Numbered from the stretch's first letter, positions 1-64,000 are shown. The stretch is 64,000 nucleotides of DNA from Candidatus Zambryskiibacteriota bacterium (GCA_016180955.1 JACPAD010000001.1:75516-139515); one strand, 5' to 3'. The notes: a model not told the origin generated them from the sequence alone. Numbers and translations: made by a program.

Positions 1-222
1 AGCCTTGGTAACATTCTCAAAAGCGCTGGCTTCGTGTATGGCATAACCCTTGACTGTGTTGACAAGATTTGGAATTAGGTCATAGCGACGCTTGAGCTGA
101 ACGTCGATATCGGCCCACGCTTCCTTTGCCCTGTTAATAAGACGAATGAAAGAGTTATAAACAAAAATAACCCAGAGTACTAAAACAGCGACAATAAGCA
201 AAATTATCATTAGTGATGACAT
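1..222 (-). CDS. lemA: LemA family membrane protein (N-terminal part; gene continues past window start)
   Basis: Reverse-strand translation from ATG at 220-222 gives [61 protein letters not shown]..., matching the LemA N-terminal TM helix plus the conserved [15 protein letters not shown] motif. Not in the ORF track because it is truncated by the window edge. Confidence 0.6.
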
Positions 223-242
223 ACTGCTATTTTAGCACACCT

Positions 243-1898
243 CTAATAATCTATCCCTGGAGCGTGGTTGTACTTTTCTTGTTTAGATTCTGGTTCATCT
301 GCAATAGCCACTTCGGTAGTAAGGAGAATGGCTACGGCGGAAGCGGCGTTTTCGAGCGCGCATCTAGTCACTTTTAACGGATCAACGATGCCGGCTTCAA
401 ACATGTTTGTTACAAACTCGTCCTTCAAGGCGTCGTAGCCAGAAGCTGTGCCACCTTTGAGCACTTCGTTGACCACTACCCCTTCGTCCTTGCCAGCATT
501 CTTGGCAATCTGGCGAAGCGGCTCCTTAAGCGCCTCAATCACTGCCGTATAGCCAGCAGTAAATTCAGCTTCACTGGCTTCGCTAGCTTCGATAGCTTTA
601 TGAGATTCTTTAAATTTAGTTTCAATTTTCTTGGAAACTTTGGCGAAAGCACTGCCGCCGCCGGCGACAATACCCTCGCTGATAGCAGCTTTGGTAGCAT
701 TGACGGCATCTTCGATTTTCAACTTCAAATATTTCATCTCGGTCTCGGTAGCGGCGCCGACTTTGATGACCGCTACTCCTCCCACAAGCTTGGCTATGCG
801 CTTCTCCAAATTTTCAATATCGAATTTTGAATCCGTGTTTTCTTTCTCTGTTTGAAGACTCTGAATTCTGGCTACAACGTCAGCTTTCTTGCCCTTGCCG
901 CCGACAATAATAGTATTATCTTTGGTCGAAACTACCCGTGAGGCACGGCCGAGGACGTTGAGTTCGGCAGTCTCGAATCTAAGGTCAACTTCGTCGGAAA
1001 TCACTTTAGCACCGATAGTGACGGCAATATCGGCGAGCATTTCCTTTTTCTTATCACCGTAGCCCGGGGCTTTGACAGCAAGGACGTTGAACGAGCCACG
1101 GAGTTTATTGAGTACGAAAGTAGTTAAGGCCTCCCCGTCCACGTCGTCTGCAACGATGACTAAATCTTTCTTGCCTGTTGCCGCAAGTTTCTCAAGGAGC
1201 GGCAAGAGCTCTTTGATAGTGGAGATCTTTTTATCTGTCAGAAGAATGGCCGGGTCACGGTACTCCGCTTCCATCCTCTCCGGATTGGTAATCATGTAAG
1301 GCGATATGTAGCCCTTGTCGAATTCCAGCCCTTCGACAATTTCGGAGTCGATGCCGAAAGACTGGGATTCCTCGACGGTCACCACGCCGTCCTTGCCAAT
1401 TTTTTTAATCGTACCTGCAATAATAGTGCCGATTTCCTCAGACTCGGCGGCAATGGCGGCTACTTGCCGCACTTCCGCGTCACTCTTGATGGGCTTACTC
1501 ATTTTCTTAAGAGCTTCGATTGCATCATGCGTGGCAGCTTCAATACCGCGCCGTATTGCCATAGAGTTGGCAGTGACTAGTGATTTCTTGAAGCCGGCTT
1601 CGACAAGTGCTTGAGTAAAAACGATAGAAGTGGTAGTGCCGTCGCCGGCAGTGTCGTTGGTCTTACTGGCCACTTCTTTTACAATCTCGGCGCCCATGTT
1701 CTCGAACTTATTCGCCAAGGTAATGTCTTTGGCAATTGTTACGCCGTCGTTGGTCACAGTCGGAGAGCCGTAGCCCTTGTCCAAGACGACGTTCCGGCCA
1801 CGCGGACCAAGGGTTATGGAAACCGCATCGGCAACGGCATCGATGCCGCGCTTTAAAGCATCTCTTGCTTCTTGATTGAATAGAATTTTTTTAGCCAT
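243..1898 (-). CDS. groEL: Chaperonin GroEL (60 kDa)
   Basis: 551 aa. N-terminus [41 protein letters not shown] and full-length colinearity with Cpn60. The C-terminal GGM-like tail is absent but the sequence ends in a typical acidic tail. Confidence 0.95.
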
Positions 1899-2235
1899 TT
1901 TTGATTACTGCTAGTACATTATCTTCTTTTAACAAGTAGAGTTCTTCGCCATTTTGTTCAACTTCGTCGTAGCCATATTTGGAAAAGAGAACCGTGTCAC
2001 CTATTCTAATGCGCACTGGTACCAATTTACCGTCAACAATTTTACCCTCGCCAACTGCAAGTACCTTGCCTTGAGCCGACTTCTCTTTGGTCATCGACTC
2101 AGGCAAAACAAAATCTGTCATTGGCTTCTTGCCTTGAGCCCGTCGAATGGCCTCTTCGCTAAAAGGCCTTAAGAGCACCCTGTCTCCCAAAGGGATAATT
2201 CTTGAATTTGAACCAGTTTTTTTCTCCATAATCAT
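1891..2235 (-). CDS. groES: Co-chaperonin GroES (10 kDa); true start probably the internal Met (MEKK...)
   Basis: RIIPLGDRVLLRP...GKVLAVGEGK...GDTVLFSKYG is the classic GroES signature. It overlaps groEL by 8 nt (operon). Confidence 0.9.
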   Translation of the reverse strand: MIMEKKTGSNSRIIPLGDRVLLRPFSEEAIRRAQGKKPMTDFVLPESMTKEKSAQGKVLAVGEGKIVDGKLVPVRIRIGDTVLFSKYGYDEVEQNGEELYLLKEDNVLAVIKNG

Positions 2236-2287
2236 CCATCATACACAAATTGCCTATTTAGGGAAATTAAGGTAACATTTCACCAGC

Positions 2288-2323
2288 TTCTAGCTGCTAG
2301 TCCCTAGAACCTAGCAGCTAGAA
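2288..2323. promoter_or_regulatory. 13-bp perfect inverted repeat (ttctagctgctag N10 ctagcagctagaa) in the groES/secG divergent intergenic region; candidate operator
   Basis: Read directly. The arms at 2288-2300 and 2311-2323 are exact reverse complements. It lies about 55-90 bp upstream of the groES start on the minus strand. Confidence 0.35.
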
Positions 2324-2329
2324 CCTAGA

Positions 2330-2554
2330 ATGTCTTATCTTCCTTATATTCAAGTTGCTTTAAGTATCCTTCTGGTTATAGGGGTGCTTCTCCAGCGCTC
2401 TGAAGCAGGCCTCGGTGCCGGTTTCGGCTCAGATTCGGGCACTGGGTATCGCTTCATGCGCCGCGGATTCGAGAAAACTCTTTTCAACGCCACCATTCTC
2501 ATTGCCGTCCTTTTCGCGCTCTCCGCGCTGACACCTCTTCTTGTTGTTCGTTAA
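2330..2554 (+). CDS. secG: Preprotein translocase subunit SecG
   Basis: 74 aa. Two TM helices with the LLQ-gly-rich loop (VLLQRSEAGLGAGFGSDSGTGYRF), typical SecG architecture. Confidence 0.6.
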   Translation: MSYLPYIQVALSILLVIGVLLQRSEAGLGAGFGSDSGTGYRFMRRGFEKTLFNATILIAVLFALSALTPLLVVR

Positions 2555-4313
2555 CTCAATGCGTTATAAAGAATTACAAGCCCTCCTACGGAGACGCTTT
2601 CAAATACCTAGAGAGCGCTCTGTCCGCCGGACTATCCAGTCTTTTACTCTTGCGGAAAAAGCGGTCTTCTACTTCTTTACGGCATTTTTTATCCTCTCCG
2701 GTTTCTCTCTTATCTGGCAGGTAAGCAACGCTTATCTTGTCCAAGTCCCTACCGAAGGCGGCGCTTTAACTGAAGGGGTGGTCGGCAATCCTCGCTTCAT
2801 TAATCCGGTATTAGCACTCTCGGAAGCGGACAAAAATCTTACCGCACTCATCTACTCCGGCCTTTTGCGCGTCACTCCCCAAGGAGAAATCATCAACAAC
2901 TTGGCCGAAAAAGTTAGTATCTCCGAGAACCGACTAGTTTACACCGTGACCATCGCTTCAGGCGCGCGCTTCCACGACGGCATACCTGTCACGGCAGACG
3001 ATGTTGTTTTTACCGTCAGTAAGATTACCGACCCGCTCATCAAGAGCCCTCGACGGGGTAATTGGGACGGGGTGATTGTAGAGAAAGTCGACGAGCGCAC
3101 GGTGCGATTTACTCTGAAGAAAGCTTATACTCCCTTCATATATAACTTAACTACCGGCATCCTCCCGCACCACATCTGGAAAAATGTTACTGACGATGAG
3201 TTCTCCTTTAGCCAGTTCAATACTTTGCCTGTCGGCTCCGGTCCTTACAAGATAGGCCGTGTCGAGAGAAATGACGGCGGCATTCCGGACTACTACAGAC
3301 TCTCGCCTTTCAAAGGCACTTTGGCCAAAACTGTGTTTGTAAGAAATTTATCTTTCCGCTTCTATCCGTCCGAGACGGCTCTTATCGAAGCTTATAAAAA
3401 GGGCGGGGTTGAGAGTATCGCGGGCATTTCGCCGGAGCGCCTCTCGGAACTTAATTTAGGAAACGCGGAGATTATCAGCGCGCCGTTGCCGAGAATCTTC
3501 GCCGTCTTCTTTAATCAAAGTCAGTCGCGAGTACTTTTAAATAAAGAGGTACGGGAAGCGCTCGACATGGCAGCGCCGAAAGAGAAAATCGTGGAAGAAG
3601 TGCTCGGTGGCTATGGTACGGCTATCGACGGGCCACTGCCGGCGACACTTTTTTCTTGGGTGACAGAACATAGAGAACTTTCTTCGGAAGAGAGAATGGT
3701 AAGGGCCAGAAAGCTTCTCACTGAAAATGGCTGGAAACCGAATGATGAGACCGGTGTACTTGAAAAAAAATCCGGCAATGCTAAAATATCCTTGTCGTTT
3801 TCCATCTCTACCGGCGACGCTCCAGAATTGCGTCTGGTAAGCGAGCTCTTAAAGGCAAGCTGGCAAGAGCTCGGGGCCGAAGTCGAGGTTTTATACTTCG
3901 AATCGGGCGAGCTTAACCAGAGCGTCATCAGGCCGAGACACTTCGACGCGCTTCTCTTCGGAGAAGTGGTAGGCAGAGAAGCGGACCTCTACCCATTCTG
4001 GCATTCCTCGCAACGCTCTGACCCCGGCTTAAACATTGCTTTATACGCCAATTCCAGGACTGACCGGCTCTTGGAAGAGATCAGAACGCTGAGCAACAAA
4101 GAAGAGGTGGAAGAAAGTTACAATACATTCTACGAGGAGTTGAAGAAGGATATGCCGGCAGTCTTCCTCTACTCTCCGAGTTTCCTATACATAGTGCCGG
4201 AAAAGCTCAAGGGAGTCGAGCTTATTTCTCTCTCCGTCTCCCAAGACAGATTCCTCAATATTCGGGACTGGTTCGTGGAGACAGACAAGGTGTGGAAAAT
4301 ATTTTTGGATTAA
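2541..4313 (+). CDS. ABC transporter substrate-binding protein, family 5 (peptide/nickel Opp/Dpp-like), N-terminally membrane-anchored; real start probably downstream of 2541
   Basis: 590 aa. N-terminal TM helix followed by the SBP_bac_5-like region (RVTPQGEIINNLAEKVSISENRLVYTVTIASGARFHDGIPVTADDVVFT). Overlaps the secG 3' end by 14 nt. Confidence 0.6.
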   Translation: MLFVNSMRYKELQALLRRRFQIPRERSVRRTIQSFTLAEKAVFYFFTAFFILSGFSLIWQVSNAYLVQVPTEGGALTEGVVGNPRFINPVLALSEADKNLTALIYSGLLRVTPQGEIINNLAEKVSISENRLVYTVTIASGARFHDGIPVTADDVVFTVSKITDPLIKSPRRGNWDGVIVEKVDERTVRFTLKKAYTPFIYNLTTGILPHHIWKNVTDDEFSFSQFNTLPVGSGPYKIGRVERNDGGIPDYYRLSPFKGTLAKTVFVRNLSFRFYPSETALIEAYKKGGVESIAGISPERLSELNLGNAEIISAPLPRIFAVFFNQSQSRVLLNKEVREALDMAAPKEKIVEEVLGGYGTAIDGPLPATLFSWVTEHRELSSEERMVRARKLLTENGWKPNDETGVLEKKSGNAKISLSFSISTGDAPELRLVSELLKASWQELGAEVEVLYFESGELNQSVIRPRHFDALLFGEVVGREADLYPFWHSSQRSDPGLNIALYANSRTDRLLEEIRTLSNKEEVEESYNTFYEELKKDMPAVFLYSPSFLYIVPEKLKGVELISLSVSQDRFLNIRDWFVETDKVWKIFLD

Positions 4314-4326
4314 AAATTAAATAATT

Positions 4327-6102
4327 ATGCTTTCTACTAAATTTGCAAGCAGCTTACGGCATAAGTCTATTCGACGACATGGCCAAAGCGCGATACCGAT
4401 GAAGAAGCCAGCAGACATAATCCCTCCTATTAATGACGCTTTGCGCATCATTCCTCTCGGCGGCGTCGAGGAGATCGGCAAAAATATGACGGTCGTCGAA
4501 TTTAAGGACGACATTATCGTCATTGATGCGGGCATCCAGTTTACCGACGACGATACGCCGGGTATCGACTATATCCTGCCCAACGTCAAATATCTCGAGG
4601 ACCGCAAGGATAAGATCCGCGCCCTCGTCATTACCCACGGCCACTTAGACCACATCGGCGGCATTCCTTATCTCATTACCCGTCTTGGCAACCCGCCAAT
4701 CTACACCCGCGAGTTCGGCGCGCTCCTCATCAGAAAGCGCCAAGCGGAGTTCCCTCATCTTCCTCCGCTCGATATCCGCATCGTGGACAGCGGCGACCAA
4801 TCCATCCCCATCTCGCCAAACTTTAAAGTGCGCTTCTTCGGTCTTACTCACTCCATACCCGACTCAACCGGCATCATCATCGAGACCCCTTACGGCGACA
4901 TCGTCAATACCGGCGATGTCCGCGTCGAGAACGAGAACGGCGTTGTCGCGGAGAAAGAGCTTGAGCAATACAAGATGTTCAAGGACAGGAACATCATTCT
5001 CTTTACCATGGATTCGACCGGCATCGAGAAGCCCGGTTTCTCGCCCTCCGAGGCCTCGATACTTAAAAATATCGACGCTATAGTCAAGGACGCTCCCGGC
5101 CGCATCATCATCGCCACCTTTGCTTCCCAAGTGGAGCGCATTATCGAGTTCTTGAAGAGCGCCCGCCGCTACGGCAGAAAGGTTTTGATCGAAGGTCGCA
5201 GCATGAAGACCAACGTGGAGATTATCAAGCACCTAAACCTCGTCGACACTACCGACATTGTCCCTATCGAAGAGATTGAAAAATATCCGCCCAACAAGAT
5301 TATGATTATCGCCACCGGCGCCCAAGGCGAGGAATTTGCCGCCCTGATGCGCATGTCCAATAAGACCCACAAATACGTGCGGCTGGAGCGTTCCGATACC
5401 ATTGTCTTATCTTCCTCTGTTATCCCGGGCAACGACCGCGCCGTCGAGAAGCTCAAAGATAACCTTTTCCGTCATGACGCCAAGATTATTACCTACCTCG
5501 ACTCCGACGTCCACACCTCGGGACACGGCAAACGGGGCGAACTTGAGTGGATACATAAGCAGATTAATTACAAATACTTCATGCCGGTGCACGGCAGCCA
5601 CTTCCGCCTCAAGATGCACGCCGAACTGGCGGCCTCTCTTGGCTGTCCGCGCGAGAATATTATTGTGCCCGAGAACGGTTCTATCATCGAAATCCGTGAC
5701 GAAGGCCGCCAGTTCTTGAAGCTTACGGAAAAAGCGCCATCGGACGATATGGTTGTCGAAGGGCTTTCCATCGGAGATATCTCCGAAGTAGTCATCCGCG
5801 ACAGGAAGATGCTTGCCGAGGATGGCATCTTTGTCATCATCGCCCTTATCAATACCCGAAACGGCCGTTTGAAGAAGAGTCCGGATATCATCGCCCGCGG
5901 CTTCGTCTACTTGCGCGAATCGCAAGAGCTTTTAAGCGAGGCCAGAGTGATCATCAAGCGCTCCATCGAATCCGCCGCCGCGGGCTCCAACCCCATCAAC
6001 TTCGACCACGTCAAGAACGTGGTAACCGAAGACATTTCCCGCTTCTTATTTCAGAGGACAGCCAAAAAACCCATCGTCATTCCTGTTATCCTCGGTGTCT
6101 AG
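4327..6102 (+). CDS. rnj: Ribonuclease J (metallo-beta-lactamase / beta-CASP RNase); likely start at Met near 4399 (MKKPADII)
   Basis: HxHxDH motif ITHGHLDHIGGIPYL. Beta-CASP region and C-terminal domain colinear with RNase J1/J2. Confidence 0.85.
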   Translation: MLSTKFASSLRHKSIRRHGQSAIPMKKPADIIPPINDALRIIPLGGVEEIGKNMTVVEFKDDIIVIDAGIQFTDDDTPGIDYILPNVKYLEDRKDKIRALVITHGHLDHIGGIPYLITRLGNPPIYTREFGALLIRKRQAEFPHLPPLDIRIVDSGDQSIPISPNFKVRFFGLTHSIPDSTGIIIETPYGDIVNTGDVRVENENGVVAEKELEQYKMFKDRNIILFTMDSTGIEKPGFSPSEASILKNIDAIVKDAPGRIIIATFASQVERIIEFLKSARRYGRKVLIEGRSMKTNVEIIKHLNLVDTTDIVPIEEIEKYPPNKIMIIATGAQGEEFAALMRMSNKTHKYVRLERSDTIVLSSSVIPGNDRAVEKLKDNLFRHDAKIITYLDSDVHTSGHGKRGELEWIHKQINYKYFMPVHGSHFRLKMHAELAASLGCPRENIIVPENGSIIEIRDEGRQFLKLTEKAPSDDMVVEGLSIGDISEVVIRDRKMLAEDGIFVIIALINTRNGRLKKSPDIIARGFVYLRESQELLSEARVIIKRSIESAAAGSNPINFDHVKNVVTEDISRFLFQRTAKKPIVIPVILGV

Positions 6103-6141
6103 TACATGAAGTTGACAAATTGTATTTGCTATACTTAAGGT

Positions 6142-7278
6142 ATGTGGAAGACTATCAGGATCTTCGTGCTCGCCTTTTTTATCTCGCTTAATTTCGGATT
6201 GCTTCTATATATCAACTCCTCGTTTCTAAGTATTTTCTTTCCTTCGTGGATCGTTAGCCTGCTATTCATCCTGGGGGCCATGGGCAATATTACTCTTTTC
6301 TTTTTGGCGCCGAGATTTTTGAAAGTTTTGGATAAATCGTTTTTACTTTTTCTTTTTCTCGTCATTGCATTTTTATCCGGCCTTTATATGTCCACGGCTA
6401 CAGGTGCGGCGGGAGTAGCTATTGCCTTTCTCTCTTATTCAAGTGTGATTTATATGATCTACTACTGCCTCGACATTTTTCTTGAAGAGCTTTCCGTAGA
6501 TCGCCATACCGGCGAGTTGAGAGGGCTTTACAGCATCTTTTTAAACGGCGGCATCATGCTCGGGCCGCTTTTGGTCGTTCTGATAGCCAGAGACGATAAT
6601 GTCAGGCCAGTTTATCTTGTTGGGGCGGCACTCCTTATCGTTGCCGTGCTTCTTTTGTCAAACTCTTTCAAAATTAAAAACAATCATCATAAAGAGCCAA
6701 TACCGTTGCCTTTCAAAAAGTGGCGGCACTCCGCCAATATTCGCCGTGTTACTCTAGCTAAATTAGTCTTAGAGATATTCTTTACGCTTATGGTCATCTA
6801 CACTCCTCTCTACCTTCATAATGAACTTGGTTTCGCGTGGAGAGAACTTGGCATCATCTTTACGATAATGCTTTTGCCTTTTGTGATATTTGAATGGCCC
6901 GTGGGAGAATTGGCCGATCGCTTCTGGGGTGAGAAAGAGATGATGTCCTTGGGTTTTTTTATCACCGGGTCCGCTCTTCTTATTATGCCTTTCCTCGACA
7001 AAGTCTTTGCCGCTTGGCTTCTAATCCTTCTTCTCTCACGCGTGGGCGCGAGTATTGTTGAGATTACAACAGAGAGTTATTTCTTCAAACAGATTAGCGC
7101 TTCTGAAACGGGCATGTTGAGTATCTTTCGCTTAGTCAGACCGGTCGGCATTATTCTCGGTGCTCTTATTGGTGCACTGACCCTTCAAATCCTTGCTTTT
7201 ACTACAATTTTCTTCGTCGTCGCTTTCGTGATATTTCTCGGCATTCGCGAGAGTGCTTACCTCAAAGATACTCTCTGA
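6142..7278 (+). CDS. Polytopic membrane transporter (MFS-like)
   Basis: 378 aa. About 10-12 predicted TM helices with a central loop, resembling the major facilitator superfamily. No specific motif assigned. Confidence 0.45.
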   Translation: MWKTIRIFVLAFFISLNFGLLLYINSSFLSIFFPSWIVSLLFILGAMGNITLFFLAPRFLKVLDKSFLLFLFLVIAFLSGLYMSTATGAAGVAIAFLSYSSVIYMIYYCLDIFLEELSVDRHTGELRGLYSIFLNGGIMLGPLLVVLIARDDNVRPVYLVGAALLIVAVLLLSNSFKIKNNHHKEPIPLPFKKWRHSANIRRVTLAKLVLEIFFTLMVIYTPLYLHNELGFAWRELGIIFTIMLLPFVIFEWPVGELADRFWGEKEMMSLGFFITGSALLIMPFLDKVFAAWLLILLLSRVGASIVEITTESYFFKQISASETGMLSIFRLVRPVGIILGALIGALTLQILAFTTIFFVVAFVIFLGIRESAYLKDTL

Positions 7279-7894
7279 TTTCTCCTGCTTTTATTTCAAT
7301 CGGATCTGCTTTGCGGAGGTCTTTAATTTGTTTACTGGAAAGGATTCTGGTATGGGGCGAGTGGTCGAGTTTGTAAGCGAGACTGGTAAGGTTTTCTTTT
7401 GTAGTAAGCCATGCTGTTCCGTGTTTCGAGAGATCGAAAGGTTTGGAGAAATTTCTCAAAGTTTTCTTGCCGCTTGGCAGAAAGTATTCGTGGAAATAGG
7501 ACATGGCCAGTTCGCCCGCGCTTTTATAAACCGGTTCGCGATAGCGAAGCACGGCGTGATTGGTCTTCGAAATTGCGCCCCAGCACTTCCCTTCTCTGAA
7601 TAATGCAACCACATGATCGAAATCAGGCCGAATTGTTTTAAGATCCAAAAGAAGTGGTTTCTGACCCTGTACCCAAAGCGCTGCGGCAGCCAAGAGAGCC
7701 CCTTCGAAGCATTGAGCCTTGCGCCTTTTTAACGTTAAACTCACGGAGCTATTGGTCTCTCCTTCTTTTTCAAAATTGAATTTAAGGGAATTAAGGAAGT
7801 CCTGAATTTTGGCCGGAGTATTGAGCTTCTTGAGCAGCTGCCATTCTTTGTGGTCTAGTCCTGATTTTTTCAGATTAAGTGGTTGTATCGGCAT
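7262..7894 (-). CDS. Hypothetical protein; possible Cys/His hydrolase fold (transglutaminase/NAT-like), unassigned
   Basis: 210 aa. KAQCFEGALLAAAALW ... DHVVALFREGKCWGAISKTNH pattern is compatible with a Cys-His-Asp enzyme. No confident family call from sequence alone. Confidence 0.3.
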   Translation of the reverse strand: MPIQPLNLKKSGLDHKEWQLLKKLNTPAKIQDFLNSLKFNFEKEGETNSSVSLTLKRRKAQCFEGALLAAAALWVQGQKPLLLDLKTIRPDFDHVVALFREGKCWGAISKTNHAVLRYREPVYKSAGELAMSYFHEYFLPSGKKTLRNFSKPFDLSKHGTAWLTTKENLTSLAYKLDHSPHTRILSSKQIKDLRKADPIEIKAGEIREYL

Positions 7895-8215
7895 GGGCCT
7901 TATCTTACAATATAATTCCAGAAACGTACCCGGGAGGAGCCCTTGGTAGACTATTCAAACCCGCGAAAGTGGCCAGTGGGCCTGCTCATCGCCACCAAGC
8001 AGCTCGTGCTTGATCGGCTCAAGCTCAATCCCCACGATGCTCGCGAGCAGGCGGAACTTGCACGCATTGACGAAGACCTCAGGCGTGCCGAAACCCAACC
8101 ACAGCGCTGACGAAAGAATCGTCAGCGCTGTACCGTATTATCTAGTACCAAGAAGCGCCACGAATTTCATCGAATCAAATGAAAGCCGCCCGAAAGCACG
8201 ACGGCTTTCTGGCGG

Positions 8216-8746
8216 CTAGTCGGCAAGAGCTTCGCCCAAGAGGTCCATCACCCTGCCGAGAGACAAAGAGTAGATCTCCGAGACGACCATGTTGACTTGA
8301 TCGTTGTTGGATGGACGGAGAGCGAGAAAGTCAGCGACATCTCTGAATCCAACCACGACCAGATTTTCTTGCGGTATTTGCACCAGATTGTCCTTCAATG
8401 AAGAAGGGTTTTGCAGACTCTGACCCATGCTGAAGACCACAATCGTGACGATTCCTCCATTCAGGACTTCGCCAAACACTTGAGCCATTCTGCCGCAGAA
8501 GACCGAGTCATCCCAGATGAAGATCTTCTGCCCGTAGGCAAAGAGCTCGTTATTGCAGTACATCTGGCCGCCGCGCTTCTCGAAGCGGGACCTCTTCATT
8601 ACCCAACGCCCAAGCACGAACTGAGACTGGATTTTCTCGGCGGAGAATTCAGGGTGATTCTTGAGGTCAATCCCGGCCTGACCCTGTCCCGAAAACACGG
8701 CTGGAAATAGAACCAGCACCAGAATGCAAGCTAATGCACTTCGCAT
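8216..8746 (-). CDS. Secreted hypothetical protein (signal peptide)
   Basis: 176 aa. N-terminal MRSALACILVLVLFPAVFSGQGQAG signal peptide. A hairpin lies downstream at ~8174-8210. Confidence 0.4.
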   Translation of the reverse strand: MRSALACILVLVLFPAVFSGQGQAGIDLKNHPEFSAEKIQSQFVLGRWVMKRSRFEKRGGQMYCNNELFAYGQKIFIWDDSVFCGRMAQVFGEVLNGGIVTIVVFSMGQSLQNPSSLKDNLVQIPQENLVVVGFRDVADFLALRPSNNDQVNMVVSEIYSLSLGRVMDLLGEALAD

Positions 8747-8830
8747 TTCTACCTCCTAATAACTGTCCATGGTCATGCTAACATAATCGTAATTGAAAAA
8801 AGCTTAAAATTCCTGTATCTTAACGTATAT

Positions 8831-8901
8831 TGCGGGATCGTCTAATGGTAGGACTGCAGATTCTGGATCTGCGTATCTTGGTTCGAGTCCAAGTCCCGCA
8901 G
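8831..8901 (+). tRNA. tRNA-Gln (anticodon CUG)
   Basis: Cloverleaf read by eye. Acceptor TGCGGGA/TCCCGCA with U1-A72 (Gln hallmark). Anticodon stem GCAGA/TCTGC, loop TTCTGGA. T-arm CTTGG-TTCGAGT-CCAAG. Confidence 0.8.
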
Positions 8902-8996
8902 CCTCTATAAAACTCACCTCATTTTCGGGGAATTTTTGGCGCGCGGCGCGGAGCGCCGAGTATGGAAATAAAGGGGAATCTTCTATACGCCGGTCG
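8897..8996. repeat. Left terminal inverted repeat of tRNA-Gln-adjacent cassette (pairs with 11830-11918; 9-bp indel tataaaact)
   Basis: The reverse complement of 11830-11918 matches 8897-8996 base for base apart from one 9-bp insertion. The repeat starts inside the last 4 nt of the tRNA. Confidence 0.75.
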
Positions 8997-10379
8997 GGTT
9001 CGAGCCGAAGATTTTGGGAGTAGAGATTTTTTGGAGGGGAGGTCGTTCCTTTGAGCGGCTTCAGCTAAGCTTGAAGCCACATTTAGCCATTCCTGCATCG
9101 GTTCGAGCCACGCTTTAGCGTTCCTTTCTAAATTACTTATTTTCTCTTCAAAACTTTTCTTATTAGAGAAAAGTTTTGAGCGCTCTTTGAGATAGGTTTC
9201 TCGGTCTATGTCTTGGGCTATGTAGATATCTAAGAGTCTCTGTATTTTCTCGGAGATAGTAGAAACCCTGTTTCGAAGGTCTTCAATTATTACTGCGCTT
9301 TCTTGCTCGGCCTTCTTTTCATCTTCTTTCATTAACTTTTCAAATTCTTCAGCCCAACGGCTCGGCATAGATGAGCCGTTGAGGATTTCGTTAACCTGTT
9401 CTAACAGCGCTTCTTCTCTTATATGCGGTTCGTTGCAAGGAGTCGTTTTGGACTTCTTCGTGCAATGGTAATAAATATATTTATGGACATTGCCGTTCTT
9501 CTGTCTTTTAACCTTATCCTCTGCCGTTATCATCATCCCGCAAGTAGCACAGCGTAGAAGCCCGCAGAAAGCTTTTGGCTCATTATGTGGCTTCATAGGA
9601 TGGCCTCGCTCAAGGATTACATCTTGGACTTTATCCCAGAGTTTCTTACTAACTATCGGAGGATGCTTACCCTCGTGAATTTCTCCACCATAGAAAAAGT
9701 GGCCATAATAGAATGGATTTGAAAGAATCCACTTAACTCTATCCTTGTGCATTTTCTTTCCGCTTATGGTTCTAACATTTCTCTCGTAAAGAAAATTAGA
9801 AACATCTTCCAGCCGAGCATCGCCGTTTGAATAAAGCTCAAAAGCTTGTTTGAGTATTGGAGCTTTCTTTCTATCCACCACAATAGTTCTTCTCCTTGTA
9901 TCGTTTAAATATCCAGTGGGAGCGGTGCTTGGAAATTCGCCTCGCTTAACCTTTGCCCTTAACCCCCTTTTTACATTAGTACTTAAATCTCTAATAAATT
10001 GGTTGGCCATACCAAACTCCACAGACATCATTAAGACATTGTCTGTGGGGTAGTAACTTCTATCGTGTATAAGCAAGTGCTGAATAATGCCTTGCTGAAG
10101 CATCCAGCTGATCTGTCCGCCGTCTACCGGATTACGGGCAAGGCGATCTAATTTCCAGCACACAATACCTTGCGCCTCGCCCTTTTGAATCTTTTTGACC
10201 ATTTCGTTAAAGACAGGTCTGTCAGGCATTTTAGCCGTGCGCTTTTCCACGAATTCTTCTGTAATAGGCAGACCTTCTTTCTTGGCTAAAGCTCTTAATT
10301 CTGAAAGCTGGGCTTCAATAGAAAGTACTTGTTTGTCTTCGACATCTGTAGATTTTCTAGTGTAGAGAAAGTAATTCAT
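8919..10379 (-). CDS. Large serine recombinase (resolvase/invertase catalytic domain + recombinase domain + zinc ribbon + coiled coil)
   Basis: N-terminus YTRKSTDVEDKQVLSIEAQ (catalytic Ser in the RKST context) ... GIVCWKLDRLARN. Zinc ribbon CGLLRCATCG...YYHC. The C-terminal ~20 codons run into the inverted repeat and may be read-through. Confidence 0.85.
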   Translation of the reverse strand: MNYFLYTRKSTDVEDKQVLSIEAQLSELRALAKKEGLPITEEFVEKRTAKMPDRPVFNEMVKKIQKGEAQGIVCWKLDRLARNPVDGGQISWMLQQGIIQHLLIHDRSYYPTDNVLMMSVEFGMANQFIRDLSTNVKRGLRAKVKRGEFPSTAPTGYLNDTRRRTIVVDRKKAPILKQAFELYSNGDARLEDVSNFLYERNVRTISGKKMHKDRVKWILSNPFYYGHFFYGGEIHEGKHPPIVSKKLWDKVQDVILERGHPMKPHNEPKAFCGLLRCATCGMMITAEDKVKRQKNGNVHKYIYYHCTKKSKTTPCNEPHIREEALLEQVNEILNGSSMPSRWAEEFEKLMKEDEKKAEQESAVIIEDLRNRVSTISEKIQRLLDIYIAQDIDRETYLKERSKLFSNKKSFEEKISNLERNAKAWLEPMQEWLNVASSLAEAAQRNDLPSKKSLLPKSSARTRPAYRRFPFISILGAPRRAPKIPRK

Positions 10380-10387
10380 GGTTAAGT

Positions 10388-10969
10388 TTATCCAACTTGC
10401 CTAGTCCAATCTCGTGCAATACTTTCTATTCGCCCCACCTCAAGTTCTGGTAGCAAGCCTGTATGCATAATTATATTTCGAGATAATTCCAGATCGTTCA
10501 AACGAGAAGAAACCCAATGTTGGTCAGGGAATAAATCAGAAAAATCCTGCCAATTATTTATGATTAGCTGTGATAAATTCGCAAAAGTAGTATAACCAAT
10601 CATCGCTGATGCTCTAGGGGTATGATATTTATTTTTCTCCTCTTTCTCTTTTAAATCAGTTGACGCTTTTTTAATTTTTTCACTCACACAATTAGTTTCC
10701 CACCAACCAGCGCCGTGCCTCTCGCTAAGCCTATCGTCTATGAGCTCCCGAACAGCATTTTCAATACAATAAAACAAGGCATACACCGTGGCCATTCGAC
10801 TAGCCTCATGAATTAAAATCGGACTAAAGTCTGTTTCCTCTATCTTTGCTACAGGGCTTAGTGGAACGCGAATCCCAATTCCTTCATTTTCCAAAGTTTT
10901 CAGGTCCTGTTGAGCAAGAAGGCCATTGAAAACCATCTTTTTAAGACGCGAGACGTGATAATGCTTCAT
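10388..10969 (-). CDS. HEPN-domain protein (Abi/Swt1-like; C-terminal R-x4-H motif)
   Basis: 193 aa, all-helical. C-terminal LELSRNIIMHTG fits the HEPN Rx4-6H nuclease motif. 8 bp upstream of the recombinase gene, same strand. Confidence 0.5.
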   Translation of the reverse strand: MKHYHVSRLKKMVFNGLLAQQDLKTLENEGIGIRVPLSPVAKIEETDFSPILIHEASRMATVYALFYCIENAVRELIDDRLSERHGAGWWETNCVSEKIKKASTDLKEKEEKNKYHTPRASAMIGYTTFANLSQLIINNWQDFSDLFPDQHWVSSRLNDLELSRNIIMHTGLLPELEVGRIESIARDWTRQVG

Positions 10970-11580
10970 TCTCCAAGTAAATTATCCCGAATACTCTTAA
11001 ATATTGCGTTATAAACGCTGATATCGGTAGTAGCTGGTAAGTGAATTTGAATGTTTTGACAGAATTCTATCTGTTTTCCATTCTCAATAGGCAATTTAAG
11101 TGGTAGCATAATATCCTTATCCTTTTTCTCATCAACTGGTTTTTCTTTCACGCGTGGAGAAACACCAAATTTTGCCAAAGCCGCAAGCGTCTTAAATGTT
11201 GCTAAGTATCTGCCAACACTTGCTTCATCCTTGCCCGTTGTACGTGAAATTGCTCCCTTAATTTCACTATCACTTGCTTTTTGGATTTCAGTATTAATAT
11301 TAAATAGATCCCGATATAACTCATTCATTCTTTCCCCAAGAACAAATTGCCAATCCGTCTCATCCTTGAGTCTGTCGTAATATTCTGTAGGCGTTCCCTC
11401 CTCCGTGATAAAACCAAGTCTTTTAAAAAGCGGGATAATGGCTCGGTCATTAGAGCTAGAAAATCCTAAATTTTTTAAAAATTCATGAGTGAATTTAGTA
11501 GGTTTAGCAGCAGTTCTTATTTTTGTAAGAATTGCCTCAATTTTGTTATTAGAAAGCATGTAAGGATATGAATCAGTCAT
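10966..11580 (-). CDS. Hypothetical protein, partner of the HEPN gene (4-nt overlap)
   Basis: 204 aa, no recognisable motif. Translationally coupled to the HEPN gene. Confidence 0.4.
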   Translation of the reverse strand: MTDSYPYMLSNNKIEAILTKIRTAAKPTKFTHEFLKNLGFSSSNDRAIIPLFKRLGFITEEGTPTEYYDRLKDETDWQFVLGERMNELYRDLFNINTEIQKASDSEIKGAISRTTGKDEASVGRYLATFKTLAALAKFGVSPRVKEKPVDEKKDKDIMLPLKLPIENGKQIEFCQNIQIHLPATTDISVYNAIFKSIRDNLLGE

Positions 11581-11678
11581 GATGTTGTATTAAATAAATA
11601 AAAGATTTTGACAGGACGTATTACGAATTACAGAGCAAAGCTACTAAAGTGTAAGATATTTGTGTCAAACTGTAAATC

Positions 11679-11738
11679 AAGGGAGCTTCGCTAATGCGAA
11701 GAACGTGCGCGCGAAAGGGCGGGTGGGTCAAGCGCACA
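11679..11738. ncRNA. Copy 1 of a duplicated ~60-75-nt structured element (aagggag - variable hairpin - gtgcgcgcgaa.ggg.gggtgggtcaag.gcaca); function unknown
   Basis: Direct comparison with 17738-17815. The flanks are conserved and the hairpin sequence differs but keeps its stem structure. Confidence 0.3.
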
Positions 11739-11829
11739 CACGAAACAGAACGACCGACCCGAACCCAAGTATTTAAAAATCTCCCCTCCAAAATCTTCCG
11801 GCTTTGGATTTTCTGAACCCCACCCTCCA

Positions 11830-11918
11830 CGACCGGCGTATAGAAGATTCCCCTTTATTTCCATACTCGGCGCTCCGCGCCGCGCGCCAAAAATTCCCCG
11901 AAAATGAGGTGAGGCTGC
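11830..11918. repeat. Right terminal inverted repeat of the cassette
   Basis: Exact reverse complement of 8897-8996 apart from the 9-bp indel. Confidence 0.75.
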
Positions 11919-12003
11919 TTTGTATGACCCAATCCGAACCTATTTCCAGAAATTATAATGCAGATTAACCTTACCGCCCAGCGCCTTCGGCGCTGGGCTT
12001 GGC

Positions 12004-12082
12004 CTCGCCCCTTTCCGCTATCATACTTTCAATGTTGGCGGTGATAAGACTTTTTTGAATGGAATGAGCGGAAAGGGGCGAG
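12004..12082. other. Long stem-loop: 15-bp perfect stem (tcgcccctttccgct / agcggaaaggggcga) with a ~48-nt loop, preceded by a second hairpin at 11977-11997
   Basis: Read directly. Located downstream of the minus-strand gene ending at 12089. No canonical T-run follows. Confidence 0.4.
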
Positions 12083-12088
12083 AAAATT

Positions 12089-12730
12089 TTAAAACAAAAC
12101 ATTATTGTAAAATCTAAAAGATTTTGCTGGAGATTTAGTTAATCTAAAGCTCCTGACGTAGCTCTTGCCTCTAAAATTTTCCCATTTACCATCCCACTCT
12201 ACTAAAAATAAAAATCTTGTAGGTCTCAGAGCGTTTTTACTGACTATTACTATTTCAAATAAATAATTTCCTACCGGCAAAGCATTTCTAATTGTTCCAC
12301 TGGGATAACCCTCAGCCATAAGATGTAAAATTTCTTCATTGTCACAGATATAACAGACATCTAAGCGCCTAGAGTGTTTTGGTAGAATGTCAATTGGAGC
12401 TATTGATGGTTCGTGTGCCCACTTTAATTTAACAGGCGACCTAAAACTAGCTAATGCATTAAATTTTGAACCTTCTTTTTCCCAAATTTTAGTAATGTAT
12501 GCCTCGGCATTTCGAGAAACTTCAAATCCTCGATTTTTAACCATTAAATGTAGCCATAAGGACTGCGGTTTATTGGGGTGGTCGACAAGAGTAACTTCAT
12601 AATATGTTTCTGAAGGGACAAAAACTACTTTATGCTTAGACTTATAAAGCATCCATTGCAAAAAGGCATAAGGAATTGCAATTAAGGTAAGTAGTGAAGC
12701 TAACCAAGGAATTGTAATATTTTCTTCCAT
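12089..12730 (-). CDS. Membrane-anchored hypothetical protein
   Basis: 213 aa. One N-terminal TM helix, then a soluble domain with no recognised motif. Last gene of a three-gene minus-strand operon. Confidence 0.4.
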   Translation of the reverse strand: MEENITIPWLASLLTLIAIPYAFLQWMLYKSKHKVVFVPSETYYEVTLVDHPNKPQSLWLHLMVKNRGFEVSRNAEAYITKIWEKEGSKFNALASFRSPVKLKWAHEPSIAPIDILPKHSRRLDVCYICDNEEILHLMAEGYPSGTIRNALPVGNYLFEIVIVSKNALRPTRFLFLVEWDGKWENFRGKSYVRSFRLTKSPAKSFRFYNNVLF

Positions 12731-12742
12731 TACTTCAAATTT

Positions 12743-13117
12743 TTATTCTGGTCTACAATAAAATTCCAATCTGTATCCGTTCGGGTCATCAAACCAGATA
12801 AATTCCTTATTTCCATACTTATCAATCTTCACTCCGTTATTATAGATACCAGCTTCATTAAGAACTTTCTCAAAACCTCTTAATTCTTCGGCAGTCCTCA
12901 CTCCAAAAGCCAAATGATTTAGACTACCTTTGTCTTTATCAATCTTTTGGAAGTCTCCATCAGACAACGCAAGGTATATCGTTGATTCTCCTATTTTATA
13001 TGCCATATATTCCTCATCTAAATGGGATGGGCTACCTAAAAAGGCAGTATAGAACTTCTCAGTTTCCTTAAGATCCTTAACTATCAAAACTATGTGGTCT
13101 ATGAATGAGGGTTTCAT
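12743..13117 (-). CDS. VOC-family protein (glyoxalase / bleomycin-resistance / dioxygenase fold)
   Basis: 124 aa. IDHIVLIVKDLKETEKFY...LNHLAFGV...GYRLEFY follows the paired beta-alpha-beta-beta-beta VOC pattern. Confidence 0.65.
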   Translation of the reverse strand: MKPSFIDHIVLIVKDLKETEKFYTAFLGSPSHLDEEYMAYKIGESTIYLALSDGDFQKIDKDKGSLNHLAFGVRTAEELRGFEKVLNEAGIYNNGVKIDKYGNKEFIWFDDPNGYRLEFYCRPE

Positions 13118-13743
13118 TTCAAATTATTTAGCCTATCAAGTATTTGTTTTGTAAATTTTATTCTTTCCGCAGAAATAGAAGTGGTAAAAGAATTCAGCAA
13201 TTCATAAAAATCTTTGTCTTCTAATTTAATAACCCTGATTGCTTCTACGGGAGCTAAAGACCACTTATCTTGAAGTTCAAACCAGGCTCGTATGGCAAAT
13301 TCATAAAATACTCCAGCATAGAAAAATTCCACCATAGGATTATCACAATATTTTTCTATCTTGAGTTTCCAGCTATCTAATTTCTCAAATCGCTCCAAGA
13401 CACCATTTTTATATAGAGTTAGTGGACCTTTACTAAAATCTTCCTCTGTTTTAGTTAAAACTTTAGAGAGCTTACCCTCAGAGTTATCAAGCAGAATTTT
13501 TAACGGCCATAGTGGGCCTGACGGAATAGTTAGCGGTTTATCCTCGTCTGGCCAGTTCTTAAAAGTAATATCCAGACGCTCACCCTCAAAATCTATAAAC
13601 CCGCCATTTCCTTTCTTTGGACCAAGAAGAAATATATCCCAATCACTTCCGCTAGTTTCTTTTCCTTTTGCGCGAGAGCCGGCAAGAAGAATTACTTCTG
13701 GGTCGTGTTCTGTTTTGATGTATTTAATAATCTTGCCTTCCAT
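13114..13743 (-). CDS. Nucleotidyltransferase (Pol-beta superfamily, KNTase/ANT-like) with C-terminal helical domain
   Basis: GSRAKGKETSGSDWDIFLL matches the GS...DxD NTase signature. 4-nt overlap with the VOC gene. Confidence 0.6.
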   Translation of the reverse strand: MEGKIIKYIKTEHDPEVILLAGSRAKGKETSGSDWDIFLLGPKKGNGGFIDFEGERLDITFKNWPDEDKPLTIPSGPLWPLKILLDNSEGKLSKVLTKTEEDFSKGPLTLYKNGVLERFEKLDSWKLKIEKYCDNPMVEFFYAGVFYEFAIRAWFELQDKWSLAPVEAIRVIKLEDKDFYELLNSFTTSISAERIKFTKQILDRLNNLK

Positions 13744-13777
13744 ACTTAAAAATTAACAGAAATTAGACTTTTTAGCT

Positions 13778-13801
13778 AACGGCTCAATGGGTTGAGCCGT
13801 T
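13778..13801. promoter_or_regulatory. 10-bp perfect inverted repeat (aacggctcaa tggg ttgagccgtt) in the divergent promoter region between the NTase operon and the five-gene operon
   Basis: Read directly. Sits ~50 bp upstream of the 13852 start. Confidence 0.35.
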
Positions 13802-13851
13802 GATAAATTAGTAAGTTTCAAAAATGATGATTTTGTGGGATTATCTTATGC

Positions 13852-14535
13852 ATGGGAGGGACTATATACATCCTAATCAACGAGGCAATGCCTGGGTATG
13901 TCAAGATAGGAAAAACGACTAATTCAGTCGAGCAACGAATGCTTGAATTATCGCGCTCATCGGCCGTGCCAATGCCTTTTGAATGTTACTACGCGGCGGT
14001 GGTAAAAGACATGAATCAAGTAGAAAGAGCATTCCATGATGCTTTCGGCGACTACCGAATAAATCCGAAAAGAGAATTTTTTAATGTGGCTCCAGAACGA
14101 GTAGTTGCTATCCTCAAGCTACTCACCTTAAAAGAAGTTACACCTGGTAGAAATACTGGTATTGAGACAAAAGAGGATGCGATTGCTATTGAGATAGCAA
14201 GGAAAAAGCGATCGGCTTTCAATTTTAAAATGGTAGGTATTCCAGCCGGAGCGGAGCTTAAGTTTGTCCGTGATGAAAATATTATATGTATAGTAGCTCC
14301 AGACCAAAAACATGTTGTATTCGATGGTCGAGAGATGTCCTCCTCTGAAGCTGCCGCTTCAGCATTAGGTAGCAAGTGGTGGCCTCAAGGTCCTGGCTAC
14401 TGGACTTATAATGGGGAAACTTTAGATGCCCGTCGTTTGCGTATGGAAGAGGGTGATGAACCTACTCCGGAAGAAATAGAAGCTGCAGGTGACCAATGGC
14501 TATCATTGCAAGCAGATATAGCTAGAGGCAAATAA
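13852..14535 (+). CDS. GIY-YIG family protein (T5orf172-like N-terminal domain) with uncharacterised C-terminal domain
   Basis: GTIYILINEAMPGYVKIGKT supplies the GIY and YIG motifs. Conserved Arg/Glu/Asn follow (RMLEL...FNVAPE). First gene of the operon. Confidence 0.6.
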   Translation: MGGTIYILINEAMPGYVKIGKTTNSVEQRMLELSRSSAVPMPFECYYAAVVKDMNQVERAFHDAFGDYRINPKREFFNVAPERVVAILKLLTLKEVTPGRNTGIETKEDAIAIEIARKKRSAFNFKMVGIPAGAELKFVRDENIICIVAPDQKHVVFDGREMSSSEAAASALGSKWWPQGPGYWTYNGETLDARRLRMEEGDEPTPEEIEAAGDQWLSLQADIARGK

Positions 14536-14539
14536 GTTT

Positions 14540-15682
14540 ATGGCAAACAAAAATCTTACAAATGCGAAACGGGCAAAGAACGACGAGTTTTATACCCAAT
14601 ATGGCGATATCCAAAAGGAAATTCAAGCATATTTGGATTTTAGTCCTAATGTATTTCGAGGCAAGGTAGTCTATTGCAACTGTGATGACCCATTCGAGAG
14701 CAACTTCTTTCGTTATTTTGTGCTTAATTTCAACAAGCTTGGATTAAAACAACTTATTACTACCAGCTACAAACCTTCGCCGATTGCCAATACGGAGCTT
14801 GTATTACAGTCTTCTCTTCTCCCTGGCTATGAAGGTAGTATCGTGAGAAAACCATCAGAATCAAAAGGTCGACCAAAAATAACTGCCAATAAATTTATTA
14901 TTAATGAAGTGCAGGATGTGGACGGCGACGGCGAGTTCAATTTGAAGGATGTTGCTAAGCAGTTAAAGGCAAACAAAAACAACGAATGGATGCCGCTTGA
15001 GAAAGATGGCGATTTCAGAAGTCCCGAGTGCGTAAAATTACTGGAGCAATCTGACATTATAGTGACAAATCCACCCTTTAGTCTATTCCGCGAATATGTT
15101 AAACAACTCTTTGATTACAACAAAAAGTTTGTCATTATCGGCAACATGAATGCAATTATGTATAAGGAAATTTTTCCATTGATGAAGGCCGATAAAATGT
15201 GGCTGGGTAATGGTTTCCATGCCGGAAACGCCTATTTTTCTACCCCTTTTGCCAAAGAATACGGTGAGGGCGTATACAATCCTGAAACAGGTTTGGTAAA
15301 GTTCAGAAATGTTTGTTGGTTTACGAACCTTGATCATGGGCGTCGTCATCAACCATTGCCACTTATGACAATGAGTGAGAATTTAAAATATAGTAAACAT
15401 AAGGAAATCAAAGGTAAAAAATCCTATGATAAATATGACAACTACGACGCAATAGAAGTTTCGTTTACTGACGCTATTCCCAGTGATTATGATGGCGTAA
15501 TGGGTGTGCCAGTTAGTTTTTTAGACAAATATTCACCAGAACAATTTGAAATTATAGGAACTAGCGCCAATGGATTAGTGAGTAATGAATGGAAGTCGCC
15601 ACATTTTAAAAAACATAATAATCCATTTATAGGTAAAAAGCCGATCTTCCAGAGAGTGCTGATAAGACACAGAAAAAAATAA
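14540..15682 (+). CDS. N6-adenine DNA methyltransferase
   Basis: Catalytic NPPF tetrapeptide ([11 protein letters not shown]). N-terminal NDEFYT motif. 4-bp gap after the upstream gene. Confidence 0.75.
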
Positions 15683-15683
15683 T

Positions 15684-16847
15684 ATGAAAACGACTCTAAA
15701 AACTAATATGACTGTCAAAGAAATCTGCGAAGGGTTCGTTTATAACGAACTTGAAGGTAAGGGTTTATTCGGGTTATCTGGCAAGCTTACAATTCAGCCA
15801 GAGTATCAGCGTAACTATATTTATGCAGAAGAAGGAAGGGAGACGGCAGTTATTGATTCAATCCTAAAAGGATATCCACTTGGGTTAATTTACTTCCATA
15901 AGGTTAATGATGATACTTTCGAAGTTTTAGATGGACAGCAACGTATCACCAGTATCGGGCGTTTTGTGAATGAAAAGTTTGCCATTAAAGATGAAAACGG
16001 GATGCAACAAAATTTTAGTGGTATGGCAGAGAACAAGAAAACCAAGATTTGGGAAACGAAATTACTCATTTACGAATGTGAGGGTGAAGAAAGTGAAATA
16101 AAAGATTGGTTTAAAACGATTAATATTGCTGGAATCCCACTTAGGAATCAGGAATTACTCAATGCTGTGTATTCTGGGTCATTCGTGACGTTAGCAAGAG
16201 AGGAATTTAGCAACCGCCAAAATGCGAACATTCAGAAATGGGGCGCATATATATCAGGCAGTGCGAACCGTCAGGATTTCTTAGAGCGAGCACTTGAATG
16301 GGTAAGTAAGGGAAATATTGAGGGCTATATGACGCTTCATCGTCACGATAAAAACATCACTGAGCTAAAGAAATATTTCAACAGCGTGATTGACTGGGTA
16401 TCTAGTGTGTTTACCGATGTAGAAAACGAAATGCGTGGGCTTGAGTGGGGGCGATTATACGAGGAGTATCACAAAAAGGCATATAGTCCGGCAAAAGTAT
16501 CGGCAGATGTGCGTAAGCTCTATGGCGATCCGTATATAAAAAATCGCAAAGGTATTTTTGAATATATTCTTGGCGGTTCAGTTGATACGAAGTTGCTAGA
16601 TGTTCGGATTTTTGATGAAACAATCAAAAGAGCTGTTTATGCAAAACAAACTAGCGAAGCTGAAACTAAAGAGAAATCAAACTGCCCGCATTGTGCTATT
16701 GGACACGATGCTAACAAGAGCAAGATTTGGAGTTTTGGCGAAATGGAAGCAGATCATGTATCCGCTTGGGTTAAAGGTGGTGCGACTTCAGCCAAGAATT
16801 GTCAGATGCTCTGCAAGACACATAATCGAGCAAAGGGTAATCGTTAA
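15684..16847 (+). CDS. DUF262 (ParB/Srx-like, DGQQR motif) fused to a C-terminal HNH endonuclease; GmrSD/SspE-like type IV restriction architecture
   Basis: [15 protein letters not shown] is the DUF262 hallmark. C-terminal CPHCAIGHD...EADHVSAW...[15 protein letters not shown] is a canonical HNH motif. Confidence 0.75.
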
Positions 16848-16871
16848 AGAACTTTAGTGTAAAATTAAATT

Positions 16872-17159
16872 ATGTACTATATATTCACTCTAATTATCGG
16901 TTTTCTACTCGGTTATTTTATTGCTTCTAAAAAGCAGGAGGTCGGCTTCATTTCTAAGCAACAGGAAGAAAAGAAACGGAATAAACAAGCAATTTTTGAG
17001 CTTCTGGAAACTAATCACCCTCTTACCAATAACGATGTGGAAGTAATGCTTGGCATTTCTGACGCCACCGCCACCAGATATTTCGACGAGTTAGAGAAAG
17101 AAGGTAAAGTGCGCCAAGTGGGGAAAACTGGTCGATACGTGAATTACGAAAGAGTTTAA
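16872..17159 (+). CDS. Small membrane-anchored protein with C-terminal wHTH-like domain (paralogous to C-terminus of 17161-17739)
   Basis: 95 aa. N-terminal TM helix. C-terminus LTNNDVEVMLGISDATATRYFDELEKEGKVRQVGKTGRYVNY. Confidence 0.4.
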   Translation: MYYIFTLIIGFLLGYFIASKKQEVGFISKQQEEKKRNKQAIFELLETNHPLTNNDVEVMLGISDATATRYFDELEKEGKVRQVGKTGRYVNYERV

Positions 17160-17160
17160 A

Positions 17161-17739
17161 ATGGCAGAAGAAACTACAACTGAACCTGTAGCAAACGAGT
17201 CGGTTGCCGAACCTGCTCCGGTCCAACCTGAACCGGTAGTAATAACTCCACCCGCATCCGAATCAACTGCAGAACCGGCAGTGGTCGAGGAAACCCCAAC
17301 GCCTCAACCCGCTGAGCCGTTGAATCCAGAGCCGATTTTAGAACCCCCGTTGACTCCTGAACCTGTGCAAGAGCCAGCCATTGAAACTCCACCTATAACC
17401 CATAGTCCCGAGCCTGAATCGGTGTCCCAACCTGAATCTTCCGCTACTTCCGCACCTGTTACCGTTCCCGAACCACAAGTTATCGCCTCTGCTTTTTCAA
17501 TTAGCCGAGCTCACGAACTTCTGATCAAGGCTCGTGAAGCTATACAATTCCGCAAGCGTAAAAAGCTAGAAAAGATTATGAGTATGTTTCTGAAACAAAG
17601 CAGTATCACGAATGATGAAGTGGAGAAACTTTTGCATATCTCTGACGCAACAGCCACACGCTACCTAGACCAACTTGAACGTGAAGGAAAGATTAAGAAA
17701 GGGAATGCTGGAAAGTATCTGTCGTATTCCAGAATGTAA
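17161..17739 (+). CDS. Pro/Glu-rich low-complexity protein with the same C-terminal wHTH-like domain
   Basis: 192 aa. Residues ~10-110 are PEP/TPE repeats. C-terminus ITNDEVEKLLHISDATATRYLDQLEREGKIKKGNAGKYLSY. 1-bp gap from the previous gene. Confidence 0.4.
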   Translation: MAEETTTEPVANESVAEPAPVQPEPVVITPPASESTAEPAVVEETPTPQPAEPLNPEPILEPPLTPEPVQEPAIETPPITHSPEPESVSQPESSATSAPVTVPEPQVIASAFSISRAHELLIKAREAIQFRKRKKLEKIMSMFLKQSSITNDEVEKLLHISDATATRYLDQLEREGKIKKGNAGKYLSYSRM

Positions 17740-17815
17740 GGGAGTATCTGCCGTATCCTCTCTGACCTACGGCAGATGGTGCGCGCGAACGGGAGGGTGG
17801 GTCAAGTGCACATGG
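17738..17815. ncRNA. Copy 2 of the duplicated structured element, starting at the stop codon of the 17161-17739 gene
   Basis: Flanks are conserved with copy 1 (35 aligned positions, 4 mismatches). The hairpin has a different sequence but the same structure. Confidence 0.3.
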
Positions 17816-18117
17816 ATTTTGAGGCCTCGGGCATTTCCGCGACGGGCGTCCTGGCCAACGGGTGAGCATCGCCGCTAAACGAAGGTACTGACTAACGAAA
17901 CTTGCCACTAAACGCAGTAATGAAAACGAGGAAGGGGGTTGTGCAACGACGGAATCCGAAGGAACGAGGATGAGGAGGAGCTGGGGGAAGGATTCCTTCC
18001 TTTCCAACCTCTGGTTTAGTTTCTGATTTTATTGTTATGTAAAAATTAACAGAATCACTATTTTTTGCCAGAAACTTACCATCCATTATAATTTTCCTAT
18101 AGGATTGTTATGAAAAG

Positions 18118-18146
18118 GCCCCGCTCCGACTTCGGTCGGAGCGGGG
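18118..18146. terminator. Bidirectional hairpin ccccgctccgac ttcg gtcggagcgggg, terminator of the minus-strand phosphoesterase gene
   Basis: Perfect 12-bp stem. On the minus strand it is followed by ttttcat. Same hairpin family as 27187-27212. Confidence 0.55.
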
Positions 18147-18153
18147 CCATGCA

Positions 18154-19188
18154 TTACTCAACTTGCGGTTCGATGTAACCGCCGGGGTTATCGTGACACA
18201 CCGTAATACCGGACGGCCACTCTTTCCTCTGCGCGCGTCGCGATGGTACGGGCAAGAATTCCCACTGAAGCTTCCCCGGCCAGAGGTCAATTTGAACGAC
18301 ACCCGGAGTATTCGTGACAACTTCTTCCCCTTCCCTTGCCCACTTGCGTTTCCCTTGCTCTGGATAGTGAGGAACGGCTCCGCCGGCGCCGGCGATGATG
18401 CCTTCGATACCGTAGACACTATCTACTCTCGGCGACCTTCCGTCGATTGGAAAGAGCGAGGGCAGCTTAGCAAACATATGTTCGTGGCCGACAAGATAGA
18501 AGTCCACGCCGTACTTAATGGACTTCCTGAATAACGGCCCAACCCATGACGGACTGGCGAATCGACCCGACGAAAACATCGGCCGGTGATACGCTGTCAG
18601 CACGCACTGGCGTTTGTAACGTTCCCGCAGTTCCCACTCCATCCAGTCCAGCTGTAATTTTGCCAGCGGATTGTTAAGCTTGCCGCCAGTAGTGCTCATC
18701 ACCTCGCTATTCAAGAGCATTACACTCCAGCCACCCCAGTCGAAGACCTGCCAGCCCTTCCCGCGCACACCGTGGTTAAAGGTGTAGTTGAAGAAGAATG
18801 GCACGCCTCCTACGGCCCGTACGCCATCATAGTCGTGATTACCCGGCAGGGAGTAGGCGACGCGTAGGATGGAACCGCAAGAGGTTCTCTCGAGACGTTC
18901 GTACGCTTCGGGAGTGCCTGCACTGCCATCATTGTCGTTAGAGATGTCTCCCAAGAGAAGCACGCGGGCCTGCGGATTCTCTTCCAACAGCCGCACCAGC
19001 ATCCGACAGACTTCTTCGGTATCAGGAGACTTACTGTCCAAATCCCCCACCGCGTAGAGCCGCGCGGGCAGTATCTGGGCCTGACCTAAAGCCGGCAGCA
19101 AAACGAAGAGAGCCAGAAGCAGTATTCTCATATCGCCTCCAGTGAACGATTCTCTTTGTATTAGATACCCACGTCTTAAATTAAGCAA
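18154..19188 (-). CDS. Secreted metallophosphoesterase (calcineurin-like)
   Basis: Signal peptide MRILLLALFVLLPALGQAQ. Motifs GDLD...GDISNDNDG...GNHDY. Confidence 0.7.
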   Translation of the reverse strand: MLNLRRGYLIQRESFTGGDMRILLLALFVLLPALGQAQILPARLYAVGDLDSKSPDTEEVCRMLVRLLEENPQARVLLLGDISNDNDGSAGTPEAYERLERTSCGSILRVAYSLPGNHDYDGVRAVGGVPFFFNYTFNHGVRGKGWQVFDWGGWSVMLLNSEVMSTTGGKLNNPLAKLQLDWMEWELRERYKRQCVLTAYHRPMFSSGRFASPSWVGPLFRKSIKYGVDFYLVGHEHMFAKLPSLFPIDGRSPRVDSVYGIEGIIAGAGGAVPHYPEQGKRKWAREGEEVVTNTPGVVQIDLWPGKLQWEFLPVPSRRAQRKEWPSGITVCHDNPGGYIEPQVE

Positions 19189-19254
19189 GTAAAAGGGAGC
19201 CTGTGTGCTCGGCTCCCCTTTGAATGTCTGAACTGGGTCTAGGTCTCCTTTCGT

Positions 19255-19458
19255 TTAGTCTCCGGCAGTGGGTGGTAGGAGTTTATTCACAAACTTCTCC
19301 GGTTTCTTCTCGGGTTGCGGATCAATCTGGACTCGGAACTCCTCCAACGTTTCAGCGTGACAATGCTGACACAAGCCAAAATATTTGCCGTTTCGCGCTC
19401 GGCACTTGTAACACTTCCACTCTCTGGTTTTCATACAGACCCCCGATACTAGACCCAC
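19255..19458 (-). CDS. Small zinc-ribbon protein (CxxC...CxxC), hypothetical
   Basis: WKCYKCRARNGKYFGLCQHCH. Confidence 0.3.
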   Translation of the reverse strand: MGLVSGVCMKTREWKCYKCRARNGKYFGLCQHCHAETLEEFRVQIDPQPEKKPEKFVNKLLPPTAGD

Positions 19459-19498
19459 AAGAGCGGCCTGTCCTGACTATAACATAAACACAACTTTT

Positions 19499-20437
19499 TT
19501 AAACCTTAAGATATTTTCTTATAGCCAGAACACTCGAGAGCGCGCCGATAAGCACCCCAGAGACGAGAATAATGAAAGCGATTTCGAAGAAATTGCGCAA
19601 ATAATAAGAAAAGATATTGAAGCCGACAAAGAAGCTCTCTGTAACTCTAGCTAGAAAATACGTAATGGGAAAAAAGATGATAAGAGTAATGAGGGTGGCC
19701 ACCAAGCCATAGATAATGCCAACCACCACAAACGGTCCTTGAATGTAGCTTGTCGAAGCACCGACGAGGCGCATGACTGCTATTTCATCCTTGGCGATAT
19801 AAATGGTAAGCCGGATGGTGTTAAAAGCGATAAGCATCGAGATGGCCGCAAGAAGCACTGTCAGTACAAAGCCTAGCCGGTCGGCGACAGAAATAATGGA
19901 GGAAAGTCTATCGATGGCCTGCTTGTTCTGGAAGTAATTAACGCGGTCGATAACGGTCACGCCGGAGGCCGAGAGAGCAGAGCCCTCCTCGAGAAATTCC
20001 GCCACCGAGCCGTACTGCGAGGGGTCGCGGGCTTTGACATTGAGCACCGCACCTAAGGGGTTCTCCCCCAGCTCCTCGAGGGCGGCGAGAATGGATTGGT
20101 CGTTCTGGTGCCGTTCTTTAAATGCAACTAAAGCCTCGTCGCGCGAGACGTAAGTGACAAGGAGCACTTCCGGCAGGGATTCGAGGTCCTGCTTAATGCG
20201 CAGAATTTCTTCTTCTAGAGCTGTCGGAACGAAAGTGACGTTGATGTCTATTTTGTTAGAAAGCTCCGCAAGAGAAGTGCTGAGAATAGCGCCGGCAAAA
20301 GAGATAAGCCCGATGACGACCAGAGTTATCATCATCACTAAAACCGAGGCGAAGGAAACTGTGCTATTCCTCCAGAAGTTGAATAAGCCTGCTCGGATAA
20401 CCCTCTTAATTTTTAATCTAAAATTTTCAGTTTTCAT
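19499..20437 (-). CDS. ftsX: Cell-division ABC transporter permease FtsX
   Basis: 312 aa. Four TM helices with a large periplasmic loop. Immediately downstream of ftsE. Confidence 0.75.
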   Translation of the reverse strand: MKTENFRLKIKRVIRAGLFNFWRNSTVSFASVLVMMITLVVIGLISFAGAILSTSLAELSNKIDINVTFVPTALEEEILRIKQDLESLPEVLLVTYVSRDEALVAFKERHQNDQSILAALEELGENPLGAVLNVKARDPSQYGSVAEFLEEGSALSASGVTVIDRVNYFQNKQAIDRLSSIISVADRLGFVLTVLLAAISMLIAFNTIRLTIYIAKDEIAVMRLVGASTSYIQGPFVVVGIIYGLVATLITLIIFFPITYFLARVTESFFVGFNIFSYYLRNFFEIAFIILVSGVLIGALSSVLAIRKYLKV

Positions 20438-20448
20438 TAAATTTTAAA

Positions 20449-21129
20449 TTATACGTAGTATTTGCCGGACCGGTCGTCGCGGACAACTCTGCCTTTATCC
20501 ATAGCGATGACGCGCTTGCCGAGCGAATCTATTATGCCCTTGTTGTGAGTGGTCAGTATCACGGTGGTGCCGAGATCATTGATTTTTTTCAAGATTTGAA
20601 CCACGTCATAGGTATTGACTGGATCGAGGTTCCCCGTCGGCTCATCGGCAATAATCACGTCCGGTTCGTTGACGAGAGCCCGCGCGATGGCCACCCGCTG
20701 TTTCTCTCCGCCGGAGAGCTCATGGGGGAAGTTCCAGATCTTGGGCAGAAGGTCGACAAGCTCGAGCACGTGCGGCACGTCTGCCTCGATCTCCTCGTCT
20801 GTGCGGCCGGAGGCTTCCATAGTGAAAGCAATATTTTCATAAACTGTCTTATTGGGCAGCAGACGAAAGTCTTGGAAAACCATGCCGACATTCCTTCTGA
20901 ATTTATCTATCTCCCCTCTCCCGAGAGTGTGGACGTTTGTATCGTTGTAGAAGACCGCCCCTTCGGTCGGACGCTCCTCAACCAGAAAAAGTTTGAGAAG
21001 GGTCGTCTTGCCGGCGCCTGACGGACCGACGATAGAAATAAACTCTCTCGGTTCGATGGAGAGCGTGACATTCTCGAGCGCTACCGATGAGTCGGGATAA
21101 ACTTTGGAAACACGGTCAAAAAAGATCAT
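20449..21129 (-). CDS. ftsE: Cell-division ATP-binding protein FtsE
   Basis: Walker [13 protein letters not shown] signature [15 protein letters not shown], Walker [12 protein letters not shown]. Confidence 0.85.
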
Positions 21130-21192
21130 GCCTTACAATTTTATCATCCACAGCGCCTCCATACAACCAGAGAGTTGTGATATATTGTTTTT

Positions 21193-21744
21193 ATGCAAAG
21201 AATAATAGCCGTCGCCACCGCTCTTCTAGTAGTGGCAATATTTTTTAGTAAGAGTTTACTGCCTTTGGGTTTGGAGTTGAGGCTCCCGTCTTTCCAAACT
21301 TTTCAAGAAAGCACTGAAGCCGGGGAAGCTTGGACTGTTTTTGAAAAATACCTGGAATTTGCCAAAAGCCATGATCTCGAGGGTATTAAATCTCTTTCTC
21401 ACCAGATTTCTGATACTTGCAATAACCCAGCGCGAGAGACGGAATGTTTCGCCTTAATGGATAGCGTCTACGCCATAGCAAGCCCTCTTAAGTCAAGCGA
21501 CTTCAAACATATCGTATCGGATGAGCATCAGATTGTCATGTACACGGACGGGCCGACAGTAGCAGTCCTTTACTTCACCAGAGATAAAATCGGTGCTCTT
21601 AAAGTGCTGGGTTTGAGTCTTTGCTTCGAGGACGAGACCTCGGTGGGTAGTTGCATTAAGACCGATTCTATAAAGCAAGACCGAGACAGCGACGGTTGGT
21701 GGGATAGCGTCGAGGCACTCTTTTACGAGAACAAGACTAATTAA
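21193..21744 (+). CDS. Hypothetical secreted/anchored protein
   Basis: 183 aa. N-terminal hydrophobic helix. Confidence 0.35.
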   Translation: MQRIIAVATALLVVAIFFSKSLLPLGLELRLPSFQTFQESTEAGEAWTVFEKYLEFAKSHDLEGIKSLSHQISDTCNNPARETECFALMDSVYAIASPLKSSDFKHIVSDEHQIVMYTDGPTVAVLYFTRDKIGALKVLGLSLCFEDETSVGSCIKTDSIKQDRDSDGWWDSVEALFYENKTN

Positions 21745-21767
21745 TTGAAAGTGAGGTTTCTGTTTAT

Positions 21768-24700
21768 CTAGAGAGTAGTTGAGAGGCCCGGATGACTGGA
21801 CGATTCCATAGCTTGTATTGTTTGGAGTTGCTGTATCAAGAGAACAAGAAGTTGCTGAATAAGAGAGATCAGGTGGATCTTGATGGCCGTGATAACCTTC
21901 TGGTTGGCCTGCTCAACATTTAGCGTGGGAGCTACAGTAGTAAGTCCTTGGGCTATTTGAATAACAGGAGAGGTCGTAAAGGAGTTAGTCCCCCCGCCAC
22001 CGCTGCCACCGCCGTTGTTACCATTGGAGCTAGGCGCAGGCGCTGGTTCTGATTTGGGTTCTGGTTCTGCTTCGCCCGCCGGAGGTTTATCCGACGTGTC
22101 CGTCGGGGCTTCAATAGAGTCGGAAGGCTCGGGAATTAGCTCGGGCGTTGGTTCTGGTTCAGCTTCGCCCGCCGGAGGTTTATCCGAAGGCTGGGGAATA
22201 GGTTCCGATATTGATTCTGGTTCAGGAATTTGTCCTGCGAGTTCTTGGATCTCTGCCAGTGAAAGCGCTCGGTTGTAGATGCGAACATCGTCAAGTGAAC
22301 CTTTAAATTTTTCGGTCAATCCCCCGTTAGTGGCAATTCTCAAAGGAGTACTGTAGGAGCTGATAGAACCCGTAACGGATTTCGAGCCGAACTCTACTCC
22401 ATCAACGTAAATCTTAATAGTCGAGCCGTCATAGACTCCGACAATGTGGTGCCAAACAGAAGCATTGATAAAAATACTGGAAGCGATATGTTGACGGCTT
22501 CCGCCAATAGTCACCCAGAAACGAGGCTCTAGTGCAGTCGGGGAAACGTACAGTCCATGCAAACCATAAGAAAAATAGGGAGGCTCGTGACTGGCGGCAT
22601 TCACCGGTTTGGCGATAAATATCTGATGCGTCCCTGTATTGCTGAAATTCACCCAAGTAGACAATGAGACTGCATTTCCGGAAAGAGCAAGCGATGGCGA
22701 ATGCGCTACCTCCATATAATCATTAATGCCGTTAAAGTTGAGTGCGCCATTGGCTTGGTTAATAGTCCAGATTAGACCGTTTATGAGAGTGCCACCGCTT
22801 TCTGGCTCTGGCGTTGGCTCGGGCGTTGGTTCTGGTTGTGGTTCCGGAGTCGGCTCTGGTTCGGGAATAGGTTCTGGTATTGGTTCAGGCTCGGGAGTAG
22901 GCTCTGGATCTGGAGTAGGGGCACCGACAAATTCATAAGCGCCTATGTCATATGCCAAACCCTGCGGTCTCACTATGCCATCACGGTCGTTGGTAACTGA
23001 TTCAATAGAAACTCCGTTATTTACTGCCGGAGAAGAAGGAGTTAAATGATAATCATTGCTACCTACACTGACAAATGAATCTAGAGTAACAGCTCTATTA
23101 GATACTCCTGACGCTTGGGATGGAAGGGTTTCTCTTAAGAATAATGAGTTTTTCGCGTCAAAAATGGTGGACGGAGATGAAGCGCTGAAGAACGGATTAG
23201 GAACATTGGCTCCAAAAGTAGTGTTGTATACTTTCGGGTTCACTATGTTGTCTTCATACCTGATGCCGTACGTTGTATCGTATATAACTGCATTTTGAAT
23301 GGTAACATCTGCTCCGCCGTTAGGACCCGGTCCTCTCAACCTAAATCCAATTTCCGAATCATGAACGGTTATTTGGTCAAATACGGCTTGAACATTTTCC
23401 TTGATGTTGAAAGCGGCCATATTAGTGACGAGGCCGTTTCTAAACCCAAAGACAGTAGTATTTTTGATAGTGATGAGAGCCCGACTGAAGGCGCCATTAG
23501 ACTTAGTATCGACCGCATTTTCGCCGGGGACAAAGCCGGCCGGCATGCCGTTCTCTGTGGCAGGCAAAGGACCGGTCCAAAATTTAGAATTCTCAATCAC
23601 AATATTATTCCAGCCCGGAGAATTCCTGCCGGGGTCAACTTGGACAGAATCCCCAGTAACATGGTAAATCTCGGTATCGCGTATGGTGAGATTTTTAACA
23701 GCCGCGCCGGTGATACCGTGAGCGTCGCTTTGAGAAGTGCCCGCATACCAGATGCAGTGATGGATGATATCGTTTTCAAACAAGACATCTGTAGGAGAAG
23801 CCATATCAACGCAATCTCTGCCCGCTCTTTTTATTTCAGAGTTCTTGATGATTAAATTAGTAGCACTGCTCCCCACTGAAATAAGGTCGGAGGCGCCGTA
23901 TTGGCCATCGAACACGAGGCCGTCGATAATGATATAAGGATGCGAGAAGTTGGCAACACTGCCGCTTTTAGTCACAACGGCCGTGCCTCTGCCGGATTCA
24001 GAACGGATAGTGATTGGCAGAGAAGCTGTGCCCGCTCTCACCGTAAAGATTAATTCATTGTAGGTGCCCGACTTAACGATGACGGTATGTCCTGCTTGGG
24101 CGACATTGATGGCGTCTTGGATTTTTCCAAAAGGACTTGCGGCATTACCGTTACCGGAAGCGCCGGAAGCGACATACCAGACTGTGTTAGCAGGCACCGG
24201 CTCTGGTTCTGGGACTGGTTCAGGTTCAGGCGTTGGTTCCGGAGTAGGTTCTGGTTCCGGCTCTGGAGTGGGTATAGGTGTTGGAGTTGGGTCTGTTATA
24301 GGATTGGTGGAGACGATGAGTTCGTCATACCAGGTGACCGCAGGGTCATGGATAACGGAGAGAAGCTTGCCTTGATTGTCCGGTCCCAAAATAATTTTAT
24401 TGTATCCGGAGCCCGGATCATTGGGATTTTCAACCAACACGGCGTCAGTAACATTGAAAATCTCTCTAAGCAACTCTCCTTCTTTCGCGACCCAGATACT
24501 GATAGCGCTGTTTTCCTCACCCCAATTGCCGATAATCACTTTCATGTAGAAGGTCATCCATTGGTCCGCGACATAAGTGAATGGTGTGCCGTTAGGATTG
24601 TGGGTAATGCCGTTTTCAAACAGAATTGGTACACCTTGAAAGACGCGGTTGTAGAGTCCTATCTCTATCGGGTCGCCGTAAGTGCCAAATTGAGAGGTCA

Positions 24701-25121
24701 AAAGAACTTGGTTCCATCCATTGCCGCCCATTTCAGCATTGAACATCTCGCTTGAAAACTTTTGTCTGAACTGGACATAGAAGGTAGAGCCGGGGCTAAA
24801 TCCGTTTCCGAATTCGTCAAAAACCTTCTCGAAAGCTCCAGACGAGTTATTGCCGGAAAGAGACGGGACTACAAACTTTAAAGACCCCTCGCCGGAAGCA
24901 TAATTAGTGTCATCAAACGTCCCCCAAATGTTACCCAAATTGTCTCCGTAGACATAGGTATCCACTTGAGAGACAGAGTCGAAGCCATTGCATAAAACTA
25001 CCCCCGGTTCCAAACATTTGGAAGCAAAGTCGTTGCCAGCGGCATTGACCGTATTAATGCCAGCCGGCGTTAAGATAAAAACCCCAATAAACGCTGTATT
25101 TAATATAAGATTTTTAGCCAT
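21768..25121 (-). CDS. Large secreted surface protein: signal peptide, right-handed beta-helix (pectate-lyase-like) region, LamG/ConA-like lectin domain, three PE/PT-rich linkers, Gly-rich tail
   Basis: 1117 aa. Signal peptide [29 protein letters not shown]. NxxIxxN-type beta-helix repeats. LamG-like [20 protein letters not shown]. Linkers [22 protein letters not shown]. Confidence 0.6.
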
Positions 25122-25227
25122 TTAGCTTTAGTCCTTAATGGTGGTTTGTCCTTTATATTAAAGACAAAAATTAAATAAAAGAGACAAAAACGATGCTAGC
25201 ATTAAGGACACTAGAAGTCAAATATTC

Positions 25228-25255
25228 TTGACTTACTTTATGCTTAAGTTATAAT
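25228..25255 (+). promoter_or_regulatory. Sigma-70-type promoter (TTGACT - 16 bp - TATAAT) upstream of the HD-domain gene
   Basis: Read directly: ttgact tactttatgcttaagt tataat. Confidence 0.45.
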
Positions 25256-25293
25256 CGCAAATAGAAGACCAGTTACCGAAGAAAGGGCAAAAA

Positions 25294-26043
25294 ATGCAGA
25301 CGCAGCTGATAGCTCCCCCGCTTTCTGGCGTAGTTGAAAGTCTTTCGCCACGCAGACTAGCGGTCAACCCATTCTCACGAAGCCAGATTCATCTTCGGCC
25401 AGGCAGGCAGAGTCTGCTCAACCACATGAAGAGGGTCGAGTGGCTCTCGGGCCTTATCGCGCTCGAGATGGGACTGACTTCGGAAGTCACGGCCCGTCTG
25501 AAGCGCGCCGCGGTAAACCACGACATCGGTGAGGACCTGAAACCCTGGTTGTTTTATGACAACAGAGACCAAGACTTCACTCAAGACAATGTCCTGGAGG
25601 CGAAAAGTCACCCCCGCGACGGCGCGGAAATGCTTCTCGAGAACCCGTTGGCGTTCGGTGTTCGGGAAGAAGATGCCGCAGAAGTTTCTGTGATGATCGA
25701 ATTTCATCACGAGCACTTCGAGAGCTCCAGAGAAAAGTGCAGGACGAGAGCCAAGGAACTTGGAATCCAGTTCCGCAAAACCTCGCTCGATTGTCTTGTG
25801 CGGTGCGTGAACATTCTCAAGGTAGCGGACTACTTTTTCGCTCGCGCGGAAAAACGTCCCTATCAGAAGGAGCAAGTGGAGGGAAAGAGAAATTCAAAAG
25901 AAATCCTCACCCCCACCGAGATCCTCGACGTCATGGCATTCACTGTGGGCAGGCAGTTCTGCCCGGACACTTACAAGGCCTTGGTTGAGCTGAAGGAAGC
26001 CGCGTTCCAATACGTGACCCTGACCCTCACTCTGGCCTCCTAG
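25294..26043 (+). CDS. HD-domain phosphohydrolase-like protein
   Basis: AAVNHDIGE gives the H...HD metal-binding motif. Further His/Asp residues lie downstream (IEFHHEHF). Confidence 0.5.
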   Translation: MQTQLIAPPLSGVVESLSPRRLAVNPFSRSQIHLRPGRQSLLNHMKRVEWLSGLIALEMGLTSEVTARLKRAAVNHDIGEDLKPWLFYDNRDQDFTQDNVLEAKSHPRDGAEMLLENPLAFGVREEDAAEVSVMIEFHHEHFESSREKCRTRAKELGIQFRKTSLDCLVRCVNILKVADYFFARAEKRPYQKEQVEGKRNSKEILTPTEILDVMAFTVGRQFCPDTYKALVELKEAAFQYVTLTLTLAS

Positions 26044-26054
26044 GTCTACGACCT

Positions 26055-27146
26055 TTGACATCAATTAGAAAGGAAAATATGTCTCTAACATTGGTTAAGC
26101 CAGACTCCGCTCCTGTGGAGTCCGGCCTGGTCCAAGTCGGCGGCAAGGACGGCTTCGACCAAGTCGTCGGCTTAAGCGGCACGCTTAAGCCAGTGTTCGA
26201 TATCGTCCGCAAGGTGGCCAAAAGTAACGCCACCGTACTCATTTATGGCGAGACCGGCACAGGCAAAGAGCTCGTCGCGAAAGCGATCCATCACGACTCT
26301 CACCGTGCCTCGCAGAACTTCATCAAAGTGAACTGCGCGGCGCTACCGGAAAACCTCCTGGTGTCCGAATTGTTCGGCCACGAGAAAGGCGCTTTCACCG
26401 ACGCCAACGACCGGCGCATCGGCCGTTTCGAACAGGCCGAAGGCGGCACGCTCTTCCTCGATGAAGTCGGCGATATGAGCGTGAGCATGCAGGCGATAAT
26501 CCTGCGCGCGGTCCAGGAGCGCGAGTTCGAGCGGCTGGGCGGGACGCGCACGATCAAAGTCGACATCCGGCTGATTGCCGCCACCAATCGCAACCTGTCC
26601 GCGATGGTCGAATCGAGGACCTTCCGCGAGGATTTGTACTACCGTCTCGATGTTGTCAACATCGAGATTCCACCCCTCCGAGAACGGAGGGGAGACATCG
26701 ACGAGTTGACAACACTCTTCCTCGACCATTTCAATGGCGAGTTTGGGAAGAAAATCAAAGGCGTGGGAAGAGAAGCAATGAAAATACTCACGCGCTACCA
26801 CTGGCCCGGCAACATTCGCGAGCTAGCCTACACAATCTGGCACGCAGCACTCCTCTCTGACGGCGACACAATCAGAGTAGAGAATTTGCAGCTCAAAGGA
26901 AGCGCCAGCGCCGCAGACCTTCAAGATGATGGGTTCGTCCTCAAACTTCCGCTGACCGGTATCTCGCTTGAGGACATCGAGCGACAAGCGGTCCTCGAGG
27001 CGTTAAGGATGTCAGATTGGGTTCAGAAGGATGCGGCTGAACTTTTAAAGATCACGCCGCGCGCGTTGAACTACAAGATTGACATCCTAGGGATAAAGTT
27101 CCCGAACAAACTTCCGACTGGCTGTCGACGGAGGAAGGGAAACTAA
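26055..27146 (+). CDS. Sigma-54-dependent transcriptional activator (bacterial enhancer-binding protein), AAA+ plus C-terminal HTH, no receiver domain
   Basis: Walker A GETGTGKELVA. GAFTGA variant EKGAFTDA. Walker B LFLDEVGD. C-terminal Fis-type HTH AAELLKITPRALNYKI. Confidence 0.8.
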   Translation: MTSIRKENMSLTLVKPDSAPVESGLVQVGGKDGFDQVVGLSGTLKPVFDIVRKVAKSNATVLIYGETGTGKELVAKAIHHDSHRASQNFIKVNCAALPENLLVSELFGHEKGAFTDANDRRIGRFEQAEGGTLFLDEVGDMSVSMQAIILRAVQEREFERLGGTRTIKVDIRLIAATNRNLSAMVESRTFREDLYYRLDVVNIEIPPLRERRGDIDELTTLFLDHFNGEFGKKIKGVGREAMKILTRYHWPGNIRELAYTIWHAALLSDGDTIRVENLQLKGSASAADLQDDGFVLKLPLTGISLEDIERQAVLEALRMSDWVQKDAAELLKITPRALNYKIDILGIKFPNKLPTGCRRRKGN

Positions 27147-27186
27147 GCTCTAGCTGGAAAATCATCCGTCAACCACCCGCTCCGAC

Positions 27187-27212
27187 CTAGGTCGGAGCGG
27201 GTTTTTCGTATA
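27187..27212 (+). terminator. Rho-independent terminator (cccgctccgac ctag gtcggagcggg ttttt). A second hairpin at 27220-27245 serves the convergent minus-strand gene
   Basis: Stem plus T-run, read directly. Confidence 0.6.
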
Positions 27213-27275
27213 AAAATTACCCCTCGCGTGCGCGCACGCGAGGGGCGATGTAGAACAGTCGTTCTACAGCTCGAC

Positions 27276-28307
27276 TCATTGAGGTGTTGGAACAACTCGA
27301 AGCCCAGTTGCCGCAGGCGGTTCCTGTGGCTCTGGCGGCAGAGCAGAACCCACAGCGTTTGTAGGCACCAAGGTGCAGGCCTCGTTGCCTAAATTATCCC
27401 CAGTGACAAAAACGCTTAAGATCGAGCTCCTCTCCGCTCTTACTGCGAAGCACCAGAATCCGTTTGGGATCTCAGTGTCGGAAAATGATGAGAACGTTGT
27501 CGCTGTTCCGACATCCTTGCACCTCGTAGTGTAATTGCCGGAGCTTGGTCCCCAACAAACCCAGTACTTGTCCACTTCACCAGTTAGAAAGTCGGGAGAG
27601 TGGTCCCATGCCAGCGTTAGGCGGCTTGCCGGCGCCGGCGGCGGGAATATAAAGGTTCTGAACTTATTCCCGAGAACGGGCCCCTCGTCACAGCCGGCCG
27701 GACAGTTCGCGTTCGGCGGCGTTAACCACCTCACCTCGGCATGATTAATGCCGTCGCCGTCCTCGACTCTGATGAGCTGGAGGCAATACTTCTGTCCCAG
27801 ACCCATGGTTTGAGGCGTCGACTTCTGTTCTGCGCTCTTCGTCCATTGACGGAAATTTGGCGACGGCCGTTTGGTCGACTTGGCAATCCGTATCCATCCG
27901 GAGCCGCAATCCAGTGCTGTCGAGACGAAGAGCGCTGCCTGGCTGTTGGCCGAGACCCAAAACAGATATCCTGCGGCTACTCCGTCAGCGACGAATGAAC
28001 CGTAGATTCTGTCCACAAACACCCCCGCGCGGTTCTGCCCCGCGTAGAAATTTACAAGCCCCTGTTGGACGTTGTTTGTCGGCGCTCCAAGCAGGTGAGG
28101 ATTGTCGGCAAGAAGCTGAAAGTTCGGAACTTCAGCTCCCGCTTCGGTCACAAGCGGCAAGGCCTTCCCCGCCCAGTAATCCCGGGCAAATCCGGGGTAT
28201 TGGGCAGAAACTTGACCAGCCGCTGTAAACCAGACGAGCGAAAAAAGGCAAGTGAGCCTCACGAACTTAATGGCCATTCCATGTCCTCCTTCAGAAAGCA
28301 GTGCCAA
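27276..28307 (-). CDS. Secreted hypothetical protein with fibronectin-III-like C-terminal domain
   Basis: Signal peptide MAIKFVRLTCLFSLVWFTAAGQVSA. The W...Y...C pattern LTLAWDHSPDFLTGEVDKYWVCWG resembles FN3. Confidence 0.4.
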   Translation of the reverse strand: MALLSEGGHGMAIKFVRLTCLFSLVWFTAAGQVSAQYPGFARDYWAGKALPLVTEAGAEVPNFQLLADNPHLLGAPTNNVQQGLVNFYAGQNRAGVFVDRIYGSFVADGVAAGYLFWVSANSQAALFVSTALDCGSGWIRIAKSTKRPSPNFRQWTKSAEQKSTPQTMGLGQKYCLQLIRVEDGDGINHAEVRWLTPPNANCPAGCDEGPVLGNKFRTFIFPPPAPASRLTLAWDHSPDFLTGEVDKYWVCWGPSSGNYTTRCKDVGTATTFSSFSDTEIPNGFWCFAVRAERSSILSVFVTGDNLGNEACTLVPTNAVGSALPPEPQEPPAATGLRVVPTPQ

Positions 28308-28447
28308 AAAAAACCGTGTCCGCCAAACAGACTAACAAACTGTTGACAACGCGTCAAATGTAAAATATTGTTTTGAGTTTAGAAATCTTTTTTAAATAAA
28401 AAGGGCGGGTCGTGTGACGACCCGCCCTGTCGATGCTGGCGACAACT

Positions 28448-28588
28448 CTAAGAGCATCCGCGCCGGTGCATTTCCCTAAGCCGGCGTTTCGCCTCTCGTC
28501 TGTGGTAGAGAAAATCTTTCACAGCCGGCGCCAAAACGTACACGACACCGAGAACCAAGAACAAGACAAGAAATGTAAACACAGACAT
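28448..28588 (-). CDS. Unannotated small membrane protein (46 aa), followed by a hairpin terminator
   Basis: Translation MSVFTFLVLFLVLGVVYVLAPAVKDFLYHRREAKRRLREMHRRGCS. Terminator gggcgggtcgtcacacgacccgccc plus T-run on the minus strand at ~28400-28425. Confidence 0.25.
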   Translation of the reverse strand: MSVFTFLVLFLVLGVVYVLAPAVKDFLYHRREAKRRLREMHRRGCS

Positions 28589-28642
28589 GGCTGCCTCCAA
28601 AAACATTGTACAATACTAAATATTGAAAAGCAAGATTAACCT

Positions 28643-30832
28643 TTATTTTTTTATTTGTGACAGAGGAATGCTAACATAGAAAATCGAGCCCTTGCCTTTA
28701 TCTGAAGCGACGGCTACTTTACCTTGATGCGCTTCCGCGATACCCTTAACGATAGCCAGACCGAGTCCAGTCCCTTTCTGGGCTGAAGTCCGGCTTTCTT
28801 CAAACTGCCTGAACTTGTTGAAAAGTTGCGGCAACTTTTCCTTAGAAATACCGTTACCGGTATCAGAGACGGCAATGGTCAGAGATTTGTCGGCAAGCGG
28901 CTCGAGGTTCAACGTATCTATATATTCAGGGAGACCTTCTTTCGCACCTGCCTTGGCCGGTGATACTCCCTCGGAGGTGATGTAGGCCCATAATTTAACC
29001 CTGCCCTGTTCCGCGCTAAATTTAAGAGAGTTTGACAAGAGATTATTTAAAACTTGATTTATTCTCATACCATCAAGCGAAACTTCCGGCGGCACATCGC
29101 CAGACGCGTAAAGTTCCAGGGTAATCTTCTTATCTTTAGCCACACCTTCAAAAAAGCGTGTTCTTTCTTCAAAAAGTTTCCGCAAGTCTGTCGGTTCAGG
29201 TTTTATTTCAAATTTGCCCGCCTCGATTTTTGCCACATCGAGAAGGTCGTTGACTAAAAGGAGCATTTGAGATGCATTGGTGTGAACAAGGCTAAGATAA
29301 GAACTCCGTCTGTCTGCTTTATCGATATCGCCGCCGCGAAGCGCTTCCATCAGCTTCTTGATAGCGTCGAGAGGCGAGCGTAATTCATGGACCATCATAG
29401 AGATAAAGTCTTCCCGCAAACGTTCTACTTCTTTCTCGTGAGTGATGTCGTGAAAGATGATTACGCTACCGAGGTTTTCCGAAATTATGGTCTCACGGCC
29501 TATAGGGTCGATAAATATTTGGTAGTAACTATCGTCGATAAGCACGCTTTCAAGTTGTATTATTGATTGTCTGTCCCGGCTTTCCTTGAGACCATTCTTT
29601 AGGTTAAGTGTTGACGGCAATTTTCGAGCGCACTCTTCAAGCGAGAGGGAGAAGCGGTCAGATACTTTAAAAAGACTGCGGGCAGTCTTATTGAGAACTC
29701 TAATTCTATGACTGTTGTCAACAAGCACGACGCCGTCATTCATACTTTCAACCATAGCGGCAAGATAAGTAAACGAACGGCGTACGATTCTTTCTCTCTC
29801 GGAAATTACGAGATACTGGGAAATGCTAGTTACCATGACAGTCGCAACGACTGCCATGGACGGGTAAAGCGGATCAAGAATGAGAAAGTTTGCGAAACCA
29901 ATCACTATGACTACTATGTAGAGCACAATAATCGCACCTAAAGTAAGAAGCAGCAGATAAAGTCTCCTGATATATATGCTCGAGAGCATAGCGAGGAAGA
30001 TCAGAATGATTATCGTCGCCACAGTAACCAACTTGCTGCTGTAATAGATTGAATCCTCCAAAACAGTATCGACCTTATTTGCCTGCGTCTCTACACCGCT
30101 AATAAATCCGAACGGAGTAAGTTGAAAGTTCCGCAAGTCGCTTGCCGTTACTCCTACCAGAATAACTTTCCCGTCAAAGAGCTCATCGATATCGGGATTA
30201 TCCAAAACATCTGTAAATGAAAAGGCCGGGTAAGTCTCGTTGCCGCCTCGATAATTTATTCGGATTGGCCCAGATGAGCCTGGCGGCGGCGGCTCAAGTA
30301 TACTCTTTCGGGTAAGCAGCGAGACGGCATAGGCGAAACTTGGCATGTTCTCTTGCCAGTAAACCATTTCACGCGTCTTCCCGTCGCTATCGATTAAGAC
30401 ATCAGAGAATCCGTAATAGGCATGGTCAAATATTGATAAAGTTTCTTGGCCGGCACTTCGAAAAGGCGCGGATAGCACCACTGGCGCGGCGCTCTGTTCG
30501 ATGGCTTGAGCAAGTTGTTGATCGTCTCTTTCTCCGAAGCGCGACGGTTCACGGAAACTGACGTCTATCCCTATGACCGACGCCTTTTCCAATCTGTTAA
30601 TAAGTTCGGCAAAAGTGGCCCGCGGCCAAGGCCACTGGCCTATTTTATTCAAGCTGCGGTCATCTATTTTGACAAGGACTATGTCGCTTCTCGGACTAGT
30701 TTCGAAAAAGAAAGCATCCTCAAGACTAAGCCTAGTTTCCGGAAAAGGATCGATTGATACGACTGCTGCAAAAAATAGAGAAATTAAGACCCAGATAAAT
30801 AAGTGCCTAAATTCGAACAATAACGAGTTCAT
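28643..30832 (-). CDS. Sensor histidine kinase with extracytoplasmic CHASE2 domain, PAS, HisKA, HATPase_c
   Basis: N-terminal CHASE2-like region (IDDRSLNKIGQWPWPR). H-box HELRSPL. G-box GTGLGLAIVKGIAEAHQGKV. Confidence 0.8.
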   Translation of the reverse strand: MNSLLFEFRHLFIWVLISLFFAAVVSIDPFPETRLSLEDAFFFETSPRSDIVLVKIDDRSLNKIGQWPWPRATFAELINRLEKASVIGIDVSFREPSRFGERDDQQLAQAIEQSAAPVVLSAPFRSAGQETLSIFDHAYYGFSDVLIDSDGKTREMVYWQENMPSFAYAVSLLTRKSILEPPPPGSSGPIRINYRGGNETYPAFSFTDVLDNPDIDELFDGKVILVGVTASDLRNFQLTPFGFISGVETQANKVDTVLEDSIYYSSKLVTVATIIILIFLAMLSSIYIRRLYLLLLTLGAIIVLYIVVIVIGFANFLILDPLYPSMAVVATVMVTSISQYLVISERERIVRRSFTYLAAMVESMNDGVVLVDNSHRIRVLNKTARSLFKVSDRFSLSLEECARKLPSTLNLKNGLKESRDRQSIIQLESVLIDDSYYQIFIDPIGRETIISENLGSVIIFHDITHEKEVERLREDFISMMVHELRSPLDAIKKLMEALRGGDIDKADRRSSYLSLVHTNASQMLLLVNDLLDVAKIEAGKFEIKPEPTDLRKLFEERTRFFEGVAKDKKITLELYASGDVPPEVSLDGMRINQVLNNLLSNSLKFSAEQGRVKLWAYITSEGVSPAKAGAKEGLPEYIDTLNLEPLADKSLTIAVSDTGNGISKEKLPQLFNKFRQFEESRTSAQKGTGLGLAIVKGIAEAHQGKVAVASDKGKGSIFYVSIPLSQIKK

Positions 30833-32967
30833 CTTCCGCCGCCTCTATCGGAGGCTGGGATAGTTTGAATGGATGGGGCTGAATCGGGTATTCTGGGTAA
30901 GGCGCTCTCTGGAATAATTGTATTCGTCGGTGGTTCTGGTGTCTTCCGCTCTTCGAGCTCTCTCTCGCCAGAAGTTGGAGCCGGAGTTGGAATTTCAGTA
31001 GGTAATTCCAAAGGCAATTCTAATTCTCCGGATGGACGCTCGGTTTTCTTCTGTTCTACGAAACGCTCCAGCACTCTCATGCTCTCTGTCGGTGTGGGCG
31101 GCGGTTCAGGAGTTGGCTCTACTTCACTTGCGGAAATGGCTTGCTTTATCCCTCTCTCCGCTTCGGCCGGCACTTTCCTCGCTACATTCTCCAGAACTTT
31201 ATTATGCTGTGAGGTAGCCACGTCGACTAGTTCTTTTACGGTCGTGTCTCCGACTCGCAAACCGGCGGCGAGAGACGAAACGTCGGCGCCAAATTTAGCG
31301 TATTTCTCATATGTCATAACAAGCTCTTCAAAATTTTCTTGACCTGATTGGCCGCGTTCTTGTTCTTTTTGAATCTTATCGACAAGCTTTCCTGCCGACT
31401 GGGTGTATAAAGAGACGGCCCGTTCCGGATCCGTAAGCATTACATCTGCTATGGCAGTCAGCTGAATATCCACTACCCGATTCTTCACTGCTTTTACAGT
31501 TTGAGTAACTCCTGGAGACAAGGTCTCGGACACGCGACCAAGCATCTCCATAGTACCTAGATCTTTTGTCAACGAACCGGCAAATGAACTAAGCGAGTCT
31601 GGGTCATCTTCCACTAAAATGTCGAGACGTCTGTTCATCGCGTCGTAGGCTCGAAGAGTCCAGAAAACATTGAGCGAATCGAGGGAAGCGGCTTGTTCTT
31701 GAGCCCGTCTTAAAAATTGCTTCTGCGCTTCGACGCCAAGCTCGAGAGCTTTGTCAGGATTATCCTCCGCCAAAGCCGAGAGAGCAGTAAGACTACCCTG
31801 TTCGGAAGCGTGGAGAGCCTGCCTAAGGAAAGGTCTTGCCACCTCGGCGACTTTTCCATCTAAGTCGTCGATGAGTTGCGTATGCTTGACGCTAGCTTCT
31901 GCTAAAAGCGCCCGGACATCTTCAGATGCTTCAGTCGATGCTACTATGCCGATAAGCCGGCTATACTCCTTAAGAGGGACTTGGACCTTTTCACTGCCGA
32001 GAGCGGCAAGCTCTTGAGCTTCATTTAGACGTTCTTCGGCCAAAGCGAGCAGGCGGCTGGCTTTTCTGTCTTGATTAAGTGTTGTTGCCGTTGCCAGATT
32101 CTCAATAAATCTTTCCAGTCCGTAAAAGATTGGTTGCTCAGCTGTTATACCCGCGGAGGGTAAATCCGAGTTCAAAGCCTTCCGTGTTTCTACGTTCGCC
32201 ATGAGCCGGCTGACAGCGGTAGAATGAGCGGTGATACGCTGGATTGCTTCTTCTCTCCCAAGCGCCCCCACTCTCACTTGGTCTGTAACCAGACCTGCTC
32301 CGTCTCTTCTTACACTTGCTTGTTCGCCTGCCGCGACGGTAAATTGAGATGTGCTTCCGATCGGAGCCTCCGCACCCAGCGCCACTTCACCACTCAAGAC
32401 AGTTATCGCAATCGTCTCGCCTTGCGCTTCTATCTCAAATTCAGTGCCCCGAACCGAGGTCACCAATCCGCCCGACCGGACCTCGTATTTCTCCTCTTCT
32501 TTCAGCAGACGCTCCAGTCTTGTCCATATGCCGCCGGCCAGAAGATGTAAGCGAGAACTGTTGCCCCCTTCTTCCAGAGATTCTATAACCACTTGAGTGT
32601 CAGGTCCCAGTATGGTCAAAGCGCCATTCGGATAAACCAAAGCCGCTTCACCGGTTCTCGAAGTTCTTAACTCCATTCCCGCTTTAACTTCCAATGCTTT
32701 TTCCACTCGCATTTCTTCTCTGCCGGTAGCCGGTACAACAAAAGTATCCGGATTAATGGCTATAATCACTGCTGAAAGAGGGACGCTCTTGTATGAAAGG
32801 GTGTCCCGGTTACGTTCGATTAAAACAGCGACGACAGCAGTGCCGAGAAACAGCAAGATTATGACAATCGCTATAAAAAAAGCGCCGCCGCGATACGAAG
32901 TTTGCGGTCCAGGAAACTGACTAGGATTCGTCGAGATATTTATCGGTTCTGCCTCTGTCGGTTCCAT
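30829..32967 (-). CDS. FecR-domain protein (membrane-anchored, C-terminal Pro-rich tail)
   Basis: N-terminal TM helix. FecR-like beta region (AALVYPNGALTILGPDTQVVIE...LLAGGIWT). 4-nt overlap with the kinase gene. Confidence 0.55.
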   Translation of the reverse strand: MEPTEAEPINISTNPSQFPGPQTSYRGGAFFIAIVIILLFLGTAVVAVLIERNRDTLSYKSVPLSAVIIAINPDTFVVPATGREEMRVEKALEVKAGMELRTSRTGEAALVYPNGALTILGPDTQVVIESLEEGGNSSRLHLLAGGIWTRLERLLKEEEKYEVRSGGLVTSVRGTEFEIEAQGETIAITVLSGEVALGAEAPIGSTSQFTVAAGEQASVRRDGAGLVTDQVRVGALGREEAIQRITAHSTAVSRLMANVETRKALNSDLPSAGITAEQPIFYGLERFIENLATATTLNQDRKASRLLALAEERLNEAQELAALGSEKVQVPLKEYSRLIGIVASTEASEDVRALLAEASVKHTQLIDDLDGKVAEVARPFLRQALHASEQGSLTALSALAEDNPDKALELGVEAQKQFLRRAQEQAASLDSLNVFWTLRAYDAMNRRLDILVEDDPDSLSSFAGSLTKDLGTMEMLGRVSETLSPGVTQTVKAVKNRVVDIQLTAIADVMLTDPERAVSLYTQSAGKLVDKIQKEQERGQSGQENFEELVMTYEKYAKFGADVSSLAAGLRVGDTTVKELVDVATSQHNKVLENVARKVPAEAERGIKQAISASEVEPTPEPPPTPTESMRVLERFVEQKKTERPSGELELPLELPTEIPTPAPTSGERELEERKTPEPPTNTIIPESALPRIPDSAPSIQTIPASDRGGGR

Positions 32968-32983
32968 GTCTCTGTCAGTTATA

Positions 32984-33364
32984 TTATTTATAGAGCCGTT
33001 TCTTTACCTGCTCCACCATATATTCGATCGGGTGCTCACTCTTGATAAAGTAGCCTAAGGCATGCTTCGAGGCCGCCTTCGCAATAGTATCCATGTCGCT
33101 CATCTGGGTAAGCATAAATATCGGCACGTTATCTCCGAGTTCTTTGTACAACTCATCTAAAATTTCAATACCGTCTCGTCCCGGCATCTTGATGTCAAGT
33201 AAGACAATATCAGGATGCTCCTCTTTCGCTAATCTTAGCGCCTCATTGCCATCCTTAGCTTGCAGCACTAGAAAACCGGCGTCGACAAGACCGTTGGCTA
33301 AAAGCATTCTATAAGCTTCTTCATCATCGGCGATTAAAATTTTTTTTACTGTTTCTTCTGTCAT
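32984..33364 (-). CDS. Single-domain response regulator (CheY-like receiver)
   Basis: ILIADDEEAYRMLL...DIVLLDIKMPGRDGIEIL carries the phospho-acceptor Asp and the conserved Lys region. Confidence 0.8.
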   Translation of the reverse strand: MTEETVKKILIADDEEAYRMLLANGLVDAGFLVLQAKDGNEALRLAKEEHPDIVLLDIKMPGRDGIEILDELYKELGDNVPIFMLTQMSDMDTIAKAASKHALGYFIKSEHPIEYMVEQVKKRLYK

Positions 33365-33484
33365 TCTTGGAAATAAATTACTAACAACTTAATAAATATA
33401 ATACCACTAACGTCCGGCAACTTAGGCGCACTTATCCACAGCTGTGCCAATTAACCGGCGCACTCCTCCCCGTATTTAAATAGA

Positions 33485-33682
33485 TTAGCCCTTATCCTCG
33501 AACTCGCTAGTGTCGATGTCATCTCCGGAATCTTGAGTATCTTCTGAAGATTGATTCAGGTCATCTAGAGCGCCACCCACCTGTGCTTCCTGACCGCCTA
33601 CCGGCTCGGAGCCGTTTCTAGTCCATGCCCAGATCCCCCACGCGACGAGTGCAATGATAATAATCCAAATTATAACTTTCAT
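33485..33682 (-). CDS. Small membrane protein with acidic C-terminal tail
   Basis: 65 aa. TM helix IIWIIIIALVAWGIWAW followed by a D/E-rich tail. Confidence 0.3.
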   Translation of the reverse strand: MKVIIWIIIIALVAWGIWAWTRNGSEPVGGQEAQVGGALDDLNQSSEDTQDSGDDIDTSEFEDKG

Positions 33683-33712
33683 ATTTATTTTATAGATGTT
33701 CTTAAACTTAAA

Positions 33713-34342
33713 CTATGTCAGCTCGGCCTTGGCTTTCTCCAGTAACTCTACCACTTCTCTGTCAGTGGTTTGAGGAAAGTCCTCGTACCATTCTCCGACG
33801 GCAACGAAGTTGTCGGCCTCATTTAAGCATACAACATCCACTAGGTTACGCAACGCCTCGGCAGTATCCTTGGCGCAGACCGGAGCGGCAAAAATTAGTT
33901 TAAGCGGTTTATATTGGAGGAGTGCTGACTCAATTGCCGCTCTGGCCGTCACACCTGTAGCTAAGCCGTCATCGACGATTATCACGGTCTTAGCAGGAAT
34001 ATTTTTGGCGAATTCTCCGCTCCGATAGCGGAGAATTCGCCTCTTCATCTCGTCTTTTTCCTGTTTAATGACGGGGCCAAGCTCTTCTCTGTTTATATCT
34101 TTACCGAGTATGAGTACATCATTTGGAGCGACCGCTCCAACGCCGAATTCCGGATTGGACGGCGAGCCAATTTTTCTTGCTACAAGCGTATCAAGCGGCG
34201 CCTCGAGAGCTTGAACCACCTCATAAGCGACCGGCACTCCGCCTCGCGGCAGTGCCAGTATCAGAGGTTTTTCCTCTTTGTAACCCAACAATTTCTGCGC
34301 AAGAAGTTTTCCCGCCTCTTTTCTGTTTTTAAATTTTCGCAC
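33713..34342 (-). CDS. Type-I phosphoribosyltransferase-family protein
   Basis: PRPP-binding motif VIIVDDGLATGVT. Confidence 0.65.
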   Translation of the reverse strand: MRKFKNRKEAGKLLAQKLLGYKEEKPLILALPRGGVPVAYEVVQALEAPLDTLVARKIGSPSNPEFGVGAVAPNDVLILGKDINREELGPVIKQEKDEMKRRILRYRSGEFAKNIPAKTVIIVDDGLATGVTARAAIESALLQYKPLKLIFAAPVCAKDTAEALRNLVDVVCLNEADNFVAVGEWYEDFPQTTDREVVELLEKAKAELT

Positions 34343-34353
34343 TTAGAATAATT

Positions 34354-34890
34354 TTATTTTACACCAAACACAACATGGACTCTATCAACTTCAAACGGTT
34401 CTTTAGAATGAGAGAATGAGATTTTTACCGTATTGAAGGCGCCCTTGATTTTCTTAGCCAGCCTGTCTGCCAGTTGATTTTCCGTAGTGGTAATTCTCCA
34501 ACCCGCTTGCGTCTTCTCGAGAGTTATGATTCTGTCTTGCGGGTCTCTTTTCAGAGCCTCCTTTTCAAAGTTCTTAATCAGGTTAAGCAAAACCTTTCTA
34601 TGTTCTTTAAGAAAGTCGTCTATGAAAACTTCTCCCTCAAATACTCGCTCTTTTATCATCGTGCAGGCAGGACAGCGCTCTTTGCGGGAAACTTTAATCT
34701 TCAAAGGCGGATTTTTCAAATGCGACTTTACCGCACTTGCCGAGCGATACCAGCGCTTTCTGAACTTGACGTTACCGCAATCAGGGCATTCCGAAATACC
34801 CGCGCCCTCGCGGCCATATTCCTCACGTTGAGCCTCGCGATCGCGTTGCGGCAGCTTTATCGAACTAGGTTTTCTAAATATCCGCGCCAT
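34354..34890 (-). CDS. Zinc-ribbon hypothetical protein
   Basis: CPDCG...CPAC pair, then a basic helical domain. Confidence 0.35.
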   Translation of the reverse strand: MARIFRKPSSIKLPQRDREAQREEYGREGAGISECPDCGNVKFRKRWYRSASAVKSHLKNPPLKIKVSRKERCPACTMIKERVFEGEVFIDDFLKEHRKVLLNLIKNFEKEALKRDPQDRIITLEKTQAGWRITTTENQLADRLAKKIKGAFNTVKISFSHSKEPFEVDRVHVVFGVK

Positions 34891-34912
34891 CTTTTATATT
34901 TTTATAGACATT

Positions 34913-35527
34913 TTAGCTTGAAGTTAATTCCAGCAGAGCCTCTAGAGCAGATGGCAAGTTATCAATTCCATCACTTCCACTAAAATGGCCCTTGTTATTT
35001 TCTACAATAATTTTTGCGCCCAATTTTTCTTTGAAGATCTCTGCATCACTTAATGGAACTAATGAATCATTATCGGAGAATATAGCTATAAATTTCTTTG
35101 TATGATATTTAATCTTTGCCCAATTTATTGGAGTTTCCAACCAAGACTTCGCAATTTCTGCGTCTTCCGCGTCATCATAAGCTTCATTAGTTAAGTTGAC
35201 CCACCCGGCAAGAAACACGGCTCCACCGATTTTTACATTATCAGGAAGATTTTCTAAGTATCTTAAAATAGTTTGTACTCCGATAGAGTGCCCAAACAGG
35301 TAAGTATTTTCGTCTGGAGTTCCAATTAAATTATTAAGAAATGAGACCCAGGTCTCAATTTCCGGCCTTAAGGGATTCGGCATAGCGGGGTTAAATACTT
35401 GGAAGCCTTTAGTTTGAAGTTCTTTCTTTAACCATGGAAAACAGCCTTCTTCTGGATGCCCACCCCAACCATGAATGATAAAGACTCTTTTCATATCAGA
35501 AACTGATAGTTTATTTATATCCACCAT
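34913..35527 (-). CDS. Alpha/beta hydrolase, RBBP9/YdeN-like serine hydrolase
   Basis: IIHGWGGHPEE...LFGHSIGVQ (GxSxG). Confidence 0.55.
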   Translation of the reverse strand: MVDINKLSVSDMKRVFIIHGWGGHPEEGCFPWLKKELQTKGFQVFNPAMPNPLRPEIETWVSFLNNLIGTPDENTYLFGHSIGVQTILRYLENLPDNVKIGGAVFLAGWVNLTNEAYDDAEDAEIAKSWLETPINWAKIKYHTKKFIAIFSDNDSLVPLSDAEIFKEKLGAKIIVENNKGHFSGSDGIDNLPSALEALLELTSS

Positions 35528-36251
35528 CTACTACAATGATCGAGCCTGTTATAAAACTGGCATCTTCTGATGATAGGAATAAAACTGCTTTAGCAATTTC
35601 CTCTGGACGACCAAACCTACCTAAAGCAATTTTTTCTGTTTCACTCTTAATAAACTCTTTCGGTAAATTTTTGTTTATTTCTGTATCAACCCAGCCCGGG
35701 GCTACGGAATTAACTCTAATATGAGGCGCAAGAGCTTGTGATAAATTTTTGGTCAAACTTATCATTCCTGCTTTGGAGGCATCATAGTCAGTAGAGTCCG
35801 GACTAAGGGTATCAATACCATTTGTAGAGGAAATGTTGGTTATGGATACTCCTTGCCTGTTTTCCATATGAGGAATAGCGTATTTAGCGCACAGAAAAGC
35901 TCCGATTAAGTTTACTCTTAGTGTTCGTTCCCATTGCTCGACAGTTTTTGTAAATACCGGAATATCCCATACAATACCGGCATTGTTAATGAGGATATCA
36001 ATCGCCCCAAACTTCTTTACAGTTTCTTCGACCATTCTTTTGACATCGTCTTCACTTGCCACATCCGCTTGAATAACAAGGACTTCACCACCTAGATTTT
36101 TGATCTCTGTTGCCGTCTTTTCAGCCGCAACTTTATTTTTTACATAATTTATTACTACCTTGGCCCCCTCTTGTGCAAAAGCAATTGCTGTTACCTTGCC
36201 AATCCCCCGACTCGAGCCTGTAATCAATACAACTTTATTTTTGAATTTCAT
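35511..36251 (-). CDS. Short-chain dehydrogenase/reductase (FabG-like)
   Basis: TGSSRGIG Rossmann motif. Catalytic YDASKAG (YxxxK). Confidence 0.8.
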   Translation of the reverse strand: MKFKNKVVLITGSSRGIGKVTAIAFAQEGAKVVINYVKNKVAAEKTATEIKNLGGEVLVIQADVASEDDVKRMVEETVKKFGAIDILINNAGIVWDIPVFTKTVEQWERTLRVNLIGAFLCAKYAIPHMENRQGVSITNISSTNGIDTLSPDSTDYDASKAGMISLTKNLSQALAPHIRVNSVAPGWVDTEINKNLPKEFIKSETEKIALGRFGRPEEIAKAVLFLSSEDASFITGSIIVVDGGYK

Positions 36252-36255
36252 AATA

Positions 36256-36699
36256 TTAAATTATATAATTTTTCTTATCCCACCCATAATTTTCTGTATC
36301 GAGTAAATCGATTTTATTTGGACGAAGCACATACCACGAGTGTCCCTCCAATACATCTTTATCTTCTTCAGGCGCAGGGTCGCCGTTCTTGGCACAATAT
36401 TTAACTACCAAGTCATAACTTAGTGTGTCGAGCTTCTCTGCCTTACCAGAAAACTGGATGCCCAGCTCTGGTTTCTCTCCATAACTTGTAACGGTAATGG
36501 TACCGGCAGCTTGGCCGTTCTTCTCTATCGCTTGGGAATGCCTCACATCCGGATAGGACATCCAGTAAATATTGAGGTCTTCATCATAGATATAGATCAC
36601 GTCCGCCACCCAAACTCCACCCTCATCTTGAGTCGCGAGACTCATTAGGTATCCTCGGCTCAAAACCTCCATAATTTTAGTTTTTATATCCATATTCAC
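36256..36699 (-). CDS. Pyridoxamine 5-phosphate oxidase-like FMN-binding split-barrel protein
   Basis: 147 aa. MSLATQDEGGVWVADVIY is a PNPOx-like N-terminal pattern. Confidence 0.45.
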   Translation of the reverse strand: MNMDIKTKIMEVLSRGYLMSLATQDEGGVWVADVIYIYDEDLNIYWMSYPDVRHSQAIEKNGQAAGTITVTSYGEKPELGIQFSGKAEKLDTLSYDLVVKYCAKNGDPAPEEDKDVLEGHSWYVLRPNKIDLLDTENYGWDKKNYII

Positions 36700-37295
36700 A
36701 GTAGATTTTTTATATCCTCAAGAAGCTCTGGGAATTCAGGTTGATTTAGATGTTGTCTATCTTCAAAAACTCTCACCTGTGCATTCGGTAAGGCTTTTTG
36801 ATATTGCTCCAGAGCAGAAAATGGAACAACCGGATCATCTTTACTGTGATAGAGATAAATTTTATCTGTTTGTAGATTTATAATTTCTGGAAGCGAAAAA
36901 CTTAGTACGGGATAACCCTCACAATCTTTGTCATAGACTGCGCCCACAAGCATTACAGCTCTAATTTTTCTAGGAAACTGATTTAGAGACAAGTACTTAG
37001 CCAAGAAAACTCCTCCTAAAGAGTGGCCTATCAAGATTACTTCGTCATTTAGAAAAGGGATAAATTTTTCAAGCCAAAGTTTCCACTCCTCATACCGGGC
37101 ATTTGTCTTATTGGGCATCTGCGGAGTGATAACTTCATAATCATCTTGAAGCGTTTTTCTTATCCACGGTTTCCAGTCGTCTTTGTCGGTTTTATACCTT
37201 TCAATATCAATCTCGTATTTGCGCAGGAAATTAAGATAAGCCTCTTGTGTCGCAAAGGTATCCCCGCCGTGAATTATCACTATCTGCCTTTTCAT
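36696..37295 (-). CDS. Alpha/beta hydrolase (YdeN-like), second copy of the fold in this patch
   Basis: IIHGGDTF...LIGHSLGG (GxSxG). Confidence 0.5.
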   Translation of the reverse strand: MKRQIVIIHGGDTFATQEAYLNFLRKYEIDIERYKTDKDDWKPWIRKTLQDDYEVITPQMPNKTNARYEEWKLWLEKFIPFLNDEVILIGHSLGGVFLAKYLSLNQFPRKIRAVMLVGAVYDKDCEGYPVLSFSLPEIINLQTDKIYLYHSKDDPVVPFSALEQYQKALPNAQVRVFEDRQHLNQPEFPELLEDIKNLL

Positions 37296-37327
37296 ACCGA
37301 TACTGTAAATATAGCAAATTATTCACT

Positions 37328-37420
37328 TTATAGCCCTCTAAATTCACCCTTAAAAACTCCAGTTTTTAAGGGTGTTATAGCCCTCTAAATTCACCCTTAA
37401 AAACTCCAGTTTTTAAGGGT
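37328..37420. repeat. Tandem direct repeat, 2 x 47 bp, each unit containing a 12-bp perfect palindrome (cccttaaaaact cc agtttttaaggg)
   Basis: The units at 37328-37374 and 37375-37420 are identical except for the last base. Confidence 0.7.
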
Positions 37421-37889
37421 GGTTTAGAGTACGGAGATCGGAGAGGACTTCGGAAGCGTGTTTGGGCGGCTTCACATTTTCATAAACTTTTTTGATTTTG
37501 CCATCCGGTCCGATGAGGAATGAGGTCCTGCGGACGCCCATATACTTCTTCCCTGCCATATTCTTCTCTCCCCAGACCCCATATTTTTTAATTATCTTTT
37601 TATCTTCGTCTGAGAGAAGTACGAACGGCAGGTCATAAGTATCCGCAAATTTCCTGTGACTCTCCACAGAGTCTTTCGAAACTCCCAGCACTATAGCTTT
37701 TATCTTTTTAAAATCCTGGAACTGGTCGCGGATAGTACAAGCCTCAACCGTACACCCCGGCGTATCATCCTTCGGATAGAAATACAACAACACCCACTTG
37801 CCCTTGTAGTCCGAGAGCTTATGAGTCTTCCCGTCTTGGTCCGGAAGTGAGAAATTTGGAGCTTTGGAATTAAGTTTAGGTAATGGCAT
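37413..37889 (-). CDS. bcp: Peroxiredoxin Bcp (thiol peroxidase, AhpC/TSA family)
   Basis: KDDTPGCTVEAC contains the peroxidatic and resolving Cys. Confidence 0.8.
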   Translation of the reverse strand: MPLPKLNSKAPNFSLPDQDGKTHKLSDYKGKWVLLYFYPKDDTPGCTVEACTIRDQFQDFKKIKAIVLGVSKDSVESHRKFADTYDLPFVLLSDEDKKIIKKYGVWGEKNMAGKKYMGVRRTSFLIGPDGKIKKVYENVKPPKHASEVLSDLRTLNHP

Positions 37890-37968
37890 GCTGTAATACT
37901 ACTATATAGGTTGCGTTAATTGTATATGGCGTCTAGAATCGAATGCAGACACAATAGGAGGCTGGACG

Positions 37969-38466
37969 ATGGAATTCAAAGAGCTTTTACAGGTAGGCGA
38001 GCATGAGACTCTAAATTTCTTCTTCGCCGGCCTTTATAAGAAAGTTCCGGCGGGAGTAGTCACGCGAGACGAGACCGTCCATGTAGCGAGCGTGCTCGCT
38101 AGCGGCTCTCTGACATCCCGCTACGATACCGAGTCGATTCCAACCCTCACAGACCTTTCCGAAGTCTTCGACGAGTTTTTCATCAAGCTGAAAGACAGCT
38201 TCGATCAAGAACTTCTCGAGATGGCCGGCGCTCAGATTCTCTTACTCAACGGCTTCTTCCGAGGCCAGATGAGGCGGCGACACAACGTGAGGTGGTACGA
38301 CAAGATAGGTAGCGATTTCTACGAACGAGCGGCCGCCCACACTACCAGCGCCCGGCGCGGGACGCTCTTCTGCAACATGTCCAGAAACTTTCCCATCTGG
38401 ACCATGATTTGCTGGGAACTTAGCCAAGAGATGCGTGAGAGCAGATATCTCCTGTATCTAGAGTAG
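37969..38466 (+). CDS. Hypothetical protein
   Basis: 165 aa, no motif. Followed by a hairpin terminator (gagccgcagcgcgaaagcgctgcggctc plus T-rich). Confidence 0.35.
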   Translation: MEFKELLQVGEHETLNFFFAGLYKKVPAGVVTRDETVHVASVLASGSLTSRYDTESIPTLTDLSEVFDEFFIKLKDSFDQELLEMAGAQILLLNGFFRGQMRRRHNVRWYDKIGSDFYERAAAHTTSARRGTLFCNMSRNFPIWTMICWELSQEMRESRYLLYLE

Positions 38467-38527
38467 ACATTCGAGCCGCAGCGCGAAAGCGCTGCGGCTC
38501 TTCAATTTAATTTATGGAAAAAACTTT

Positions 38528-38599
38528 GCTGCCGGGGAACGACTCGAACGTTCATACTCGCCTCCAAAGGGCGATGTCCTACCATTAGACGACCCGGCA
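38528..38599 (-). tRNA. tRNA-Gln (anticodon UUG)
   Basis: Reverse complement folds as TGCCGGG / D-arm GTCTAATGGTAGGAC / anticodon stem TCGCC, loop CTTTGGA / T-arm GAACG-TTCGAGT-CGTTC / CCCGGCA, with U1-A72. Confidence 0.75.
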
Positions 38600-38738
38600 A
38601 TAAAGCACAATTTACCAGAAAAACCGTCAATTTTCTAGGATTTTAAAAACGAGGACCTAGATTGCTCGCAGAATACAAAACATACAGAACAAAAGCTATA
38701 AGCAGAAAAATAAATATCGTTTTTATCATATTTTTTTA

Positions 38739-41198
38739 TTATAACTTACTTTTAACCCACAACCACAACCCTAAGAACACAGACTTAAATTTCTGTCCGA
38801 AAGATTTGTAGACGATAGCAGTATTTTCGAATTGAACAGGTTCTAGGGACTTGGTGCCAGGTTCTAGCTTTTTTGATATAGAGGAGGCAGAGGTATTAAC
38901 GGGGTTAAGTGGGATAAGAGTAAGAGAGGAAGTTGTCTCGATAACATCCGGAGTGCTTGTGGCAGTCTCGATAATCGGCTCGGAAGAAGTTGCGGAAGAT
39001 TTAGAACTTCCGAAGTCAGTTGCACTAGCTGCAACTGTTGCAACTGCTGCGACCTTGCCTGTGGACTCTAGAAGACCTGTGGTTGTGGTGGAGACATTTA
39101 GAACAGATTCATACACTCCGTCGTTTTCATGGTCTAAGATGATTTGGGTAGGTGTATTGGAATTTACAGTAAACTGAGTTTGTGTTGTAGCGGTCAAAGT
39201 AATGCCAGTAAAGAGAGTGGTAGTGGCTACTTCTCCGCTGACGAGTTCCTGGATGCGGACATCAAATGTTCCTTCTGCTGTGGCATTACCTTTGATTATG
39301 TATTCAACACCGTTCGGCAGGAAGGCAAACTTATTGTCATCTATCACCTCAAAAGTCACTCCGGTAATTTCATTCTCAATATCACCATTAGAGTCTGGTC
39401 CGGTATGGTTGTCGGAGCTATCGTAAATATGAAGTTCAATCGGGCTATGAAAGCTCACTATCCTGCCGTCTGGGATATTGCAGCCGCTAGATGTGGTGGA
39501 GAGGTTGGAGTAAAGCGAGATATCGGGGGTAGTAGTAGATAGTAAGCTGGTAATTAATTCTTTGACGCCGGAGGTACTCGGCATGAGGGCGTGTTTGGCA
39601 GACTTTACATAATAAGTACCGGTGGCGGGCATAGCTTCAGCACTCTTGAGAGGTACGGTGCCATCGCCGTTAATCATCTTGATGTTGTAGATATAGTGGT
39701 CATCGGTGTTGTCGAGAATATAGAATTGTCCAATAGTCGGCGTACCACAGCCGACGATATTGTAAGTTTCCACTCCGTAAGTGGCTGGGTCTAGATTATC
39801 TATCTCTTGGTGGAACTCATTGGCTCTGTCTACTAAAGCGCTGTTTCTGCCCGCGCTTTTCATGTAAGTACTGGTCTGATCGAAAGTAAGGCGATCACTG
39901 CCGCTTACAGCGTCAAAGACATAATATTTATAATCATTATCTGAATCATTAAAATATTCTCGGCTCGGTAACAATTGATAAACAGCCGGCATATTTTGTG
40001 AAATTATTTTGACTCTCTCACTATTTAAACCTAATAGACTGAAGAAGAAAGTTGCATCCAAACTATCTCCATAATTTAAAATTTTGAATGCTTTTGGAGC
40101 CCCAGTATGTGGGGTTCCAATATCAATAAATTTATCTACGGAATCACCGCCATTATCATGCAAATACTTTTTAACCACTAAACCACCCATACTATGAGCT
40201 ACTAAATCGACTTTTGTTACTCCTCTTTCAGCTTTTATTCCGTCTATTTTTTCTTTCAATTTTTCTGCCGTGATGTCTATATCAAGACGCCAATCATAAG
40301 GAAAGGTAAAAAGATCCTTTCCTTTTTGATAATTCTCGAGTTTAATCAACTCAATCAGTCCTGAGAAAAAATCTGAGTCACCTATCACATCTATTAAATC
40401 TCCAACTTGTATATCAGATGTAGAAGTAACACCATTATCTCCAAGAATAAGGTCATTCAAGTGCAAATCAAATGGAAATAAAAGAAGAGGACCAGCTGGC
40501 CATATCTCACTACTTATTGAATCAACCAACTTAATTAATTTACTCCCTATTATCCCCGGCACGATGATAACAGGAGTGGTAGTTGCTGGAGATGAGAGTG
40601 CGGGAGCGGAGTAAATATTGAGCGGCGTAAAGGCCATGGAAGAGCTATTGACAGAATCTTGTATAGGGTTGAGATTGGCCAAAGCTGCCCAGTCAGTGTT
40701 GCTTAAATTATGTCCAGTGAAGTTGTAAGGGTTTACATGCTCGTTATATATTTCTGTCTCTCCGTCTCGTTTGACCACAACAGTGTAACCGGTAGCATCG
40801 AATTGAATGTCGTATAAATACCAGCCGGTTATATGGTCCGGGTTGTGGCTAGCTTGCGCTAATAAGTACACGTCTTTACTTAATTTTATCTCCGGTGTTG
40901 TGGTTGCTGTCGGGTCGGTGCCAGTGATATATAGACGCGGCGGATAGGAAGCGAAGCAGCAGAAAGCTCCATGAGCAAGATGCGTATATGTAAAGGTTAT
41001 GTGCAGATAATTATTGACGTAATTTGTCGTATAACTCTCTAGGCCGTTGTAGGTAGAAGTAGCCGTAATAGTGATACTGTCTCCGAAAAGCACTTGGGAT
41101 TTTTCATCAACTGTGTATGGATTGGTTATGGTGGCTGAAGCTGTAGTAAATAGTAAAAAGTAGAAAGCAAGTAGGAAGATGGAAAAGAACTTTTTCAT
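38739..41198 (-). CDS. Secreted lipase/esterase (alpha/beta hydrolase, lipase class-2/PGAP1-like) with Thr-rich C-terminal region
   Basis: Signal peptide MKKFFSIFLLAFYFLLFTTASA. Nucleophile elbow VAHSMGG. Confidence 0.55.
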   Translation of the reverse strand: MKKFFSIFLLAFYFLLFTTASATITNPYTVDEKSQVLFGDSITITATSTYNGLESYTTNYVNNYLHITFTYTHLAHGAFCCFASYPPRLYITGTDPTATTTPEIKLSKDVYLLAQASHNPDHITGWYLYDIQFDATGYTVVVKRDGETEIYNEHVNPYNFTGHNLSNTDWAALANLNPIQDSVNSSSMAFTPLNIYSAPALSSPATTTPVIIVPGIIGSKLIKLVDSISSEIWPAGPLLLFPFDLHLNDLILGDNGVTSTSDIQVGDLIDVIGDSDFFSGLIELIKLENYQKGKDLFTFPYDWRLDIDITAEKLKEKIDGIKAERGVTKVDLVAHSMGGLVVKKYLHDNGGDSVDKFIDIGTPHTGAPKAFKILNYGDSLDATFFFSLLGLNSERVKIISQNMPAVYQLLPSREYFNDSDNDYKYYVFDAVSGSDRLTFDQTSTYMKSAGRNSALVDRANEFHQEIDNLDPATYGVETYNIVGCGTPTIGQFYILDNTDDHYIYNIKMINGDGTVPLKSAEAMPATGTYYVKSAKHALMPSTSGVKELITSLLSTTTPDISLYSNLSTTSSGCNIPDGRIVSFHSPIELHIYDSSDNHTGPDSNGDIENEITGVTFEVIDDNKFAFLPNGVEYIIKGNATAEGTFDVRIQELVSGEVATTTLFTGITLTATTQTQFTVNSNTPTQIILDHENDGVYESVLNVSTTTTGLLESTGKVAAVATVAASATDFGSSKSSATSSEPIIETATSTPDVIETTSSLTLIPLNPVNTSASSISKKLEPGTKSLEPVQFENTAIVYKSFGQKFKSVFLGLWLWVKSKL

Positions 41199-42340
41199 TT
41201 TCCGGTACTGAGGGGGTCTGCCAGGGCGAGTTCGAGAGCGAGTTCGGGAATGCTGGTGCGGCCGGATGATTCATAAGCTTCGATGAAGCGTAAGAGTGTT
41301 TCGGCGGTGAGGTCCGGACCGGCTTTGCCGGCAAGATTTTTGAGAAATTGAAAATCGTCTTCGGAGACTTGTTTGGCAATATAATCATCCATTCCTGCTT
41401 TGAGACGCAGGAGGAAAAGGAAGCGCAAGCGCTCAAGTATCAGCTTGGCAAAGAGCTTCATGTCGGCATTGGCCTTCCCCGCTCTTTGAATAGCTTTCAT
41501 CCCTTTCTCCAAATCTTTCTCTACAATTGATTCCAGAATATTTTTGACCAATTCCGATTTCGGTGCGCCTGTTACCACTTCGACTTCCTCCCTAGTGACG
41601 GTCTTGTCTTTCGTCGAACTCAACACCTTCTCCAAAACACCATGCACGTCGCGGAAGGAACCGTCGCCGAGGAGAGCCACGAGTTCGGCGGCGGCTGGCT
41701 CAAGCTTGGCATCTTCTTGCTTGGCTATCGAGAGCGCAAACTCCTTGAGAAGCACTAAATTAGGCTGTTTAAAAGTAAAAGTCTGACAGCGGGAGATGAC
41801 TGTTTCCGGGACTTTCTCTATCTCGGTTGTGGCTAATATAAAGACGACATAAGAAGGCGGTTCTTCAAGAGTTTTGAGAAAAGCATTCCAAGCTTGTTTA
41901 GAGAGCATGTGGGCCTCATCAATGATATACACCTTGAAGCGCGATTCGTAAGGCAGAGTGTAGACGCTCTCGTTTAAGTTACGGATGTCATCTACGCCGG
42001 TCTGCGAGGCGGCATCCATTTCGACGAGGTCGTTGGGCGAGGTGCCGATGGCTCTGGCAAGAATTCTAGCCAGAGAGGTCTTGCCCGTGCCGCGCGAGCC
42101 GGAGAAAAGATAGGCGTGGGAGACATTGCCGAACGAGACCGCGCCCTCAAGCACTTTGACAATATGCTCCTGACCAATGACATCCTTAAATTCCTGCGGA
42201 CGATATTTTCTGTAGAGCACGCCGGCACTTTTTTCTTTCTTCATGATGTAAAGTATATCTTGCCTACTTGAATTTGTCTGATTACAGCAAGTTCGGCGTT
42301 CGGAGAGAGAAAGGGAGCAAGCTCCTTTTCTCCTCCTCAC
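41195..42340 (-). CDS. dnaX: DNA polymerase III subunit gamma/tau (short form); probable true start at 42244 (MKKEKS...)
   Basis: AAA+ Walker A GSRGTGKTS, Walker B YIIDEAH, sensor SRCQ. Confidence 0.85.
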   Translation of the reverse strand: MRRRKGACSLSLSERRTCCNQTNSSRQDILYIMKKEKSAGVLYRKYRPQEFKDVIGQEHIVKVLEGAVSFGNVSHAYLFSGSRGTGKTSLARILARAIGTSPNDLVEMDAASQTGVDDIRNLNESVYTLPYESRFKVYIIDEAHMLSKQAWNAFLKTLEEPPSYVVFILATTEIEKVPETVISRCQTFTFKQPNLVLLKEFALSIAKQEDAKLEPAAAELVALLGDGSFRDVHGVLEKVLSSTKDKTVTREEVEVVTGAPKSELVKNILESIVEKDLEKGMKAIQRAGKANADMKLFAKLILERLRFLFLLRLKAGMDDYIAKQVSEDDFQFLKNLAGKAGPDLTAETLLRFIEAYESSGRTSIPELALELALADPLSTGK

Positions 42341-43221
42341 TTGAACTTGTAGAATATTTTGTTTTCCGTTCTCAAATCCAGTTCGGAAATTTTCTTAAGA
42401 AAATCAGGCTGACTCCTTATCTCTTCCGCATTGAGAAACACTTCGAGATTGGAGCGGATGAGGTCGAAGTTGCTGTCACGCCGCCACAAGAGCCGTGCTC
42501 CGCTAGAGTCGGTGAGAATAAGGTCTCTCTCCCCCACCTTAAGAGAAATTGGCTCAAATCCCAAAGCATGCAGAGTCGTTAGAAACCCGTGGAGCTCCCA
42601 GAACTCGTCACGCTCCACAAACTCACGTCCTAAAGGAGACTCGAACGGCACTTCGCTGTAATAGATGAAATAAACTCCTTCGGAAAAAGTGGGCGCGGAG
42701 TCGAAGATAAATCCAGTCTCGTCCAGAAAATAACAATTGCTCCGACGTGAGTCGGAGTCCTCGATTTGATAAATCAAATCGGGACAATAAAGCGCCAAGG
42801 GCTCCCGCTCGGCAACAACCGCTTCAAGCGTACGCAAACCCTCGAGAGAAATTTCCGCCAGATTGAAGCGCGGGAATCTGCGAAGAAGCTCCCGCTCTAT
42901 CTCCCGGCTTGAATAAAAGAGAGTGCTATCCTTCGGAATAAGCCCGAAATAGTAGCCGGAAAGAGACTCTTTGACAACCGCCGTCACATTTGAAGAAGTC
43001 ACTACTTCGTTGCCGACAACCTTTACTTCGGCAATGCGAAGCGCATCCCGGCGCAAGAGAAGGACAGCCGTGGCAAGAACAATTATAAGAGCTGTTCCCC
43101 ACAAGAAGAGCCGTTTGCGCCGAGCCCGAAGTTTTTTCCGATGAAATTCCGGCGACGACAAAGTCGAACCAGTAGAAACTATCTTGACCATGTTACTTAG
43201 CTTTGATCTCGGAGAGACCAT
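42337..43221 (-). CDS. ftsQ: Cell-division protein FtsQ/DivIB-like (TM + POTRA)
   Basis: N-terminal TM helix. POTRA-like IAEVKVVGNEVVTSSNV. Confidence 0.5.
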   Translation of the reverse strand: MVSPRSKLSNMVKIVSTGSTLSSPEFHRKKLRARRKRLFLWGTALIIVLATAVLLLRRDALRIAEVKVVGNEVVTSSNVTAVVKESLSGYYFGLIPKDSTLFYSSREIERELLRRFPRFNLAEISLEGLRTLEAVVAEREPLALYCPDLIYQIEDSDSRRSNCYFLDETGFIFDSAPTFSEGVYFIYYSEVPFESPLGREFVERDEFWELHGFLTTLHALGFEPISLKVGERDLILTDSSGARLLWRRDSNFDLIRSNLEVFLNAEEIRSQPDFLKKISELDLRTENKIFYKFK

Positions 43222-44545
43222 TCATATAGGGGATGAGCGCCTCAGGAATTTTGACGGAGCCGTCCGCTTGCTGGAAATTTTCCATAAGAGAAACGAGAAT
43301 GCGCGGCGTAGCTATGGCTGTAGCATTTAGAGAATGTGCATATTGAGTCTTGCCTAGAGCATCTTTATAGCGGATATTCAGGCGGCGAGTCTGGAAGTCG
43401 TGGAAATAAGAAGTAGAACCAATCTCGCGGTAAGTGTTCTCGAGCGGCACCCAGAGTTCGATGTCGTATTTCTTGACCTGACCGAGCCCAAGATCAGAAC
43501 CGCAGTTGATAACGGTATGATACGGAATATTTAACGACTCTACAAACTCTTCCGTATTGCGGTGAAGCCACTCATGCCATTTAACCGATTCTTCGTGGCT
43601 TGCCTCGCAAAGCACCACTTGTTCGACCTTGAAAAATTCATGCACTCGTATCAAACCTTTTACATCTTTAGAGTAGCTGCCGATTTCTCTGCGGAAACAC
43701 GGGGAGAAAGCGACATACTTTTTCGGCAACTTTTCTTTAGCAATAACTTCGTTCATGTGATACCCCATCATTGCCACCTCCGCCGTGCCTGCCAAGTACT
43801 TATCATCCTGGACTTTATATAAATCGTCTTCGCTTTGCGGCAAAAATCCGGTACCTAAAAGAGACTCTCGCTTGACCATCGATGGAGCAATAAAGGGCTC
43901 TAGACCCTTTTCCATAAAAAATTTTTGGGCATATTGCCAAATTGCCATTTCAAGCATCGCTCCTTGATTCTTGAGAAAGTACCCTCGAAATCCAGCGACT
44001 TTTACCCCGCGCTCGAAATCAGCTATGTCGAGCAGAGTCATGATTTCTATATGAGACTTAGGTTGGAAACTGAACTCAGGCAAGGTTCCCCACTTTTTGA
44101 CTTCTTTGTTATCTGCGTCACTTTCTCCTTCGGGAACAGAGATATCGGGAATATTGGGTACAGCAAGCATTAGAATCTGCCATTCAACCATAACTTTCTT
44201 ATGCTCGTCTTCGAGCGTCACGAGCTCCTGTTTGAGAAATTTCATTCTCTCGAGAATATTTGACCTCTCCGGACCTACGGCTTTAATAATTTCTTTATTG
44301 GCTCCATTCTGCTCCGCGCGTTTTTCCTCGATTTTGGAGAGTAGCTCTCGGCGCTTGTCATCTGCCTTGAGAAGTTTTTCGACATCGAACTCTACACGCT
44401 TTTTGCGCGCCGCTTCTTTTACCAGCTCCTTGTTCTCTCTGATAAATTTTATGTCGAGCATGATGTTACAATAATATACAATGATTCGCGCCCTCTCGCC
44501 AGATGAGTATCCCGAGCTTCTCAAGGAAATTCCGGAGCCACCCAA
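43193..44545 (-). CDS. serS: Seryl-tRNA synthetase; start probably the internal MLDIKFIRE
   Basis: N-terminal coiled-coil arm plus class-II catalytic core (FRRE..., GSALA-like motifs). Confidence 0.9.
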   Translation of the reverse strand: MGGSGISLRSSGYSSGERARIIVYYCNIMLDIKFIRENKELVKEAARKKRVEFDVEKLLKADDKRRELLSKIEEKRAEQNGANKEIIKAVGPERSNILERMKFLKQELVTLEDEHKKVMVEWQILMLAVPNIPDISVPEGESDADNKEVKKWGTLPEFSFQPKSHIEIMTLLDIADFERGVKVAGFRGYFLKNQGAMLEMAIWQYAQKFFMEKGLEPFIAPSMVKRESLLGTGFLPQSEDDLYKVQDDKYLAGTAEVAMMGYHMNEVIAKEKLPKKYVAFSPCFRREIGSYSKDVKGLIRVHEFFKVEQVVLCEASHEESVKWHEWLHRNTEEFVESLNIPYHTVINCGSDLGLGQVKKYDIELWVPLENTYREIGSTSYFHDFQTRRLNIRYKDALGKTQYAHSLNATAIATPRILVSLMENFQQADGSVKIPEALIPYMNGLSEIKAK

Positions 44546-45338
44546 GCAGCTTCGTTATGAAGGCAGTTTGCCACGCGAGGGCAATAAGCTCTTAGCCGTA
44601 GTCGGATCAAGAAAGTATTCTGCGTATGCCAGAGAAGCTTGCGAGGCACTTATTGGCGGTTTAGCCGGCGAGCCGGTCACTATCGTATCTGGGTTGGCTC
44701 TCGGTATAGATTCGATAGCGCACAGAGCAGCCATGCGCGTAGGGCTTCAGACTATCGCTCTGCCTGGCTCTGGTCTGGACAGGAAAGTGATTCATCCCCG
44801 TTCTCACGCGGGACTGGCAGATGAAATAGTAGAGAACGGCGGCGGACTAATGTCTGAATATGATGACACCATGCCGGCCGGCGTCTGGGCCTTCCCCCGC
44901 CGGAATCGCATCATGGCCGGGATGTGCCACGCCACGCTTGTGATAGAAGCGGAGAAGAGATCGGGAACTCTCATTACTTCGCGACTTGCTACGGAGTATA
45001 ATCGCGAGGTCGGAGCTGTTCCCGGCCCGCTTCACTCCTCTACTTCTGAAGGGCCGCATATGCTGATACGGCTCGGAGCAGCACTCATCCGCGACCATAA
45101 CGATCTTTTAGAACTTCTAGGACTGAAAAGAAGAGATGAAACACCAACACTTATGGATATCGAGGATCTGACAAACGAAGAGAAAATTTTTATAAAAATT
45201 CTTGATAATCCGTGCTCCCGCGACAAATTGATCAGAAAAAGTAAATTGGACACAGGTACGGCCTCTGCGATATTATCACTTCTCGAAATCAAGGGATTGA
45301 TAACGGAAAATATGGGGGAGGTGCGAAAAACATTTTGA
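44481..45338 (+). CDS. dprA: DNA processing protein DprA/Smf
   Basis: VVGSRKYSAYAREACEALIGGLA...VSGLALGIDSIAHRAA is the Rossmann-like DprA core. C-terminal wHTH. Confidence 0.8.
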   Translation: MIRALSPDEYPELLKEIPEPPKQLRYEGSLPREGNKLLAVVGSRKYSAYAREACEALIGGLAGEPVTIVSGLALGIDSIAHRAAMRVGLQTIALPGSGLDRKVIHPRSHAGLADEIVENGGGLMSEYDDTMPAGVWAFPRRNRIMAGMCHATLVIEAEKRSGTLITSRLATEYNREVGAVPGPLHSSTSEGPHMLIRLGAALIRDHNDLLELLGLKRRDETPTLMDIEDLTNEEKIFIKILDNPCSRDKLIRKSKLDTGTASAILSLLEIKGLITENMGEVRKTF

Positions 45339-45339
45339 A

Positions 45340-47496
45340 ATGAAGCTATTAATTGTAGAGAGTCCATCGAAGGCAAAGACGATTGAGAAATATCTCGGAG
45401 AGGATTTCCGCGTGGTTGCTTCTGTCGGCCATGTGCGTGATCTGCCTAAATCCAACAAAGCGGCAATTGACGTGGAAGGCGGCTTCATCCCTCACTACGA
45501 AGTGGTTAAGGGTAAAGAGAGGGTGATTTCTCAAATCAAATCTCTGGCTAAGAAAGCCGAGGAAGTACTCCTTGCCACCGACCCAGACCGCGAAGGAGAG
45601 GCAATTGCTTGGCACGTAGAACAAGCTGTCGGCTTAAAAGACCCGAAGCGCATAGTTTTCCACGAGATTACAAAAGAAGCGGTTGAGGAAGCGTTGGAAA
45701 GCCCGCGTAAGATTGACCAAAGTTTGCGCGAGGCGCAGGAGGCTAGACGAGTCTTAGACAGACTCGTCGGCTACGATCTCTCGGGACTCATCTGGAAAAA
45801 GGTCCGCTACGGACTCTCGGCCGGCCGAGTCCAATCTCCAGCGCTCCGTATCATCATGGAGCGCGAGCGTGAGATCCGCGCTTTCAAACCAGAAACTTTC
45901 TGGCAAATTGTTGCAGTTTTAAACGATCTTAATTTTGAATGTTCTGTCGAACCTAGAGACAAAAAGCAGGTTGATCAAATAATAGAAGAGGGTAAGAAAG
46001 ATAAATGGAAAGTCATAGATATAAAAGAGGCTAAGGTTGGCCGAGCTCCCCGGCCTCCGTTTATAACCTCAACTCTCCAGCAAAGAGCAAGCTCGAGACT
46101 CGGCTGGTCGCCTTCCCGCACTATGTCTGTTGCCCAAAGGCTTTATGAAGCGGGGCATATTACCTATATGCGCACCGATTCGACCAATCTCGGAGTTCAA
46201 GCGACGAGACAAATCGAAGCCGTAGTGAAAGAGAAATTCGGCCCTGACTATTTTGAATCCCATGTGTTTGCCAAAAAGTCTAAGAATGCGCAGGAAGCGC
46301 ATGAGGCTATTCGCCCAACGCATTTAAATATCGAGAGTGCTGGCGCAATGGACGAGCAAAAAAAACTCTATCAGCTCATCTGGCAACGCACGGTCGCAAG
46401 CCAGATGAAATCGGCAGAAATAATGCGTACCAAAGTGATAGCCAACATTGTTCAAAGCTCGGCTTTGAACATGCCTGACTTTTGGTTGAATGGGTCAAGA
46501 ATCATCTTTGACGGCTGGCTCAAAGCCGATCCGGCTTCTGCGAGCGAAGATGTCATCTTGCCGAAGTTTAATATTGACGATCCGCTGAAATTAATCAAAA
46601 TTGATTCGACTGAAAAACAAACCGAACCGCCTCTACGGTATTCTGAAGCCGGTCTCGTCAAAGAGCTCGAGAAACGCGGCATTGGCAGACCTTCCACTTA
46701 CGCTTCCATTATCAAAACGCTGGAAGACCGCGGTTATGTGGAGAAAATTTCTAAGGCCCTCCATCCTACCGACACCGGCGAAGTGGTCTCGACTTTTCTT
46801 GAAGAAAATTTCTCCACTTACATCAGCGACTCGTTTACCGCGGAGATGGAAGATGAGCTGGACGAAATTGCCAACGGAGAGCGCACTTATCTCAAAACTC
46901 TTTCTGACTTCTACACTCCATTCCAAAAAGAAGTAGAGAGTAAAGAAAATATCGAGAAGATTACAAATTTAGGTTCTGCTCCAGTCGATATCAAATGCCC
47001 TATTTGCGGATCAGGAATGATTATCAAATTGGGCCGTGGCGGCAAATTCTACTCTTGCGAAAAATTTCCGGAGTGCACAGGTGCACGAACACTTGAAGGC
47101 AAGGAACTGGCCGGGCCGAAAGATACGGGCGAGCTCTGCCCGCGCTGCGGCAAAGGTAATCTAGTGACGCGTGAAGGTAAGTTTGGCATGTTTACCGCCT
47201 GCTCGCGTTTCCCGAAATGCAAATTTGTAAAAAAAGACCCCGAAGGACAAGCCAACGGGGCAGGTTCGACTGGTATACAGTGTCCAGTTTGCAAATCTGG
47301 ATATATGTCCGAGCGTCGTGGCCGCTTCGGAGTATTTTATAGTTGTTCTAATTATCCTGATTGTAAATACGCGATCAAAGCCAAACCAACTGGTGAGATT
47401 TGCAAAATCTGCGGCTCACTTATGATGGAAGGTACTAAAACAATACCAGAACGTTGCAGTGACAAATCGTGTCCTAACCACAACCCACCCAGCTAA
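45340..47496 (+). CDS. topA: DNA topoisomerase I with four C-terminal zinc ribbons
   Basis: TOPRIM domain MKLLIVESPSKAKTIEKYLG. Catalytic-Tyr region. CPICG/CPRCG/CPVCKSG zinc-ribbon repeats. Confidence 0.9.
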   Translation: MKLLIVESPSKAKTIEKYLGEDFRVVASVGHVRDLPKSNKAAIDVEGGFIPHYEVVKGKERVISQIKSLAKKAEEVLLATDPDREGEAIAWHVEQAVGLKDPKRIVFHEITKEAVEEALESPRKIDQSLREAQEARRVLDRLVGYDLSGLIWKKVRYGLSAGRVQSPALRIIMEREREIRAFKPETFWQIVAVLNDLNFECSVEPRDKKQVDQIIEEGKKDKWKVIDIKEAKVGRAPRPPFITSTLQQRASSRLGWSPSRTMSVAQRLYEAGHITYMRTDSTNLGVQATRQIEAVVKEKFGPDYFESHVFAKKSKNAQEAHEAIRPTHLNIESAGAMDEQKKLYQLIWQRTVASQMKSAEIMRTKVIANIVQSSALNMPDFWLNGSRIIFDGWLKADPASASEDVILPKFNIDDPLKLIKIDSTEKQTEPPLRYSEAGLVKELEKRGIGRPSTYASIIKTLEDRGYVEKISKALHPTDTGEVVSTFLEENFSTYISDSFTAEMEDELDEIANGERTYLKTLSDFYTPFQKEVESKENIEKITNLGSAPVDIKCPICGSGMIIKLGRGGKFYSCEKFPECTGARTLEGKELAGPKDTGELCPRCGKGNLVTREGKFGMFTACSRFPKCKFVKKDPEGQANGAGSTGIQCPVCKSGYMSERRGRFGVFYSCSNYPDCKYAIKAKPTGEICKICGSLMMEGTKTIPERCSDKSCPNHNPPS

Positions 47497-48387
47497 AATT
47501 TTCCCTGCCCCGTGGTCGCCTTGCGACTTTACGGGGTCTTCTTCTATTTGTGGAAGCCGAGCGTCCACGTTTTCAACATCAATTCTTTTTAAGAGAGCGC
47601 GCAAGTCATCTTTGTTAAAGAAATCAATTTTGACCGTACCGCCGTCTTCTTTTTTCTCAATACGCACCCTCGTTCCCAGCTTTTCTTTAAGTTGCCCCTC
47701 AAGTTCAATTAATTCCTGGTCGATCAGTTTACGCGCTCGTTCGACGGCAATGTTTCTGGCAATCCCTTCCGCTTCCCGGACATTGAGCTTTTTGAAAATT
47801 ATTTCTTTGAAAAGAGTTTCCTGTTCCTGCGGCCTGTCGATAAGCATCATTAAGGGGCGCGTGTGACCCTCACTAATTTTATTTTCCGAAAGAGCACTAA
47901 TGATATAATCGGGCAGAGTTAAGATGCGCAAAGAGTTGGAGACATACTCGCGACTCTTACCCACTTTCTTGCCTATCTCGTGGTGTTTGAAATTAAATTC
48001 TCTAACCAAGCGTTCAAAGGCGCGGGCGCGGTCGACAGGGCTTAAGTCCTCGCGCTGAATGTTCTCGATGATGGCGAGTTCGAGCTTCATCAGGTCGGTT
48101 TCCTCGCCGGTGCGAATGAGTGCTGGCACTTGGGCGAGGCCCGCTAGGCGAGCGGCGCGAAGGCGCCGCTCGCCAGCAACGAGCTCGTATTCTACCCCGA
48201 GTCCCCCGCCATCCTTCTCTACCTCTTTCCTCGTCACCACAAGCGCCTGAAGTACGCCGTACTGACGGATAGAATCCGCGAGACTTTTCAGCTGTGCTTC
48301 GTCGAAGTCGCGGCGCGGCTGGTAGGGATTGGGCTTGATTTTGTCAACCTCAATCCAGAAAATAGCGTCATTGTAGAACTGACTCAT
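47416..48387 (-). CDS. parB: Chromosome partitioning protein ParB
   Basis: ParB box GERRLRAARLAG. HTH and C-terminal dimerisation region. The 3' end overlaps topA convergently by 81 nt. Confidence 0.8.
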   Translation of the reverse strand: MSQFYNDAIFWIEVDKIKPNPYQPRRDFDEAQLKSLADSIRQYGVLQALVVTRKEVEKDGGGLGVEYELVAGERRLRAARLAGLAQVPALIRTGEETDLMKLELAIIENIQREDLSPVDRARAFERLVREFNFKHHEIGKKVGKSREYVSNSLRILTLPDYIISALSENKISEGHTRPLMMLIDRPQEQETLFKEIIFKKLNVREAEGIARNIAVERARKLIDQELIELEGQLKEKLGTRVRIEKKEDGGTVKIDFFNKDDLRALLKRIDVENVDARLPQIEEDPVKSQGDHGAGKILAGWVVVRTRFVTATFWYCFSTFHHK

Positions 48388-48433
48388 GAGAATATTATAT
48401 CGGATATTTTTGTGTTATTCTATCGCGTAAGAT

Positions 48434-48515
48434 GCCGGGATGGCGGAATTGGTAGACGCACACGACTCAAAATCGTGCGGAGTAATCCATGAGAGTTCGA
48501 TTCTCTCTCCCGGCA
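48434..48515 (+). tRNA. tRNA-Leu (anticodon CAA), long variable arm
   Basis: GCCGGGA / TGGCGGAATTGGTAGACGC / anticodon stem CACGA, loop CTCAAAA / variable arm / GAGAG-TTCGATT-CTCTC / TCCCGGC-A. Confidence 0.8.
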
Positions 48516-48520
48516 CATAC

Positions 48521-49390
48521 ATGGCAAATAAAGTACTTGTTATTCTCGGCCCTACAGCATCCGGAAAAAGCGATTTGGCAGTGCGACTCGCGAAGAAATT
48601 CAAAGGTGAGGTGATTTCCGCCGATTCGCGGCAAGTTTACAGAGGGCTAAACATAGGCACGGGCAAAATTACCAAGAAAGAAATGCAAGGTGTTCCCCAC
48701 TATCTCCTGGATGTAGCGAATCCGAAAAAGCAATTTTCTGCCAGTGATTTTGTGAAAAAGGCCAATGAGGCAATTGCTATGATATATCATAGCGGTCACT
48801 TGCCGATTGTCGTGGGTGGTACGGGATTTTATATAGATGCCCTGGCTGGAAATATTTTTCTACCAGATGTGCCTCCGAATAAAAAGTTACGGACAAAGTT
48901 AAGTAAAAAGTCCAACAAAGCACTCTTTAAAATGCTTCAGAAAAAAGATCCGCGGCGAGCAAAAACTATAGACTTCAACAACAAAGTGCGTCTAATACGA
49001 GCCCTCGAAATTGTAAAAGCTATAGGAAAAATCCCCCAACTTGGAAGCTCAACCTCCAAGTCTATATACAGCTTCATTTTTATCGGACTTAAACCGGATA
49101 ATTTAAAAAATCGGATAGAAAAGAGAGTCAAAAAAATGTTTAAACAAGGACTTCTGAAAGAAATCATAAAGCTGAAGAAATCAGGGGTCTCAAATAAAAG
49201 ATTGAAAGAACTCGGCTTTGAATATTGGAATCCGACTGAAGAAAGTGTCATCAAAAATAGCATTAAGTACGCCAAGCGGCAGATGACCTGGTTTAAGAGA
49301 AATAAGCAAATTAAATGGTTTACCTTGAGCGCAATCGAAGGATTTAAGCCGGAAGAATACAAGAAAATAGAGAAATATGTTAGGGTGTGA
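48521..49390 (+). CDS. miaA: tRNA dimethylallyltransferase MiaA (the ORF-track start at 48440 lies inside the tRNA; trimmed to ATG at 48521)
   Basis: P-loop LGPTASGKSDLAV and the ADSRQVYRGLNIGT motif. Confidence 0.85.
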   Translation: MANKVLVILGPTASGKSDLAVRLAKKFKGEVISADSRQVYRGLNIGTGKITKKEMQGVPHYLLDVANPKKQFSASDFVKKANEAIAMIYHSGHLPIVVGGTGFYIDALAGNIFLPDVPPNKKLRTKLSKKSNKALFKMLQKKDPRRAKTIDFNNKVRLIRALEIVKAIGKIPQLGSSTSKSIYSFIFIGLKPDNLKNRIEKRVKKMFKQGLLKEIIKLKKSGVSNKRLKELGFEYWNPTEESVIKNSIKYAKRQMTWFKRNKQIKWFTLSAIEGFKPEEYKKIEKYVRV

Positions 49391-49408
49391 AGAGAAACGG
49401 AGGGCTCG

Positions 49409-49924
49409 GTGAACAGTGAAGAAAAAGACCTCAAGAACGGCGCGAACCTTATTGTGCTCGACGAGCACGAGAAGATTCTCGTCGTGAAAGAAAAAACCCG
49501 CAAGCAGAAATGGCTACTCCCCGGAGGCGAGGTAGAGCGCGGCGAATCACCGCGGCACGCGGCACAGTCTGAAACCGAGGAAGAGACCGGAGTCGTCACA
49601 GACGAGGCCGACTTTCTCCTCATCGGTGCCTTTGTTCAACGACCAAAAGGCGTCGTCTTCTTGTACGAAACGCGCCACGTCAAAAGCGGGATCCATGTTT
49701 CGCCCGACAGTACCGAAGCAGAGAAGGCCGAGTACATGAGCTTCGAGGAAGTCATAGAGATAGGAGAGGACGGGTTCAGAACTGCCTATCTGCGAATGAT
49801 TTTGCGCTGGAAACGGTGCCAGCTCGGAATCGACAAGATCCCGTACGAAGGCCGCCTTAGCGATCGGGTAGAATTTCCGCGACACCTTATCGGAAACTAT
49901 TCCGACATTGTTCTTACCGTCTAG
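49409..49924 (+). CDS. NUDIX hydrolase
   Basis: Nudix box LPGGEVERGESPRHAAQSETEEETG. Confidence 0.7.
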   Translation: MNSEEKDLKNGANLIVLDEHEKILVVKEKTRKQKWLLPGGEVERGESPRHAAQSETEEETGVVTDEADFLLIGAFVQRPKGVVFLYETRHVKSGIHVSPDSTEAEKAEYMSFEEVIEIGEDGFRTAYLRMILRWKRCQLGIDKIPYEGRLSDRVEFPRHLIGNYSDIVLTV

Positions 49925-49991
49925 GGGAAGGCAATAGCCTTCCCCTACTCTTTTTATTGCCAGAATTTCCATAACAAATTAAAATTATCAG

Positions 49992-50669
49992 GTGAAAGCA
50001 ATAATTCTCGCAGCTGGAGTTGGAAGCAGATTACATCCTCTGACCCAAGAAACCCCGAAAACGCTTATAGAAATAAGCGGCAAGCCGATAGTTGAAAGAA
50101 TTTTTGAATCTTTGCCGGAGGAAATCGATGAGGTTGTTCTCGTCGTCGAGCACCTGAAAGAGAGAGTAAAAGCACATCTCGGCAACAACTTTAACAACAG
50201 GAAAATTATTTACGTTAATCAGGGTGATAAAAAGGGCACTTTCGGCGCGTTACTTTCTGCGAGAGAATTTGTAAATGACGATGAATTTTTTCTGGTTCTC
50301 AACGGTGATGACCTGCACAGTAAAAACGAGCTCAGCCAATTTCTAAACAATGGCAGAGCTTTAGGAGTACAGAGAGCAGTAATGCCAAATTACTATTCTG
50401 TAGTAGTAAACAGCGTTAGTTTCGTGGAAAAATTTCGGCCACAGACAGAAAAAGAAAAAATATTCGGGACACTTATAGCAACGGGAGTGTATGTACTAGA
50501 TTCAGAAATTTTCAAGCAGCCGGGTGTCGTAGTCTATGGCGGTGAATACGGCCTGCCGCAGACAATACTCGCCCAGAAAGACGACTTCCCCATCAAAGCA
50601 ATTGTGACTGAGAAATGGGTTCCGATAAACTCATTTGCTGATATCGAAAGAGCTAATAAACTGTGGTAG
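49992..50669 (+). CDS. Sugar-phosphate nucleotidyltransferase (GlmU/RmlA-like N-terminal fold)
   Basis: MKAIILAAGVGSRLHPLT matches the G-x-G-x-R-L nucleotidyltransferase signature. Confidence 0.7.
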   Translation: MKAIILAAGVGSRLHPLTQETPKTLIEISGKPIVERIFESLPEEIDEVVLVVEHLKERVKAHLGNNFNNRKIIYVNQGDKKGTFGALLSAREFVNDDEFFLVLNGDDLHSKNELSQFLNNGRALGVQRAVMPNYYSVVVNSVSFVEKFRPQTEKEKIFGTLIATGVYVLDSEIFKQPGVVVYGGEYGLPQTILAQKDDFPIKAIVTEKWVPINSFADIERANKLW

Positions 50670-50682
50670 GATGGCCCTGTTT

Positions 50683-50753
50683 GGGCGATTAGTTAAGTGG
50701 CATAACTTCGGTCTCCAAAACCGATGTCGGGGGTTCGATTCCCTCATCGCCCG
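50683..50753 (+). tRNA. tRNA-Trp (anticodon CCA)
   Basis: GGGCGAT / anticodon stem TCGGT, loop CTCCAAA / GGGGG-TTCGATT-CCCTC / ATCGCCC-G. Confidence 0.8.
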
Positions 50754-50823
50754 CCTTCGCTCGCCGAAGCTCGCCAGAGCGTAGTCGAGCTTCGCCATAG
50801 CTTCGGCGTGACACAGCCCGCTT

Positions 50824-50997
50824 TTACGCCTTTTTCTCTTTGTAAATCGTGTGTTTGCGAATCAGAGGGTTGTACTTTTTAAATTCGAGTTTTCTCTCAA
50901 CGGACTTTTTATTCTTACGCGAATAATAAGTGTGGCCACGGCCTGCCCCCATATCGTCTCCTACCGAGACGAGCTTGATGAGATGAATCTGTGACAT
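50824..50997 (-). CDS. rpmG: 50S ribosomal protein L33 (57 aa; missed by the ORF track)
   Basis: Translation MSQIHLIKLVSVGDDMGAGRGHTYYSRKNKKSVERKLEFKKYNPLIRKHTIYKEKKA. The ...RKNKK...KLELKKY.P..RKHT..KE.K core matches L33. Confidence 0.65.
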   Translation of the reverse strand: MSQIHLIKLVSVGDDMGAGRGHTYYSRKNKKSVERKLEFKKYNPLIRKHTIYKEKKA

Positions 50998-51773
50998 CCC
51001 AGTTAGACTACCTTAAATCCAGAGTTTTGCAACCTGCTATAAAACAGGTAAAATTGGTGGCGGAAAGGAGTGTGGCCTTGACCATACGCACAGTAAACGA
51101 CCTGATTAGGTCCTTCATGGAAAAGTGTAAGATCGAACGCGGCCAAGGCGGCACATCACTGCCTGCGCCACTGGGAACTTTCCCCATCTACTCGAAGCTC
51201 GTCAGAGTTCTGCGACAAGAAGGATTTCTGATCGAGAGATACCAAGACGGCTCGATAACACTCTCGGACCCCGAACAGAGACTGGTACGCAAGTTCCGTC
51301 CCCGTTCACAGCCGAAATTCTCACACCTCATGACGAGGCCGGAGATTTTCGTCTGGCCGACACCGGCCATGGACTACGAGCAAGAGCGTGTCACTTGTCC
51401 GCTTGTCATCCGTACCTGCGACGGAGAAACCTTCCCGCAGAGCTTCAACACACACATGTGTTGGGCCATCACTGCGGCTTATCCAAAGTGCCACTGGATA
51501 ATCCGCGAGACCAGCCACTCGAAGCTAGTGAGCAAAGAGTGGAGCGAGCTCGGCTTCGGCAAGCTTATTTCTACCTCGAAGCTCTTCGATGAGTTTGCCG
51601 GCGACAACGAGACTCTGCACAGGCTCTCGCGCGCCGGTATCGGGATCTTCAATCCAAACCCGAGCTCGTTCCAGTTCGTCGCCAAGAGAGATATCTCCGA
51701 AGTGCTCGCCTCTTGGTATGAGCAATTCCGTACTTTGCAGTCGAACTTAGAACGCTTCGCAATACAACTCTAG
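50991..51773 (+). CDS. Hypothetical protein (start uncertain)
   Basis: 260 aa, no motif. Followed by a strong terminator. Confidence 0.35.
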   Translation: MTSQLDYLKSRVLQPAIKQVKLVAERSVALTIRTVNDLIRSFMEKCKIERGQGGTSLPAPLGTFPIYSKLVRVLRQEGFLIERYQDGSITLSDPEQRLVRKFRPRSQPKFSHLMTRPEIFVWPTPAMDYEQERVTCPLVIRTCDGETFPQSFNTHMCWAITAAYPKCHWIIRETSHSKLVSKEWSELGFGKLISTSKLFDEFAGDNETLHRLSRAGIGIFNPNPSSFQFVAKRDISEVLASWYEQFRTLQSNLERFAIQL

Positions 51774-51792
51774 GTTCGACTTTTCCCGCCCC

Positions 51793-51825
51793 AGCTTCGC
51801 TAACGCGAAGCTGGGGCAAGTTTTT
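51793..51825 (+). terminator. Rho-independent terminator (ccccagcttcgc taac gcgaagctgggg caagttttt)
   Basis: 12-bp perfect stem plus T-run. Confidence 0.6.
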
Positions 51826-51861
51826 GCAAGTGTTGTAATTTTGTATTAAAATATCGCGGTT

Positions 51862-51944
51862 GCGCCGGTCGTATAGCGGCAATTACACCGCGCTGTAAAC
51901 GCGGCGGCCTTTGGCCTACGGGGGTCCGAGTCCCTCCCGGCGCA
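51862..51944 (+). tRNA. tRNA-Tyr (anticodon GUA), long variable arm
   Basis: GCGCCGG / anticodon stem CCGCG, loop CTGTAAA / variable hairpin CGGCCTTTGGCC / T-arm / CCGGCGC-A. Confidence 0.75.
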
Positions 51945-51969
51945 CAAAATTCCTGTGTCTTGTTATAAA

Positions 51970-54645
51970 CTACTTCAAAGCTTCAACTTTTCTCGTCGTG
52001 AGAGTGCTGATACGGCCGGAGTGTTTTGACTTCCTGACATCGAAAGTAAATTGTCCACTATCAACATCAACTGCGATGGTACCGCCAGAGAGCACTTTGT
52101 TTGAAATCATCATCGAGGCGACGGGATTCAAAATCTTTTCCTGTATCAAACGCTTCAACGGCCTTGCGCCGTACTGCGGGTTGTAGCCTTCTTTGGAGAG
52201 AAGCTCTAATACTTCTTCGGTGACGGAGAGCTCGATTTCTTTCTCCTTCATGCGCTCCTTAACGATGTTAATCTGGATTTTAACAATCTCTTTGATTGCC
52301 TCTTTAGAGAGCACGTCGAAGACAATAATGTCATCGAGGCGGTTCAGGAACTCGGGACGGAAGTGGTCCTTCAAGGTTCCAAGTACTTTCTCTTTCACTT
52401 CTCCATAGCTCTCTTTTTCACCCTTGTTGAAGCCAATCGACTGCATCTTGTCGATGTATTGCGCACCAATATTCGAAGTCATAATAATAACCGTGCTTTT
52501 GAAGTTGACCACTCTCCCCTTCGCATCCGTAAGTCTGCCGTTGTCGAGTATCTGCAAAAGGACGTTGAAGACTTCCGGATGTGCCTTCTCAATCTCGTCG
52601 AAGAGGACGACGGAATAAGGTCGATGGCGCACAGACTCCGCGAAAGGCGAGCCTTCTTCGAAACCGACGTAGCCAGGCGGCGAGCCGATCAGTTTCGATA
52701 CCGAGTGCCTCTCCATCATCTCCGACATATCGACACGAATAAGCGCTTTCTCGTCGTCGAACATGAACTCGGCCAGTGCTTTAGTAAGCTCGGTCTTGCC
52801 TACTCCGGTAGGTCCTAGGAATATAAAGGAGCCGATTGGACGGTTCGGGTCGGAAATGCCAGCGCGGCTTCGTTTAACGGTATCAGAAATTTTCCTCACC
52901 GCTTCATCCTGACCGACAATACGTTTCTTCAGAAACTCTTCCATGCGCGAGAGCTTCTCGGCTTCTTCTTCAAGCATCCTTGAGACGGGAATGCCGGTCC
53001 AACGGGAAACCACGTTGGCAATATCCTGCGCTGTAATCTCTTCCTTAAGAATGCGGCGTGAGCTCTGGAGTTTTTTAAGTCGCTTGGACTTTAAATCAAG
53101 TTCGCGGAGAAGTTCCGGCATCTTGCCGTAGCGCAGTTCGGCCGCGCGCGAGAGGTCTGCGCGGGCTTCGGCCGCTTCGGCCTCTAAGCGGGTGGCCTCA
53201 AGACTTTTCTTAATTTCTTTGATTTCGCCAACGGTTTCCTTCTCATTCTTCCACTTCAGTTCAATCTCGGCCGTCTTCTCGCGCAGGTCGGCAATCTCTT
53301 TGTCAATTACTTTTAGACGCGCCTTGACCTTCGGCGACCCTTCTTCTTTTTTAAGCGCTTCCTTTTCTATCTCAAGCTTCATGGTCTTGGAATGAGCGTC
53401 CTGAAGAATCGGCGGCATGTTTTCCAGAGAAATTTTGAGATAAGAAGAAGCTTCATCTATAAGGTCTACCGCTTTGTCTGGCAGAAACCGGTCAGTAATA
53501 TAACGCGAAGAGAGAGTGACTGCGGCCTGAATGGCATCGTCGGTGATGCGCACGCCATGGTAGAGCTCATAGCGTTCTTTGAGGCCGCGCAGAATGGTCA
53601 TGGCGTCCTCGATAGAAGGCTCCTGTACGTAGACCGGCTGGAAACGTCGGGTAAGCGCTGGATCTTTCTCGATATGCTTCTGGTACTCGCGCAAGGTGGT
53701 GGCCCCGATGGCGCGCAGCTCGCCTCTGGCAAGCGGCGGCTTCAGCATGTTGGAGGCGTCCATCGAACCTTCGGCCGCGCCGGCGCCGACTATAGTATGA
53801 ATCTCGTCAATGAAGAGAATGATCTTACCTTCTGATTTCTCAATATCTTTGATGATGTTTTTGAGCCGTTCCTCGAACTCGCCGCGATACTTCGTTCCCG
53901 CGATGAGTAAGCCGAGGTCAAGCGAGACCAGCTCCTTCTCCTTGAGCGACTCGGGAACATTGCCTGAAGCGATACGTAGAGCCAGTCCTTCGGCGATTGC
54001 TGTTTTGCCGACACCAGCTTCACCGATAAGAATAGGATTGTTTTTTGTGCGGCGAGAAAGAATTTGGATGATGCGGGAAATCTCGTCGTCGCGGCCGATG
54101 ACCGGATCGAGTTTGTTGTTCTTGGCAAGCGTTGTGAGCGAGCGAGTGTATTTCGTCAGCGATTTAAATTTCTTGGATTCTTTTGGCCCTTCGGTAGTGG
54201 TTTTCTTAAGCTCTTCGAGCACCTTAACCACTGTCTGGCGATCAATCTTGAATTTGAACAGAAGCTCGCGGGCTTCGCCAGGCACATCAAGGATAGCAAT
54301 GAAGAGATGTTCGGTGGAGACGAATTCATCGCCGAGCGATTGTGCTACTTTACTTGAAGTTTCTATGGCGTGAGCGAGCTCCGGCGTAAGGTAAATCTGA
54401 TAAGAAGGAGAGATTGTTTGACTAGCTTCCGGCTGCTCGATTGAATCGAGCACGGAGTCGGTAAGAAGAATAGTATCGACATCCATCTTATCGAGAATAG
54501 AGATAGCCATCGACTCTTCTTGAAGAAGAAGCGCTGCCAAGAGATGAACGGGACTGACATGATTCTGGCCACGCTCAATAGCCAGCTCATGGGCCTTGCG
54601 GATAACTTCTTTTGCTTTAGTGGTGAAGTGATTAAATGGTTGCAT
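51970..54645 (-). CDS. clpB: ATP-dependent chaperone ClpB
   Basis: Clp N domain. NBD1 GEAGVGKTA. Long middle coiled coil. NBD2 GPTGVGKTE. Confidence 0.9.
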
Positions 54646-54650
54646 GGGGA

Positions 54651-55634
54651 CTATTTTATCATACTTTGCACCGTCTCACAAAATATTTTTATGGCTATAT
54701 CTATATCTTTTTTTATCGTGGGACGGCCGAAAGAGAAGCGTACCGGCGTATCGGCCGGCTCGGATTTGTTGGACTCGCAAGCAGGCCCGGCAGAGACCGA
54801 CACCCCCTTATGATCGAGTGCCAGTACTAGGTATTCCGGAAGAATGCCAGGTATGAAGACATTAACTATATTTGGAGATATTTGCACCGCTTGAGCGTGC
54901 GGCACGAGCTGAGAAATAGACTCTAAAAAGTCCCGGCTCAAAGAAGACAGACGAATTGCTTCCGCTTCCCTGTCGCGCACGGCAATCTCTAAAGCTTTGG
55001 CAAATCCGGCAATAAGAGGGACTGGCGGCGTGCCAAGCGGGGGTAAATTCAAATAAACGCCTCTTCTTATAACCAAAGCCCCGATACCTTTCGGTCCGTA
55101 GAGTTTGGCTGCGTCGAGCGTAAGAATGTCGCAGGCCAGAGCTTCGAGACTGATATTGAAGTAAGAAGCTGTTTGCGAGGCATCAATATGAAGAAGTGGA
55201 TATGCGGAATTATTTTTTTTCCTCTCCTCGCGAATTTTGCGGCCCAGTTTGTTATCAGTAGCGACACTTGAGATAAGAGTGGTCTTCGAACCACTTATTC
55301 CTTTTGCGGCATCAAAAACAGACGGATGGCATTCCGGCTCAATAATAATCTTGCCGGACACAACGCCTCTTACAGCCAGAATATTTGCTTCTGTGCCTCC
55401 GGAAGTAAAAATTACAGAATCTTTTGCAACTCCCAGGAGTCCGGCAATCTTGGTGCGATATTTTTCAACTTCTTTTTTTACTCTTACTCCTTCTTCATAG
55501 ATAGCATTGGGATTATAAAAATTTTTCGTCCAGTATTTCTCCATCTCACGTTTCACTTCCGGCAAGACCGGCGTCGCCGACGCGTAGTCGAGATAAATCC
55601 TCTTTTTCTTAAATAAATTCTTAAACCAATCCAT
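54651..55634 (-). CDS. Cysteine desulfurase (class V aminotransferase, IscS/NifS-like)
   Basis: 327 aa. [11 protein letters not shown]-terminus and PLP-fold colinearity. Confidence 0.75.
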
Positions 55635-55694
55635 GCCGACATTCTATATGTCAGAAGTGTTTTTGCAATATATTTGTGATAGTCTAGCAGAGCA

Positions 55695-57179
55695 ATGGAA
55701 ACTCGCCCCCCAGTAGTAGGTATCTTCGGACATATCGACCATGGTAAGTCGACGCTCCTTGATTACATCCGGAAAACCAATGTGACGGAGAAAGAGATCG
55801 GCGGCATCACTCAGCACATCAGCGCTTACGAAGTAATGCATAAGCTCAAAGACGGCCTAGAGAGCAGAATCACTTTCCTCGACACGCCGGGACACGAGGC
55901 CTTCAGTTCGGTCCGTACTCGCGGAGCAAACGTCGCAGACATCGCTATCCTTGTTGTCTCGGCTGAGGACGGAGTAAAACCGCAAACGCTTGAAGTTTAT
56001 AAATACATAAAAGAAAGCTCTCTACCTTACATCGTCGCCATTACAAAAATTGACAAACCTTCAGCCGATATAGAAAGAGCGAAGCAAAATTTAGCAGAAA
56101 ACGGAATTTTCGTGGAGGGTTATGGCGGCGATATCTCTGTCGTCCCTCTTTCTGCCAAAACCGGCCAAGGTGTGGACGAACTGTTGGAAATGCTAACTTT
56201 AACGGCTGGACTTTTAGAATTGAAAGCAGACCCTGAAGAACTTGGCTCCGGAATAATCATCGAAAGTAGGCTCGACCCTAAGCGAGGAATCACGGCAGTT
56301 GGTATTATAAAAAACGGTACTGTGCGCAAGGGATGCTTTGCCGCCTCCAGCGAAGCGATAGCACCGCTTCGCTATCTCTTGGATGCAGGAGGCAATACGG
56401 TTGAAGAGCTTTCCTTCTCGTCTCCAGTGCAAATTGTCGGCTGGGATAAGCTTCCTCGCATCGGATCCGAATTCAAAACATTTTTGAAGAAAGAGGGCGC
56501 CTTTGCGTACGCAAAGACACATGATTTAGGATTTAAGATTAAAGATTCAGAAATAAGAGAAATCGCGGAAGGTGCGGCAATACTGCCGATAATTCTGAAA
56601 GCCGACACAGCCGGTTCACTTGAGGCGATTGAAAATGAGATCAGGAAAGTTTCCCGCGAAAGAATTGTGCCGAAGATTGTTCTCTCAAACGTCGGCGCTA
56701 TTAATGAAAACGATGTGAAGTCTGCCCTGTCTTCAACGAATGCGATAATCTTGGGATTCAATACTAAAGTGGATAATCAGGCAAAAGCGCTTGCCGAACG
56801 CTCCAGTGTCCCGATAGAACTTTTTGATATTATTTACGAACTCACTGACAGAGTTGCGGTGCTTCTCGCCGAACGCGAGCCGAAAATTGAGGTGGAGGAA
56901 GTGACAGGCAGTGCCCGAGTGCTTAAACTCTTCAGCTCTGCGAAGGGTAAACAAGTTATAGGCGCGAGAGTGCTCTCCGGAACACTCTCGCGCGGCGCTA
57001 ATTTAAAGATAGTGCGTCGCGAGACTGAAATTGCCAGCGGAAAAATTAAGGAACTCCAACAAGCCAAAGTGGCAACAGACTCTGTCGGTGAATGGTCGGA
57101 ATTCGGTGCTATGGTAGAGTCAAAAATAGAAATTGTTCCGGGAGATATTCTTGAAGCTTTTACTTTGGTTACAAAGTGA
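55695..57179 (+). CDS. infB: Translation initiation factor IF-2 (short form starting at the G domain)
   Basis: [16 protein letters not shown] (G1), DTPGHEAF (G3), NKID (G4). C-terminal beta-barrel domains. Confidence 0.85.
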
Positions 57180-57249
57180 GATTTAGAATTTAAAATTTAG
57201 AATTTTCATTGGAAATTTATTGAAAATTTTAAATTGAAAATTAAAAATT

Positions 57250-57570
57250 ATGAAAGAACTCAAGCGTGAACGAACGGCAGAGATAATACACAGGCTGGCT
57301 GCCAAATTTGTCAGAAATGTTTCGAGTATGGCCTCCCTCATCACCATCACTCGCGTCGAACTTAGCCAAACCGGCAAAGAGTCAAAGATATTTTTCACTA
57401 CTCTGCCTGAATCAGAGGAGGATACGGCGCTTAAATTTTTAGAAAGAAAAATTCCGGAATTTAAAAGATACGTCAGAGACGAATCCCGCCTCGGCTTGGT
57501 ACCGCATATCGACTTCAAAATAGATTATGGGGAAAGAAACCGCCAACGGCTCGACGAGCTCGGCCGTTAA
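57250..57570 (+). CDS. rbfA: Ribosome-binding factor A
   Basis: R..R..E.I...LA....R.....MASLITITRVELSQ...KIFF...PE...LERKIPEFKRYV....LGLVPHIDFKID matches the RbfA KH-like pattern. Sits downstream of infB. Confidence 0.75.
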   Translation: MKELKRERTAEIIHRLAAKFVRNVSSMASLITITRVELSQTGKESKIFFTTLPESEEDTALKFLERKIPEFKRYVRDESRLGLVPHIDFKIDYGERNRQRLDELGR

Positions 57571-57577
57571 AACTTTA

Positions 57578-57648
57578 TGCGGGTAGAGAGAATCGAACTC
57601 TCGCTTCAACCTTGGGAAGGTCGCGTCCTACCACTAAACCATACCCGC
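57578..57648 (-). tRNA. tRNA-Gly (anticodon CCC)
   Basis: RC: GCGGGTA / GTTTAGTGGTAGGAC / anticodon stem CGACC, loop TTCCCAA / GAGAG-TTCGATT-CTCTC / TACCCGC-A. Confidence 0.75.
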
Positions 57649-57656
57649 AAAAACTG

Positions 57657-57739
57657 TGGGTCAGGAGGGAGTCGGACCCTCATCCGCAGAGCGGACAACA
57701 TTTTAAGTGTTGCGCGTATACCTATTCCGCCACTGACCC
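57657..57739 (-). tRNA. tRNA-Leu (anticodon UAA), long variable arm
   Basis: RC: GGGTCAG / TGGCGGAATAGGTATACGC / anticodon stem CAACA, loop CTTAAAA / variable hairpin CCGCTCTGCGG / GAGGG-TCCGACT-CCCTC / CTGACCC-A. Architecture mirrors the Leu-CAA gene. Confidence 0.7.
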
Positions 57740-57771
57740 AAACTCGCCACTTAGTGATAGTATCACTAAGG

Positions 57772-57846
57772 TGGAGGCGTAGAGGGGAATTGAACCCCTG
57801 CATAACGGTTTTGCAGACCGCCGCGTTACCACTTCGCCACTACGCC
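57772..57846 (-). tRNA. tRNA-Cys (anticodon GCA), CCA encoded
   Basis: RC: GGCGTAG / anticodon stem CGGT, loop CTGCAAA / GGGGT-TCAATTC-CCCT / CTACGCC-T-CCA. Confidence 0.75.
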
Positions 57847-57907
57847 GATAAATTTACTTTATCATAATTGATTAATCGGTGCTTTTTTGAAATACTGATT
57901 GTTGTTT

Positions 57908-57980
57908 GCGCCCATAGCTCAGTTGGTAGAGCAGATCCCTCTTAAGGATAAGGTCCGAGGTTCGAGACCTCGTGGGCGCA
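57908..57980 (+). tRNA. tRNA-Lys (anticodon CUU)
   Basis: GCGCCCA / GCTCAGTTGGTAGAGC / anticodon loop CTCTTAA / CGAGG-TTCGAGA-CCTCG / TGGGCGC-A. The first anticodon-stem pair is a G-A mismatch. Confidence 0.65.
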
Positions 57981-57983
57981 CTG

Positions 57984-58063
57984 GGCGGGTGGCGAAATGG
58001 CAGACGCACTTGCTTTAGGAGCAAGCGGGGTAACCCGTGGAGGTTCAAGTCCTCTCCCGCCCA
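57984..58063 (+). tRNA. tRNA-Leu (anticodon UAG), long variable arm
   Basis: GGGCGGG / anticodon stem CTTGC, loop TTTAGGA / variable hairpin CGGGGTAACCCG / GGAGG-TTCAAGT-CCTCT / CCCGCCC-A. Confidence 0.75.
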
Positions 58064-58073
58064 CTTGGAATTT

Positions 58074-60032
58074 ATGAAGCAAGATTACAAAGATCCGTTT
58101 ATAGGCACGGTACGCGTCACAGGCAAAGGTGTCGGCTACTTTTCTTTACCCGCCGAAGCTAGGGCGTTGGCGGGCCTATTACCTAATGAAGATTTCGAAA
58201 TCCAGCCAGAGAATATCAATGCCGCGCTAAACCGCGACACCGTGCGTATAGAAGATTTAAAGAAAGAATTATTTGGCAGGAAGCAGGCTAAGGTAGTCGA
58301 GATTATCGAGCGCTACAAGACAGAATTCGTCGGCACTCTAGAGAAAGCTGATTCGCCGGCTGGCGGATTCTTTCTTGTGCCGGATGACAAGAGGATGTAT
58401 CGGGATATCTATGTCCCATTCGACTCCGCTCAAGGCGCCTCCGGGGGAGAAAAGGCGCAGGTAAAAATTACCGAATGGCCCGACTCGTCGAAAAGTCCGA
58501 AAGGAGAAGTAATGCGAGTCATCGGAGTAGCCGGGGAACACAACGCTGAGATGCTCGGCATTGTGTTCGAGTCTGGCTTCGAAGTGGACTTCCCCGCGGA
58601 AGTTGAGAATGAAGCGCAGGCTTGGAAAAAGAAGTATGAGAAGGAAGACAAATTGAAAGACCGCAAAGATTTCCGGGAAGTGACAACTTTTACCATCGAC
58701 CCCGCAGACGCCAAGGACTTCGACGATGCCATTTCCTTCAAAGTGCTGCCTAACGGAGATTATGAAGTCGGTATCCACATCGCTGACGTCTCACACTTCG
58801 TAGTGCCGAAGACCGAGCTCGATAAAGAAGCTCGTAAGCGCGGCACCTCCATCTATCTCGTGGACCGCACTATTCCAATGCTGCCGGAGATTCTATCAAA
58901 TGACCTCTGCTCTCTTAACCCGAACGAGCCGAAATACGCCTTTTCCGCCGTCTTTGTGATGAACAAGGAGGCGCAGGTCAAGGAGCGCTGGTTCGGCAAG
59001 ACTCTTATTGAGTCCGACAAGCGCTTCACTTACGAAGAGGCGCAGGAGATTTTGGACCAAAAATCTGGAATTTTTTATGAAGAACTAAATATCTTAAACG
59101 GACTGGCTTATAAACTACGCGAAGAGAAGTTTAGAAAAGGCGCCATCGACTTCGAGACCGAGGAGGTGAAGTTTGTGCTCGACGAGCTCGGCAAACCGAT
59201 TCGAGTGTACCGCAAGGAGCGCAAGGATACTCACAAACTCATAGAAGATTTCATGCTTTTAGCCAACCGCGAAGTAGCCACTTACATGAGTGCCGTTAAC
59301 CCCGAGCTAAGTCGAGGGGCCTTCGTCTACCGCATCCATGACACTCCGGACAGAGAAAAAATCCTCAATCTCGCCACCTTTGTCAAAGCGCTTGGCTTCG
59401 AGCTCAATAATAAAGAGGGGGAAACAACGGCTAGAGATATCGCTCAGATGCTCCGCTCGGTCGAAGGTACTTCTGCGGAAATGCTTGTCAAAACTGCCGC
59501 AGTGCGAGCCATGTCGAAAGCAATATACTCCACTTCAAACATCGGCCACTTCGGGTTGGCTTTCGAATACTACACCCACTTCACTTCTCCCATTCGCCGC
59601 TACCCTGACCTCATGGTGCATCGCTTGCTCTACCGATTCCTAAACAAAGGCCAGATCGAGCAAGATGAGGTCGTGAAGTATCAGAAGCTTTGCGACGACT
59701 CAAGCGAGCGCGAGATGGAAGCGGCAGAGGCCGAACGCGCTTCCATAAAGTACAAGCAAGTCGAATATATGCAGGAGCGCGTGGGTGAAATGTTTGACGC
59801 TATCATCTCCGGTATTTCAGAATGGGGTATTTATGTCGAAGAAGTCAATACTAAGGCCGAAGGCATGGTCAAGCTCCGCGATATGAAAGATGATTTCTAC
59901 GAATTGAACGAGAAGTTATACGCCATTGTCGGCAAAAATACCGGCAAGAAATATTCTCTCGGCGACCACCTCCGCGTTAAACTCATCGCCGCCGACCTGG
60001 AAAGGAAAATGCTGGACTTCGTGTTTGTGTAA
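58074..60032 (+). CDS. rnr: Ribonuclease R (RNB family exoribonuclease); ORF-track start trimmed to ATG at 58074 after the tRNAs
   Basis: Cold-shock/OB N-terminal domains. RNB motif HFGLAFEYYTHFTSPIRRYPDLMVHR. C-terminal S1 domain. Confidence 0.85.
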   Translation: MKQDYKDPFIGTVRVTGKGVGYFSLPAEARALAGLLPNEDFEIQPENINAALNRDTVRIEDLKKELFGRKQAKVVEIIERYKTEFVGTLEKADSPAGGFFLVPDDKRMYRDIYVPFDSAQGASGGEKAQVKITEWPDSSKSPKGEVMRVIGVAGEHNAEMLGIVFESGFEVDFPAEVENEAQAWKKKYEKEDKLKDRKDFREVTTFTIDPADAKDFDDAISFKVLPNGDYEVGIHIADVSHFVVPKTELDKEARKRGTSIYLVDRTIPMLPEILSNDLCSLNPNEPKYAFSAVFVMNKEAQVKERWFGKTLIESDKRFTYEEAQEILDQKSGIFYEELNILNGLAYKLREEKFRKGAIDFETEEVKFVLDELGKPIRVYRKERKDTHKLIEDFMLLANREVATYMSAVNPELSRGAFVYRIHDTPDREKILNLATFVKALGFELNNKEGETTARDIAQMLRSVEGTSAEMLVKTAAVRAMSKAIYSTSNIGHFGLAFEYYTHFTSPIRRYPDLMVHRLLYRFLNKGQIEQDEVVKYQKLCDDSSEREMEAAEAERASIKYKQVEYMQERVGEMFDAIISGISEWGIYVEEVNTKAEGMVKLRDMKDDFYELNEKLYAIVGKNTGKKYSLGDHLRVKLIAADLERKMLDFVFV

Positions 60033-60100
60033 ATTCCACCCACAGGTGTCAACCTGCCAGGTTGACACCTTGGGTGGACTGGCCTTTTTCTTTTCTGATT

Positions 60101-61906
60101 CTACTTAGCAACTTCGACAGCTTCATCAAAGGAAATAGAAAGAACTTTGGAGATACCACTCGAGCCCATAGTGACGCCGTAGATGACACCGGCGCGCAAC
60201 ATAGTTTCGCGGTTGTGGGTTATTAAAATAAGCTGGGAATATTTAGAAAGTGTCTCGACTAAATCCCCATATTTTTTTGAATTGGCTTCATCGAGAGCGG
60301 CATCGGTTTCATCAAGGATAATGAACGGCGGTGGATTAACAGCCGATATGGCAAAGATAAGCGCAATGGAAGTAAGCGCTCTCTCCCCGCCGGAGAGCAT
60401 CATCAGGCCCTTAACCTTCTTCCTCGGTAAATTTACTCTAATCTCTAAGCCTTCCTCCTTCGCTAAAGTTTCCGCCAATGCTAAAGCAGTGGCGGACAGG
60501 TCGGAGGACAAGTCTTCATCTTCCTTTGCTTCTTGTGTTAAAACAAGTTCTGCAACACCTCCGCCAAACATTTGGGCAAAAAGCTTCTGGAATTCTTTGT
60601 TGATATTGTCGAGCCCTGCTTTAAACTCCGTTCTAAGCCTCTCCTCGAGATCCCTGATGAGACCCTTAAGCGTATCGGCAGACTTCTCCAGATCGAGGAG
60701 CTCCTTGGTGAGAAATTCGTCCCGCTCGGAAGTCTCGCGATACTCCTTCATCATCTCATCCGATCCCATTGTGTTAGAATCTTCGAAGCGAATCTTTAAC
60801 CTTTCGAGCATTTTTCTTCTTTCTTCCTGTTTAGCTTGGTCTTCTTTATAAACTCCCGGTGTCCATGAAATTTTCCCAACTAAGCGCTCCAAATCTTGCA
60901 ATTCTTTTTTAAACTCTGCCTCTTCGAGTTCTTGGCGCTGCTTTTTTAACTTTTCTATCCTCGCTTTGGCTTCGGCCAAATTTTCTAGATTGCTATCGTG
61001 CTTTCTCTCGTGAATGAATTCTCCGATTCTTTTTATAATTGCTCCTACTTCTCCTAACAAACTCACTTCCTGATACAAATTCTCAACTTCTTTAAGTCGC
61101 ACGGTTTTGTGTTCATTCGATTGTAACTGCTTCCTTTCCCTCTCTAACATCTTCTCCTCGGTTATGATAATGCCATCAAGTTTGGCGAGTTCAGGTGAAG
61201 TTGGTATTTTGTGTTGAAAGTATTCCTTGGCAAGACTGACGAGTTCTTCACGCAGACTCTCAGTTTTTTCAAGCTTCTCAACCTGCTTTTGTAAGAATCT
61301 TAAATGCGGGGCAACTTCCTTTTTGAGCGCTTCCACTTGGGCGATATTTTCGAAGGTTTTCTCAAGCTTCCTTTCGCTCTCCAGCCGCTTGTATTGATAG
61401 AGCTTTAGGCCTAAGGCATCTTCGACCATACTTTTACGATCTACAGCCTTGGCGGAAATAATTTTGTCCGCCTCGCCTTGGGAAATGATGTGGTGGCCGG
61501 AAGTTCCGATGTGAGCTTTGGCCAGAAGTTCAATGATATCCTTCAACCGCACGGATGAACCGTTGACAAAATAATCATTGACTCCGTCGCGGTGCACTAC
61601 GCGTTCGATAGTCACTTCAGGGAAATCGATATCGAAGATCTTGTGTTCGTTATCAAAAGTAACCTTCACTCCCGCCATACCCGCTCGTGGTGAGTCTGTC
61701 GAACCATTCCAGATGAGATCCTCGCCGCGCTTGCCGCGCATGCTCTTGATACTCTGCTCCCCCAATACAAATCTGAACGCCTCCGCGACATTACTCTTAC
61801 CAGACCCATTGGGCCCCACAATAGCCGAAATCGGGGTATTAAATTCAAAAGAGTTCTTCTTGGCAAAAGATTTAAATCCCGATAACTCTATCGATTTTAG
61901 ATACAT
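60101..61906 (-). CDS. smc: SMC-family chromosome segregation ATPase with strongly shortened coiled coil (601 aa)
   Basis: N-terminal Walker A VGPNGSGKSN. C-terminal signature LSGGERALTSIALIFA plus Walker B ILDETDAALD. Confidence 0.75.
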   Translation of the reverse strand: MYLKSIELSGFKSFAKKNSFEFNTPISAIVGPNGSGKSNVAEAFRFVLGEQSIKSMRGKRGEDLIWNGSTDSPRAGMAGVKVTFDNEHKIFDIDFPEVTIERVVHRDGVNDYFVNGSSVRLKDIIELLAKAHIGTSGHHIISQGEADKIISAKAVDRKSMVEDALGLKLYQYKRLESERKLEKTFENIAQVEALKKEVAPHLRFLQKQVEKLEKTESLREELVSLAKEYFQHKIPTSPELAKLDGIIITEEKMLERERKQLQSNEHKTVRLKEVENLYQEVSLLGEVGAIIKRIGEFIHERKHDSNLENLAEAKARIEKLKKQRQELEEAEFKKELQDLERLVGKISWTPGVYKEDQAKQEERRKMLERLKIRFEDSNTMGSDEMMKEYRETSERDEFLTKELLDLEKSADTLKGLIRDLEERLRTEFKAGLDNINKEFQKLFAQMFGGGVAELVLTQEAKEDEDLSSDLSATALALAETLAKEEGLEIRVNLPRKKVKGLMMLSGGERALTSIALIFAISAVNPPPFIILDETDAALDEANSKKYGDLVETLSKYSQLILITHNRETMLRAGVIYGVTMGSSGISKVLSISFDEAVEVAK

Positions 61907-62118
61907 GCAAAAGATATTTTACCACAACGGCTCAACTTAATAAGATTTATACGATTTAATTGTCCTATAGGCAGATTAAATCGTATATGTTAATTTTACG
62001 CGGCCGTATTATTTTAACGTATGTCTATATATACATTATAACGATGCTATAGCTTTCTTATAATGTATTAAGTAATTTTTAAAAAACGAGAGGCGGACCA
62101 CGAAGGTCCGCCATGGAA

Positions 62119-62496
62119 CTACCGACCGCCGCTGTTGCGAAACGAGTGAGTCCTACCCGATACACGCCCAGAAGCAGGCAGGTCGTAGTTAGCCGCCTTA
62201 ATGAACTTGGTAGTGCGACAACGAGAGACGGGCTCGCGCCGACATTCCATTTCTGCTTGGCGCCCAACTTTGCCCTTTTCATAAGCGAGAGTGAGCTCGT
62301 CAAGATCAACGCCGTACGCAAGAGCAATCACGGGTAGCCTCTTTCGCGCCGGAAACCCGTTATAGGTATGCCATGCGCCCAAGCATTTCATACCTATTTC
62401 GCTTTCTAGCTGAGTGAAGTTTTTTCCCACTTTCGCTTTTGCTTCCGACAAAAAATCGCCGAAAGCTTTGTAATCGTCGATTTCTGCCATGTGCAC
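62119..62496 (-). CDS. Hypothetical protein with Arg-rich C-terminus, followed by a hairpin terminator at ~62088-62112
   Basis: The first ~75 aa are protein-like (MAEIDDYKAFGDFLSEAKAKVGKNF...). The C-terminal third is GC-rich and Arg-rich, so its true length is uncertain. Confidence 0.3.
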   Translation of the reverse strand: MHMAEIDDYKAFGDFLSEAKAKVGKNFTQLESEIGMKCLGAWHTYNGFPARKRLPVIALAYGVDLDELTLAYEKGKVGRQAEMECRREPVSRCRTTKFIKAANYDLPASGRVSGRTHSFRNSGGR

Positions 62497-62526
62497 CTCT
62501 AGAGAAATCTTACAATATTAAATTTA

Positions 62527-63216
62527 TTATTTCCACCCATTCTTCTCAAGTGCATCACGAGCGGCTTTTTGTTCGGCGTCTTGCTTGGACTTGCCTTCCC
62601 CTTCACCATAGACTTCGTTACCTACAGAGACACTGACGATGAAGTGCTTGTCGTGGTCGGGACCAGATTCGCGGATGGTTTTGTAAACAGGAGTGAAGCC
62701 CTTAAGCTCCTGCGCTTTCTCCTGGAAAAACGATTTAGCATCAATCCAAGTGCCTTCCCTAATAATTTCTTCCATCAATGGCGCCACGTGCATCAATATA
62801 AAATTTTTCGCCACTTCATAATTCTGGTCTAGATATATTGCGCCGATGACTGCTTCCAGAGTATTAGCCAAGATGTATTGGCGCGCCCGGCCGGTATCTT
62901 TGGCCTCCCCTTTCGAAAGCAGGAGAAATTCATTGGCTCCCAGAGCAGTGGCTACGCGTGCGCAAGTATCGGCATTGACCAGAGCCGAGCGCAAAGCTGT
63001 CATCTCGCCTTCAGCACTCTCCCTCATGCGGCCGTAAAGGTAGTCCGTAATGACAAGCTCCAGCACTGCATCGCCGAGAAATTCCAGCCGCTCATTGTGC
63101 TCGAGTCCGGAGTCGCGGTTCTCGTTGATATAAGAGCGATGCGTAAAAGCTTGCTTCAATAAGCGTTCGTCCTTAAACTTCACCCCCGCTGTTTCTTCAA
63201 ATTTAGAAAAATCCAT
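62527..63216 (-). CDS. rnc: Ribonuclease III
   Basis: Signature ERLEFLGDAVLELVITDYLY. C-terminal dsRBD (GPDHDKHFIVSVSVGNEVYGEGEGKSKQDAEQKAA). Confidence 0.9.
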   Translation of the reverse strand: MDFSKFEETAGVKFKDERLLKQAFTHRSYINENRDSGLEHNERLEFLGDAVLELVITDYLYGRMRESAEGEMTALRSALVNADTCARVATALGANEFLLLSKGEAKDTGRARQYILANTLEAVIGAIYLDQNYEVAKNFILMHVAPLMEEIIREGTWIDAKSFFQEKAQELKGFTPVYKTIRESGPDHDKHFIVSVSVGNEVYGEGEGKSKQDAEQKAARDALEKNGWK

Positions 63217-63304
63217 ATAGCGATACTAATCTACAAATGCATGCGAATTATACTAATGGAATTCCTATTCGTTTTATTCGTGTACATTCGCATATTGGTA
63301 TCGA

Positions 63305-63988
63305 TTACTTGCCTTCGGCAAGTTTGGTCAGAGCCTTGGTCACGATTGGCAGAATATCATCATAGAAATTAAGGTCAAGGATATCGGCAAGCTTAAACCA
63401 GCGCACGTCATCGAGCCCGCCCTTTTCTTCCTTCTGTTCGAGAGTCAGTTCCATAAAGGGCGCTTCGGCGAGAAAGTATGAGACATGCTTTACAATCTTG
63501 CCTTTTTCTGGGTGATAAGTCGAATAAGAATTTTCGCCCAACGGCTCCACAATCTTGATCGGAATTCCCAGTTCTTCTTTAACCTCTCGGATGAGACCTT
63601 CTTCAGTAGTCTCGTTGGCAATCTCCGGACTATCTCCTATCTTGCCTTTGGAAAGAGTCCAGTGGCCGAAGATGTCATGGACGAGCGCCAGATAAATATT
63701 CCCTTTGTGCTTGGCATAGACGACTGCCCCAGCGAGTCTCTCAACAGGCAACTGGTTAAGAGGAACATTGCCGTATTTTTTCTTCGGCTTGGATTGATCA
63801 TTTTTACCCGGCTCACCCATCTCTTTATAAACTGCGCCGAGAACACCGTTGACGAATTTGCCGGAAGTCTCGCCGCCGAAACTTTTGGCAAGCTCGATCG
63901 CTTCATTGATTGCCACTTTCGGCGGCACTTCGCGCCTATCAGCAAACAAAAGTTCCGCGAGTCCTATACGCAAAATGTTCCTGTCCAC
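63305..63988 (-). CDS. nusB: NusB C-terminal region fused in-frame to a NUDIX hydrolase domain (gene runs off the window end; N-terminus not seen)
   Basis: [46 protein letters not shown] matches the NusB C-terminal helices. Downstream Nudix box [34 protein letters not shown] in the same ORF. Confidence 0.5.
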
Positions 63989-64000
63989 CGGCGCAATCTT

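Follow-up and report, generated by a model that had tools for sequence, protein, structure and literature searches.

A Patescibacteria-specific superfamily of minimal winged-helix proteins, putative nucleic-acid binders, and the palindrome linked to their genes

Closest described systems and the ORF-A/ORF-B gene pair

In ToxR, CadC and TcpP an integral membrane protein binds DNA through a cytoplasmic winged helix, and membrane tethering is part of the mechanism (PMC10629549, PMC5430869). These ToxR-like regulators consist of an N-terminal OmpR-type winged helix-turn-helix (wHTH) domain, a central transmembrane (TM) helix and a periplasmic sensor domain. Noc binds DNA at tens of palindromic sites (NBS) on the chromosome and is targeted to the membrane by an N-terminal element, and one parS site lies in or beside spo0J, the protein's own gene; Noc and ParB are built on the ParB/CTPase fold with an amphipathic helix and use sites of fixed length. 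In REP/RAYT systems a dispersed inverted repeat is found at gene 3' ends and the gene of its presumed recogniser is flanked by a copy. Very small proteins with a single wHTH domain are represented by PapI and FaeA, which act together with Lrp at GATC sites in fimbrial operons of Proteobacteria.

Here we analysed a stretch of 64,000 nucleotides from a Candidatus Zambryskiibacteriota bacterium (the window), in which two adjacent genes encode proteins of related type.

16872 to 17159, plus strand: ORF-A, 95 aa, wHTH protein with an N-terminal membrane anchor (aa 2-20 form the TM helix and contain GxxxG, a helical stalk runs to aa 47, and the wHTH occupies aa 48-95)
17161 to 17739, plus strand: ORF-B, 192 aa, tandem paralogue of ORF-A (acidic Pro/Glu-rich disordered aa 1-111, basic helix 112-145, wHTH 146-192)

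Between the ORF-A stop codon TAA (17157-17159) and the ORF-B ATG at 17161 there is 1 base. This 1-bp gap, noted in the original prediction, was borne out. The genes tightly abut in all relatives with both; a Zambryskibacteria-like group shows spacings of -1, 0 or +1 nt, which were seen in 8 distinct loci, and L031/34/35 have 47 nt. The tight junction is compatible with translational coupling. The two proteins had also been described as paralogues with homologous C-termini, and 25 of the 45 C-terminal residues are indeed identical (56%, E=9e-18 in BLASTP). In profile alignment the homology reaches about 60-70 aa and takes in the basic helix before the wHTH, which reads KKRNKQAIFELL in A and RKRKKLEKIMSMF in B in the family alignments. 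The N-termini differ just as had been stated, with a membrane anchor in A and an intrinsically disordered acidic tract in B.

Both proteins pass the Pfam model HTH_24 (PF13412; A 23.5 and B 25.5 bits, gathering threshold 21.9). The AlphaFold2 model of A (pLDDT 85.5) shows a single unbroken helix at residues 2-47 followed by a helix-helix-wing arrangement (H53-60, H64-76, E80-86, E89-94) with pLDDT above 90. In the model of B, residues 1-111 are without secondary structure (pLDDT 40-64); helix 112-145 and then the wHTH follow (H151-158, H163-175, E178-183, E186-191). Foldseek neighbours of the A model were the winged helices of MarR, ArsR, Zalpha and S25e. Pfam scores, Foldseek matches and the structure predictions for both proteins thus agree on the wHTH fold that had been proposed for the shared domain.

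MarR proteins, defined here by N- and C-terminal dimer-interface helices around the wHTH, a length of about 140 aa and a score above the Pfam threshold, were rejected, with 17.2 and 19.1 bits against 24.6 and a protein that ends at the wing. The same holds for DeoR (HTH_DeoR 16.4 and 18.3 bits, threshold 21; no C-terminal DeoRC effector domain) and for AbiEi-type antitoxins (AbiEi_4 16.2 bits, threshold 25), whose gene should adjoin that of an AbiEii nucleotidyltransferase toxin; the NTase gene at 13114-13743 lies 3 kb off on the other strand and is missing from most loci. The FaeA model (threshold 20.7) is passed by B with 23.8 bits and failed by A with 19.9, and HTH_24 outscores it for both. 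Nearest in sequence were residues 271-353 of SoFic in PADLOC (E=1.7e-6 and 4.7e-6) and UlaR (E=1.6e-5); in the NCBIfam search no score came near any cut-off, UlaR reaching 24 bits where 244 are needed. P0243 and P0244 were set aside as non-members: the A profile matches them 8-11 times in tandem, and they consist of repeated copies of a related wHTH module whose recognition helices differ.

Compared with the described systems, A has the reverse order of ToxR-like regulators, TM first and wHTH last, with a MarR/DeoR-like wHTH and no sensor; the TM helix at 2-20 leaves 1-2 residues outside the membrane and no Trans_reg_C match was obtained, so A was not counted among them. The C-terminal wHTH of Fic proteins (SoFic) and the HTH of the DeoR family (UlaR, FucR) are closest in sequence but far below family cut-offs, and A and B lack a Fic or DeoRC domain and consist only of the wHTH with an anchor or a disordered tail. 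PapI and FaeA resemble A and B in size and single-domain build, but not in their partner, sites and host range, and they have neither anchor nor disordered region. A and its palindrome, described below as P, can be likened to the chromosome-organising systems Noc-NBS, ParB-parS and MatP-matS, where site-specific proteins have dispersed palindromic sites, and to Noc-NBS and ParB-parS also in the copy at the own gene. They differ from Noc and ParB in the wHTH fold, the true TM helix and the variable self-complementary centre of a site that is itself only putative. With REP/RAYT they share the inverted repeat at gene 3' ends and beside the gene of the presumed recogniser, but a catalytic domain as in RAYT is absent. 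A and B belong to none of the Fic/DeoR, ToxR-like, ParB-parS, Noc-NBS and RAYT-REP types. A literature search on membrane-anchored winged helices in Patescibacteria and on palindromic terminators in Parcubacteria found neither the family nor P described.

Family range, membrane anchor and disordered region

Proteins identical to those of the window are recorded for a Candidatus Zambryskibacteria MAG. At E<=1e-10 the A profile, searched against 1.84 billion proteins, matched the representatives of 1,414 clusters (50% identity); with few exceptions these are 95-130 aa long and align from end to end. A relative was present in 80 species-level genomes labelled Zambryski-, Harrison-, Wolfe-, Staskawicz-, Portnoy-, Doudna- and Tagabacteria, Kazan, Berkelbacteria and others, which span Paceibacteria and other groups of the Patescibacteria. 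None was found in viral contigs of IMG/VR.

Residues 2-20 of A are hydrophobic (Kyte-Doolittle 1.86 over 19 aa), and a TM segment beginning at residue 2-3 was recognised in 108 of 120 A homologues. Lys and Arg flanking this segment average 0.21 on the N side and 3.99 on the C side, so by the positive-inside rule A is predicted to lie N-out/C-in with the wHTH in the cytoplasm. GxxxG, the classic TM dimerisation motif of the glycophorin-A type, was present in 106 of 127 A TM segments, where shuffled sequences would give 25. G10 and G14 hardly vary, and A may dimerise through this motif. A sensor/regulator role had been suggested for the pair, but A, with only 1-2 residues outside the membrane, contains no sensor domain and the sensor part of the suggestion was not supported.

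B, a tandem paralogue of lineage-specific occurrence, has an acidic, Pro/Glu-rich disordered region of about 110 aa in place of the anchor. Residues 1-110 carry a net charge of -20, and across 120 B homologues the N-terminal region averages 21% Pro, 19.5% Asp+Glu and 3.6% Lys+Arg. Among 79 distinct loci with a relative of A, B adjoins A in only about 10; in other Patescibacteria the A gene mostly occurs by itself, next to various housekeeping genes. Distant B homologues, in turn, were found without A near prfB-ftsEX. The pair in the window is followed, after 1.8 kb, by ftsX and ftsE.

In the explanation preferred here, which taken as a whole is an even call, A and B are encoded on the chromosome and represent a superfamily of minimal winged-helix proteins, putative nucleic-acid binders, that is specific to Patescibacteria.

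Linkage of P to the genes and nucleotide-level conservation inside ORF-B

The original prediction had flagged a palindrome at 13778-13801, and the element to which it belongs, P, turned out to be physically linked to nearly all family members. In the window it is represented by the following sites.

13778 to 13801, no strand: P, perfect palindrome AACGGCTCAA-TGGG-TTGAGCCGTT, between the divergent NTase and T5orf172 genes
17298 to 17321, no strand: P1, AACGCCTCAACCCGCTGAGCCGTT, inside the ORF-B coding sequence, where it encodes PTPQPAEPL
9357 to 9379, no strand: P-like site ACGGCTCGGCATAGATGAGCCGT, inside the serine recombinase gene

P is defined by the conserved arms ACGGCTCA/TGAGCCGT with a variable centre, and it was searched for as ACGGCTCA-N2-30-TGAGCCGT with at most one mismatch per arm. 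The palindrome of 13778-13801 has a second copy in the window, inside ORF-B, where chance would give none. P1 of the window is degenerate, with 2 changes, the perfect version AACGGCTCAACCCGTTGAGCCGTT being found in relatives; its folding energy is -10 kcal/mol, compared with -21 kcal/mol in L001. A perfect P lies within the homologous recombinase gene of L077.

Across relatives, P was found between -300 and +400 nt relative to the gene in 68 of 79 distinct loci. When A stands alone, P is placed -25 to +75 nt from the stop codon in 54 of 67 genes (about 0.5 expected), often overlapping the TAA; the background in the remainder of these loci is 0.72 copies per 10 kb. In each of the 7 distinct loci with an A-B pair, P lies within B, 105-170 nt from its start; in L031/34/35 it lies inside the 47-nt spacer between A and B, and 4 loci contain an extra copy 36-91 nt upstream of A.

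Inside B the element reads Thr-Ala-Gln ... Glu-Pro-Leu, and this TAQ..EP[LF] stretch, present in 107 of 120 B homologues, is the sole conserved island of an otherwise hypervariable disordered region. The residue preceding Glu in the island varies (V, N, S, I, A, D), and each variant could be encoded by a codon ending in T, as the P arm demands; this codon argument is drawn from the peptide variants rather than from the codons of all homologues. The arms of P within B are identical at synonymous positions in 6 loci with differing flanks, and the DNA of P inside B was confirmed in distant loci that have B only. Synonymous-site identity of the arms together with retention of the island indicates that selection acts on the nucleotides of P.

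The copy at 13778 is situated between two divergent start codons and shares its right end with the first hexamer of a promoter-like site, TTGATA-17-AATGAT, at 13800-13828. L001 and L009 carry other cargo genes, and P is conserved upstream of these along with the 43 nt on its right. A consensus scan for promoters and terminators gave counts not above shuffled expectation.

The protein and the site also vary together. The recognition helix (I/V)SDATATRY(F/L)DELEKEG hardly varies among loci with canonical P. Altered helices were found in L053, L078, L080 and L075 (STATAVRY, SSRTAVRY twice, SSASVRRY); none of these loci has canonical P, the element being absent or altered (ACCGCTCA..TGAGCTGT). Four loci with the symmetric arms ATGGCTCA..TGAGCCAT share a distinct wing, GG(Y/F)VYY. 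Such correlations would be in keeping with direct recognition in which the wing contacts the outer base pairs, and they are confounded by common descent.

Possible roles of A, B and P

We consider it a balanced proposition that dimeric A and B recognise P, which would give autoregulation and action at dispersed sites. A dimers formed via GxxxG, and B dimers or A-B heterodimers formed via the shared basic helix, might recognise both arms of P; for A the most economical model would be a membrane-anchored dimer that offers two wHTH domains to the two arms. The P copy beside the own gene would provide autoregulation of A and B, and through the window copy that overlaps the -35 region at 13800 the transcription unit of cargo, A and B would come under A/B control. 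Dispersed P copies would be further targets, held at the membrane by A. B may be a soluble competitor or a partner, with binding tuned by its acidic tail.

The strongest competing explanation, possible but clearly the less probable, is that P is a general terminator or REP-like hairpin, read by another factor or by nothing, and that A and B are ordinary small transcription factors with other targets, the hairpin being retained at their genes by coincidence. A scan of metagenome contigs for the exact P form with a 4-nt loop returned at least 120 loci, and an A-type gene stood beside P in only about 10 of these palindrome-selected loci; about 90% of the copies in this set are away from A and B, and some 10 A-adjacent copies are what is expected if a genome holds at least 10 P copies and one A gene. 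Density elsewhere is about 1 per 15 kb, mostly at gene 3' ends. Among the matches listed the gene setting was convergent in 27 cases, tandem in 35 and divergent in 5, and the neighbours were diverse housekeeping genes such as recA, efp, rplT, tpiA and pgk. The only recurrent family among the genes ending at P was, again among the matches listed, the wHTH family. Positions at the 3' ends of unrelated genes make P resemble a terminator or REP-like element as well. The centre of P is self-complementary (82% Watson-Crick), with stems often extended inward and outward and hairpin folding energies of -16 to -32 kcal/mol, and A-tract/T-tract flanks like those of bidirectional terminators accompany some copies, many others being without them. 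As the distance between the arms ranges from 2 to 30 nt and the centre is self-complementary, a hairpin or cruciform fits better than a fixed dimer on B-form DNA, and this centre is the chief obstacle to a simple duplex operator. P1 and P2 were also considered as terminal inverted repeats or as a dif-like 11-6-11 site, and both ideas were dropped: the 12-nt centres in L207-209 and L001 are near-palindromic (ATAC-YR-GTAT), which makes these copies the same extended-hairpin type as the others.

Several observations are nevertheless hard to reconcile with a hairpin of general use. Conservation of the stem base exceeds that of adjacent coding sequence, which is unexpected for ordinary terminators; P is enriched about 100-fold at A gene ends; it is kept within the reading frame of B, a place in which termination would do harm; one copy is located at a promoter, with genes diverging on either side; and P is lost or altered in step with changes in the recognition helix. 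In addition, sense-strand G-U mismatches are not in excess over A-C mismatches (inner 10 vs 9, outer 48 vs 38), so a strand-specific RNA function of P is not indicated, and the wobble-pair asymmetry test does not separate RNA from DNA function.

An uptake sequence was considered as well. DUS/USS uptake sequences commonly form terminator hairpins (PMC1852404). P differs from them in that half-sites are not over-represented outside palindromes in the window, and the wHTH is predicted to be cytoplasmic, not at the surface. The P half-site is not abundant, the window containing 6 octamers of which 4 fall within palindromes, and an uptake sequence was rejected. P density is about 20 times below that of DUS/USS.

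A further reading, which we regard as rather doubtful, is that dispersed P, a hairpin of conserved sequence found mostly at gene 3' ends and at times at promoters or within coding sequence, and its dedicated wHTH readers form a previously undescribed two-part system of the Patescibacteria. A, dimerised via GxxxG, would pin loci or nascent transcripts to the membrane, and B, soluble and with its acidic tail, would work together with the element N, which lies directly downstream.

17740 to 17971 (about), plus strand: N, conserved non-coding element directly 3' of ORF-B, about 200 nt

N was found after B in 13 loci, among them L207-209, L049 and L056, which are distant and have B only, and in L001 and L207-209 a further P copy lies beyond it. 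No terminator-like site was found after B on the plus strand, so none separates B from N. With gathering thresholds Rfam found only tRNAs in the whole window and no match for N or P; permissive searches of 17700-18200, 11560-12120 and L005 2150-3050 gave only chance miRNA/sRNA matches. N is a candidate for a structured RNA or for the 3'UTR of B.

These features also enter into an improbable alternative, in which A and B act on RNA, the P hairpin being recognised in transcripts and B acting on N, within a ribonucleoprotein or a membrane-located mRNA 3'-end complex. The variable spacer with its complementary centre implies that the hairpin is the selected form; N, flanked by P1 and P2, has a first helix that covaries, with several compensatory changes; and the Foldseek matches include RNA-contacting winged helices (S25e, Zalpha). 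However, the wobble pairs in P lack the strand asymmetry, the closest sequence relatives are DNA-binding wHTH domains of DeoR/Fic type, and the RNAalifold covariation term for N is weak overall.

In the original prediction the nuclease and MTase genes upstream of the pair were seen as possible clients of a sensor/regulator pair or a decoy. The slot is occupied as follows.

13852 to 16847, plus strand: variable defence cargo upstream of A-B, outside the A-B unit
13852 to 14535, plus strand: T5orf172/PDC-S57 (Pfam, PADLOC)
14540 to 15682, plus strand: EcoRI-like type II MTase (PADLOC type II MTase)
15684 to 16847, plus strand: GmrSD_N+HNH type II REase-like protein (PADLOC type II REase)
L001/L007 (A-B pair 95% identical), upstream: 826-aa protein and AAA_15/AAA_21 ATPase
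L009, upstream of A-B: Mrr_cat_2-ResIII helicase, type IIG-like
L004-6, upstream of A-B: small ORFs
L077, upstream slot: zinc-ribbon proteins
L008: no cargo; a histidine phosphatase gene directly abuts A

DNA similarity between the window and L001 ends at 13844, 8 nt before the T5orf172 start, and restarts at 16871, 1 nt before A; these breakpoints indicate that the cargo was swapped precisely between a conserved upstream module and A. A and B could be imagined as a controller, sensor or decoy pair for the T5orf172/MTase/GmrSD-HNH genes, comparable to the C-protein of restriction-modification (R-M) systems, given that cargo and A lie on the same strand with 24 nt between them, that P overlaps the promoter-like site upstream of the cargo operon, and that defence genes fill the slot upstream of A-B in several relatives too. 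This is very improbable. The upstream genes are replaced in L001/L007, L009 and L004-6 and absent in L008, where the pair is kept; in L001 and L009 the exchange took place between the P-promoter module and the A start codon, and in other genomes about 85% of A genes lack a defence gene as neighbour. Because A-B is not co-conserved with the nuclease and MTase genes, it is not dedicated to them. C-proteins, moreover, have an Xre-type HTH (HTH_3) and are encoded upstream of the nuclease gene, with which they are co-conserved, whereas A and B have the wHTH fold and are encoded downstream, so assignment to this class was rejected. The A-B pair is a core-genome feature bordering a defence-gene exchange hotspot.

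The region from tRNA-Gln (8831-8903) to A has a lower G+C content and looks like a composite island; this putative island holds a large serine recombinase (8919-10379), the candidate defence pair PDC-M34A/B and the R-M cargo. That A and B are accessory or directionality factors of such an integrative island, with P as the recombination site, is the least probable explanation of all: the window, L077 and L208 do have serine recombinase genes a few kb upstream of A/B or of B, P-like sites lie within recombinase genes, and variable modules are bracketed by P copies, but most A loci have no recombinase nearby, A-B-N is syntenic with the core genes rbfA-infB and prfB-ftsEX in relatives, the cargo breakpoints fall at the A start codon rather than at P, and viral contigs do not match A.

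Patescibacteria (CPR) make up a large share of bacterial diversity and have tiny genomes, few recognisable regulators and almost no experimental characterisation. For this group the A family and its cis-linked P give a directly testable pairing of a protein with a candidate site. Retention of P in the B frame is a case in which a nucleic-acid element constrains the sequence of an intrinsically disordered region, and immediately upstream of A-B a hotspot of defence-gene exchange is marked. If binding of P by A and B is true, the system would be among the first regulon or chromosome-organisation systems defined for the superphylum; if the two-part reading is true, it would represent a new way of organising the nucleoid at the membrane, or of terminating transcription with the help of a protein.

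Defence genes upstream of the A–B pair

A hotspot for the exchange of defence genes lies between the conserved hairpin-forming palindrome P with its promoter-like module and the start codon of ORF-A, which encodes a membrane-anchored wHTH protein and precedes its paralogue ORF-B. The following occupants were found in the window and in related loci:

Window 13852-16847: T5orf172, type II MTase and GmrSD/HNH REase
L001 6343-9969: 826-aa protein and AAA_15/21 ATPase
L009 2973-5846: Mrr-helicase type IIG-like enzyme
L008 5991-6001: empty slot

For the DUF5343 and Swt1-like HEPN genes at window 10388-11580, PADLOC gives matches to its candidate defence pair PDC-M34A/PDC-M34B, with E-values of 6e-67 and 3e-65. 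Two proteins matching the ORF-A profile, P0243 (581 aa) and P0244 (818 aa), are made up of a small, related wHTH module repeated 8-11 times in tandem, with basic linkers between the repeats, and their recognition helices are unlike those of the A/B family.

A conserved non-coding element downstream of ORF-B

Directly 3' of B-type genes, a conserved non-coding element of ~200-240 nt, termed N, was found in 13 loci, including:

Window 17740-17971: element N, downstream of ORF-B
L001 10976-11212: element N
L005 2187-2430: element N
L207 6717-6921: element N
L208 6681-6886: element N
L209 6634-6844: element N
L049 6660-6851: element N
L056 5615-5807: element N

Its invariant blocks are GGGTGGGGCAAG, CCGCTAGGGCG, TAGCGAAAGCGACAC and GGGGTTGTGCGAGGGCGGACTCCGAAGG, its first helix covaries, and Rfam returned no match for it. 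Element N may be a structured RNA of a new kind, or else a 3'UTR under conservation.

After element N, a further copy of P is present in L001 and L207-209. In the window, the stretch at 18039-18068, beyond element N, repeats the sequence preceding the P at 13778 (13748-13777; AAAAATTAACAGAA...TTTTT.GC) and is not followed by P. Because these four relatives carry P at this very position, the stretch probably marks where a further copy, P2, has been lost. The sole convincing canonical terminator within 13600-18250 is a strong intrinsic-terminator-like hairpin on the - strand at 18117-18148 (14 bp, 12 of them G-C, then TTTT), located after the metallophosphoesterase gene (18154-19188, - strand).

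Repeats around the serine recombinase gene

Window 8913-8996 and 11830-11913: arms of an 84-nt inverted repeat, 100% identical
Window 12004-12082: long hairpin with a perfect 16-bp stem (CTCGCCCCTTTCCGCT...AGCGGAAAGGGGCGAG)

The inverted repeat directly adjoins tRNA-Gln (8831-8903) and encloses the large serine recombinase, HEPN_Swt1 and DUF5343 genes, with the last 26 recombinase codons contained in its left arm; it is a segment able to invert or else an artefact of MAG assembly. P-like palindromes occur within the coding sequence of this recombinase gene (9357-9379, - strand, encoding NGSSMPSR) and of its homologue in L077 (799-822, encoding TAQCAEP). A 39-nt direct repeat (11700-11738 versus 17774-17812), whose two copies are 87% identical, coincides with the first hairpin of element N (GTGCGCGCGAA.GGG.GGGTGGGTCAAG.GCACA), and therefore a partial second copy of N adjoins the right arm of the inverted repeat.

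Copies of the long hairpin, 90-96% identical, are found in reverse orientation downstream of the A-B-N block in L001 and L004-6, and a copy of P directly follows the long-hairpin element in L004, L009 and L077. This placement and orientation imply that the region has been inverted or rearranged relative to the genomes of L001, L004-6, L009 and L077.
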